This document shows, piece after piece, positions 1 to 64,000 of a stretch of 64,000 nucleotides of DNA; the stretch's first letter is position 1, and each line of letters opens with the position of its first letter. The position numbers and the translations under genes were made by a program. The notes below the pieces were generated by a model. The model was not told the origin of the DNA and did not search any database. It saw nothing but the letters and a program-made list of their open reading frames with translations. Source of the stretch: Podarcis cretensis (Eukaryota); contig OX638152.1 in NCBI GenBank assembly GCA_951804945.1, positions 86,366,001 through 86,430,000 of the forward strand. Direction: 5' to 3'.

Positions 1-321
1 CAAAGGTTTCAGCACACTGAGTACTACGAGACAGTTACTGCTGCTGTAGAAGCACTACCCTACAGAAAGTCAACATTATTAGTAAGGACAGAAAGGAGAT
101 ATGTTTCAACCCACCAGGGACTTAAGTCACGGCAATTAGTCTGCATTGCTGAATTTGCTTTGTGCTTCAGGCCAAAAATAAGGAGTTGCTTTTCAAGGCT
201 AAAAGCTGGTGGACTTTTTCTTCCATTTCTATCAAATGAGAAGAGTCTGTATCAAAGCCTTAGAGGTAGTGAATTTTGTCTCGTGTCTTAGACTGTGTGC
301 AGAAAAAACCCCAGTGCAGTA

Positions 322-554
322 CAGTGGTACCTCGGGTTACATACACTTCAGGTTACATACGCTTCAGGTTACAGACTCCGCTAACCCAGAAATAGTGCTT
401 CAGGTTAAGAACTTTGCTTCAGGATGAGAACAGAAATTGTGCTCCGGCGGCACGGCAGCACCCATTAGCTAAAGTGGTGCTTCAGGTTAAGAACAGTTTC
501 GGGTTAAGTATGGACCTCTGGAACGAATTAAGTACTTAACCCGAGGTACCACTG
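322..554 (+). mobile_element. Tc1/mariner (pogo/Tigger-like) MITE, family A
   Basis: TA|CAGTGGTACCTCGGGTTA...TAACCCGAGGTACCACTG|TA; TIRs, TA TSD, multiple copies in window. Confidence 0.9.
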
Positions 555-1725
555 TATTTCCTCCCTTAGCTTTGAATACAAATAGAATAAATCTATGTTT
601 TATTGTTCCTGTTTGGGGGTTTTCCACTTGTTTTCAGGTTTCACCTGCTTATTTAGGTTCAGGAATCTTAATGCCAGAAAGATGTTAATTCCCACCCCCA
701 CCCCCATTCCATTTGATTAGTTTTAAGCATTGCATCTGGTGGAAGTTTTCTCTTTAGAATTCTGCTTAGTGGTAGCATCTGGCTGTAGACAATTGGTTCA
801 AAAGGATATAAAGTATCCAATTACATTTTAGTCAGAATAGACCAACTGAAATGAATTAATGTACATGACACAGGTACATTAATTTCAATAGGTCTACTCT
901 GAGCTAAACTTAGTTGGCTACAATATCAAAACTTGCATTCTGTACCACAGAATACCTTGGATATGAAAATTATATCTAAAAAGAGTTTTATCTGCTATAT
1001 ATTTTGGGAAATGGTCTGTTTGTTCTCAAAAGGCTTAGCCGCCTCTTGTGATATTGATGCCAAATTTGGAATGAGGGCTTATGAGGTGGGGGTGGCAGTT
1101 TTTTTCATACTGGCTAATCAAGATGGTCAACCCAAACGTGACTTGGATGTGACTTTGCTCAATTTTTGATGTGGTAAGTTCAAACTGCACCAATTTCAAA
1201 CTTGGCGCAAGGGTTCCCTAAGTGCAGGCAGAGGTTTTGTTGACACTAGGATGCTGGCTGCCATTTTGAATCAAGATGGCGGACTAAAATGTCACTTCAG
1301 CATGATGTTGCCCAATTTTTGGGCAGAGGTTCGGCCCCCTCTCGAGATACTGGTTGTATTTTTTGTCTGGTTAAATTTTGTGTCTCACTATCAGGCTTTT
1401 TGTTAGTTTGAAAGACCATCAAAATATGTTTTGAGAGGGGATTGTTTCTCTCCTTCTGAGGAGTCTGTTTTGAAATATTCTTATTGATGTTTTATATCAT
1501 TACATTTTAAATTTTACCAATAGGGCACATGGTAATATACATTAGTTTAATATCAGTTTAAGAGGACACATTCTATTTCTTTACATTTTGTACCTTATCC
1601 TCTATCTATTGTTGTTGTTGTTTCACTTTATATTTATGCTGTTTGTATATTTACAGTGATCTTGAAGAAATAAATTTCCAGAACTGTATTGTATCTGCAA
1701 TAAATTGCATTTCTAGTACCTAGAA

Positions 1726-1730
<5 letters not shown>

Positions 1731-1781
<51 letters not shown>

Positions 1782-1795
1782 CTCGCTCTCTCTCT
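1731..1795. repeat. (CT)n microsatellite
   Basis: Direct reading. Confidence 0.97.
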
Positions 1796-2065
1796 TGCCT
1801 GCCAAGTAAAGAGCAGATCATACTAACCCTTTAGTATAATAACAATGCTTTTTGTTCTTGATGGAAACAATCATGCAAAAACAGCCACTTTTGCACAGTG
1901 TAGTGAAAATAACTGCATGTGCACTGGTGAACGCCAATACCCCTCAGCTTCATTTGGAATTGGCTCTGTATTTATCAGAGGTCATGAAAGGTCATTTGTT
2001 TCCCTCTCCCCCTTGGGAGTTCTTTCTGAATAACAGTTTATGAATGCGAGCATGCCCTTACTGTA

Positions 2066-2278
2066 CAGTCATACCTCGGGTTAAATATGCTCTGCGGCAA
2101 CCCGGAAGTAACAGAGCGTGTTACTTCCAGGTTTCGCCGCTCGCGTATACGCTCAAAATGACGTCATGCGCATGTGCAGAAACAGCAAAATGCAACCTGC
2201 GCAGATGCGCCGTACGTTCCATTCATGATGCGAACGGGGCTCCGGAATGGATCCCGTTCGCATCCCGAGGTACTACTG
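2066..2278 (+). mobile_element. Tc1/mariner MITE family B
   Basis: TA|CAGTCATACCTCGGG...CCCGAGGTACTACTG|TA; similar to 14184-14432. Confidence 0.82.
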
Positions 2279-3380
2279 TATTGCCTCTGAGGTTTGCCCT
2301 ATCACCACAACTCCTAACAAAACAAGTAAACTGGGTTTGCATCTGGATAGAGAAAGCCATAATCAACTGCTTGCAAGAAACAAATTGAGATTAACCGAGT
2401 CAAATATACTTGACAAATAAAATACTGCTTGGTTAGGTGGATGGGTATCAATGAGAGTTAGAATTAAAAGTCTTTTGCAATTATAAAATTATTTACAAGC
2501 AGCAGCAGGCTTTGGGTGCCTGGTCTACTGAAGTTGGACCACACACATTTTGCCCTTGGAGCTGGAGAAGAAAGCATTTCTAAGAGGAATGGCACTTGAT
2601 TTGCAATACATCCAAGTTAGTCTTATAAACTATGTTAACTATGAACCTTAGTGATATCACTAGGGTTGATATCATTCCACTGGGCGAGGAATGTGTGTGT
2701 GCGTGTGTGTGCGCGCGAACCCAAGAAAAGGAAATAGGTGGAAACAGAGAGATTCAATTAAAGGGCCCTTTTGCAAAGCATTCCCTCCCCCCAATGTATA
2801 GGGTTGCAGCATCAGTAAGGTCATAAAGTACAGCATACGCAACAGGCACACTTTTAAACGCCTGTTGATTTCCCCCCCTATTCCTCCAGGCCTATGCAGG
2901 AAATTAAGAGTACATCCCCCACAATGTTCTATTGATGTTTGTTTTTAATTACTTTGCCTTTAACTTGTTTTATTATTATTTTTATATATAGATAGATACT
3001 TTTGGTGATTTTATGTTGCATACTGCCTTGATTTACAAAATAAATAAAAGTGCAGATTATAAAGACATACTTAAAACAACAAATAAATAAAATCTGTGAT
3101 TAGTTCTGTACGATTAAAAGTTTGGCATCCCGGTTTTTGCCCCAAGATTTGGGTGGGGGTTGTAAATTGTGAACTTCATTTAGAATGCATTCTTAGTCCC
3201 TATAAGACTGCAACTGTAAGCACATTTGCCAGGAAGTATGCCTCTTTGGACTCGGAAGAACTTCTGAGCACACTTAAGTTTGGGGTAGTCCAAATATAGG
3301 CTTAAAAAAATGGTTTTGCCTATCATCCTAGCTTACACCACTAAACGTGTATACAAACCTGCAGGAAATTGATGTAAGTA

Positions 3381-3623
3381 CAGTGGTACCTCAGGTTAAG
3401 TACTTAATTCGTTCCGGAGGTCTGTACTTAACCTGAAACTGTTCTTAACCTGAAGCACCGCTTTAGCTAATAGGGCCTCCCGCTGCTGCTGCGCCACCGG
3501 AGCACAATTTCTGTTCTCATCCTGAAGCAAAGTTCTTAACCTGAAGCACTATTTCTGGGTTAGCGGAGTCTGTAACCTGAAGCATATGTAACCTGAAGCG
3601 TTATGTAACCCGAGGTACTACTT
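3381..3623 (-). mobile_element. Tc1/mariner MITE family A
   Basis: Reverse-orientation copy, TA flanks, slightly decayed right TIR. Confidence 0.88.
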
Positions 3624-4337
3624 TATGTAAATCACTGTAGCTATGAACAGTAAACTTCCAAATGAGATAAGGTTGCATTATTTAGATTCTACACATTATT
3701 TTGTGTCAATAGTAGCTAAGCAACAACAGCACTCTGCTTTGAATACAAACAAGTTGAACACACACTGAAATAGCAGCGGCTTTCTTAAAACTTGTGTGTG
3801 CTCACAAGCACGGTCTTCTCTACTCGCTGGTCTTGCTTTGAGGGCTAGTGATAATTTTATCTCATCTGAACTTCTCTTTAATAACTGTTGACAGCCACAG
3901 ATGCCAGGCCCTTGGTGAGAGCATCTGTTTGCCTATTGAGGATTAAGTTAAACTACTTACTACTTAGCCTTCAGTATAGTAAATCCATCTCGCCTACAGA
4001 CCACAGACTGCCGTAAGTATGCTAATCATATAGAAAAAGATAGACACCCAAATTGTAGCGAGATAAAAAAAATTCAGGCATAGGTAGATGTTCAGCTCCT
4101 GCCCCCCAACTCTACTCCAAGCTTGGGGGGCGAGAGTTCACCAAACCACCCAAACTCCCCCCACTGTTTCTCAAACCCTCATTGCTGCATTTCATCTTTC
4201 ATCAAAAAATGGTCGAAGCAAAAGGATTGTGATGCATGGTAAAAAGTCCTTGGTTATCTCAGACAAACGCACAGCAGCAGACAACTTGGACTCATCTTGT
4301 TTCTCATGCAACTTAAGATGGAGATGAATACACATTA

Positions 4338-4578
4338 CAGTGGTACCTCGGGTTACGTACTTAATTCGTTCTGGAGGTCCGTACTTAAGCTGAAACTGTT
4401 CTTAACCTGAAGTACCACTTTAGCTAATGGGGCCTCCCGCTGCTGCTGCGCCTCTGGAGCACGATTTCTGTTCTCATCCTGAAGCAAATTCTTAAGCTGA
4501 GGAACTATTTCTGGGTTATCGGAGTGTGTAACCTGAAGCATATGTAACCTGAAGCATATGTAACCCAAGGTACCACTG
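4338..4578 (-). mobile_element. Tc1/mariner MITE family A
   Basis: TA|CAGTGGTACCTCGGG...AGGTACCACTG|TA. Confidence 0.9.
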
Positions 4579-5541
4579 TACTTGGGTGAATCAAGGGGAA
4601 CTTTTGCCTGGCACTGTTTTAGAACGCGTAGGATAAAACCATAAAGTTCAAGGGAGACATGTGTTGGACAAGACACAAGAACATATGTCTGGCAGCCAAT
4701 AACTTGTTGAGGCACTCTACTCTAAGCATACATATTCAAAAATGCTCCTTTATTCCCCATAATTGGTGAAGTTGCCCTAGGAAAAAATAAATATATAATG
4801 CACAATTTTTGCAATGCAATTAATTTTTGTTAGGTTTTTTTCTTTAAAAATCCTTTGTCTCTGAATTAATAAGCAATTCAGAATTAATTTCCTACAGACA
4901 TGTAAGTGGATACAAAACAGGCCCCCTTGTTCCTCAATGGTTAATTAAAATTAATTAAACTCATTGATACCTTATCTAACAGCTCCCAAAGCACCCTTAG
5001 TTGATCCACTGTTCATGTAATCCAGCTAAACATTATATTCAAGAAGGATTTAAAAGAGACGACTCTTACGGCTTTGTAACAAAAATGCGTATTTATAAGA
5101 AAATGGCAGTACAGGGCCCGCATTCCATCTTTGAAGATATTCACATCTATGACAGCTGCTGTAGCCTAATGCTTAAAAAATGAGTTGAAAATCAGAAAGT
5201 CCTTGGTTTAGCTCTCACCTATGCCCTGAACTAGACAAAGAGAGATCACCTTCTTCCTCTCAGCTTCAGTCCCAGTCTCCAGCATGGAGATGGTAATGCC
5301 AACCTCGACAAGCTGTCGTAAGAATTACCTTTCAAACAAAGGTTGCTATAACTGAAGTACTTTGATTACACAAGAGTACTACAAAAATATTCAGATTGCT
5401 TTCGCACTAGGTACTTCTGTGGAATAGTTACACATTGTTTTTACGGGGCAACCATGCAACACTGGGAACAAACAGTCTCCTCTTGTTTTCCCCCCACATT
5501 CAACTTCTGGTGTGTGCATCCTCAAAGCTCAGGTTTGCTTC

Positions 5542-5585
<44 letters not shown>
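5542..5585. repeat. (AAT)n microsatellite
   Basis: Direct reading. Confidence 0.97.
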
Positions 5586-5586
<1 letters not shown>

Positions 5587-6123
5587 CCTTGATGGAAAAG
5601 CTGCTCAATTTCTTCAGATACAGATGATCCCACTGTTATTCCTGTAGGGTTATGGATGCACAACCAGTGCTTCCCAAACTCTCTAGGACGCTTGAAAAAT
5701 TGCTGCAGGTTTGCAGATGACTTAATGGTTTTCCTGCCTATTATAGCAATTTTCTGCCACCAGTGGAGAAACAGCAATGGCAGCAGTTTCTGGTGAGATC
5801 TTGTGCACTCTGTGAGCTCTTGCTAGAATTTGCCGCTGCTTCACGGCTGCCACACTACAGACCAGGTAAGGAAGGTTTCAGGAGTGGTGGGGTGGCAGCA
5901 TGGTGGCAAAACGGGACACATTGCTCCTGGCTATGCTAGATGCTGAAGGATTCTTACTTGTTTTTACTGCTTCTCTTATCATTTATTGTATTAACAATAC
6001 AATTATTGTATGGTATTAACATTTGAATCACAAATAATTCAAAGTGCAAGGCAATAAGAAATAATAAAGCAATAAAATTCAATTAAAAATAAATATGAGT
6101 ATCATATATCTTCTACTGCAAAT

Positions 6124-6458
6124 CCACAGACCGTAGGGCTTGCCGATCAGAAGGTCGGTGGTTTGAATCCCCGCGACGGGGTGAGCTCCTGTTGTTCGGT
6201 CCCTGCTCCTGCCAGCATAGCAGTTCGAAAGCACATCAAAGTGCAAGTAGATAAATAGGTACCGCTCCGGCGGGAAGGTAAACGCCGTTTCTGTGTGCTG
6301 CTCTGGTTCACCAGAAGCGGCTTAGTCATGCCGGCCACATGACCTGGAAGCTGTCTGTGGGCAAACGCCGGCTCCCTTGGCCAGTAAAGCGAGATGAGCA
6401 CCGCAACTCCAGAGTCGTCCATGACTGGACTTAATGGTCAGGGGTCCCTTTACCTTTA
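6124..6458 (+). mobile_element. Sauria SINE (5'-truncated)
   Basis: GATCAGAAGGTCGGTGGTTTGAATCC B-box region, GTGCAAGTAGATAAATAGGTACC core, (ACCTTT)n tail. Confidence 0.88.
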
Positions 6459-6642
6459 CTGCACACTCCCTGAATGAAGCTTGCAGGTCACTGGTAATCC
6501 ATGGACCACTGTTTGGGAACCCCTGGTATAGGTTGTTCAGTCATTTTCTAGGCTGTGTCTTAGCCATTTCCTTTTCTATAGTCTGTCTCTCCACTATGAT
6601 TATTATCACATTTATATCCTGCTTTTCCTCCAAGGAGCTCAA

Positions 6643-6893
6643 TGGTAGTGGTTAAGAGCGATAGACTCGTAATCTGGTGAACTGGGTTCGATTCCCCGCT
6701 CCTCCACATGCAGCTGCTGGGTGACCTTGGGCCAGTCACACTTCTCAGAAGTCTCTCAGCCTCACTCACCTCACAGAGTGTTTGTTGTGGGGGAGGAAGG
6801 GAAAGGAGAATGTTAGCCGCTTTGAGACTCCTTCAGGTAGTGATAAAGCGGGATATCAAATCCAAACTCTTCTTCTTCTTCTTCTTCTTCTTC
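6643..6893 (+). mobile_element. tRNA-derived CORE-SINE (Squam3/MIR-like) with (CTT)n tail
   Basis: TAGTGGTTAAGAGCG A-box, GGTTCGATTCC B-box, GCTGGGTGACCTTGGGCCAGTCAC core, (CTT)n tail. Confidence 0.82.
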
Positions 6894-9191
6894 CTGCTCA
6901 TTTTACTCTCATAGGAACTCTGTGTGGTATGCTAGGTGGATATATTTACTGGCCCAAGGTCACCCTCTTCCAACATTTGAGATTGGGGAAATAATAAATG
7001 TATACTTGGCTGGAAGCGGAATTCTTCCTTCACCCGAGTGGGCAATCCCCAATGCAGAACACCAACAGCAGGGTTCCATGCCCAGAAGCTGCTTAAGTAT
7101 TATTCCTGCATGATAAAGCTATGATTGTCACTTCTCTAGCCATTAACTGCTGCAGGGAAGAGAAGATCTAAAAGTCAACCTGTGCCTTTTGGGAGGATGC
7201 ACTGGTTTTTAAAAAGAGAAAATTTAAATCACAAAAGAAGAAGAAAACTGATTTAAAAACAAGCCTCTCATTTTGCGATGTATGCATTTCCTGAACCGCC
7301 TTTCTCTTTATTTGTTTAAATTATATCTGGGCTTTTTGTGCTTCCGTATCAAATCGTTAATTGCTTTTTGCCATCTCTAATAAGACATTGTCTGGAATAT
7401 ACATTGGAATGTGCTGAAATAGGAAATTAAGCTTTGGAAGCAATGTCATTTCAATGGCGGTGATCTTCTCAAATCCTGGGAAAATGTTATTTCATATTGC
7501 TTCGTAACTAAGAAATTGTTATTTTTAACCAGGTCTTTATAATTTTTTTATGATGTATCGATACTTAACCATTCCCATGACCTAGTTATGCATGCAAATT
7601 GAGATAATCTTGCTAAGATGGTTTCCTCTTTGGACATCCAAATTTGTAGCCAAGCTTTCTTATTCTTCCATAATTAATTTCAGAGCATGAAGCTTTACTG
7701 TACTAACTTCTTTCTCTTTAAATTTATTGAAGTCACATTTCAGGACAATTAGTGATAATGTTCATGTCTAACTGCAAACTGATGTATTTTGTGCTCTTGA
7801 CTACTGATAGGGACACCAGCAATTTTTCTATTATTTCTTAATTAAATTTCAGGCAGTTCAATAGAGCTGAGAACAGGGGCCCTAAAGGACACTCTTGACT
7901 TCTCCCTTTCTTCACAGCAATGGTGAATGAATCCAATCTATTTGCTCAGGTCGCTGCTGTTGACTGTTTGCAAACTTGTCCAGTTGTATCAGAAATCACT
8001 GTTCCGTAACCATTCTATATAGCATTGATTTAATAAAGCTCTGTATCTTAGCCTTGGGACTTTCCAAAGTCACACTTCTTCCCACTGACACTGTTTCACA
8101 TCCCCCTTGAGTGTGTTCTCCTGCCATACATCCAGAAACTGTGTTTATGTGGAAAGTGCTTAAATGTCCGGGAAAATCCAGACCTATGGCAAAAAATATT
8201 TTTTTAAACAAAAGCTCAACAACTTTTGTGACCAGACTATTTGAAACATTGCAATCCTACTTATACTAATTAAGACTCCCCAAGGGATGAACCATTACTT
8301 TCTAGTTTCTTAACCTTCATTTAAAATGCCTTCTCCAGTCTTGAGAAAAAGTCATGTGAGAGAAGAGTTTTCCAGGATCATCCTAACTTTTAGGAACAAA
8401 TGTCTTGCAACTACACCTACAAAGAACTGAGCTGAAACAGAACTTACTGCCAGACTAAAGGCTTTCTGTCCAATTATTCCCTGTCATGCATAAATGGACG
8501 CCTTTCTATACACAAACAATGCATGGCATTTCCTCTACGTACCTCACAAAGAAAATAATTACAGGAAAAACGTGACACTTTGCATAATAAATTGACAGGT
8601 TTGCAACAGAAGCCGACCAGTCTCCCATTTGTTTTCTATTTATAAATTGCATTTCCAAAACCTCCAAAAGCTTCTAAGTGGCTAACCACACAGGAACCAT
8701 AAAAACAGACTGAAACCTTCACAAATCTGGATTCCAAGAAAGTTATCACCCTGGCAGCCAGGGAGATCACTATTCAGTGAAAGACGTATCATGCAGTGCA
8801 GGTGTTAACAGTACAGTCCTGACCATGTTTACTCAGAAGCAAGTCCTACTGGATTCAGGGGTGCTAAACCAAGGTAGATTTCTAATGCTTAAAGACACAC
8901 AACAGACTGCAGTGTAATTCTTTACAGGTGGCAGGAGGTCCAAAATCCCAGAGACAAGAGAATAATTTGAAAAGCCAAGGATGTGGTACAGGTAGGCCTA
9001 CATAATTAAGATGTGTTTACAATCCACAAGTTCACTACTGCAATAGAGAGTCAGAGATGTCCTCAGGCTTCTAGTCAGAACAGACACTGCTATTTACCAG
9101 TGAAACTTAACTGTTCAGTTTAATATAAAACACAATTGAGGCCTAGAGCTTCTAACAAGGTAAGTTATCTTATCAGTCTCATAAATAACCA

Positions 9192-10075
9192 CCAGCGGTG
9201 GTTCTTGCGTGCCGAGGTCCCCAGGGCCACCCCAATAACTCACACATCACACAGAATTTTTTGTTTAAGATTTTTGGCATAATTTTGGCCACAACTTTAT
9301 TAACATACAAACTTGTGAGTGGTTGCTTAGGCATTGGTTGCAACTATCTGCCCCCACCATGGGGGACAGACTGACATTCCGCACGATGCGAAAGTCAGAA
9401 TAGGGGAATACACTTGGGGGTAGCGACGGAGCAGGGAACCTGCCCTCAGCCCACCCCAAATGCAGCCAGGAGCTCTTGCAGTGGCCCGAGACGCTTTGAC
9501 AGGATGGACAAGCAATAGTTAGCCCCCAATTCCTTTAACGGAATCCCTTGCAGCAGCAGCAGCATTAGAGGGGCAGGCACAGCCAATCCATGCCCCTCAA
9601 CCAACCAAACCATAAACCAATGCCTAACCGCAACCTTACAAGTTGTGACTATTTGCTACGCAGTAGGCAAAAACCAAATGGCCCCAGCCAATCAGCCAGA
9701 TGGACAAAATTCCTACCGGGCCCCTGCCCCAAGAGCAGACGACCCCATGACAGGCATAGCAAGGTCAAAGCGAACAACCCTAATTGGGGGGGGGGGGGAA
9801 CGGGCAATCCGATGCACGGGCGAAAAGAGGAAGCCCTAGCCTCGTGCAAGGAGTTTTAGCATTTCTGGCTGTCAATCAACAAATGGCAAAATTAACTTCT
9901 TCCCAATGACAAGGGAAGCCCAATTGCATCAGTGGCCAACGGTCAATTAGCCTGGCGGCCCCCACCGCAACACATGCTCTCCATGAAGGAGAACACGCTT
10001 TCTCAAACTGGAAGGCAGATGGCCACACCAACAATTATTAACTTGTCACTTCCGCAGTGCTGCGGCAGGTATTTT
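9192..10075 (-). mobile_element. Probable DIRS/Ngaro (tyrosine-recombinase retrotransposon) terminal-repeat remnant
   Basis: GC-richer block; reverse strand has AATAAAGTTGTGGCC and begins with AAGTGACAAGTTAATAAT; no TG..CA ends or TSD. Recognition by memory only. Confidence 0.45.
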
Positions 10076-10399
10076 ATTGCATTCTCCTTATAAAATTAAA
10101 TCCAGATTCCAGGCACACACGCCCCAATTCATGGTACAAATGTACCACCACATTTACTTTCCCTTTCGTAACATATTTATGCATAAAGACAGGGTAGCGA
10201 GCTGACATACGCCACCCTGTGCCTCATTAACAAGCCAAAAATGTCAATTTTGTGTGTGTGTGCTTTTTCTGTTATCATGCTGCCCACACTAAAGTCATAA
10301 TCTGTTGGCAAGAAATTACAAAAAAACAAACAAAAATAGATGCTTGTAAAAGCAATTGGTGCTTCAAAAGAACAAGTGCAGATATGATACAAGAAAACA

Positions 10400-10798
10400 C
10401 TGTATTTTTCCGTGTGTTGGACGAGGTTTTTCTAACTCAAAAATCACGTCAAAAAACTGGGGTCGTTCAATACACGGATAGTGGCCGGCGGGGGGGAGGG
10501 AGAGAGAAGCAGTGCACTGCCAACCAGCTTGTTGGCAGGAGCATGACTTTCCCCAATGCCGTTGTGTGCGACGGGCATTCCCTGGGTCGTTTCCCGCGCG
10601 CAGCAGCATCGAGAGAGGTTGTGCTCCCGGGAGTGCAACTTCCCCCAATGCCGCTGTGCGCGGGAAATGACCCGGGGAGTGCTTCCTGCCCACAGCTGCG
10701 TGGGGGAGGGGGGAGAGGCTCAACAACATCTCCCCTCATTTTCCTAAAATTGAGTCCCCAAAAATACAAGGGGACATCCTATAGATGGAAAAAAAACA
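10400..10798. mobile_element. Decayed pogo/Tigger-like MITE with GC-rich internal repeats
   Basis: CTGTATTTTTCCGTG start, ...TATAGATGGAAAAA end; repeated TTCCCCAATGCCG unit. Confidence 0.6.
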
Positions 10799-13273
10799 TC
10801 TTATTGTATAGTTATGGAAAACAATCCTCTGACGTTGATCTTATCAACCAGCTACAAAGCCGAGGCTGCTGAAAAGACTCTTGGGCTGGGGTGTTATTTA
10901 CGTGGGGTTCTTGGGAAGGGGTGTTGTTGCCAATATCATTATTAACTTTGGTATCCTTTATTTTAGACCTTATTGTGATTTATGTGGAAATTGTTTAATT
11001 TGGTTGTGTACTTTTTGATGTTTTATTTATTGTTCATGGTTACATTTGTCTCGTTTGTAATTATGGTTTCCCCCCATGCTGTAAGGCACCTTAAACATGG
11101 CTTGAACTATGCAAGCCAGCATACAAATAAAATGACGTATGCATGCGTCTAACCAATAATTTGAGTGGGGGAACCCTTGAGTTTTAAAAGAGAAATGTGC
11201 AAACTTTTTAGAACGACGCAGAAATTAATGTTGCAGTCTCGTAAATTACAGACTTCCCACCAAATAAACATGACGACTTTTTGCACAAAATTGCAGTCTT
11301 TCTTGGGGATGGTCTTGCAATGAAAAATTATCCCAGATTACAGTTTAAGAAGTATTTGTGATGAGACATGTTTTATCATATTAAAATGTAAAGTATTAGA
11401 ATGTATTGTTCAATGGGGATTATAAATGCTGGACAACTGCTCTGCTTTTTCCCTGGAATAGGATTAGGTAAAGTGATAAAAATTGTCCTCATAAGTATTT
11501 CTCTCATACATACACACACATTCATTCCATGTGAAAACTCAGCAATTCAAAATACAGTTACATGTTTCCCAGACCTTTGCCATTCATCACAATGAAACAG
11601 ATCCTAAGGTCAGGTTTTCTGTCACAGCGGTTAATGAACAGCTGAGTCTTCTGCAACATTTTTTTTAAAAATCAAAATCTCCCCTAGCCAGTCATTAACC
11701 AACAGGAAATTCCAGACTGGGAGGTTCTCTTTCAAAAACCCCGAGTAGTTTCTGAGCAAATTTTTATTCAGACTAGTAGGGTAGTTTGTTGCGGTTGTGA
11801 CAAGCTTAAAATCATGATTTTTTTTGTCCCAGTCAAAAAGTCCTAGGACATCAATAGATTTGCAGCCCAAACAAACTGCCGGATTTTGCTTTGTCAGGGG
11901 CCAAACTAGTAAGGATACAGGAGTACTTGTTTTGTTTGTTTACCTTTAAAAAAAGGCACAGAGGACATTCAATTTGACCAGAGCAGCAGCAACGGCAGAG
12001 AGGCTTTTAATGTCTTCTCCACATTCAGTTTCTTCAGTCTAACTTCCCAGTGGCTATTGACCTCATGGGACCGACAGGGGGATGTATGTGAAACGCACTA
12101 TAATTTTCCCCTCACAATGCTAATAGCAGGTTGGGGAGGGATTTTAGATCAGGGAAATGGCTCTCCAAGCAATGCAATCCTGATAAAATTCAAAACTCCC
12201 TTGATGCAAAAAGTCAAAATCCAGCTCACACATACACACCCGAATGCCCTGATCACAAATCTCTCACATTACGTATGATTTGGCCCTTTTCCTTCCATTC
12301 TTTGGCATTTAGTAAGTTTATAAGGCAAATTATAATTTACTAGCCTCAACCATGAATAGTAATTCTACCTAGGTTTTCAACCCAAATTTTGCCTGAGAGC
12401 TCTTTGGAAAAAAATCAATTGCAGTAAACTCAGAGGCAATAAATAATCACTGGGAAGGAACTATAATCCTTCCTCAGTGCTTTAGTTCTTATTTTGTATT
12501 GGAAACCAATAAGGCTTGCTCTAACTAGAAAATAGCAAAAGGTTGCTCCAAGAAAAAAAATATGGTCACTTTGGTTGCTTAAATTCTTACTCCAAAAAGG
12601 TTGTTCATTCATTTACACACATTACCCTAAATCTACAAATGAACTGCTTATTCTTTCAGCAATCTTACTCCCAAGTGGCAGAGTTTAAATATTCATATCA
12701 GAAAAGTTTATGTCTGACAAGTTTTTACAAATCATTGATTCCCCCCCCCAAAAGACATATCACAAACAAGCAAATTTGAACCTATGGTGCAGCTTTTATA
12801 CAAAAGCTTACATAGTGTCCCTTACTCAAGCAATTCTTCCAGAATATTTCCCTCCTTTTACATAGTTTTACTTCTTGAAACTCACTAGGGGGGCAAGTGT
12901 ATAGCAAAATCCGCTGGGAGTGTTGCAGGGCAAACCTGCTGTCTCACTTGTACCATTAACTACTCGTGAGTTGGGTTGAAGGAAGAGTCCAGAAAGCTTA
13001 TTTACTGCAGTAAAGTGTTTCAGCGGGATCACTCCACAAAGGCTGGAACCCCACCCCAGTGCTGGGGGGGGGGGCAGGTTACTTATAGATTTCTTACACA
13101 AAGCATTACAGTTTCTTCCAATCATATGCATTCTCATTACCTCATTCAAAGAAGCATACAAGTTGTCATTAACCAGAACTCATTTAGTTACATTTCATTT
13201 GCCCTGCAAAAGGAGGAGTGGGTTAGAATCCTGTGGATCTCTTCCTGAGAGGTTCTCAGCTCAGCAGAATATA

Positions 13274-13703
13274 CCGTATTTTTCGTCCTATAGGGTGCAC
13301 CGGCCCATAGGATGCACCTCCTTTTTTGGGGAGGGGGGGAAATGAATAAAAAAAAATATTCCGGAGGGCTCCCCGTGCTTCGGGCGGCAGGTACCTCCCG
13401 CCGGGCGCGCGAGGCGCTTGCGGACACCCGCCCGAAGCACGGAGAGCCCTCCGGAGGGCGCCCCGTGCTTCGGGCTGCAGGCTGCTGCCCACAAGCCTTG
13501 TGAGCCTGCGGGAACTCCTGCAGGGCTTGCAAGGCTTGCGGATAGCTTCCTGAAGCCTGGAGAGCGAGAGGGGTCAGTGCGCACCAACCCCCTCTCGCTC
13601 TCCAGGCTTCAGCGAAAGCCTGCATTCGCCCCATAGGATGCACACACATTTCCCCTTCATTTTTGGAGGGGGAAAAGTGCGTCCTATGAGGCGAAAAATA
13701 CGG
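13274..13703. mobile_element. pogo/Tigger-like MITE with CCGTATTTTTCG TIRs (GC-rich interior)
   Basis: TA|CCGTATTTTTCG...CGAAAAATACGG|TA; internal direct and inverted repeats. Confidence 0.85.
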
Positions 13704-14183
13704 TACACTGGCATATCTTCCCCATCCCAACTCAGCCAGGACCCAGCAAAAATGGTGTAGTTCCTCAAACACTATTTTAAAGGCTCATTTCCCCTCTGCC
13801 AGGCTTAGTTAGGCTGACCCAGCCAGCCATAGTCCCATGGCTGAACCAAGTTTGGATCTGGTGTAACTTTATGCTGGCTTAATTTACACTGGCTTGTGTC
13901 ATTCCGGCTTCTTGTGCATATAGGATTGCTCCCTTACTGGATATACAAGAACAAGTCTTAACTATGATTAACTAAACAAGATATGTACAGTGTTTACCTG
14001 CTCAGTCATTAAGCTTATTGATTGTTTTAATTATCTGAATGTTTTAAATACTGCAGCTGTTTTATTGATAATGTTATTGTTTTATTATTTTTATAAACAG
14101 CTTTGAGGTTTTCCTTTCCAATCAAATAGTTATGTAAGTTTTTATGACGTAAATAAATAAGTCTGTCCACAACATTTCATGTA

Positions 14184-14432
14184 CAGTCATACCTCAGGTT
14201 GAAGTTGCTTCAGGTTGAGTGTTTTCGGGTGTGCACTCCATGGCAACCCGGAAGTAACGGAACACGTTACTTCCGGGTTTCGTCACTCGTGCATGCGCAG
14301 TCAAAATGACGTCAAGCGCATGCGCAGAAGTGGTGAATTACAACCCTTGAATGCACAGACGTGGGTTGTGTTCATTTCAGGATGTGAACGGGGCTCCGGA
14401 ACGGATCCAGTTCGTATCCAGAGGTACCACTG
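14184..14432 (+). mobile_element. Tc1/mariner MITE family B
   Basis: TA|CAGTCATACCTC...GAGGTACCACTG|TA; internal hairpin AACCCGGAAGTAAC...GTTACTTCCGGGTT. Confidence 0.82.
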
Positions 14433-15046
14433 TATTGCAAATAAGTTACACTTTCTCCGATTCTGACTCTTGTGGGTAATGAAACAATTCCATTTTGGGC
14501 AAAAGTCATTTTGTCAATACAACTGGGATTTACGGACGTTCTAGATTTCCAGTTCCTGGCTAGAATTTGTACAGTGACAAGTTAAACAATTCCATGCATT
14601 GTCATTTTTGTATGAAGCTCTTTTCAAAGAAAATACTATTTTAAAACACTTGTTTTATGCTTGAATAAAGAGTGTTTTGTTCACAAGAAGAGAAGTAGTG
14701 TTTAAAGTACCATAAAGGAAAAAGTACTTGTTCTGAACAGCAGGTATGTACTGAAATGTTCAATGCACAAACGTATAGGTATGAGGAGTCGCAATGGGTT
14801 ACCGGATCTATGCAATTAAAAGAATTATCATAGAAGTGACTCGCAGGGGAGACACAAGTAGAGCAAAGGAATTATGAGAATAATAAATAATACCCACAAG
14901 GGGGGAAAAAACCCCAAGGGAAATTCTGGACAAAGTAACATAAGAAAGTAACAAGATAATAAGGAACTACAGTCGTACACTGGCTCCCAAACACCTTGCA
15001 AGTAGAATGTTTTGGCTCCTGAACGCCGCAAACCCAGAAGTGAGTA

Positions 15047-15275
15047 CAGTGGTACCTCGGGTTACATACGCTTCAGGTTACAGACTCCCCTAACCCAGAA
15101 ATAGTGCTTCAGGTTAAGCACTTTGCTTCAGGATGAGAACAGAAATCGTGCTCCAGCGGCACAGCGGCAGCAGCAGGAGGCCCCATTAGCTAAAGTGGTG
15201 CTTCAGGTTAAGAACAGTTTCAGGTTAAGAACGGACCTCCGGAACGAATTAAGTACTTGACCTGAGGTACCACTG
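15047..15275 (+). mobile_element. Tc1/mariner MITE family A
   Basis: Full TIRs and TA TSD. Confidence 0.9.
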
Positions 15276-15440
15276 TACAGCAATGCATATCTGCATAATT
15301 TATTTATTTAATCAACATATGAACTTGCCAGGCACGCAGTTTAGATATTTTAATGTGTGTAGGGCTTGCCTAAGTACTACAATTAATAAACACACAAAAA
15401 AATACTGCTACTGCTTTCTACTTGGCTTGGAAACATTCCA

Positions 15441-15656
15441 AACAGTTTCAGGTTAAGTACGGACCTCCGGAACGAATTAAGTACTTAACCTGAGGTACCA
15501 CTGTATTCCGTTTGGAACCTGAATGTCCAATGGGGCTTCTGATTGGCTGCAGGAGCTTCCTGCAGCCAATCAGAAGTTGTGTCTTGGGTTTCCAAACGTT
15601 TTGGAAGTCAAACAAACTTCCGGAACGGATTCCGTTTGACTTCCGAGGTACCACTG
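15441..15656 (+). mobile_element. Composite: right end of MITE family A (15441-15503) followed by right part of sister MITE family C (15506-15656)
   Basis: Two successive GAGGTACCACTG|TA right ends with no left TIR; internal hairpin CTTCTGATTGGCTGCAGGA...TCCTGCAGCCAATCAGAAG. Confidence 0.75.
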
Positions 15657-16180
15657 TATAAGAGAGAGGTTCAGAATGGGGGTGGGGAGTATGTCATCTT
15701 GAATAAAAAGCTCTCTAATGCTTATCACAGCATCATCCTTCCAATCAGAATACATATATTCTTTGCCTCTTTTCCCCAATCAGTGCTAGAGGTCATGGAC
15801 TTTGTCACCGCTGAGGAATATAGTTCTTCCACGCTCCCAAACAGCATCAAACATGGCCTGAAGTCTTGAGAAGAAATTTGGAGCTGTGATGAGGAGCTTT
15901 CTCCCCCCGCCGCCTTCTAAGCTCTGCTGACAACCTCCCATTAAATCAGATTATTTATTAATTTAGTGAGCTGATAAGGCATCTTTTGTGTATAGTCCAA
16001 CACAGAACACCGAGCTTCTGTGCAGCTGGCATACTCTGTATTAGCACATTAACACGAACGGCATATAAATAGGCAATATTCCCTCAGCTGAAGAGGCCAG
16101 ATAGTGAGGTAGGGTGGCATCGGGATTCACTCCCAGCCCTTCTCTTGTCACATTTTTTTTGCTGTCATGGCAACTAGATC

Positions 16181-16208
<28 letters not shown>
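16181..16208. repeat. (CAG)9 microsatellite
   Basis: Direct reading. Confidence 0.95.
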
Positions 16209-16211
<3 letters not shown>

Positions 16212-16461
16212 GTTAGCTTGGTTTTCAACTTCACAGCAGCACTATTTCAGAGGAAGGAGCAGGATGCAGCTGGCAGAAAGACCAGCAGTTCCCATAACTG
16301 CTTCTTTTCTGCTTTCCCTTTGCTGCTGATCTTTAACCGATTCTTTAGACAAGGATTTCCATTTGCCCAGATTGAGGAGTTGCTCGGTTTATCAAAACCT
16401 TGGTCTGCCTTTTTTTAAAAAAACAAAAACAAAACAAAACTGTTTTTATTTATTTTCATGG

Positions 16462-16812
16462 GAAAGGTAAAGGGTAAAGGGACCCCTGACCATTAGGTCC
16501 AGTCGTGGCCGACTCTGGGGTTGTGGCACTCATCTCGCTTTATTGGCCGAGGGAGCCAGCGTACAGCTTCCAGGTCATGACTAAGCCGCTTCTGGAGAAC
16601 CAGAGCAGAAACGCACGGAAACGCCGTTTACCTTCCCACCAGAGCAGTACCTATTTATCTACTTGCACTTTGAGGTGCTTTCGAACTGCTAGGTTGGTAG
16701 GAGCAGGGACCAAGCAATAGGAGCTCACCCTGTTGTGGGGATTCGAACCACCGACCTTCTGATCGGATAGTCCTAGGCTCTGTGGTTTAACCCACAGCGC
16801 CACCTGCATCCC
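16462..16812 (-). mobile_element. Sauria SINE, full length
   Basis: Reverse copy; TSD TTATTTTCATGG at 16450-16461 and 16813-16824. Confidence 0.9.
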
Positions 16813-17020
16813 TTATTTTCATGGTACAAAAAATCAATGTTGAGGAAACAGTTGTTACAGCAGTAAACAACAAGTAACATGTCCTGATAAAATTACAGGC
16901 TTTTATCATGCCACGTGTTACAATTTTCACTTGATTACTCTTAAAAGGTCTGCTTTGAGCCAGTCCATGTTTCTGCTGGGATTTTTGTTTAGCACTCTAT
17001 GAAGAAGACTGGCTTTAGCC

Positions 17021-17215
17021 CAGTGTTCTGCCCACTTCCGGGTTGGAGGAGCACCGGAAATAGCTTGTGCGCATGCACAAGCGTTATTTCCAGTGCACAT
17101 CCAGGTCGGAGGAGGCCCATGCACATGCGCACAAGCTATTTCCGGTGCTCCTCTGACCCGGAAGTGCACCGGAAATAGCGTGTGCACACGCATATGGGCA
17201 TGCGCTCCCCCGCCC
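17021..17215. repeat. Nested inverted repeats, probably the interior of a DNA-transposon derivative
   Basis: CACTTCCGGGTTGGAGGAGCACCGGAAATAGCTTGTGCGCATG pairs with CATGCGCACAAGCTATTTCCGGTGCTCCTCTGACCCGGAAGTG; third CACCGGAAATAGC copy. Confidence 0.7.
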
Positions 17216-17519
17216 TCAATGCAATCGGTGCTGGAGACACTGGCTGGTATAGATGGGCAAGTGTTGGTAGCCAAGGTCCCTGATAGGCCCATTGCTACTG
17301 ACCCAGGCCTCTTAAAACCATTTAAAATACCATTTTTAAAATGACTTGGTGCTGTGAGAAGAAATGCAGGGTAGAGGCTGCCATCTACCTTAGCCCCAAG
17401 TGCCTGGGGGCCCTGGCCTGGGCTGACCCAGAGAGCCACTGCCTCACCTAGCTGTTCTCTTCACAACACGGTAACATGGCTTTCAGAGGCATCACCTATC
17501 CCAAATGCTGCCCTGCTAT

Positions 17520-18245
17520 ACTTCTTCTTTGGTGATCACCCGTACCCGAGTAAAACTGTCTTCCATGAACATGGTCTTAACAGTGAGTCTGTAAGTGACT
17601 GTGGAGGCCAATTCTGGATCCACACGTCCTTCCACAGTGGGACATAGGGAGTTGATCACGGTGAGGGTTTGCCAAGCGTGCCTTCCTCTTAGCACGTTTC
17701 TCCCTTTCATCCTGAGTTTGAGCGTCTTCAAAGCCCATGACACCTTCAGTAAAGGCTGTTCTCCAACTGGAGCGCTTGCAGGCCAGTGTTTCCTAGCTGT
17801 TAGTGTTTATACTACATTTTTAAAGATTTGCCTTGAGAGAGTCTTTAAAGCTGTTTTGTTGACCACCGGCATTACGCTTTCCATTTTTAAGTTTGGAATA
17901 GTGTCGTTGCTTTGGAAGACAATAAACAGGCATCAGCACATCATGACCAGTCCAACCGAGTTGAAGAATCATTGCTTCGACACTGGTGATCTTTGCTTCT
18001 TCCAGTACACTGTCATTTGTTTTGGCTGTCTTCCCAAGTGATGTGTAAAATTTTTCAGAGACACCGTTGATGGAATCTTTCAAGGAACTGGGAGATAGTT
18101 TTTGTAAGTGGTCCATGTTTCACAAGCATACAGTAATGTTGGCAGTACAATAGCTTTGTAAGCAAGCATTTTGGTTTCCCTGTGAATGTCCCAGTCCTCA
18201 AACACTCTGTACTTCAATCAGAAGAAAGCTGCTCTTGCAGAGCTC
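17520..18245 (-). mobile_element. RTE-clade LINE 3' fragment (degenerate RT C-terminus)
   Basis: Frameshifted translation TNDSVLEEAKITSVEAMILQ..WTGH...LPKQ..YS.LKNGKRNAGGQQ..FKDSLKANL is typical of RTE ORFs; (GAA)n tail. Confidence 0.85.
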
Positions 18246-18402
18246 GGGCAATGCTGGATTCTTTGGTAACTTGGGCCAGCTGTGGGGGTTAGATACCAGG
18301 GTGTGGTACTGGGGGCCCTAGTGCCCAGAGCCCCTCAAACTTTGTGATGGCCCAGAAAATTGACGTCGCTTGATTAGACATCAATCCTTAAGTCTATAAG
18401 TA

Positions 18403-18627
18403 CAGTGGTACCTCGGGTTACAAACACTTCAGGTTATATACGCTTCAGGTTACAGACTCCGCTAACCCAGAAGTAGTGCTTCAGGTTAAGAACTTTGCTT
18501 CAGGATGAGAACAGAAATTGTGCTCTGGCGGCGCAGCGGGAGGCCCCATTAGCTAAAGTGGTGCTTCAGGTTAAGAACAGTTTCAGGTTAAGAACGGACC
18601 TCCGGAACAAATTAAGTACTTAACCTG
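18403..18627 (+). mobile_element. Tc1/mariner MITE family A, right TIR tip deleted
   Basis: TA|CAGTGGTACCTCGGG start; ends at TACTTAACCTG. Confidence 0.85.
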
Positions 18628-19786
18628 CATAAGACAATGAATCATAAATTCCCTGGTTCAAATTTTGCCTCTGACATGAAGACACAATTTCCTCCTCCTG
18701 CCCCAAGCTACATTTTCTAAAGTACGGTAACTTAAGGATTGACACACAAAGTTTTGTTTTGATTTTCTTAAAGGATCTACACATTGTGCTGTATTTACTA
18801 ACCAAAACTATAACTGTGCAGCTGGCATTAACATTAGATTCCTGGGTGCTCTGCAGAAATAGCAAGCAAGCACAAAAGCACAGCTCTGAGTTATTCTCCT
18901 GAGCTTTCCAGCTTTGTAGGTGATGCCTTTTCAACTTGGTTATTTGTGTTCACGTCTTGAGTAGCGACAGATTTGAATAATGGCATTAGATCTAAGCAGC
19001 AGCTATTGATAGCTTCACACAGACTCGCACATATCACCTAATATCTTAAGTGGACCTATAACATACATGCAGAGAGCACAATCAGAAGCAAACAGGATGG
19101 CAGGAGAAATTAAGAGCATGAGAAGCTATGAATTGTCCTTTCTTTTTGCCATATTTAATTGGAAATAGCTACAACCTTGAGAGAGTAGTTTAGAAAAAGC
19201 TGAAATTCAGTGCCCTGCAAGTGTTACTCAAAATGCAAAGCAGACTTTTTTAGTTCACTATGCAATTTTGATACGCTCAGAACAAAATTATTAGAGAGTG
19301 GAAAAGTTGTCTAGACAGTTAAGCTTTCTCTCCTATAATTCCCAGCCCATTTTCTCATTACTCATTGTTCTGTTAAACATAGATATTTACACCATCTCTA
19401 CTCTGCTAGCACAACACTTAGCTGTTCCAAAAAAAAAAAAAGGGAAAAAGCTAAGTAAGCAATTCTTTATCAGCACATAGTGGTTCATTAGGCCGCTCAT
19501 ATAATCAAAATCTTCCCTCAGGTTATTATAACACAACTAAACCACCCCTTGCCACTACAACTAAGCCACACCTTTGCTGGGTTTTCAGCATCAGATGAGA
19601 ATGTTTTTCATTTAGATACAAGTCTCCTTGTCTCTCTTGAATTCTTGCTGCTCAAGATGATTACTGATAGGGAAAAAAAACAAATCTCAAGAGAACAATG
19701 TATAGGAAATCTGTAATTTCTACCAGGGTGATTTATGCCGGTGTAACTTACCCCTATTCCAAACTCCATTCAATATAGTCGCTACT

Positions 19787-20112
19787 GAGGCAGCAATCCT
19801 TTGAAACTGGGTTGGACTTTTAGCACTGTTCTTGCCAGTACAACTTCTGATGGGGTTCCTAGGTCATGTGACCAAGCTGAAAGGAGTCCGGAATAAGGAA
19901 AATTCTCCCCCTGACTAATCCATCCCAGGAACACGCCTTTGGGGGGGAGGCTTATGCTAGCCATGGGTCAGCTGAGTCCCAGCTGAGACATGATGGAGGG
20001 TTTGGGTGGGCACATCTGAGCCAGGATGAGGGGCTTCAGCCAGCTCAGAGGTAGACCCACCTGTTCCAAATTCTGCTCCTCCCAGTGGATCTTGGGTTTG
20101 GATTGCTCCTTA
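19787..20112. mobile_element. Probable old PIF/Harbinger-type MITE
   Basis: AGGCAGCAATCC...GGATTGCTCCT|TAA ends; right end similar to 63576-63597. Confidence 0.4.
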
Positions 20113-20541
20113 AAACTTCATTTTAGTTTTATAAAATAATTTTGAAATTGTTTTGATGTATTGGCTTTCTTATATTGCAGTTCACCACTGCAGTAGCCTT
20201 TTTACTTTTAAGAACCTCTATCACTAAGTAAAGAGAAGATGCACAAAAAGGAAGGGGTGCTGAAACTGTGGGTTGCTTCTTTAAGGGGAACGGTTTGGGA
20301 AGTACACAGGGGGAACTCTATGGGGAGATCCTGTTATCTAAATTTCCACTGAACAGTATGAAAAGTGAAAGAAACTAGGATTTCCCACTCTTGGTTTTCT
20401 TCCCTTTTCTTCCCAGTTTTGTAAAAGCAGAGTTTTGTTTGTTATAATAAAAGTTCATCAGTTAATAAAATAAATCTGTGTTCAAGCAGTCAAGCTTCTG
20501 AGAACCTTAATTCTGTTAAGATAACATTGCCTGCTGCAATA

Positions 20542-20780
20542 GGTAAAAATAGGTGAAGGACCCCTGGACAGCTAAGTCCAGTCAAGGCGACTCTGGGGTT
20601 GTTCCCGCCACAGAGGTACCTATTTATCTACTCGCACTGGCATGCTTTCAAACTGCTAGGCTGGCAGAAGCTGGGACAGAGCAATGGGACCTCACTCCGT
20701 TGGGCAGAATTGAACCGCTGACCTTCCAATCAGCAAGCCCGAGAGGCTCAGTGGTTTAGACCACAGCGCCACCCGCACCC
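20542..20780 (-). mobile_element. Sauria SINE, older, internally deleted
   Basis: GGTACCTATTTATCTAC core, head and tail recognisable; short TGCAATA flank repeat. Confidence 0.75.
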
Positions 20781-21849
20781 TTGCAATAAAGGGTGTCGGG
20801 GAGGACCCCAGCCTTCTCCTAAGCGTCCTTTAATGCCTTCTAAATTCAAATGTGAACCTTTCTCAGAGTGCAGCACAGAAACACAGCTTTGCGGTGTTGA
20901 CTCAATCACAGCCCGTCTTCCCTGCTGTTAAGCTGTTTCCCCTGAGCAACAGAGAGGTGGGATATCAAAGCATTTCCCACCCCCCTTGCTGGCACATGTG
21001 ATTGAAGGGCAACAGTCAAACTCAGTTGAATTTAATAAGCAACATTAAATATACTTAACATGGAAGCCCCAAGGTGTAAAGTGAGTAAAGGCTGGTTAGG
21101 CTTTTAAAAACAAGTAGGTTAAAAACGAAACATAACATAAATAGATTGCTTAATTACAAATCAATCATGTAAGACTTTTAAATTAGCTTTGGGATATTTA
21201 TGTGGGGAATTATTTCTGTATGTGTAATTTATAAGGAGATTCCAGTAGGTTGGAAATGGGAAATATATTGGTTTTTTCTATGCCAGTACAAGTGTATAGT
21301 AAATCTTCAGTTGCTGTGCCAGCTTCCAAGTAATTATGGCCAGAATTCTACCTTTGGAATAGCGAATAGCCCAGAGAGAGGCTGGCAGGGCAATGTTGCC
21401 CCACCTCCATTTTTAATTAAGTATAATAAAAGCCCCCACCTCACAATTCATACAACTGAAAATAATTTTCATACAAATCTAGCAGGATAACCCAGCTCAG
21501 TGGGTCCAATGGGGAAATAACATGTTAATGGGATTTCCCCTTAGTTCAAGATTTTGTCTTCGCAGAGCCATATGCCACACGGAAACATTTGAAAGGCAAT
21601 TAGCAGACAGCAACAGCTTGCTGTATTAATTATTAGTTTATTTTCATAATAATAATAATAAAACAATCCTGCTTCAGAGGAAAGTAGTTTAGGTTTAGGG
21701 AGTCGATTATGAAAATGTGTTTCATTGCTTTAAAAAGGAAAAGCAAGATCAATCACAAATCAACGCTGCCAACAGATGGATCCATGCCAGTTTGGCTTCA
21801 GGCTGGCGTTCTATTTAGACCTCATATAACCCCTGTTATAAGACAGAAG

Positions 21850-22100
21850 GGGCACTGGTTGCCAGTTCGTTTAAACACTCATGGTGATGTTTGAAGCCCT
21901 AAACAACTCAAGTCCCAAACCTGTGAAAAACCGCCTCCTTCCCTACAGACCTTCTTGGGTGCTGAGGTCACCAGAGATTGTCCTCTTGCTCCTCCACCCT
22001 CAGCGGCTTGGAGGGTGGTGGCCCCTGAGCTGTGGAACTCCCTCCCCACAGACGAGCAGCTTCATTCTACAGCTTTCAGAAAATGCTCAAGATGCAGCTA
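21850..22100 (+). mobile_element. Old L2 ORF2 3' fragment
   Basis: HWLPV-like and VAPELWNSLP motifs. Confidence 0.65.
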
Positions 22101-22342
22101 CAGTGGTACCTCGGGTTACATACGCTTCAGGTTACATATGTTTCCGGTTACAGACTCTGCTAACCCAGAAATAGTACCTCAGGTTAAGAACTTTGCTTCA
22201 GGATGAGAACAGAAATTGAGCAGCGGCAGCGCGGCAGCAGCAGGAGGCCCCATTAGCTAAAGTGGTGCTTCAGGTTAAGAACAGCTTCAGGTTAAGAACA
22301 GACCTCTAGAACGAATTAAGTACTTAACCCGAGGTACCACTG
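22101..22342 (+). mobile_element. Tc1/mariner MITE family A inserted into an old L2 fragment
   Basis: Full TIRs, TA TSD. Confidence 0.9.
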
Positions 22343-22495
22343 TATTATCCATCCTGGTTCATGACACTTAACCTGTATATTTTTAGGAGAGATTTTATTT
22401 TTGTGATTCTAGGTTGTTTTTTATAATAATATTTATTAAATTTTACATTCTAGGTTGTTTTAAACAGTTTTTAAAGGATGAAAAGTGGGTTGTTA

Positions 22496-22497
<2 letters not shown>

Positions 22498-22534
<37 letters not shown>
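22498..22534. repeat. (TAA)n microsatellite
   Basis: Direct reading. Confidence 0.95.
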
Positions 22535-22535
<1 letters not shown>

Positions 22536-23047
22536 TATTTTATTAAAGAAACACTTTCTTGGGTTCCCCCTTGGGAATGCAGCAAAAAGCAGCATTCAAG
22601 TAAAATATTTAGATTTCTCCATAGCAGGTGAGCCTCGACACAATCTCACCTACATTCTTCTAACTAGAATCAGGAGGAAGAGACAAAATAAGCCTACACA
22701 AGTTATAAATTCTAAGGTATTCTGAGGACTGAAGGCTTATCGAGTTTCCAAAAATATCTGAGCTCCAAAATGCAGAACAAATTTTATTTGCTCACTGAAT
22801 TTCTGGAATAAAAGATCCAAACAAAAGTGAGCACATGAGCTGCAGAATTTGGCTACTACTCTTCTTAGTAGTGCTTGCTAAATGGTCTGGATTTATACCA
22901 ATGTGTTTAAAACAGGTAACATATAAGCACATGTAAATATACAAAACTTCAGTGAGGAAGGGGAATAACTCTTCCTCCATTTTAAACACCCTGCTAAAAT
23001 CCAGAATTCCTGCCTGACTCCAAAATTTATTCCTAGTGCTAGTTAAA

Positions 23048-23330
23048 AAGGTAAAGGGACCCCTGACCATTAGGTCCAGTCGTGACCGACTCTGGGGTTG
23101 AGGCGCTCATCTCGCTTTAGTGGCCGAGGGAGCCGGCGCACAGCTTCTGGGTCACGTGGCCAGCATGTCTAAGCCGCTTCTGGCAAACCAGAGCAGCACA
23201 CGGAAACACCGTTTACCTTCCCGCCTATTTATCTACTTGCACTTGGACGTACTTTCGAACTGCTAGGTTGGCAGGAGCAGGGACCGAGCAACAGGAGCTC
23301 ACCCCGTCACGAGGATTCGAACAGCCGACC
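23048..23330 (-). mobile_element. Sauria SINE (5'-truncated)
   Basis: AAAGGTAAAGGGACCCCTGACC tail and diagnostic core. Confidence 0.88.
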
Positions 23331-24052
23331 ATCTTGCTTTTAATACCTGCACACTGTGAACTCTGATGTAAGCATACAGTTTGCTGCAGACCTTCAGCTG
23401 TAAGTGGAAAATAGGAGATGGGGAGAAAATAATGCAATCGTGGGTTAACAAGCAGTTCGATTTAAAGGAGAATGATAGACAACTTACTGGAGCTGACCAG
23501 GTGGGACTTACCCCCCAGGTAAGATTGCACCCTCAGTCTAGACCTCTCATTTTCTCCAGTGGTTAAAGACTGTGGTTGTTTATAAAAGCACTTTGATTTC
23601 ATGGACCACAGTGCTTCTTTTGGTGTCAAAACATTATAAAGATGGTCATTTCCTCATTTCTCCTTTCAAACATGCCTTGAGCAAGTACTATAGACTGAAA
23701 AAGATTTGTTTTCAGAATCAAGCTGGCTGTGCTAGTCCTCCCCTGGGAAAGGAAACAGGGGGGCATTGGAGTGCAGAACCTATGAGCAGAGACAGGCCTA
23801 TATTGCCAGCAGGAAACCACTAATTAAGGCAAGTGTACTGCAGTTATGAGAGGAGATAATTGGTGCTGGTGAATGCAAACAGCAAGCTAAACACTGTGTT
23901 TGGAGTTGCAGTCCACAGTTTTCAGCAGTCTCAGTTTATTTGAAATAATCACCACCGCTTTAGGGGTTCCTGTAACGGACCATACATTTCTGCTGTTGGG
24001 ATTTTCTCTCCTGGCTAAGCAATGTTTTCAAGGCATCAGCTGTGGTCAAGTA

Positions 24053-24430
24053 CCGTATTTTTCACACCATAAGGCGCACCTGACCATAAGGCGCACCTAG
24101 TTTTTAGAGGGGGGAATCAAGAAAAAAATATTATGGATGGATCCTGCTCACTGTCACTATGGCAATTCCCCCACCTCCCGCAAAAGCCCACAGGAGCTGA
24201 GCACCCTTTAAGGAGCTCCTGCAGGTTTTTCTAGAGGAGGGAGAAGGGACTGGCAGCATCAGTCCCTTCTCCCTCCTGGGGAAAAGCCCGCAAGAGCCGC
24301 GGGGAGCTTGTGTGCGGCTCTTGGGGTCTTTTCCTGCTCCCCCCCCCCGCATTCGCTCCGTAAGACGCACACACATTTCCCCTTACTTTTTAGGAGGGAA
24401 AAAGTGTGTCTTATGGAGCAAAAAATACGG
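24053..24430. mobile_element. pogo/Tigger-like MITE (CCGTATTTTT TIR)
   Basis: TA|CCGTATTTTTC...AAAAATACGG|TA. Confidence 0.85.
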
Positions 24431-24664
24431 TATGTTCCGCCAAGAGAGATATTCAGTGTAGCTGACATTAGCAAAATGGTGTTTGCTGAGAGGCTGGAGA
24501 ACTGCTTTGTGCAGAATCGTGTAACGGAGCGGTTGGCAACTGGAGGCCCTGATCCAAACTATGACACCCATGAGCATGAATTCTGTTGCTTTTTTTTGAG
24601 CAGAGACCCTGGTAAAGGGGCTTTTTCTGCCTCTGCAAAAAAGTTGCTGATCAGGGCTCTAAAC

Positions 24665-24800
24665 CAGGCATAGGCAAACTCGGCCCTCCAGATGTTTTGG
24701 GACTACAACTCCCATCATCCCTAGCTAACAGGACCAGTGGTCAGGGATGATGGGAGCTGTAGTCCCAAAACAGCTGGGGGGCCGGGTTTGCCTATGCCTG
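24665..24800. mobile_element. Palindromic hAT MITE (136 bp)
   Basis: CAGGCATAGGCAAAC...GTTTGCCTATGCCTG; imperfect TSD CTCTAAAC/CTGTAAAT. Confidence 0.85.
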
Positions 24801-25072
24801 CTGTAAATAATACTAGAAAGTATTTGCTGTTTCTGTCCTCTCCTTGTCCTCAATGCTAAAGAGAAATCAGCTCCCTGCTGCTTATTAGAGTGTGAATGAG
24901 AGGTATTGAGTATTCATTGATATTTTCTATAGGGTGCCACGACCCAGTGGAGAATTTGCTGATCCTCATTATTCCTGCAGGCTATCAATTATGTTAACAC
25001 TGGTTTCAAGAGAATTGGGGGTGGGAATGTGGAAGTAAAATTTAACTGGAAGATTGTATTCATTGGTTATAC

Positions 25073-25073
<1 letters not shown>

Positions 25074-25107
<34 letters not shown>
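25074..25107. repeat. (ATT)n microsatellite
   Basis: Direct reading. Confidence 0.95.
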
Positions 25108-25109
<2 letters not shown>

Positions 25110-25784
25110 CATCAAATTCGGCTTATGTCACCGTTTAGTGCAGCGGTTCTGCCTTAGTGTTTCAACTTAAAATCCACGTATGTGTTATATGCATTTGTGC
25201 TTGTAGTATCATTTTAGGAAAATGCAACAGAGAACAAATTCTATTTGATACCATTTCTATAAAATGACATCTGGATTGGAGCAATACTTTTCCTTACTGC
25301 AACTCTGTTAAGAAAACAATTCACAGTTTTAGGGCTTCAGTGCATGCTCTCTGCCTATTTGGACGGAAGGTTTAACAACATTCCTGCTCACCAAAGGCTT
25401 TGTATCTGTGAGTCTGGAGAAGTTGAGAATATATCACACTACTTTTATTAAGCTGTCCCTCGTACGAGTCCCCCAAGGTATAAATTTCTCATCTGTATCC
25501 TCTGCTCCTTGCCAAACAAGACTCTCCGTTCCCTCTGAACAGGTTTGTAAACTGCTAGCAGGCAATGACATATTACTATCCAGGCTGCAAAATTTGCTCT
25601 GGCTGCTAGAAAATGAAGAGCAAGAGATAACAAAATAATGCCATAGTAGGGTGAGAGAGATGTGGTTTTGCTCCTTCATATCTGCAATACCTATGCACTA
25701 CGTAATTCACAGAGAGACCAGGATTCCTTTTGTTCCACAAGTCTTTTGTTGCTGTTCCTTTTCTTATGTGTGTTACTTGAAATA

Positions 25785-25990
25785 TAGATAGATAGATAGA
25801 TACGATAGATATGGACTTTATTTGCGTAACCGACAGGCCATAGCATCAAAGGACAAACACCAACAAAAATACATTACGAATATAGTTACCATAAAATCTT
25901 ATGACCTATTAAAACCCTAGGTAGAAGCTGGATTATCATTCATCCATGACCCTCTGTCCCATGGGCGGCGGCCTTTTCTCTAGTAGATTG
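25785..25990 (-). mobile_element. Probable RTE-X LINE 3' end with (TATC)n tail
   Basis: Reverse strand ATGGCCTGTCGGTTACGCAAATAAAG followed by TATC repeats. Confidence 0.4.
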
Positions 25991-26793
25991 TTCCAGGTCG
26001 GTTAAGTGAATGTATTTGATATAATGTGTTAAACTGATCTGTATTTTCATACGTATTTTGTTTTTCTATATGTACTGAATGGTGGTGGCCTACAGCTCTA
26101 TGCAAGTGTTTCATTTCAGTTCAATATAAACTTTGATGAAAATGAATAGCTTGTGTATGTGGGGGAGTAGGTTTTACAGAAGAAATGAAACATTTTAATG
26201 CATGACATAAAATAATCATACTGTAAAATGCACCACTTCTTTAAAATTGCACTTGATAGGTTCATATGCATTCTTTTCAAAGAAATTCACAAAAGTGAAG
26301 GTAAGCCATGCTTTCAACACGCTAGAGTAACACAGTAGCTGGGGTTTTAGTGTCACATAATTTGAAAGAACCATCTGATTTAATTAATTATTGTAATGGC
26401 CCAATCCTGAGCCAACTTAGTTATTAGGATGGAACATTCAGAGTGTTGTCCCAAAACACAAAATAAGCCCATGATCACATAAACCTGCCATTCTGCTATG
26501 TTGTTATCTATGGTTTTATTCTGGTTTGTTTTATTTTAAATCATGGGATATGACAACTCCATATAAATTAGCTTGAGGTGTCGCATTGGGTGTGAAGAAG
26601 AATAGAATTGGTTTAAACATTTCAAAAAATAGTATTCGTTCATTTCCATTTCCGTTCTGCCCTTTATATAAACCCCATAGCAGGAATCGACAATATTAAA
26701 ACACCCACAATAAAATTACATGAAGCAACACTATCTCAGATACCTGGTCCCCAAGTTGTTTAGTGCTTTGAAGGTCAATATCAACACTTAGAA

Positions 26794-27100
26794 CAGAGGT
26801 CAGCAAACTTTTTCAGCAGGGGGCCGGTCCACGGTCCCTCAGACCTTGTGGGGGGCCGCACTATATTTTGAAAAAAATAAATAAAAATGAATAAATTCCT
26901 ATGCCCCACAAATAACCCAGAGATGCATTTTAAATAAAAGCATACATTCTACTCATGTAAAAACACCAGGCAGGCCCCACAAATAACCCAGAGATGCATT
27001 TTAAATAAAAGGATATGCTGATTCCCGGACCATCCGCAGGCCAGATTTAGAAAGCGATTGGGCTGGATCCTGCCCCCAGGCCTTAGTTTGCCTACCCACG
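26794..27100. mobile_element. hAT (Charlie-like) MITE
   Basis: Perfect 8-bp TSD ACTTAGAA; CAGAGGTCAGCAAACT...AGTTTGCCTACCCACG ends; internal ~38-bp direct repeat. Confidence 0.85.
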
Positions 27101-27798
27101 ACTTAGAATGTGGCCCAGAAGTGGACAAGTAATATTTCAGGATTGGTGCTGCATGATCCCTGACAGCTGTTCCTTTCAGTATTCAGAAAGCCACATTTTG
27201 CAAAACTCTGGCTTAATGTCGGTTAAAAAACCAGGGTAATAAGACAACCTGGCTTATGATCCTGGTATGTCAACCAAAATTAAGTCAGATTTCTCCAGTT
27301 TGGAGGCAGTGGGAAACCACAGTTTAATGCAAGCCAAGATCTCCACCCCAAAACCAGCACACAACGAGGAAGTTCATGGCACTGCAAGCCAAAAACCAGA
27401 GCTAGAATGTGTTCATTCATTGCTTTCTCCCTCCCAAGAAACTACAGTATATACTAAGATGTTTCTCTTTTCATTTATAAATATTTTACTCAGCTATTTA
27501 ATTGCTAATTAGCAGACAAATCCTTAATTAATACAAAGTTAGTAGTTTACCATTGAATTGATTTGCAATTAGCATGTTGTATCCCAGAACTGCTCAAGAG
27601 TCATTAATCATTTTCATGAGCATAAAATCTTTCTCTTCCAGTATTTTCATCGGCCACAGTAAGTAGGTCACAAGGAAGGGATAGGACAGGTTGGGGGAGT
27701 GATAGTTAACTTTCAATTTGATAATATCCATCCAAAGTGTAAATTTTTATTCATAAAAGAATAAACCGTTTTATTTGCAGACCTTTAAATTCAAATTA

Positions 27799-28161
27799 GG
27801 GACGCAGGTGGCGCTGTGGGTTAAAGCCTCAGCGCCTAGGACTTGCTGATCGAAAGGTCGGCGGTTCGAATCCCTGCGGCGGGGTGCGCTCCCGCTGCTC
27901 GGTCCCAGCGCCTGCCAACCTAGCAGTTCGAAAGCACCTCCAGGTGCAAGTAGATAAATAGGGACCGCTTACCAGCGGGAAGGTAAACGGCGTTTCCGTG
28001 TGCGGCTCTGGCTCGCCAGAGCAGCGATGTCACGCTGGCCACGTGACCCGGAAGTGTCTCCGGACAGCGCTGGCCCCTGGCCTCTTAAGTGAGATGGGCG
28101 CACAACCCCAGAGTCTGTCAAGACTGGCCCGTACGGGCAGGGGTACCTTTACCTTTACCTT
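27799..28161 (+). mobile_element. Sauria SINE, full length, distinct young subfamily
   Basis: GGGACGCAGGTGGCGCTGTGGG head, intact A/B boxes, (ACCTTT)3 tail, perfect TSD TTTAAATTCAAATTA. Confidence 0.92.
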
Positions 28162-28922
28162 TTTAAATTCAAATTAGGTACATTAATATTGTAGCAGTGG
28201 ATTTACTGAGATGAAATCTTGTGAACAGGAACTTCCCTGGTTGGCACTGGGAAAAGCTTGAAGCTCAGTGATCAATTGCTTCCATCAGTGGCAGATGGCT
28301 CCAGGTTCTGCCATTGGTATCTCAACTTAAAATGTTCTCAGGAAGCAGGGCTGAGAATGACAACCCCTGAGACTGTGCTGAGGTGCTGCCAACAGTATGA
28401 CTCTGTATATTCAAGAATCAATGCCATATGGCAAGGCAAGGGTGCCTCACAACAGGAGTAAACAACATGGTGTTGTGGACTAGGACTCTATCGTCAGCCC
28501 CAACCAGTACGGCCAATAGTCAGGGACAATGGCAGCTTTGGCTCAACATATTCTGGGGGCTACCTAATTGGCTAATCCTGATTTACAACGAGGTGGATTT
28601 TTAAGACAACAAATTACCAACAAGTGATCAGAGAGACTGGCAAAAAAAATAAAAACGATTTTGAGATTTTTTGGCCTATTGAGGAGGCTGGCTTAGCCTC
28701 TACTCCAGAGTTTTGAGAGCTCGTGGATATGTGTGCACAAAAATCTCATAGGAGCAGATTTATCAAGTTCACTCCAAGGTATGGGGCAGCACAGTAGCAT
28801 GTGCAAAGGTAGAGCCATGTAAGAGCATAAGGTTTTGCATATACACAAGAAGCCCCTGGATGGGGGCAAATGGGCAGCACAACGTTTTCCATGAAACTGG
28901 TTTCAGTTTAGCTCTCCAAGTA

Positions 28923-29182
28923 CCGTATTTTTCGCTCTATAAGACGCACCAGACCACAAGACGCACCTAGTTTTTGGAGGAGGAAAACAAGAAAAAAAAT
29001 ATTCTGAATCTCAGAAGCCAGAACAGCAAGAGGGATCGCTGCACAGTGAAAGCAGCGATCCCTCTTGCTCTTCTGGCTTCTGGGATAGCTGGGATAGCCT
29101 GCATTCGCTCCATAAGACGCACACACATTTCCCCTTACTTTTTAGGAGGGAAAAAGTGAGTCTTATAGAGCAAAAAATATGG
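28923..29182. mobile_element. pogo/Tigger-like MITE (CCGTATTTTT TIR)
   Basis: TA|CCGTATTTTTCG...AAAAATATGG|TA; shares ends with the 24053 copy. Confidence 0.85.
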
Positions 29183-30755
29183 TACTTGCCAGCACTGAAG
29201 TCAGCTGGCAGCTTCCCAATGCTCATGGGAAGAGGTCAACAGTGAAGACCATGAGCCACAGCAGCCCTGTGCCACTCAGATAATTTGGTTCATATTGTCA
29301 TCACTTCCCTTTAAACACACATACAAAAATTCCCCTTTTGACTCTGCACTTACACAGAACAAGTAGAATGCAGAATGGTATGTTTCAGACATTTAAATAT
29401 TGTACTTCTAGCTCTTAATCAAATTGCTTCCGTGCATTCTATTTTACAACTGAAACGTAGCTTAAAACCTAAGGCTTCTACCAAGCTTCTTACTCAGCTA
29501 GGTTATCCATAAATATGAAACACTTATGGCAAAAGTATTTGTAACCTGACAGACCTTCGATCAGCCCCAGTAGTTTGGATACAGTAAATCAGGTGGGGTT
29601 GACATGTTTGCAGTGCTTATGGTGATCTGAAAGCAACACACATTTTCCTCACCAAAAATATAGTCAACTGATATCCTAGCTCAGTGGCAATTTGTATGAA
29701 GATGATCTCAAGTACAGTCCCTAAATCTCCAGTTAAAAGGATATCTGCTATCAGTCTGCCAAAACCCTCTGCAGCACACTGCCAGATCAAAGTATATATA
29801 TATGTGAGTGTGTATTTATATATACTGTATCTTACTAATGCATAAAACACTTCACTATTTTCAGGTATAATTACTTGCAAATCATGCGCAGTATTTATAA
29901 AATGCTGTGCATCAAGCTTTTGGAATGTAACCACTATACATTTTCAGCTTGCAAAAAGCCTTTAAAAAAACGAAGTTTCACCAACACATGTTAAAAAGCA
30001 TGTAACCACAAGCAGCTGGTGAGATTCAGTCCTGATATAAATAGACTCAACATGAAAACATGAATTCCTAAACTGCTGAGAATTCAGAATCTTGCTTCAC
30101 TGCTGGGATTAATTTCTTTCCAACAGACTGGCTGTCTGGAGAATTCCCATGATTCTGTAAATGAAAACATATGGATGTGTTACAGCCAACAGTGGGAGTA
30201 GATGCACTCTAACTGATGGGTATTCAAGGGACAGCTCCATACAGAGGAAATTGCTGGTTTGGCAGCTGTTAGGAAACCTAACAAGGCCATATAGTGGAAG
30301 TTTTCCTGCTTGCTGTTCTTGTCTGTTCATTCTGGAACTCAAACATACTTGCTTATTTTCCAGAGAGAGGCAGAGGAGTAATGGTTATCCTTCCTAAATA
30401 GAAAATCCTTTTTGAATATAAACAACAAACTAATGGGGAGAAGACTTATTTTTACCTACCTTGAGCCCCAGAACAGTAGGCTTATAACACTTTTCTTCTT
30501 GCAAAACAATGAATTAATTAAGAGAACTGAGAAAAAAGCAGGTGTTGAGTGTGAAATCAATGAGTGTGAACTGAAGCAGCATAGTAAATAAGATTATACG
30601 CCAGGAGTTCAAATCTTCCTCAAGTTTAAGGCTTCGGGGGTGGGGAGAGTATCCTGTTTTGCTTGTTTCTTGATGACATGTGACTGAGGGATACATTTCT
30701 TCACAATCACAACTTCCCTAAGCTAAACTGTTTGAGAGGTTTATAGTAACAATCC

Positions 30756-30925
30756 AGGGCTGCCATACACCTGGAAAGTCCTGGACATAGCTGGGATTCG
30801 TCTGTCAAAAATGGCGTCCTGGTGGAATTTTAGGAAACTGGTTAAAATGTCCGGGAAAATCCGGGTGTATGGTGTTGATTTTTTGGTGAATTTCCAAAAA
30901 AAAAAAAAAAAAAAAAGCAACCCTA
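30756..30925. mobile_element. hAT (Tip100-like) MITE
   Basis: CAGGGCTGCCA...GCAACCCTA ends, repeated CCGGG/TCCTGG motifs. Confidence 0.55.
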
Positions 30926-31591
30926 AACTTTTGTATTGCTCTGCCAGTTGTGTTATCACAAGTTTGGTAGCAATTAACATGAGCCTAATCAAGTCATTAA
31001 ACACCACACACTCACACCCTGAATCAAACAGTGAACAATGCATTAATTTTGGTGTTTTAACGATTTACCTAGCTGATGTGTGAATCTCCTTGAATACTTC
31101 ATTCCAGCATTTTACTACCTGAAGATGAATATAAGTGCCCCATTGGTAGAACGGGCAAGGGGCACTGTGCCCAACATCTTACTGGGGCACATCATCAACG
31201 GTGGCTTCTCTCCAATATACACAGAAACAGATTGCAGTAGGTTCACCTTCTAGGTGCTACCCTATAGATGGAATTCCCCCTCTTTCTTTCTGTCTCCCTA
31301 ATTGCCCTAAGGACAACCCTCTTTTCTGTGTTATCTTCCGATTATGTAGACCGGATCTTTGAAACTAGGCCGCTCAACTCATCTGCAACACCTAAAACTA
31401 AGGCTTCAAACGGCACAAGACCTCTGGTAGTTTTCTCCTGAACCTGCCTGTTGGAAATAAAACAATTCATCTAATGGATATTAAGACGTTCAACTTGTCT
31501 AACTGAGCTCTCTTTTGTTTTTCCCAAGAATGGAAATCACAGACGTTGACACAGAAGTCCCAAAACTAGTACAAACCCTCTCCTTAGTCCC

Positions 31592-31596
<5 letters not shown>

Positions 31597-31633
<37 letters not shown>
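31597..31633. repeat. (TG)n microsatellite
   Basis: Direct reading. Confidence 0.95.
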
Positions 31634-31634
<1 letters not shown>

Positions 31635-32221
31635 TACACTGTAGAAGGGAGGGTGGTATTTGTGGTGGGGGTGGGAGTGGACAGAGGTAGCTGGGATTAA
31701 TTTAGATTGTCATGATTTCTGTTAAATAAATGTGCGTCATGAAAACCTTTTGCAATTGTATGGAAATTTGTTGGAAGGAAGGGTTGTGTCCATAGAGCGA
31801 ATCCTCACAGGGCTTGTCTTTATTGCCCAGTACCAGATAAATTTATTGGTGCAACGAAAAGCTTTGTAATTCTTTTCACAGGGAAATTCCTCAGCACCAC
31901 CCACAGAGTGCCCTTTTTGCAGTAAATCTGACCCTTTTTATTCTAAAAATAAAGTAATTAATGGAAGTTTGCCATTTTCCAATAACCTTTTCCCGAAATT
32001 AAAATGCGAAACACCTGAAACAAAAACAAAAACTGCAACTATTTTGCCTTAAAGTAACAACTTTAAGCTTATCCAGATTTTCATTTCATACCTAACTCTG
32101 GGCACAGGTTTAAAGGCATACTGTTTATTAGATATTTCTTGGAATCTGAGACCCCAGGTATCTGACAGGTTTAAAAACAACCCCCATCACACAATTGATC
32201 TGTATTTGTACTCCAGGGACC

Positions 32222-32222
<1 letters not shown>

Positions 32223-32257
<35 letters not shown>
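32223..32257. repeat. (AC)n microsatellite
   Basis: Direct reading. Confidence 0.95.
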
Positions 32258-32261
<4 letters not shown>

Positions 32262-32696
32262 CCCAAATCAGCTGTCTTTTTGTAGACTAGATGGGCCAAC
32301 AATACTGAATACATGGGTTCTGCTGCATATTAGCTATGCAACCGAACCAAGAAGGACCACTTTTGTTGGCATCCTTGCAGCAGCCACAACAAAACAATGC
32401 AAAACTATTATTGCACGCCACCCCAATCTACCCGCGGCATGAGATTCCGGAGGCTCCAGGCCCTTACCCAGGGTTTGTGTTTCCTTTTGGGAATGTGGCA
32501 CAGTGGATACTACAGTGTATTTATGATATATCGTTTATTTACACATATATACAACCTGAGCCTGTGATGGAGGAGCTTGAAGCATGAACAGCCCAAGAGG
32601 GTCCTGCCTCCTCCACAGGCGCAGCCATGGATGCAAACAGAAACCAAACATTGCTCTGATTCTGTCTCCAGCTTGCTGCTTTCTTTCTTGCTGCCC

Positions 32697-32989
32697 AGAC
32701 ACTGAGGTCCAGCGCCGAGGGCCTTTCTGGCGGTTCCCTCACTGCGAGAAGCCAAGTTACAGGGAACCAGGCAGAGGGCCTTCTTGGTAGTGGCACCTGC
32801 CCTGTGGAACACCCTCCCACCAGATGTCAAAGAGAAGAACAACTACCAGACTTTTAGAAGACATCTGAAGGCAGCCCTGTTTAAGGAAGCTTCTAATGTC
32901 TAACAGACTACTGTATTTTAATACTTTGTTGGAAGCCGCCCAGAGTGGCTGGGGAAACCCAGCCAGATGGGTGGGGTATAAATAAATAA

Positions 32990-33039
<50 letters not shown>
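32697..33039 (+). mobile_element. L2 LINE 3' end with (TTA)n tail
   Basis: AGGGCCTTCTTGGTAGTGGCACCTGCCCTGTGGAAC (RAF.V.AP.LWN motif), GGAAGCCGCCCAGAGTGG 3'UTR, TTA repeats. Confidence 0.82.
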
Positions 33040-33040
<1 letters not shown>

Positions 33041-33335
33041 GCTCATATCACCATCACCTCTGCTCCCAATTCTGGTTTGTTCTGTTGAGGGAGGGGGCCC
33101 CACCCATTTGCCGCCTCACACCAAACCCCTTTATTCCCATCACCTCACCAGGAAAGCTAATTTGGCTATTTCCCGGAACCAGAAGGCTTGATTAGCTTTT
33201 AACGCTTGCTGGATGCAGGGATCAGTGGGTCTCTGCATACAGCCTGCTTCCCTCCACCCCAAACTCATAACTCTTAAGGCCATGATGCAGTCCAAGCAAA
33301 GCACTTTAAGTGATATGTCTAACTTGCTGGGAGTT

Positions 33336-33517
33336 AAAACAAAAAAAATTCCTTCCAGTAGCACCTTAAAGACCAACTAAGTTAGTTCTTGGTATGAGCT
33401 TTCGTGTGCATGCACACGAAAGCTCATACCAAGAACTAACTTAGTTGGTCTTTAAGGTGCTACTGGAAGGAATTTTTTTTGTTTTGACTATGGCAGACCA
33501 ACACGGCTACCTATCTG
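33336..33517 (+). mobile_element. Penelope-like element fragment (inverted pLTR end) containing a perfect 150-bp palindrome
   Basis: 12-bp TSD TTGCTGGGAGTT (33324-33335, 33518-33529); 33336-33485 is its own reverse complement; TAAGGTGCTACTGG and CAGACCAACACGGCTACC motifs resemble reptile Penelope termini. Confidence 0.8.
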
Positions 33518-34332
33518 TTGCTGGGAGTTGAAATCTTTCAAATTGAGATCAAATGTAAGCAGTGCTTCATTTTTACCAGATCGTGTGCTCCATAAAAATT
33601 CATTAGATGTTTGGAACGGCGCCATGCTTTTGCAGCACGCTTTTAAAGGTTTACTCACATGCGGTCTATATAAATCCTTACTTATCAAACCAATGGGAGG
33701 CAGGCACTTCAATAAAATTGGGTAAAAGGTGATCATTCTCAAAGACTGAAGTGCAAGCTGATTTCTCAATTCCCAGTGTGTTGCTATTCAGAATAAAAAA
33801 GCACACACACACACCCCGAAACAACCATTGACTGTTTTTCTAGGGCTAATCAATGAAGTGAACTTTTCCCAAACTGGACAGGAACAATGTCCGACATGTT
33901 TGGCATTTCACTGTCATGTTCTGTTGTGTTAGAAATTGTTTTGCTCTAATGTAGCTGTCAAGTGTTTACATGTTAAAACTGTATTCAGCTGCTTCAGAGA
34001 GTGCGGTTCTAAGTCAACACACTGCCAACTGTGAAAATTTAGTTGATCTGCCCAGCCAATGAGCTTGTGACTTTATTTTGCTTCCATGCATCCACAACAT
34101 AGCAAGCAAAGAGGTCCCTTGGAAATGAATATAGCTCATGCAACACAAAAGCTACAGGAAATGGCATGCTATATATTGCTGACCTGGATTTTGACTACAG
34201 ACTCTTTGAACCAAGAAGCGTAATTAAAAACACAAGTACATATGGCTGCAGAAGAGACCACAGTCCTTCAATCTTTGATAGACCCTTGTAAACTATTCGG
34301 CTAACTGCATACTTTGTATATATTTACATATA

Positions 34333-34686
34333 CAGTGGTGCCTCGCAAGACAAAATTAATTCGTTCCGCGAGTTTTTTCGTCTTGCGATTTTTTCGTCTT
34401 GCGAAGCACGGACTTTGGAAAAGCTTCAAAAATCACCAAAGTCTTCAAAAACCTCAAAAAAGGCTACCACACCGCGTGCTATGAGTTGCTCCTCGAAGTG
34501 AATGCACAGTTTTAAGAAAAAGGAAACAAACTTGCAAGACAAAGGAAACAAACTTGCAAGACGTTTCCGTCTTGCGAAGCAAGCCCATAGGGAAATCCGT
34601 CTTGCGAAGCAACTCAAAAAACGAAAAACTCTTTCGTTTTGCGAGTTTTTCGTCTTTCGAGGCATTCGTCTTGCGAGGTACCACTG
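34333..34686. mobile_element. Tc1/mariner MITE family E
   Basis: TA|CAGTGGTGCCTCGCAAGAC...GTCTTGCGAGGTACCACTG|TA; repeated CGTCTTGCGA motif. Confidence 0.85.
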
Positions 34687-35700
34687 TATTTCCAGGGTTA
34701 AAGGAAAGAACTACAAGCTATAACAGACATAGAGGACCTCCTCATAGTGTGAGTGGAATGGAAAAAAATGACTGTATACATGTACATGCACAATTGGGGA
34801 ACCCTTAATCTACCAGGTTACTGAAGTTTACAGAACCTACGTTTATGCTCAGTCTGTTTTCGCAGTCTGTCTTAACATGTGGGGTTGGGGATTGTTCCAA
34901 AAGGTGCAGACTTGCTCCTGTCTACTTGTTGATGGAACATATGGATGGGTACACGAGTCGGGGGAAAGGGCTTACATTACAGGAGCAGAAGATGTATCAA
35001 AATAATAATAACTGGGTTTCATTATCATTTTACTTCCTGGAATATTGCTTGCTTTTGGAATCCATGGCAATGAAAGAACTTTTTTTTTTTAAGGGAGATA
35101 TTTCCCCCTTTCATAACAAAGCAGATTCAAATTGTGAGAACAGTGGGGCATTTTGCTCCCCCCCCCCTGCTCTTGCTGTGAATATTTTTAGACTCCCAAA
35201 TGAAAAAGGGGAATTAAAGCAGAATACCAAAGGTTATGGTTCTCTTGGGGATATATATTTTCTTCAAGAAAGAAGCAACTTGAGATAGAGAGGAACTATA
35301 CTGTTAGGTAAGCTCAAATAATCCCTAAGAATTCTCAAGAGTAAAATAAGTGGTTTTTAAGCTTCTGTTTAATTTTGGCTGATCTTTGGCTTCAAGAAAG
35401 GAGCATAAACATTATAGCACCTCAGACACCTGACTCTTGTTCTATATTTTAAGAAGTGAGAAGAGAAAAAATTGAAAAGCTGGTTTTAATAAGATAAATT
35501 TGCATATATATTTTGGCTTTTCTCTGCTTTAGAAGTAAAGTAATGGAATAGTGTGAGGGGCAGTGCTTGATTCTCTCTTTCTCCAAAGATTTGAAAGCAA
35601 CTTCGATCCCACCCAAACTAGTACCCATGGAAAGTGTATTATAAGCCCCTTTCCCATCTCAAATTTGTCTTTTATTTTTGCAGAATTTATAGTCTACTTT

Positions 35701-36048
35701 GGGATGCGGGTGGCATTGTGGGTTAAACCTAGGCCTAGGACTTGCTGATCAGAAGGTTGGCGGTTCGAATCCCTGTGACAGGGTGAGCTCCTGTTGCTCG
35801 GTCCCTGCTCCTGCCAACCTAGCAGTTCGAAAGAACATCAAAGTGCAAGTAGATAAATAGGTACTGCTCCGGCGGGAAGGTAAACGGTGTTTCCGTATGC
35901 TGCTCTGGTTTGCCAGAAGCGGCTTAGTCATGCTGGCCACATGACCCGGAAGCTGTACGCCAGCTCCCTCGGCCAATAAAGCGAGATGAGCACTGCAACC
36001 CCAGAGTCGGTCACGACTGGACCTAATGGTCAGGGGTCACTTTACCTT
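35701..36048 (+). mobile_element. Sauria SINE, full length
   Basis: TSD TTTATAG(T/G)CTACTTT on both sides. Confidence 0.9.
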
Positions 36049-36374
36049 TTTATAGGCTACTTTATTGCACAAAAAAATGAAAGCACAGCTGCTTTCGAGA
36101 GAGCTTTCTTGGGAAACGTGTGTTATTTTGTGGAAGGGTTTTCCCCTCCCTGTTCCCACTGAGTAATGAAATATTTAGCAACGACTTGATCTATGACTTG
36201 ACGCAAACTATTAAAAGAGATTAACACATCCTGTTAGATCCCACATGTACAAATTAGTATCTTTGCGGTGAAAGAAAACCCGGAGTGGCAGGCGTTTTGG
36301 AATTACAGCACTTATAAAACTCCCATCACTTTCATAACACAGAGCTGGGCTTCAGGCTCCTAAAAGGTTGGTTC

Positions 36375-36377
<3 letters not shown>

Positions 36378-36413
<36 letters not shown>
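36378..36413. repeat. (AC)n microsatellite
   Basis: Direct reading. Confidence 0.95.
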
Positions 36414-36416
<3 letters not shown>

Positions 36417-37736
36417 TGCTATGGTCACGGTTCATGGGTTCTGCTGTTCCATAATTTTCCTGTGTTCATGCAGAACTTGATACTGACTGCAGAATCCAGC
36501 ATCTTCAGAATATGTTCACGCCTGTGAATATAAGGTTTAAATCCTGCGGGCAATTATTGTGCTCAATTCCTGTTAAGATGGGGATAGTGTAGTAATATAG
36601 GGATCAGAGAGATCTGTAGAAAACACAAGGAGCAGCAGGAATAGTTCTCTAATTTCTCATACCAAGGCTGATCTGGAATATAACATCCTGCATATTCTCT
36701 ATAGAGAAAAACTTAATATAGCACTCATTCAAAACAAAACACAAAGTATTTTGCACGGAAATCTACCTACCAATTTTGCTTATGCAGTGAGACTAAAGAT
36801 AGGTCAAATCGCTCTCCAGAATTTTAGACACACTTATCTCTGCTACAAGATACCAACTGCATCCTTTCCATGCTGTAATTTTTATACAATAATTGAATTG
36901 TAGGGCTGCTGCCCGAATAGGAACTGTAATATGGCAAAAAGCTCCAAAGAGAAATTTATTGCAGACTGGTGTTCAAAATTAGGCGTGTGTGTGTCTTGCC
37001 TGCTGCCGACCACTCCAGCATTCTCCAGCTTCTCTTCTTGATGCATCTACTGTGTATGCGTGCATCTCCTTTACATCATTTTGTCATTTCTGGATAGAAA
37101 ATTCAAAAGTCCGCAAAAAAACCACAAGTAACTAAAATCCCACTTTGAACATTCACATTAACTATGCAAATCAAGCCGATGGGTACACGTTTTCTCCATA
37201 CAGTATATGCATACATCCTTTTGAAAACAAGAGTTTGGGCAAGATTTTTGCACAGAGTTCCTGAGCTCACTTCATGCGTCAGACTAAAAAGAATGCGGTA
37301 GGAGTTTTGTTCTCTCCTTTTCTCAAGTGAACGCTCAGCTGGCTTGTTCCCAGTCCCTCCTTCCTAGTCAAGAGAGAAAAGGAAGTATATCCTGCAGTTA
37401 TCAGCCAGCTGGCTGCCTTCTATCCTCTCAGAAACTTGGGCTTAATGCACTTTCAAAAAGTGTTCAGCTGCAGCACTTGGACCAGGGACAGCGTTTTGGC
37501 ACGACATGTTTTCTCCTTCAAATTCAATTCTCTTTAGCGGGTCCCCAAACATGGCATGGCAGCAGAACTAGAGAGAGCCCTTTCTAAAGGGAGAAACAAT
37601 AACGCTTGTGCCAGTGAAAAGGTTGGGTCCACTTCCAGGAAAGTGTTATATAATATATCCTTAAATATTCCTCAGCAACAGGAGGAAGAAAAACCATTGA
37701 GTAAGACCCTGCAATGAATTTCTTGCCAATGGATTA

Positions 37737-37963
37737 CAGTGGTACCTTGGTTTGCGTACGTTTTGGATTACAAACATGGCAACCCTGGAAGTGCGTGTCC
37801 CAGTTTGCAACCTTTTTTGGATTACAACCCCCCTTTTTTTTTGGATTACGAACAAAATTTTTTTGGAGGCCCCATTGGCGAAAGCGTGCCTTGGGTTACA
37901 GCCTGTTTTGGTTTACAAACGGACCTCCGGAATGGATTATGGTTGTAAACCAAGGTACCACTG
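37737..37963 (+). mobile_element. Tc1/mariner MITE family D
   Basis: TA|CAGTGGTACCTTGGTTT...AAACCAAGGTACCACTG|TA. Confidence 0.85.
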
Positions 37964-38044
37964 TATGTTCAGGAACACTGAGCAGAGAGACTGAACATAC
38001 TCTGGTGAAACCCTTGAGGGGAGCAGGAACACTGGAATTTTAGA

Positions 38045-38173
38045 ATTTGGGTCTCCAGTCATTTTTGGACTACAACTACCATCATGCCTAAGCTAGCAGG
38101 ACCAGTGGGGTCAGGGATGGTGGGAATTGTAGACCAAAAACAGCTGGGGGGACCCAGGTTTTGGGATACCCTG
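38045..38173. mobile_element. Palindromic hAT MITE, left end missing
   Basis: GGACTACAACTACCATCAT...GATGGTGGGAATTGTAG core. Confidence 0.72.
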
Positions 38174-38558
38174 TTTTAGAGGAGGGTTTTCAACTTGCTC
38201 CTGAAAAATCCTACTGGTGGCTCCAGGAGTTCCACCAATGAGAAAATTATCAGATACCCTTTTATTTTCATCTGCAAGTGACAACCACCTCTCCCCTCCT
38301 ATGTGAGATGAGCTAGGGAGGGTCGGTACTGCAATAAATGGAGAAACTACCGAAGATTTCATTTCATTTATATGCTCAACACGGTATCCACAAGTCTCCC
38401 TATTCCACTGTATCCTCACGTGATGCAGTTTAGGCTGAGAGATGGCGGTTGACCCGGGGTTCCCCAGTGAGCCTCATAAATGAGTGGCAATTGGAGCCTG
38501 TGCCTCCCTTATCCTAGCTCCTAGCTTGACACACAAACAACTACACCATACCCTAGAC

Positions 38559-38694
38559 CAGTCTTTCCCAACCTTGGGTCTCCAGCTGATTTTGGACTAC
38601 AACTCCCATCATCCCTAGCTAGCAAGGGCAGTGGTTAGGGATGATGGGAATTGTAGTTCAAATACAGCTGGAGACCCAAGGTTGGGAAACACTG
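38559..38694. mobile_element. Palindromic hAT MITE (136 bp)
   Basis: Perfect 8-bp TSD CCCTAGAC; long inverted arms. Confidence 0.9.
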
Positions 38695-40382
38695 CCCTAG
38701 ACATTAGCCTAAAGCAAAGTCCATTTCAGGGGCCTATTTCCTAGGGTAAAAACTATGGTTGGTTCTTTGGTCAGCCCCCACAGCCCCTTCACTTCATCAT
38801 ATCTGGCCCTCTTTGAAAAGAGTTTGGACACCACTGATCTAAAGCAAGTATGCTACCATACATTCTTACTCGCATGCAATTCTCTTCTCACTCATTTTCT
38901 ACATAAAATTGAAAAATAAAATGCAATTTTAGATGTGGTGACAGGACAACAACAACCAGAACAACAAAATCGAATCATTTGATTACTCTTGAACCTTTCC
39001 CACCCCCACCTCTTAAAGGCCACCATTAAGTCTGCTTTGGTTACAAAAGCTATAAATGCTAAGTTGCTTGGCTGGGTCATGAAACCCAAATCTTTCCTCA
39101 TTATTCTTGAAATTGACAAAGCAGCAGCAACATACCATGGTACAACCAGGAAGATATTAATTTACACTGTGCAGGAACTGTGGTTGCTGCTGCTATGAGC
39201 ACAAACTGCATGGGCTCCTCTCCACGTGGCTACCTGCTTGTAGGAATAGGCACGTTTGTGGGTGAGAACAATGGTAACCATGCCAGTCAGTCCCCTCTCC
39301 CCCCAGATATAATGAAGCACTTCGTGCAAGCTACTTATAATAGGGTTCTGGTCATAATATCAAATGCCTTTATGCTCTGCCCAATGCAAAGTTAAGACAA
39401 CGCTGAGCATAGGATGAATTGCATGTATTAAGGACAGGCACACCAATTAAATGCAACCTGAAGCTTTTGTACTTCTAAATCACCAGTTTTGAAATAGGAA
39501 ACAATAGGTCATTCTAACCGAGACATTCTTTAATTTGAACTAGATCTGACAAAGACACAAGCAGAGAAAGAGAGGGGGGGGGGGGACACTTCAAAAAAAG
39601 GCCTTGTCATCCAATCTGACAATTGCTTTTCACATCCTTCCTTGTGCTACATACTCCTAAATTGGGTTGTTGTTTTAGTGGGAACAGCTTACCCTTTGCC
39701 AACTTTCCAGCACCTAATTCGGTCCTTGAGTCTGTCTGTGTGAAATAAAACCACCAAGCACACCAAATGATATGTTATATATAGTTAGTTGCAACTTAAG
39801 CTGAATAGTGGAAACGCGAGAAATTGTGACTCAATTTGATAGGCATATATTTCGGATGTATGGCTTGGTCCAGACTAATGCAAACCATCTCTTGACTTCT
39901 TTCATTAAATTCTAATGTTACGTGACAGGCCATTACAACCTGCCTTATCTATGGCAGCCCAAACAATGGATAGACCGGCAGCAGCTAAATTTAAATACTA
40001 TTATTGCAACTGGGATGGAGCCAAGTGTCTTTGATCCCTGCCAGGGAAACCACCCAAGCATTTACTGCTGGGAAAGCCACGCACAGGATTGCACGGGATT
40101 TCCTTTGATCTCAACGGAAGAAAGCATCATTTGTGCACAGGCATTGTACCAGAATTAGGACCCTTCGGTCAGATCCTAAGAGTTCTCAACGGAGTGCCAC
40201 ACAGCAAGGTCAGAATACAACGTTAAAATTGCAGGCACCTCTCACTTGGACCATCAGGCAAAGCTGACTTTCTTATCTCAGCAGAGATCAAATTAAAGTA
40301 TGCTAGTTAACAAAAATAGATGCATGCTTTAAAGAGGCTAAATTATTTCTGTTCACTTTGCTCAACAGCTCAGTTCTATATA

Positions 40383-40611
40383 CAGTGGTACCTCGGATTA
40401 AGTACTTAATTCGTTCCGGAGGTCCCTTCTTAACCTGAAACTGTTCTTAACCTGAAGCACCACTTTAGCTAATGGGGCCTCCTGCTGCCGCCGCCGCGCC
40501 GCCGGAGCCCGATTTCTGTTCTTATCCTGAAGCAAAGTTCTTCAACTGAAGCACTATTTCTGGGTTAGCGGAGTATGTAACCTGAAGCGTATGTAACTCG
40601 AGGTACCACTG
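40383..40611 (-). mobile_element. Tc1/mariner MITE family A
   Basis: Full TIRs; right TSD mutated to CA. Confidence 0.88.
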
Positions 40612-42472
40612 CACCTCTAAGCAGAAGCTTCTTGGTCTAGCATGGGCTTTGCAGCACAAGCTTATGCATGTTTACCTAGAAATCAAGCCCCACTGTGTCT
40701 TACTCCCAGAGAAATGAGTAAAGAACTGTAGCCTCATAATTTTCTGGTGCAACTTTTTTGGTTTACTGAATTGCTTAGTAGAGTTGAGGGTCCAGGAAGA
40801 CAGGCACATACACGTGTTTGCTAACATCTAGGAATGTGAAATATTTATTTAGCCCTGCACAGGCTTGGTGTCTAAAAATATGATGCCGGCATATAGGAAT
40901 TTGAACTATTTCCCCCCAACCCTGTCATAGATATTTTAAAATACAGCCATGAGCTGAGAAGTAGCAGAGAGATAAAGAATCGTCACAAATTAACAAAAAG
41001 GTGTGCAAGATTTAAAGTTAAGAGAATGTATGCAAAACACGCACAAATTTATTAAAGTGATCAAGCCATTAAGATTTAAGGAGATTGAAGGGACAAGACA
41101 GATTAATGACTGGACTCAAAGTCCAAGCAACTCAAGTATAGTTGTGTTAGCAGGGTGGGTGGGAGAGTTACATAAATTAAATTGAAATGCAGTAAGTCAA
41201 TTGATGTCTAGTGTCTAGCATTCACATAGGCAATTCCCTTTCTAAGTTCATACAAAATGCATTTAATGAGAACCACATGGATCAGGAAACACAAAACCAA
41301 GCAGGAAAATCCACTGGTGAAAAGACACGGAAATGTCTGGCTGACATACAGGTCACTTGAGAGGAAAGGTTACAATGGAAAGAAAATGGAAAATTGTGGC
41401 TACTGCTTTCTCATATCGAAATATGCAAAAAATTAATAATTACTTGGCACTAGGCTACTGAAAAGCAAACTGGCACAAAACTACCAACTGAACATTTGCT
41501 ATTTGTTTTAGAACAGCGACATTGTTTTTGCAAATTGTGACAAATCAGTGCTTCAGTTTCTGTTAAGCATTACTTATTTGATCACCTTATCTCTCCACAT
41601 TCTCCCATATACACACACGTTTCCAGATATTAGAGCAGCCTCTCTCTATCCCACCCTTAAAAACAAGTCTTCTGTTCTACAGGACTTGATTTTGCAAGGT
41701 AGCTGCATGAATTGTGCAGGCTCCTCCTTGTATAATGCCCATATCAGTAGCAACAACTACTTGCCAAAAGGGATGGCCAAAGACAACATGAAATAGAAAA
41801 TCAGTGGTGAGGGTGGGGGGTGGAGAGAGAGAAATAAACCTTTTTTTTTTTAGGTTGAAGAAACTGCAAATAAATGAATATGTTTTGAACATTCCGTCAT
41901 AATGCTGCTTTTAACCATGCAGAGTTGTTTCAGTGCTGGTTTACATTGCTTGGAGTATGTTGATTGCATTAAATCAGATTTGAAGCTTGTATGCCCGATA
42001 TAGAAAGGTGGGATCTAAATTTCAGAAATTACTGCTGTTGCGAAACGCTCCTGGCATTACCTGATTGCAATTGTGGACCATCACAGTTCTATATTTACCT
42101 GGAACTCATATATCTCACTCTAAAGATGTGCCACTTTCCCCACATGTGCAACACGGAAGCCCGGAAACTCGTTTACACTCCCTCCTACACCAGTTTGCTT
42201 GTAACACAAAAGGCTGCTTTCTCGTTTTTTTAGTCAGAGCTTGCATCACCTTGTTTTTACATCAAATATTGTGCCATTGCCCCCAACACTGCAGCGAGTG
42301 TCATCTTCTGGAGGGAGGGGAGGCAATACTGGAGAAAAGGTCTAAAAAAAATTCTGTGTGTGTCATGGATCCAGTATGGTTGGTGGGTCAGCAAAGGTGG
42401 GGTAGCTTTGCACATTCGGCTTCCAGATGACAAGAGTTGCAGCCAACAAGAGTGTTTTGATACTGAGAACCA

Positions 42473-43049
42473 ACATGACCCAGTGTGGCATAATGGTTAG
42501 AGTGTTGGACTAGGACCTAGGAGGGCAGGGTTCGAATCCCCGCTCAGCCATGAAGGTCACTGGATAGTAGTAAGTAAGTAGGTACCAGTAATTTTTTATT
42601 TATACCCCACCCTCCCTGGCCAAGACCAGGCTCAGGGCGGCTAATATCAAATACATTAAAACACAATCAAAACAACTGATTAAAATACAGCTTAAAAATT
42701 AGAATCAGGATAAAATCAAATGACTGCCCATGAAATTACAACCATAGAGGTCGGGAACCTCAAGTATTCATCAGGGCCGGCTATCCATGTTGGTTCCACA
42801 TGAGCCTATAAAAGGGCCAAAGAGGTAACTTTGCAGGGTTCCAAAAAGGGGGGTCAAACTGGGTCTGGACCGAAGGCCAAGCGGAAAGATGTCAAGTCCC
42901 GTAGGGCCCTGGTCTCTTGTGACAGAGCGTTCCACCAAGCCAGGGCCAAAGCCGAAAAGGCCTTGGCCCTGGTTGAGGCCAGTTTAACCTCCTTCCCCAT
43001 CTCTTAGCCTAACCCAATTTATAGGGTTGTTGTGAGTATGAAATGGGAG
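42473..43049. mobile_element. Old CORE-SINE (+; ~42473-42563 and ~42994-43049) split by an L2 3' fragment (-; ~42564-42993)
   Basis: tRNA head TGGCATAATGGTTAGAGTG...GGTTCGAATCCC, resuming at CTTAGCCTAACC...AGGGTTGTTGTGAG; insert has L2-type TTATACCCCACCC tail and GAGCGTTCCACCA/GAAAAGGCC motifs. Confidence 0.62.
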
Positions 43050-43341
43050 TGGCTTTGTTGGGTGTTATATCGGGAGTAGATGAAGTGAATATGGTTTATA
43101 TATAGCGGACAAAGACTCATAAGTCCCTTACCCTCTCAATTTTATTTCTCTCTCTCTTAACCTCTTTCTTTCTTTTTTTCTTTCTCCCTCTCTTTCTTTA
43201 TTCCATTCCCCCCCCCTTTATGTTTTTATTGCATTTATATCACAGTTTTAGTTTGGACCAAAAAAAAGAGAGGGAAAGATATTTAATATTAAGTTTTGTA
43301 TTTTTCCTCTATAAGCACGAATAAAATTTATTCAAAAAAAA
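43050..43341 (+). mobile_element. Probable L1/Tx1-type 3' end
   Basis: Pyrimidine-rich 3'UTR, AATAAA followed by poly(A). Confidence 0.45.
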
Positions 43342-44827
43342 CACTAAATCCATGTTTTATCATTCTGAAGAAAACATGAATATTTTAAAAGATGAGGCAC
43401 ATGACCCCTTGCATTTCAACACACACAATGTAATTACACTTTGGCTAAAAGTCTTCCGTCCTTTTAGGAGCCTGTGCCAAATGTGTTCTGCCAGGAATTA
43501 AAACTACTGCAGTTCCAAGTTACTGAAGAGAAATGTCACTTCCCTCTTCTTAATTCACAAGACTCGGCTTGGCTGTTGGGACTAACTACTCGGTGAATAT
43601 TTAAATGCCCTACTTTCCATTGGGAATAGTTTTGACAGTGACGTCCACATAATTTCAGGCATGGAGAATTTCAGGCACGGAGAATAAAGCCTCAGAATGA
43701 TGAATAGATGACACTTGACTTGCTGTTCATTTCTGAAGTTGGAAGGAAGGGCAACTCGCCTGAAAGATTGCTTTGTGGTTTCTGCACAACTCCCTCGACT
43801 GACGCTTAACCCCCCCCCCCAAAAAAAAACCTAGAGCTACAAATCTTGCAAGAGGGTGGAGAACAGAACTGTATGATACAACAAAATAAGCTCTTTGCAG
43901 TGTTACTTTGCCCATTTGCAAGCTGCCCGGGAATAGAGTTTAGAGGACTCGTCAATGTGATGCACCATTAAAAAAAAACCCAGACACTGTAAAATCAAAG
44001 AAACACAAAAGCAGAGTGTCGAAGAAGCTGCTGCAGCAGCAAGAACTGCGAAAACCCAAGCTATAAAAACACGCTTAAAAGGTTGGGTGGGGAATTATTT
44101 GTGTTCAGATGAGTGAATTGGGGATTTTATTTTTTGAAACACAGGGGCTATGGGTGCTTCATAGAACTACAGTGTGTTTTCAGTCCTGGTGCAGGTCCCC
44201 CACCCCCACCCCAATGCCTTTTTAAATGACGATAGAGCCATAACTATCAGCCACACCAATCCTTTCCTCTATTCCATTTAGCACCACAGCATCTCGCTTG
44301 CGAGCAGGGGGAGCAGAAACCCCTTTGTTTTATTGCCTACCGTAACTATTCTGCATGCATCCACCTTCGCTGCCCCATCCTCGCCTGTTCTTTACCTCAG
44401 CTGATGGATGAACTCACAGCTGCAACATCTGGATAATGCCAAGCTCTGGCACAGGTTGTGAATAGAGGCACACAGAAAATAAACTTTGCTAAAGCCTTAG
44501 AAGACCGAAGGAGCAGGCAGGAGGAGATGCTAGAAATACGTTTGTTTATTATTGTTGTATTTATTAAATTTGTATACTGCCCTTCCTCAAGAGATCCCAG
44601 GCGGTTTGCATGGTACAATTTCCTCATTAAGTGTGTTTCAGCCAACACAAAGCCCAGATGAAATTGGGAGAAACTGTATACTGCCTCCAGTCCAAATATA
44701 GGCATTGGACAGTCCAAATTGGACTGTCCACTGCCTATATTGGAGGATGAAGAGTACAAATGTCTCCAACATGAGCTCTGCAAAGAAGGGAGAAGCTGTG
44801 CAAGAGGGTGGAGAAAGCTGTGACTTT

Positions 44828-45376
44828 TTATTGGGAAATAATTTCTATTTAATTGGGAAAAAAATGTATAAAAGTTTTTTTTCCAAAAAAACCCAGAGTC
44901 CTTTTTGTTGGGGATAATTCAATGGAAATTCCCAGGTGTAAAAAAAAGGCTATTTATGTATGTTACTACTGTAGCTCGTGTTTGTTTAGCCCAAAAATGG
45001 ACAACAAGCAAGGTTCCAACTAAAGAAGAATGGCAACTTAAATTGATGGAATATGCACAGCTTGCGGACCTAACATAAGAGAAAAAGAACATACGTTCAA
45101 AGAAGATTGTAAAATGTTTATTGAATATATGGGGGGAAACTATACACTTGAAAACGGTGGCAGCATTAAGATAAATTCAACAGTGTAAACAAGTTTTGAT
45201 GGATATATTAATGGAATACTGAATGGTTTAGTTTATGTAAAATATGCATGGATTTACGGTATGCAAATTGAACCACGGAAAGAGAAGAAGGGAAGTCATT
45301 AACATTTTAAGGTTGTTTAATGAATATTTTAAATTGTAAAATAGGAAACTTAATAAAAATTATACAGGGGAAAATA
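44828..45376 (+). mobile_element. 5'-truncated L1-clade LINE
   Basis: 17-bp TSD GAGAAAGCTGTGACTTT (44811-44827, 45377-45393); ORF2 C-terminal remnant (KKPESFLLGI, AQKW...VPTKEEWQLKLMEYAQLA); AATAAA near 3' end. Confidence 0.82.
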
Positions 45377-45778
45377 GAGAAAGCTGTGACTTTCCTGAAT
45401 CTTAAACTTATTTTTAAAAAGAGCAGGAATATGGAGAGTAACGAAGATCAACCAGCCAATGTATTTAATAATATATGAGCTCCGTGAATCCCTTTATTTT
45501 ACCCATAAGCAGAATAAAGAAAACTAGGAAACTACCACTTCTGCTATTTCTTTTAATACAATTTAACATCTCCCAAAGTCTTAATGAAAGGAGAAAGCGT
45601 TGACCTCGGGTAATACATTGCCATCCTAGTTCCAATCAAATCAGTGTCAGCAAGTCCATGGTGTCAGCAAGTCCATGGTGTGTAACACAGTCTGTGAGGA
45701 AGCCCTCAGTGAAAACACCGGCTTCAAGCACCAAATCCCTGCGCAATAGTCAGAACTAGCAGCCTGGAGGCAAGCAAG

Positions 45779-46239
45779 CAGGGTTTGAAATTAGCAGGGC
45801 GCCAGGCGCATTTTACGCCTAAAGATTTTCCATTTACGAGCACCTCAAAAAGTCTGGGTGTCATTTTTTTGCACCTGGCTGACACTCAAGGATTACTGAA
45901 ATGTATGTGACTTGAAGCCTCGAAGTATATGTTAAAGATAGACAATATGTTAAGGAGTTTAACAATAAAGAGTAAAGTGTTTTGAAAACTGAAGTATGGT
46001 ACCAATATTCTTATTGTAAACACCAAATTAAACATGTATCAACAATTTCTGATAAAAATGTGGTATTGACCATGTGTCTCTTATGTGAATTGTGTATTAC
46101 TTCATGCTTATCAAAAGAATAAATAAAAATTGTTGCCGACCCCCCGCAAATGGCGACTCGACAGTCTGTTTTGGCGCCCACAACCCAGGTCCCAGAAGCC
46201 ATTTGGCTCCTAGCTTTTCTATCCCAGTTCCTAACACTG
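45779..46239. mobile_element. Non-autonomous hAT element
   Basis: CAGGGTTTGAAA...TTCCTAACACTG TIRs; perfect 8-bp TSD CAAGCAAG. Confidence 0.85.
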
Positions 46240-47890
46240 CAAGCAAGCAAGCTGAAATGTACAGTGAGAGAGCAGCTCCATCTGTTACTGAACAACAGAT
46301 TGGACTTGCTTTTCAGTCTGAGCAACTTCATAGGCCAGGTGAAGCCATATCCTGGAAGTCCTGTTGTCACTGCTATATTAGCTTCCATTTCTACAGTTCT
46401 TGTGCTGTTGGTTCCGTTGCTGGTTGAGACTGGGTGTTATCAGCCAACTGTGTAACGGGACCTCATGGCTGCTCATGTCAAAAATGAGGAGGAATGCCTT
46501 AAAACGACAGCACTGATACAGGGCAAATCCCTCTTTGAAACAGATGGAAAGTCAATCCTGTATGGCTAATCAACTGCCCTAAGGTCACATTGTAAGCCAG
46601 CTAAAGAGAGAGTGAAAGAGTTCTCTTCTTAGCATTCCAGACATTCAGAACCATGCTAACCAATCTGAAAACCATGCACTCCATTGGTTCTTCTAACCGA
46701 AACATTTAAGGAAGGCATTTATCAATCTGTTACTAGGATGCATTCACCATTTAGACATTATTAAGGAGACCAAACTTGCAGCCATGCTTTTATATCATTT
46801 ACCCTATCTAGTTAATACAAGGAGTCTAGATGTGAAGTGCTGGAAAATATGGAGGGTGTGTGTATCAAACTATCTTTGCAGAACATGTTGGGATTAACCC
46901 AAACTCTCCTGAACCAGTTCAAGTCAAGAGCATTTCCACACAAAGGGCAATATGAGGGACTAGTGAGTTGATTTGAGTTGATTGAGCTCAGCTGAGACAG
47001 CACAAGAAACTGCAGCTCCTCCCCAACCCTGCCAACAGTTGCAGTGCAAAGGAATGGAGGAGGCGTACATTTCTCCTTTTTCTTCACTTTTTCACTATGA
47101 CACGATTGGGGAGAGACAGAGAAAGAGACAAACAACAACAACAAAATCCTCTGCTCCATCATAAATTCGCACTGCATCCAATGAATTTTGCAGGGTTCCC
47201 CACTGGTTAAATCAGAACTGTGCTTAGAATGATTCTGTAGAATTCTCTGTATAAATAATGTAATAGAAGCATATTTAGGCCCTTTATATATAAGGACCAC
47301 ACATGACTTGCAATCACCACTTGTTTTCATGAATGGCAAGGAAGCGGGTCAGTCCTTTCCAGATCAGCGCATGTTTCATTCACAACTAATTCGTAATGTG
47401 TGTGCACTTTGTATCAGTGCCCAAATGACTAAGAGTATTGTAAGAAGTGGTCCTCAGATAACCGAAGTTATGTAACCACCTTTGTCGAGGCAATGGAAAC
47501 AAACTCATTAGTGAGCCATTTATGAACACAAAGTATTATATTAAAAAGAACAGGGATTCCACTCCAAGATTGTCAAAGGAGCTAATTGGTTGTGGGTTTT
47601 TGTTTTTTTTTTAAAAGAACCTCTTCATTTAAGATAATTTAATTCATTGCATCCTAGTATTTTGGTGTGACTGTCTATGATTAAAGCGTTGGTTCCTAAA
47701 ATGGAGGACAATGCAAGAAAATACCAACCTTTAAAATGTACACTTTTCTATGAGAAATACAATGGGTAACTAGATCCTCATTGCAATTTCAACCCATGTG
47801 TACGTTAAACACAAAATACAAAAGTAATATTGTGCACTATAAAATTGTAACCAGCCAGCAATAAACCACAGGCAATGAAAATCATCTTAC

Positions 47891-48061
47891 CGGAACTTCA
47901 AAAGCTTCCTGTGCATCATCCAGCATCTGGACTTTGATAGAAATAAGTTTTCCTGTAGGGGTTGTGGGCATTTTTTGTCCATGTTCCAAAGTACTGATCC
48001 CGGCATTTTCCTGAACTCCTAACCGGGATCCTGCTGTTGTTCTCTGCTCCACTTCACCCAT
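47891..48061 (-). CDS. FARP1: First coding exon of FERM, ARH/RhoGEF and pleckstrin domain protein 1 (N-terminal 57 aa, start of FERM domain)
   Basis: Reverse strand reads ATG GGT GAA GTG...GAA GTT CCG|GTAAGA = MGEVEQRTTAGSRLGVQENAGISTLEHGQKMPTTPTGKLISIKVQMLDDAQEAFEVP. This matches the vertebrate FARP1 N-terminus as I recall it (human MGEIEQRPTPGSRLGAPENSGISTLERGQKPPPTPSGKLVSIKIQMLDDTQEAFEVP). 171 nt, phase-0 GT donor at 47890-47889, strong Kozak (AAACATGG), in-frame TAG upstream of the ATG. Confidence 0.95.
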
Positions 48062-48120
48062 GTTTGGAGGAGCTAGTTTCTATATCTGTTAATGGGAGAG
48101 ACAGAGAAAGAAAGAAAATA
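48062..48120 (-). promoter_or_regulatory. FARP1: 24-nt 5'UTR part of the exon (48062-48085), 3' splice acceptor and polypyrimidine tract
   Basis: Minus strand TTTTCTTTCTTTCTCTGTCTCTCCCATTAACAG|ATATAGAAACTAGCTCCTCCAAAC-ATG; acceptor AG at 48087-48086. Confidence 0.85.
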
Positions 48121-50675
48121 TGAAGCCACATTACTTAAAAACTGTTCAAAGACAATAATGCACACAGGAATGTACTACTTCACACCATTTTGTAGTTGTG
48201 AATTGTTTTCCTTTTGAGCAGAAGATGCACAGGGTATCTGTCCTCATAACAATGGTGGTTGAACCCCCTAGTATCTTGCTGGTGTTGTACAATCTGTTGT
48301 AGGTTTACTCAGAAGTAAGTCCCACTGTTTTCAATGGGACTTAGGAAATGTGTAATAGTTGCAGTCTTGGTTTATCAGCCAGGCACTACATCTTCTTACA
48401 TCATTTCGGATTGTGAAATGAAGATGAGCAGGTACCACACACCTCAAATTGTTTCGCTGATCTCCTTGCACTCCAGAAGGAGGAAGAATCAAGAAATATA
48501 TTGTATCAACCCTCAAGATACCAAGAGATTAGTGCAAATATCTGCAATGCCACAAGCATTATAAAGACAAGCTAAGCAGTCATTGCAGGGAGGAAATATC
48601 TTCATTTTCACCAGTTGCAATGTTTGCAATTCTGTGTGGCCAAGTTCACTCATAATTCTAAATGCAACATGTGCAAAAAAAAACCCTAAATGAACAATAC
48701 TACTTGTTCAAAATGCCATTTAACTATGAAAAGTTCCATGTCTTCACCAATCAGAACCTGAAACAATTAACTGATATATATGCCAAGCAGGTCCAACGGA
48801 AAGGTAGATGGGATACAACTAGAATCAAACTGCACCAGACTTAGAATTAGTTCAGAAAAACTTAAGCAGTAATGGAAATAATTGAACTTGTCTTTTCATG
48901 CCCTCTCTCCCCTCACATAAAAGAACATAACCAAATAGGGAAGATCGCTACATCACTTTGGAAGAAAATGCTCCACCTTTTATTATTGCACACTTGAAAG
49001 CAAACTCAAGGATAGCAAACTATTTCAAAGACATAACTTTAAACAAACTTCTAATTCTTCTGCAATCTCACATTTTTCTATCTTCCGTGGAAAGGCCAAT
49101 TGTTGATGCAACTGATCTTGCCTTTTTTATTACTTCTGTTGCTTTATCGTTTGATACATAATGCAAGGGCCCTTAGTCTGATCTGTCAAACCATATATAT
49201 ATATAAAACCTCATATATATGTTTATCCCACTCTTTTCTTTTGTTCTTCAAAACAGCCTGAGTCTGAGACTGAACCTGATGCTACCATCCACAGTATTTG
49301 TCTAGCTGGGTAATTGCCTTTCCATCTCTCCTGGACTTGTATGCCCTGATCGATGATCATTAACAAGCATGTAACAAAACAGGAGGAACAGGAATTTAAC
49401 TTTCTGGCTGAACAAACATACAGTAATAATAGACCCAGCCATTCCAGTCGTTTTAAACACAGTCATAGTGCAAGGGATCAGAAGCAGGGCAGAAGGGCAG
49501 AAAAGGAAATGACTGTTGTTGCTGTTTTTTAATTCAATGTTATTCATTATTTCATATTAGCATGTGAATTTAACAGCCTAAATAATGCAACACTGACCTA
49601 AGATACAAATTCTACCACTAAAGCACTAATACCACCCATGCTGATATGTGAATCCCTGGGCATCAAGCAGACCAACGGTTTTGTTTTTTGTTTTTACAAA
49701 CTGTTTTCCAGTGAACCTTAACTCTTCTGTTCAGAGCAGGACCTGTGAGTTGGTAGAAAGTCAAAGGTTCCAGCTGGCTACCAGGTACAGCCAAATTTTG
49801 TGGACCTTGCTACTGTCCATCCTTTGTATAGTCCTAGAAATTAAATGGGGCAACAGCTGCTTTTTTGGTGTAATTCAGCACACACAGATTAGTTCTGTAG
49901 TATGCACCATCCATTCAAAGTCAATAATTCTGCCTTAGTATACCAAGATATGTAGGACGATAAAAAAATAATAATATTACAAAATCTCTTTAGAAATACT
50001 TTCAAGTTTTGCATTGTTGTAAACAAATCAATTATTAATTTGGAAAACTAAGGACTGCTTTCTAGGGGTTATTTTCTTCTCTTCTGCTTAATTAACACAA
50101 ACAGAAGAGACTCCTGGTCAATTTGGTAGCAAGCTAGAATGAACTTCTGCCTTGCTATTAAAGCTGATGACACACAAAGCAAAGGAATAAATATTTGCTT
50201 GTTTCACTGGGGCAGCGAATAAGGGTATCACTGAAACAATGGCATGCATGCTTATCAAGGGCCAATTTGGTGCCCTCCAGCTGTTTCAGACTACAAACCT
50301 CATCAGCTCCAGCTGGCATGGCTAATGAGCAGGGGTGCTGAAAGTTGGGCCTCAAAATGTCTGGAGGGGGCAAGGATGAAAAAAAGCTGCACTATATAAT
50401 CCCCAAAACCTCCCTGCTTCAGGAAGCTCCAAAAACAGGCACTTAATAGGATAAGTTTTTTCTTCCCATATTGTCCCTAGGGAAGTATCAGACGAAGGCT
50501 GCAAACTCATGCAGAGAAAAGTGAACAATTGACATTTATTTATATTTCTTGATCCTAGCAGATTTAACCCTCTTTTAAGGTCTGGGCCAGGCAAGATTAA
50601 CCATCATGTACAAAGAACCATGGAATCAAAGACTTCTGTTGATCTTCCTCTTCCTATAATTGAGAGGGTTGGGAG

Positions 50676-51170
50676 TGTTACGGAAGGGGGGGGGGGCATG
50701 TCTTCTTCACCTTCTTCGCTACAATATATTTGCTCAATTTCCCTTTCCTCCAGGCAATGTCAGGTGCCAGACTATGCATATTTGGGACCATTGTTTTCTC
50801 ATCCCCAGGAAGTGTTTATCTGCGCATATCTCCAGCTCTGCATATTCCCCCCTCCCTCCTCCATATGTTAATCTGTGTAACCCAACCTCCCTTTAATATA
50901 TTCATGATGTAATCTGTGTAACCAAACCTCTCTTTAATGTATTCATGACGTGTTTTGCACTGTATTCTGGGACATGGAGGGAGTTTCAAAAACTCATGTC
51001 ACCCCTTTCTCACTGTTCAATCTTGCCTTGAACCTGTTGCGCAATAAACTTGGATCTTCTGCTGTTTGCTCCTGTCTCCGGCTGAGCTCATTTTCCTCCG
51101 CAGGGACCCACGGACTTAGTCCGATGAGCTGGGTGGCAGAGCAGCCTCGCACCCAGATTTTGCCGTAACA
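50676..51170 (+). mobile_element. Solo LTR (495 bp; ERV1- or Gypsy-type)
   Basis: TGTTACGG...CCGTAACA termini, 4-bp TSD GGAG, AATAAA at ~51043, internal ~40-bp tandem duplication. Confidence 0.85.
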
Positions 51171-51490
51171 GGAGAGAAAATACATGCCCTCCAAGGGGCT
51201 ACTGTTGGGAGTGGACCTGAAGGGAAGCAAGGCCCCAGGTCTTGGGTCTGCTGATGGTGGCGGTGCGGCAACATGAGATTAAAGAGCAGCATTGTACAGT
51301 ACCAATCAGCTTGGGAGATGTGTGTGTGGAAAAGCAGGAACTAAACATGAGAGACAGTGGCCTCACTGTAGAAGGGGGACAATTTTGCCTGCAACTACTT
51401 CCTGCAATTGCTGTTCTGAGTTTCTCTGCCTCCAAATTAAAAATAAGCAAAGCAGTCAAGAAGACAATTACGTAATGCCCCATGTAAAAT

Positions 51491-51840
51491 GGGATGTGGG
51501 TGGCACTGTGCGTTAAATCACAGAGCCTAGGACTTGCCGATCAGAAGGTCGGCGGTTCGAATCCCCACGACGGGGTGAGCTCCCGTTGCTCGGTCCCTGC
51601 TCCTGCCAACCTAGCAGTTCGAAAGCATGTCAAAGTGCAAGTAGATAAATAGGTACCACTCCGGCAAGAAGGTAAACGGTGTTTCCGTGCGCTGCTTCTG
51701 GTTCGCCAGAAGCGGCTTAGTCATGCTGGCCACATGACCCGGAAGCTGTATGCTGGCTCCCTCGGCCAATAAAGCGAGATGAGCGCCGCAACCCCAGAGT
51801 CGGCCACGACTGGACCTAATGGTCCGGGGTCCCTTTACCT
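51491..51840 (+). mobile_element. Sauria SINE, full length, flanked by 95-bp direct duplication
   Basis: Head GGGATGTGGGTGGCACTGTG, tail CCCTTTACCT; 51396-51490 repeated at 51841-51935. Confidence 0.9.
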
Positions 51841-53764
51841 TACTTCCTGCAATTGCCATTCCGAGCTTCTTTGCCTCCAAAGTAAAAATAAGCAAAGCTG
51901 TCATGTAGACAATTACGTAATACCCCATGTAAAATAAAAGGGGTTCAGCTGGTCTTCTATAGGAGTCCAAGGCTGGGTAAAGACAGAAGATTTCCTTCAA
52001 GCGGAAGGAAACTATAGCAAATGCTCTTTCTAGCAGATTACTATCTCACCTGCAATATTGGTATCTGAATTCTTTGGGTAGTTCATAGAGTAGTTGCCTC
52101 AAATATTCCTGATGCAGGCCATTTATGGCTTTAAAGGGTCAAGATCAGCACCTTGAATCTGGCATTGAAATGAACAAGAATCCAACACAGCTCTCACAAA
52201 ACTGGTGTAATACGCTCCATGCCTAGGGCCCAGACAGCAACAGAACAAAACATTCTGGACTAGCTGAGGTTTCCTTCTCATCTTCAAGTGCAGCCACACA
52301 GAGAGTGCTTTATTTAGGGTAGTCAAGTTGAGAAGTTGCTACGGCATACAAAATGAGGACCAGTTTCTCTGCCCAGTTTCTGCACAAACTTCATTTCTGC
52401 CAAGCTAGCTCTGTCATCTGTGTTAGTGCCAGAGCATTCATCCAATGCTACAGATCAAATCAAGCGAAGGGGGTGCTCTGGTTGAGGTTTTCCCTGCAGC
52501 TCAGGATGCTTAAGGGGTGTTTGGTGTAGTTACACAGCCTTCAGAAGTCTCCTAATTTCTCTCTCCTCATTTGAGGTTTCAACCTCAAGGCAAACAATGG
52601 TTGGATACTAATAAGTTTCCATCAGAGCAAGTTTACATTATAAAGATCCATTATGCAAGGGCTGCTCTCCCCAGAGGCGTTCATTTTGTCCAACTAAACA
52701 AAGAAAGGATTCTTCAGGAGTTGATGTACTGGAATAGTTATCCAGCTCAGTATGATGTTAAACACATAGGAGAAACACAGGGATAGAAAGAGCAACAAAG
52801 GTCTGTAGCTTAGCAGCTAGAATTTTTTTATATTGCCCAGAGGAAATATACTAAAAGTGCTTCGGAGGACATGCAGAATTCCCTTCCCTTTCCACTGAGC
52901 AAGATCAGTTCACCACCCACAGAATTACAGAGAACTGCTTAATAGCCAATGGATTGGTTTTCCATAGGCCTAAATCCCTGTCCTCCTCTTTTTAGAAATT
53001 ACACTCCCCCACCCCCAATTCCCTTGAAAATATACTGCAAACAACTACAAACACAGCCTTTCTGCCCAAAGATTTCAGTCCTGGTTTATACCCTCCAACT
53101 CCTATCCAGCTGCTTTTCACAAAAAACAAACGCACCCCCCTCAAGAACAAAGCAAAGAAGAAGAAAAAAGTCTGCACAAAAAACTTTGTTCTACATGAAC
53201 TGGTTTTTGCTTTGGGGTTTTTTTTGTAACTGGATCTCAAGCAACTGGAGCAAGTTTGGTGTTTTCTGAAAGTAAGTGGTGGGGAGAGATTTCATCCAGT
53301 GATGGAAGCCAGCTGGAAGCAGTCTCTGCAACAGACAAGTCCCAAGGAAACGGAGGGGGTGGGGGAGGTTGGACAAGGCAAAACGACTTTCCTGAAGTGG
53401 AGAAGTTAGGAGATTGCAGCAGAGAGTAGCAAACAAACACTTGCAGAGAAATGGGAAGTAGAAAAGGAGTTTAAATTTGATGCTAGCAACTCCTACTCAG
53501 TCAATCAATTGGGAGTACAGCAAGGGAGTGGCAGAATTAGAGACACGGCAGTCTTGCAGCACAGTTTAGCGGAGCTTAATGGGGAAAACTGCTAGCAGTT
53601 ACAAAATACAGAAGGGCAAAATACTGACTTCTCTTTTCTCAGTACTCCATCCCAGCTCTGGCTGCCAGAATTACATTCCTGGTCACCATGGCAACTGTGG
53701 CAACCATATTTGTGGGGTCCTGGATTCAAGCCGAAAAGAAATTTGAGGAAGAAAGACATGCTGT

Positions 53765-53853
53765 CAGTGTTAGAAACTGGGATAGAAAAGCTAGGAGCCA
53801 AATGGCTCCTGCGACCTGGGTTGTGGGCACCAAAACAGAATGTCTAGTTGCCA
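53765..53853. mobile_element. Terminal fragment of the same hAT family, inverted relative to 46151-46239
   Basis: 82/89 identity to the reverse complement of 46151-46239 (hand count). Confidence 0.85.
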
Positions 53854-54407
53854 TTGGTGTGTGTGTGTGTGTCCCGAACCCATATCTATAGGTGCCCACA
53901 AAACTTTACCATGGGCACAGCTTGTGAACAGACTTTACAGTTGAGATGCATACAGCGTTCTCTCCAATTTCACCTCAGAAGCCCAAGTGTGAGTCTGTCA
54001 TGCCTAAACCTTTGCTGCTTCATTCTTTAGAGATCGGGATGAGGCAAAAGGGCAAGGGGCTTTACAAGTTAAAACAAAAACAAAAAACCAGCTCCTTGTA
54101 TTGTGCCTGAAACACGCAATTCACCAGAGAACCACAGCTCTGCTAGAAAATACTCGCAGTGGAGCTCACCTTGCCAAGAGGCAGGTCAACATGTTCCCAG
54201 CAGCTGAAGCTTCCAGGCAATAACAAGAAGCCCTTCGACGAATGCATTACAGTACTTGAGCCTCAAGGTTACAAATGAGAATAATGAGACACAAATATCA
54301 AAAGCAACAGGAAAGATAAGGAGCCCTTGCTAGTCACTTCCAAAAAGTAATATAATTAGCTTCAATACCCAGAGAGATTTTGCTTGCTTATTTATTGCAA
54401 ATATGTA

Positions 54408-54650
54408 CAGTGGTACCTCGGGTTAAGTACTTAATTCGTTCCGGAGGTCCGTACTTAAGCTGAAACTGTTCTTAACCTGAAGCACCACTTTAGCTAATGG
54501 GGCCTCCTTGCTGCTGCTGCGCCGCCGCTGCACGATTTCTGTTCTCATCCTGAAGCAAAGTTCTTAACCTGAAGCACTATTTCTGGGTTAGCGGAGTCTG
54601 TAACCTGAAGCGTATGTAACCTGAAGTATATGTAACCCGAGGTACCACTG
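54408..54650 (-). mobile_element. Tc1/mariner MITE family A
   Basis: Full TIRs, TA TSD. Confidence 0.9.
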
Positions 54651-55099
54651 TATGTCCCACCTTTCTAGTATATATGTAATACTCAAACTACCCAAGTACA
54701 TGGCATATTACATCCCCATTATGATGAGAGAAAGGAGCACATATGAATGTAGGGCGGCCAATTCTGTCAATTCAGTTGACCTCAGTCAGTGTTGGCTGTG
54801 AAAGTCTTCTGCAGCAAAGTGAACAATCTGCTTCTTTTTGCTAGCGGCACACCAGTGTTAGAACTGAGATATATAAGTTAAGTGCCAAATGGCATCTTAA
54901 ATCTAAGTTACAGTCGCCACAACGGAATGCCTGTTCGCCAGGGGGTAGGGACTAGGTGAATCTTGGTGTCTCTTCCAACATTACAATTCTATGATCTCAA
55001 CGGCATTGCTTGACTGTAGCTTGCTCTTGCAATAATTCACTTGTCCCAGTATGCAAAAAGGAGAAACACACACAGTGGAAATGCTACTATGGACTAAGG

Positions 55100-55213
55100 C
55101 AGAGGTTTTGAAAAGGTGGTCGCCAACCTGGTGCCTAGAAATCTCCACGTAGTCGCAACTGGACCCACACCAGTAGCAAAACGTGCCTGGCGCCCGGCTA
55201 ATTTCTAACACTG
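55100..55213. mobile_element. Short derivative of the CAGTGTTAGAAA hAT family
   Basis: CCTGGCGCCCGGCTAATTTCTAACACTG is the reverse complement of the left end of the 45779 element; related ends at ~54853 and ~60798. Confidence 0.65.
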
Positions 55214-55958
55214 CCACACAGCTATGCATTCTATATTGACCCAAACTGGAAATGCGACTACTGGTTCACCGTACAACATGGATGAAGAAACATGTAGCTG
55301 CCAATATATTCTGAGCTTCATGGAATTTTTAGAAGATTGGGGCAAGGGTCACATAGTAGACTGGTGCTGCCAAGGCAACCTGCAAGTCCTTTGGAATGAA
55401 ATACAAAAGCAAAACATGACTCCGGCTCCTTCCCTAAACCTCAGGCCTTAGTCACACTATCCTCTGCTAACTGGGAACTTAATGGGAGGGGGGAGTTTCT
55501 CTCCTAAAAAAACATTTGCCCTCCCCTCCCTTCATGTCAGGAATTCTGTGATCGAAATTAGCCAGGTGCCAGTTTTGTGAGTGGCATGGATGCAATTGTG
55601 ACCACATGGAGATCTCTGGAGGCCAGGTAGGCGACGAACACCTCCATCTGGCTGGCCCCTCCAGTTTTCTTAGGCAGCTAAGGAGAAGAGCTTATCTACT
55701 GCACTTGTATCCCACCTTTTTCTCCAAAAAATACATGGTTCACCCCCTTCCTACAACAACCCTGAGAGCTAGGTTAAGAGGCCATGACTGGCCCAAGATC
55801 ACCCGGTGAGTTTCAAGACTGAGTGGGGAATTGCACTCTGATCTCCCAGGTCTGACACTCTTTAACATTACACCACATTGGTTTCCTAGAATACTTCTAA
55901 TTGGGGCAGCTATATAAGTAGTCAAAAAAGAATATGGGGAAAGCAAAGGGTAACTTAG

Positions 55959-56218
55959 AGAAGGAAGAGGAGGAGGAGGAGTTTGGATTTGATATCCCGC
56001 CTTTCACTCCCCTTCAGGAGTCTCAAAGCGGCTAACATTCTCCTTTCCCTTCCTCCCCCACAACAAACACTCTGTGAGGTGAGTGGGGCTGAGAGACCTC
56101 AAAGAAGTGTGACTAGCCCAAGGTCACCACCCAGCAGCTGCGTGTGGAGGAGCGGAGACGCGAACCCGGTTCTCCAGATTACAAGACTACCGCTCTTAAC
56201 CACTACACCACACTGGCT
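55959..56218 (-). mobile_element. tRNA-derived CORE-SINE (same family as 6643-6893)
   Basis: Reverse complement GAGCCAGTGTGTGGTGTAGTGGTTAAGAGCGG...GATATCAAATCCAAAC(TCC)n. Confidence 0.82.
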
Positions 56219-57586
56219 CTCAAGGATCTGAAATATTCTCCTTGAAGCTTGAATTTGTTTTATTCTGGATTTTTTTGTTTAATGCAAGGCGCTTTTGCAA
56301 TCTTTTCTTTAAAATATAAAGAAGTATAGAAATGAAATGAACAACAACAACAATAAACATGATGGGGGGGGGAATGGTGCCTTGACATTCTGTTGCACCA
56401 ACCATAACCTGGGGTTGGAGTGCCATTAGCTTATATACGTGAATTTCTAACACAGGGTGGTGACAGGCATTTCAGTACTCTACAGTGCTGAAGGCAAAGC
56501 ATGCAAAACCTTATGAGTGGCAAAGAGCCAAGCAATGTTAAGAGAAGGGATTGATTATCTGCGCAAAAGACAGCGAGAGGAGAGATAAAGAACCAAAATT
56601 TATCAGCTGAGCCAGTGTCATCACTCATCATGTAGGAGCAAATATGAAAGGCTTGACAGATTTGCCTTTATGAAAAGGAAAAATAGATGCTTTAGAAGAG
56701 GCTGCATAAAGAATCCCCGCTGAGTTTTGATTGGCAGTATGATTTTAACTTCCACATTTGCTTGTTTGGATGTTTCAAGAACACAGCCCTACTTTCCTAC
56801 TGTGCTCAGCATAGAACATTTTTCATCATCTAATTAGAAAAAGGGCATTCATCCAAAGCTAGACTCTGGTTAATGCCGAAATGAATCCACAAAAATAAAA
56901 ATAAAAGCTATTTTAAAACGTATTGGCACCTAGGATCAATATTTAGCAGCTCAAAAGAGGAAGTATTTTTAGTTTCCCATCTCTCCAGAAACACCGCGTT
57001 CACTGCCTGCTTCAAATCCCAATGATTTCTGGCACTTACTCAAAGTACGTCTATGCTTGTATTTAGTGTCAGTCTGAAAAGCACATTTAAGGAGCGTTTT
57101 ACTAAGTTATCAATCTTCCGCTTTCCTTTGTATTCAGTTACAAAGTAGGGACATTTAAAAAGTAACAAGGAACAGAAATACGCATTGTGTTCACCACAAC
57201 GTAAATGTAAAGACTGGGGGCAGGCGGGCATGTTCTTCCTAGTAACATGAAAAAGCAGCAAATGACTTAAGAGTAAAGGCACAGATAGGTTTCAGCTCCA
57301 TCACATCATAGACAACTTAGAAATTCTACATACCATTCTGCTTTACAGTGTAAAATCCAATTTACAACAACACTGAATCTCTACAAGTTCAATGGATCTA
57401 CAAGAAAATGTATTTAGGATTTCATCTGAATCTTACAGTTCCACTTTCAATCAGCTGAGCAACCAATATTACCCATGTGCTATCATTGCGAAGATTTTAC
57501 TGATTCACCATTGGTTTGTGAAAACCAAGGTGTGTGCCTTCTGTAAAATTTTAGGCAAGCTTCCCCCCCCCCAAGTCAGCATTTAC

Positions 57587-57722
57587 CAGTGTTGACCAAA
57601 GTTGGGTCTCCAGCTGTTTTTGGACTACAACTCCCATCATCTCTTCCTTGTAGGACCAGGGGTCAGGGATGATGGGAGTTGTAGTCCAAAAACAGCTGGA
57701 GACCCAACTTTGGCCAACACTG
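57587..57722. mobile_element. Palindromic hAT MITE (136 bp)
   Basis: 55-bp arms with one mismatch; ATTTAC on both flanks. Confidence 0.88.
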
Positions 57723-57804
57723 ATTTACAAGAATGTCTTTTAACGCTGGCACTTTCTTATATAAATATATAAATAAAACTGCTGTACCAGCTGGAAGATT
57801 TTGT

Positions 57805-57826
57805 ACACACACACACACACACACAC
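57805..57826. repeat. (AC)n microsatellite
   Basis: Direct reading. Confidence 0.9.
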
Positions 57827-60126
57827 TTTCATGTGAAAGCCAAGCAAGATGTGCATAACGAGTAATCAGCTTTCTTTCCAGGCATCACTGTGGAAGAATC
57901 CAGACATGTGTGCCCAGTCCCCAAGGAGAATGTAGACACCAGTGCAATGAGAGAGAGAAAAAGAAGAAAATGTCATTCACATAGGGCTCTTTGAGATCAG
58001 GATACTGAACTTGATGGGCCATTGGCGTGGTTCATCAGGCTTTTATCGTTTGCATGGAATAGAGCCCATTTCATCAGATACAATATGGAAAGTCATCAGA
58101 TGTATAGATAAAAATGCTCAATACAGGGTTCCCCCTCAAAAAAAAAAAAACCCTACTATTTTAACATATGGCCAAAAGACAAAACAAACAAACAACAACA
58201 TGTGTATTCTAGTACTATACAAGAGCAGAAATGAATTCAATATTCAGGGAAGATACTTTCATTTCTTGCCAGATGGCACAGGTTGCACCAAATTCACAAC
58301 GGCATAGGCCCAAGGTGCTTTGTTTTAACTTGGCATTGCCGCAGATCTAAGTTTACAGTTGTTTCAGGGAACAGAAATGGAAACCAGGATCTTAAGTACC
58401 AAAATTAGCTGCTAGCTCATTGAGATGGAAAATAAACAGCTTTCAGTTATTCTGACTACATTACAATACTGCAATAGTAGTATGCATGCTAAGTGGGATA
58501 TTTTTTGGTGAGTTTTGTAGTGCTGGTTCAAGAAGGCTGTAAAGCTGGGAATGCGAATCACTGCTGTTGGAACAGTGGTGCCAAATCGCAGCACATTTCA
58601 AAGGGTTAATTTGATATATTAGATGTTCAGGTCAGCCACAAGACGTGTAACTCAAACAGTAGTCCATTTTCATTGCTAATGGTGTGAAAGAATTCTTGAA
58701 GTGGCGAGCAAGAGATACTACTAATGGACCATTTTAATGCAGCATTTAAGAGGAATAAAGCTAATCCAAAATGGAAATGTGCTATCCTTTACGTTGAATT
58801 TGTAGGAAACCTACACATACAGCTTCAGTGAGAAATAGCTCCTAAGATAACAGAGGGGTTGTTGTTTTGTTTACATATGAAGCACTGTAAAAAAACACAC
58901 ACAAGGGTGGTTGTTTTTTTACATGCTCTACTACTGTGCTACTTTGTACACATAAATGCTGCAACATATACAAGGGTAGACAATCAATTTAGTCCAGGAG
59001 TGAACTGGTTTTAGTTCAACTTTACAAACAAGCAAAACGAGCTGCTTCTCCCACTGCTAAGCACTCACACTGGCTTTGGCAGGGCACTTCACATTTCTGA
59101 AAACAATTTCAAGTTTAGAAAGCATAATTCTAAGGAAGCAAAAATTGGGTACTCCAGCATAGACTAGGGTCTTTCACAGGATTCTACGGCACACAAAGAC
59201 CTCATAAACTATGGATATTGAGTCTCATCCCCTAAAAGGGTTTAGAAATAGCGTTCAAAAGTAACACGGAGATCCCTACTGCATCTCATTCGCTCCATTT
59301 GGACCTCATGCTAAACTGTGGTATAGCAAGGCATGAACAAACCTAGCCTTCTCTTAGACTTATGCTCTTCCTTTCTCATACAGCCAAGAGGAGAAGCTTA
59401 GAAGCTTTCATTTCTGCTTTTAGATAACTGTGGCTTCAGATATTATTGAACCTATGGAACTATTGTTAACATTACTTGTGGTTAGTTTAAATAAGCCAGC
59501 TTCAGAAACCATGGTTGGCTTGTTTTAATCAGGGTTAACTAAAAGCAAATATGAAAGCTTCCAAACTCTTCCCCTTTGCTGGATAGGTTGAGGACAACGA
59601 AGCACTTCAAACAATGAGATACGCCCCCGGTCCTTAATTTAAATGTTCCATGTAGTCTGATATTCCATCCCACATACTGTGTAAAACAATTTGTTTTCAA
59701 ATGTCTAATCTGGCAGAGGCATCTAGCCTTCCCTTTGGATTCCTCGTAAATAGAACACATTTTACCAGCAATATTTGACCTCAAAATATGCCAGCATCCT
59801 TTGGATAAACACAGCTGTCACACAACAGACTAAATAGACAATTGTTTTTTCTCAGTACTCTAGTATCAAAGCAGTTCTCCACCTTCTGATCTATACCCAC
59901 CTCCCACCCATGCACAAAAAAACAAAATTAGACAGCGCAGTTCTCTGAACATAAGAGACAAAGCCAAAAGAAAAATCAAGATTTATAAACTCACAGGCCA
60001 AGAATGTAAGGCTGTATACAGATAATAGTTTTCAGAAAAGTGAATGCTGTTTGATAAAGAGCTTGCTATAGATCCCTGTTCAACCAAGTTTCCAAAATAT
60101 AAAACCTACAAAGCATATTTACTAGG

Positions 60127-60545
60127 TGTCATGGACTGGTTGGACGAAGAGGAATGGTGGGAGGAACCAGCTGGGGAACTCCCAAGGGAAGTGGTCAGAG
60201 GAAGAGGAGGGAGAAGACTTGGAGGAGGTGTCGGAAGCTGAAGAGGTAACAGGGCTTGGTGAGCAGGGAGAGTTCGTGGCAGAGGAAGGTCCAGAATCAG
60301 GAGGAGGAGATGAGAAGGACCGAGAGGCAGAGATGAGTCAGGCTGGTGAAGAGGCATGCATGTCTCCCCCTCCTGCTGCAACAAGTTCCCCTCCCCCTTG
60401 GTCTCCAGAACCAGAAGAGGAATAAAGCAAGAGGAGCAAAGGCAGACATGAAGACGCAGTCTCAGGCTGCTTGGGAAAGATGCAGGAGAGGAGGATACTT
60501 AAGGCGGGGACCTTCATTCTCCACAGCTGCCTCATGGGGCAAGAC
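60127..60545 (+). mobile_element. Probable truncated Gypsy-type LTR
   Basis: Begins TGTCATGGACTGG with an abrupt purine/GC-rich shift; no 3' terminus or TSD found. Confidence 0.5.
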
Positions 60546-60869
60546 TATCCTATAGAATCAGTTTAAGAAAAGCATTTTCAAGTTTAGGACGGGAGTTTGT
60601 ATACGATGGCAGAAGCTTCTGACTGCTGCACATTAACAGTGCATTTATTGTGCAAGTGAGATATAGACAGAGATAGAAATAAGAGATATGGAGAAATATA
60701 GATATGGATGCTCAACATGGTTCTTACTTTTATAGATAGCTTCAGGGTACAGTAGCTATGACTGAAGTCATTAAAAGACAGGAGGCAGGATCTGGGTCAG
60801 TGTTAGAAACACGTAGGAAAGACAGGAGCTAAGTGGCATCTTAAACCTAGGTTATGGGCACTGCTGCGA

Positions 60870-61040
60870 AGAGAGGGAAAGCTGTGCAGCGCCCCTTCAG
60901 CAAAGCGGGAGGAGAAACGGAGCCCCTTCCATTTCTCCTCCCGCTTTGCTGGAGAGGCGCTGCACAGAGAGCAAGAGAATATTTTTTTCCTTGTTCTCCT
61001 CCTCTAAAACTAGGTGCGTCTTATGGGGCGAAAAATACGG
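60870..61040. mobile_element. Partial pogo/Tigger-like MITE (one end)
   Basis: CTAAAACTAGGTGCGTCTTATGGGGCGAAAAATACGG|TA. Confidence 0.65.
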
Positions 61041-63318
61041 TATATTCATCCTGTCAAGAACAAGAGAAAAAGTGAAGTAAAAAAAGAATAGTCGTGGAGT
61101 CAATTAAGTAAGAAACTAAAGAGAGGGTGATGAAGGAGGAAGGAGTTTGAAGAACTGAAAAACTTGGAGTGAATCCAGACTAAGTTAGTTGAACTAACTG
61201 TCCATCAAAATCAATGGGATTTCAGTGAAGTTTTGACTAACTTGATCCACTAACTACAATGGGTCCTACATTCAACAGTTAGGCTGTATCCAATCCTTTA
61301 TTTCTATGCACCTCTGACTTCTACAATTCTTCCCTTCAACCCTAGGTGGTACCCACTTTGGAAAACACGTTTTTTAAAAGCTAAGCCTCATCCCCCTTTA
61401 TAAAAATCTTTCCTCATTCAATAGCCAATGCCATGGTGGTATATATTTTTTAGAATCCAGTCTGCAGAGGAGGCAGGAACAATGAAGTCACCATTAACAT
61501 ATTCCAGTAAAAAACTGACAAGTGGAGGAAATCCAAACTTCATGCTCTGATGGCGCAAAAATGCTACTTTAAGAAAAAAGAAGCACACACAATATTCCTA
61601 TTCAGTTCTCAGATACCACAGTAATGCCGTGGGAAAGAAATGGTAGCACACAAAGCTGCCTATAACTTGTTGCAGTTTCATAGTCTGCCAAAACAGTATT
61701 TCAATTCAGGAGTATTTGTCAAAGGCCTGCTCACTAAGGAGCCTTGTTAAAACAGCTTGGAAATAGCATAAAATTGCAAGAATGTCAGGCACATTCTGCA
61801 CTTGGCTATTGTCCACTTGCGACCAAGTGAAGATGCCTGGGCTCCAGGAGAGTGCCTGACATCTTCACCATCTGGAGGTGCATGCTTGGGGATCATTGGA
61901 TCCTGATGCCTAGCTTATATATCTGAGTTTCTAACCCTGCTTGTGTATGTTGTGTATACACCTTATGTAAAAGCCCACCCCTTCCTCCCCGGTGGGGAGG
62001 GAGGCACCATTTTGTGGTTTGCCTCAGGTGCCAAAATGTCTTGGGCCATCCCCCAAGAATAGGTATTATTTCTTCAAACTCCCCTTCCATTTGCTGTCCT
62101 CCTGACCACCCCCAACAAGACAACAATCCCCAGGATTTGATTTTCGGAAGGCCAGGAGGCCGCAGAGGCGAGAAGGAGGTTGGAAAGCCCTGCTCCATTC
62201 ACAGAAGGAGAGTTGGGCTCCAAGCCAGCATGCCCTTTCCAGGTGAGGAAATACCAAGATAAAGTTTTTGACATCCCTTTTTGAACAGCTAGGCTTATCC
62301 AAAAAGGCGTCAAATGATCTCTTCAGCAACAAATACAACAACATCATAAAAGCGACAGATCTGTTTGCAAGCCGCTCATAAAACACAAAGGTGCAAACCT
62401 TAATGGCATCTGACATTTTATGAGAGTAAAAAGTGCTCCAGCATGTACTTTCTCTCCTCAGTATTCCACAGTTTAATTGACCTGCACTTTTAATCTCCGC
62501 TGGAAAAATAAAAATAATAATAATAAAGGAACTCATTTATAAAGGTAAATCATTGCTATAAAATTTATAGATTCCAGAGGGAAAATAGCCTCACTCTTCA
62601 AATTCCTATCAAAAGGAGAAGATTGAGGACAAAAGAACAAAGCAAACCAATAAAGTGATGGGGGGGAGGTAGAGAGACTTCCTAAAAGATTTAAGGGAAG
62701 AGATAAAGTGTAGCTCACAAACTGAAAGAGAGAAATCATTCAATTAAAAATGGATGGCCGTAGAAGTCGCTTTCAAGAGCCCCATAAACTGAACCCATCT
62801 GTGGATAAACTAACTCAAATACTACATATTGCATGACAGAGCACTTAGAATGATGTCAAGAATAGAAGGTTTCCTGCAAGCAATTATGAGGGAGTGGGAA
62901 GTGATACATGTTAACAGACGCCACAAGTATTTGGAGGATGTAAGTTCTCAGGATAAAAGATTAAACAAGGAAGTGGCATGGCTGAAAAGAGGAATGGTTT
63001 CATGACAGGGAGAACTCACATACAGAAGAGGTTCCTCAAAACAAAATGCCTTTTTTCATTTTAGAAGATTAAATGCTGGGGGTGGGGGAAGAGTTTATAA
63101 AGTGTAAATGTTGCCATTTATATACGAATGCTGGTAACTCAATGAATGGTCAAAAACTCAAACGATACATTTAGGTGACTTATCAACCAATATCCACTGG
63201 AATGGCAGCTAGAATTCAATTGTCTGTATTCCAAACCGCTGGTGCATATGTATTTTCAAACTTTAATAGAATTCATCATTCCATTCTGGCTTCTTAAAGC
63301 AAGGTTACAGTCATCATA

Positions 63319-63528
63319 CAGTGGTACCTCGGGTTAAGAACTTAATTCATTCTGGAGGTCTGTTCTTAACCTGAAACTGTTCTTAACCTGAAGTAACCTG
63401 AAGTATTAAATCCCGCTGCCGCTGCACGATTTCTGTTCTCATCCTGAAGCAAAGTTCTTAACCCGAGGTACTATTTCTGGGTTAGCGGAGTCTGTAACCT
63501 GAAGCGTATGTAACCCGAGGTACCACTG
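63319..63528 (-). mobile_element. Tc1/mariner MITE family A (internal rearrangement)
   Basis: Full TIRs, TA TSD; CACTTTAGCTAATGGGG segment replaced. Confidence 0.88.
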
Positions 63529-63602
63529 TATCCGAGTTTCCAACACTGGTTCTGAACTCACTCATCCAGTGGATCTTGGGTTTGGGTTGCACTGTAAGGC
63601 TA

Positions 63603-63828
63603 CAGTGGTACCTCGGGTTACATACGCTTCAGGTTACAGACTCCACTAACCCAGAAATAGTACCTCGGGTTAAGAACCATGCTTCGGGATGTGAACAGAA
63701 ATCGTGCTCTGGCGGCGCGGCAGCAGCAGGAGGCCCCATTAGCTAAAGTGGTGCTTCAGGTTAATAACAGTTTCAGGTTAAGAACGGACCTCCGAAACGA
63801 ATTAAGTACTTAACCCGAGGTACCACTG
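63603..63828 (+). mobile_element. Tc1/mariner MITE family A
   Basis: Full TIRs, TA TSD; inverted relative to the copy 74 bp upstream. Confidence 0.9.
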
Positions 63829-64000
63829 TATTTATAATGATTTCAACAATTGCCTCCAGTCTCATGTTTCCTGCCCACCAAACATTTTGATTCACAATTT
63901 TTTTGTGTTGGGAGCAACAAACAGCATTTTACGTACGATGCCTTGTAAAATAGTTATAAATCCCCACTATAGAGTTGCTAGAAGTAGCCGGGGATTTAGT

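Follow-up and report, generated by a model that had tools for sequence, protein, structure and literature searches.

Insertions of endonuclease-bearing (EN+) Penelope-like elements have a published layout. They carry inverted truncated pLTRs, one-sided tails of 30–40 bp and target-site duplications (PMC3846280; PMC8557442, accessible text of both), and palindromes at the inverted junction have been interpreted as self-priming (PMC3846280). According to the accessible part of PMC8557442, EN+ elements are defined by a CCHH motif, and a CX2-5CxxC linker between the reverse transcriptase (RT) and the endonuclease (EN) is present in the Neptune and Nematis types and absent from Penelope and Poseidon. 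Metazoan elements contain minimal type I hammerhead ribozymes, and paired motifs on opposite strands have also been noted (PMC4209133, accessible text). For PAc, a Poseidon element of the green anole, both target strands were nicked and extended in vitro, two internal RT start sites flanked the tail, ribozyme mutants still inserted, and a dimer was predicted; the accessible text of this study (PMC11167929) holds no model of how inverted arms arise and are joined. For the question of how such elements generate their inverted ends and tails, a large young family offers a countable junction spectrum.

Here, one insertion of 182 nt was analyzed together with its family; it lies in a window of 64 kb, which denotes the whole stretch of DNA that was analyzed. 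The insertion shares with the published units the head-to-head arms, the tail on one arm, the target duplication, and the palindrome at the inverted junction (PMC3846280; legend of Fig. 2 in PMC8557442; accessible text). It differs from the units described there in that the whole insertion is made up of two copies of the final ~110 nt of the pLTR, without an ORF body, and in that the palindrome is stem II of the hammerhead; furthermore, the junctions were counted across a large young family. The layout is already known, and the junction statistics and the two-priming model described below are apparently unpublished. A literature search with subscription journals largely outside its coverage yielded no link between the junction and hammerhead stem II, no tabulation of arm ends, and no proposal of twin priming to a capped start, and the accessible text of a preprint (10.64898/2026.07.22.740005) contained nothing on this subject.

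The insertion and its parent element

All coordinates refer to the window, and arm ends are numbered with +1 at 33411. The insertion is bounded by two copies of a 12-bp target-site duplication, TTGCTGGGAGTT, at 33324–33335 and 33518–33529 (both forward). Between them, a palindrome at 33336–33485 has perfect arms of 75 bp and no loop and represents the longest perfect inverted repeat within the window. The inverted, tail-less arm (33336–33410, reverse strand) is a 3′ piece of the pLTR that extends from the base preceding the tail back to the center of stem II; it is likely a cDNA primed on the top strand. The forward arm (33411–33485, forward strand) is a pLTR 3′ piece identical to that of an intact element. 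Common to both arms, as a junction microhomology, is hammerhead stem II with loop II, a perfect 14-nt palindrome, GTGTGCATGCACAC (33404–33417, no strand assigned). Loop II (CATG) is a palindrome in its own right, so that the position of the junction is defined only to within these 14 nt. The forward arm is followed by the 32-nt Penelope 'tail' (33486–33517, forward strand), as defined in the accessible text of PMC11167929 and PMC8557442. The exact palindrome, the 32 nt and the 12-bp repeat had been described in an initial annotation, and all of them were re-derived from the sequence. The designation of the 32 nt as unique was wrong, however: this known tail has 4839 exact copies in the genome and carries the first nine codons of the ORF, with the ATG start codon at 33490–33492.

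Adjacent to stem II lies the 3′ half of a minimal hammerhead core (33418–33429, forward strand), i.e., GAAA, a palindromic stem III/NUH and the 3′ strand of stem I, assigned from the sequence by the motif definition of PMC4209133 (accessible text). It is mirrored at 33392–33403, and the predicted ribozyme cut would follow 33425. The CUGANGA box was absent from both strands of 33336–33517 upon inspection of the sequence. In sister copies it is found just upstream of stem II, and the genome contained 7954 matches to CTGANGA-A-stem II-GAAA-GCTCA. In these, an upstream GTAT pairs with a downstream ATAC to form stem I, so that CUGANGA, stem II, GAAA, NUH and stem I are present in order, and the predicted fold contains stems I and II (z −0.23). 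The sister-copy motif fits the minimal hammerhead of metazoan elements, including the extra base before stem II, the palindromic stem III and a 4-bp stem I, whereas the window copy retains the 3′ half alone on each strand (PMC4209133, accessible text). An Rfam scan detected no hammerhead family in the window region, nor in the intact pLTR. The proposal that the insertion carries a hammerhead 3′ half lacking its CUGANGA box was supported at the level of the motif, and the Rfam match suggested as a check did not materialize. The stub itself is predicted to be catalytically dead and non-autonomous.

Its Penelope-like origin, which had also been proposed, was verified with intact copies. Positions 33404–33518 were identical (115/115) to the pLTR/ORF border of the intact tandem copy L161, whose copies follow each other with a period of 3011 nt and form pLTRs, and the region from +1 to +107 was exact in 18 of 100 sampled copies. 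The parent ORFs in L161–L163 are open frames of 925 codons, with matches to RVT_1 (E=2.7e-12) and, at the C-terminus, to a GIY-YIG domain (E=3.3e-5), both over the cut-off. Two cysteines lie between GIY and YIG in the CCHH motif, VYAIKCQQCPSALYIG in the L162 protein; this EN+ signature is accompanied by the corresponding layout of tandem pLTRs, an inverted truncated pLTR, a one-sided tail and a target-site duplication. Upstream of GIY-YIG, the linker CNKPRCQLC (CX4CX2C) is of the kind found in Neptune (or Nematis) and not in Penelope or Poseidon. Judged by this linker, the parent belongs to the Neptune type of endonuclease-bearing Penelope-like elements and not to Poseidon. A PDB search with the 910-aa ORF yielded no relative. 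Several intact copies of 925–927 codons exist (L161, 1795–7580; L162; L163; L164), one of them in tandem, and therefore the family is probably still active.

The insertion is real and young. In each of the four public runs examined (three samples from one organism and one from another), one contig ran from 33323 directly to 33518; it lacked the insert and contained the 12-mer once. Because the empty-site contigs hold a single copy, the 12-bp repeat is a true target duplication, as had been claimed. None of the read and contig matches listed at the site represented the filled allele, which rests on the assembly. The absence from the contigs of four runs and the full identity to an intact element agree with the earlier designation as very young. 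Fifteen sister sites sharing the core of the window copy were examined, and 12 of them have their own, different duplication of 12–15 nt.

Two other identities of the hairpin were considered and rejected. A MITE or foldback DNA transposon was ruled out, as the outer ends are unequal, one of them carrying a tail, and differ from site to site, where each insertion is flanked by a duplication of its own. A microRNA precursor was ruled out as well, since all Rfam matches were far below the gathering score and reflected merely a long hairpin.

Arm ends and junctions across the family

For the analysis of arm ends, the first 100 tail-bearing copies in the first 21 Mb of one chromosome (the largest contig) were selected by an exact tail; the sample includes a small number of loci that are duplicates or neighbors of each other (L046/47, L063/64, L098/99, L116/117), and three junctions were corrected by hand. 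Seventy-seven of the 100 copies were two-armed in head-to-head orientation. A target duplication was detectable in 61 of the 77, with a length of 12–13 nt in 43 of these. The end of the short arm could be measured in 59 of the 77 copies (but not in the other 18); in 41 of these 59, the match reached to a distance of at most 5 nt from the tail start, and in the window copy the arm ends exactly there. The tail-less arm reached further in the 5′ direction than the tail arm in 45 of the 77 copies, equally far in 17, and less far in 15. An 8-bp inverted repeat (33444–33451 and 33495–33502), which in the RNA encloses the start site of the short arm, may position one RT start.

The two arms of a copy are not independent. 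They shared 15 variants, compared to a mean of 1.8 and a maximum of 6 in 5000 re-pairings of 60 loci. Furthermore, both arms had the same end in 15 of 69 simple junctions, whereas 3.2 were expected, and none of 20000 shuffles reached this value (8 complex loci were dropped); the shared ends included −1016, −39, and −32. Because variants are shared and ends coincide far above chance, the arms derive from one template or one source. The shared variants fit a single RNA molecule, and also a single source locus or later conversion between the arms. Two long symmetric insertions, L120 (−1016/−1016) and L116 (−39/−39), have the same end base in both arms and a spacer of 1 nt or a hairpin-like spacer of 8 nt.

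The positions of the arm ends were not uniform. Among 177 arm ends, 49 were located at −21 to −16, 28 within −8 to +8, and one at the ribozyme cut site. Genome-wide, 1974 matches started at −18, compared to 56 at +16, and 24 of the latter were point mutants, leaving 32 true cut-site ends. The base at −19 was G in 66 of 95 copies (the first 100 listed, with 5 point mutants dropped), compared to 10 of 32 for the starts at +16. A TATA box begins at −51 of the element. The main stop 16–21 nt upstream, as read from the DNA ends, is likely the capped start of the RNA and not the ribozyme cut site. Reverse transcriptases can copy the RNA cap, and the G preceding −18 may represent a copied cap. The alternative is a brief self-priming on stem I; G at −19 was followed by T at −20 in 44 of 66 cases, and self-priming on stem I predicted the next base in only 8 of these 44. 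Many junctions contain short templated duplications of the cDNA end. Some unusual structures were also found at L098/L099 (one insertion) and L064, namely a rare insertion in which each arm has a tail, and junction fillings of 79–114 nt copied from the ORF start, which suggest template jumps.

The frequency of the junction seen in the window copy was quantified separately. Its exact 24-nt core was present at 175 sites of the genome, and 1 of 15 core sites examined (L007) turned out to be a more complex junction. Head-to-head junctions with a gap of no more than 30 nt numbered 297, and the first 50 listed were counted by hand. The symmetric stem-II form made up 31 of them, 22 exact and 9 with one or two changes, and the remaining 19 were distributed over 11 lengths. 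Other symmetric joints were rarer, with 57 at TA at −17 and 6 at AGCT, although the search patterns differed in length. A TATATA palindrome yielded 0 sites, but this is a weak control, since the pattern includes a single flank variant and few arms extend beyond the RNA start. Stem II is a real hot spot, because it accounts for 31 of the 50 listed short junctions and other symmetric joints are rarer. Nevertheless, it is a minor junction of the family, found in 2 of 100 tail-bearing copies, i.e., in about 2% of the insertions, compared to an arm end at −21 to −16 in 33 of the 77 two-armed copies. The idea that stem II is the inversion point thus applies to an enriched class of junctions, and its role as the main break of the family had to be given up. 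No perfect palindrome in the unit of the element is longer than stem II (14 nt), and the computed energies were −18.9 kcal/mol for the duplex and −2.4 kcal/mol for the hairpin.

Two further types of junction were observed. At eight sites (G000 C10:728322 and 7 others), the junction runs via hammerhead stem I, with one arm ending at −18 and overlapping the other at +16. At G000 C2:122009552-122010658, one two-armed junction occurs three times at distances of ~523 nt, which represents a small tandem amplification.

Proposed joining of two target-primed cDNAs and alternative routes

In LINE-1 twin priming, a single RNA serves as template for cDNAs primed from both target ends, and the arms are joined by microhomology. 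On balance, we favor a related route for the young 182-nt insertion, in which two target-primed cDNAs of one template were joined at the self-complementary stem II. Both target strands would be nicked 12 nt apart, as deduced from the 12-bp duplication, and each nicked end would prime a cDNA at an internal site. With one cDNA starting where the tail ends (about +107 to +113) and the other where it begins (about +75), one arm would receive a tail and the other would not. Both cDNAs would be extended toward the 5′ end of the RNA, which likely carries a cap and lies at about −18, at a distance of 33 nt downstream from the TATA box, and therefore most insertions would be 'strong-stop'-like and contain the first ~130 nt of the transcript. 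Two 3′ ends of the same polarity could pair at self-complementary sequence alone, and stem II, 12 nt inside the end, would be the best site. Flap trimming would then remove CUGANGA from both arms, and the ribozyme would be passive, with cleavage playing no part. The short templated duplications at the junctions fit microhomology joining after run-off. In LINE-1, the two arms represent different parts of the RNA, whereas here a single stretch is copied into both, from two fixed starts 32–38 nt apart.

PAc offers a close parallel, with RT and a GIY-YIG domain at the C-terminus in one ORF, a hammerhead at the pLTR/ORF border, and two RT start sites that, by their description, match the two insertion ends flanking the tail here (PMC11167929, accessible text). 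The CX4CX2C linker of the present family and the location of its ATG in the tail, and not at stem II, distinguish it from PAc as far as that text describes it. The two-priming analogy would thus cross clades, as the biochemistry stems from a Poseidon element and the present family has a Neptune-type linker. A twin 'strong-stop' insertion could be the default of the whole family, with a dimer priming both strands at starts 32–38 nt apart on a capped transcript, run-off, and end-joining by the host; we put this forward tentatively, at a little under even chances. If it is true, the tail, the inverted pLTR, the fixed 12–13-bp duplication and the ribozyme-centered palindromes would all result from one reaction, and stem II would serve as an annealing pad.

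For the window copy alone, identical letters would be produced by annealing of two cDNAs, by a fold-back that subsequently meets the second primer, or by a later deletion between two copies of the 14-mer. Fold-back self-priming, in which the cDNA primed at the tail would fold back at the stem II hairpin and serve as its own template for the mirror arm, had been proposed for this locus, and Arkhipova et al. 2013 interpret such palindromes in this way (PMC3846280, accessible text). It matches the geometry and the perfect arm identity of the window copy and accounts for shared variants and symmetric junctions (15 of 69), and the cDNA end is predicted to form a stem II hairpin of −3.0 kcal/mol, which is weak, however, with 5 bp. 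The decisive observation concerns the 45 of 77 copies in which the tail-less arm reaches beyond the tail arm. Fold-back is impossible for them, because the tail arm never made the additional sequence, and from the other arm no tail could be obtained; since neither arm alone can template the other, it is not a general route. It also does not explain why the mirror arm ends where the tail begins, both in the window copy and in most sisters. Fold-back is therefore possible for the window copy, but we regard it as unlikely, and it survives only as a way to resolve the middle after two primings. The anatomy given in the initial annotation holds, whereas fold-back is not required for it and fails as a general rule.

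In a later collapse, both arms of the original insertion would have extended past stem II, with the 14-mer present twice as a direct repeat around a hairpin, and the sequence in between would have been lost by replication slippage. Slippage is classically associated with direct repeats on either side of a hairpin, and the required substrate is present in 39 of 75 other two-armed copies. The window copy has no mutations and is missing from the contigs of four other runs, which would have left little time for such a deletion, and the stem-II copies were no more diverged than others (0.44 differences per 40 nt, n=9, versus 0.49, n=61; p=0.99, with low power). In view of these results a collapse is quite improbable.

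A halt of the reverse transcriptase at stem II, caused by ribozyme cleavage or by the folded ribozyme, would set the inversion point directly. Some stalling or trimming at the hairpin would fit the 28 of 177 arms ending within −8 to +8. However, most arms pass stem II and halt at −21 to −16, few ends coincide with the cut site (32 versus about 1900 at −18), and ribozyme mutants insert normally (PMC11167929, accessible text), so that this explanation has very little probability. Cleavage as the cause of the breakpoint was rejected, with 1 of 177 arms at the cut site and insertion by the mutants (PMC11167929, accessible text). An assembly or sequencing artefact, i.e., a fold-back read, would agree with the lack of a spanning read for the filled allele among the listed matches, but it can practically be dismissed, because the symmetry ends at the edge of the element, the 12-bp duplication agrees with the single copy in the empty-site contigs, and the core is common to 175 sites, with different duplications at the 15 examined.

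The junction spectrum thus excludes fold-back of a single cDNA as the general route and points to the RNA start, over the ribozyme cut, as the stop. The junction pattern of the family makes the insertion mechanism of Penelope elements testable and yields sharp predictions for the existing in vitro system.

Host gene and neighboring repeats

The placement of the insertion in an intron of FARP1, as originally annotated, was borne out by tracing the gene with short motifs and PDB matches. The first coding exon is located at 47891–48061 (reverse strand), the next exon lies ~26 kb before the first base of the window, and further exons were found in the stretch preceding the window; because of these positions, the stub is inside a FARP1 intron of ~74 kb. 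The PDB match of the first exon was weak (E=0.05), and a later exon scored narrowly higher for FARP1 than for FARP2 (79.5 versus 76.8 bits). A splice-site exon finder missed the gene, and a genome search with the FA domain gave no match on this contig among those listed. The locus is one of thousands of dead stubs and is probably without any function. The family keeps seeding introns with perfect hairpins of 70 bp and longer, which are a possible source of dsRNA. The dsRNA and the cruciform-prone site suggested in the initial annotation would not be peculiar to this locus, as most copies of the family would share them.

Several other inverted repeats are present in the window. The second longest perfect one (57596–57713), with arms of 46 bp and a spacer of 26 nt, is MITE-like. 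A further MITE-like element, with terminal inverted repeats of 25 nt and internal repeats, is located at 34330–34689, 800 nt from the stub. Shorter perfect inverted repeats with arms of 19–24 bp were found at 13550–13612, 15536–15576, and 60898–60951.
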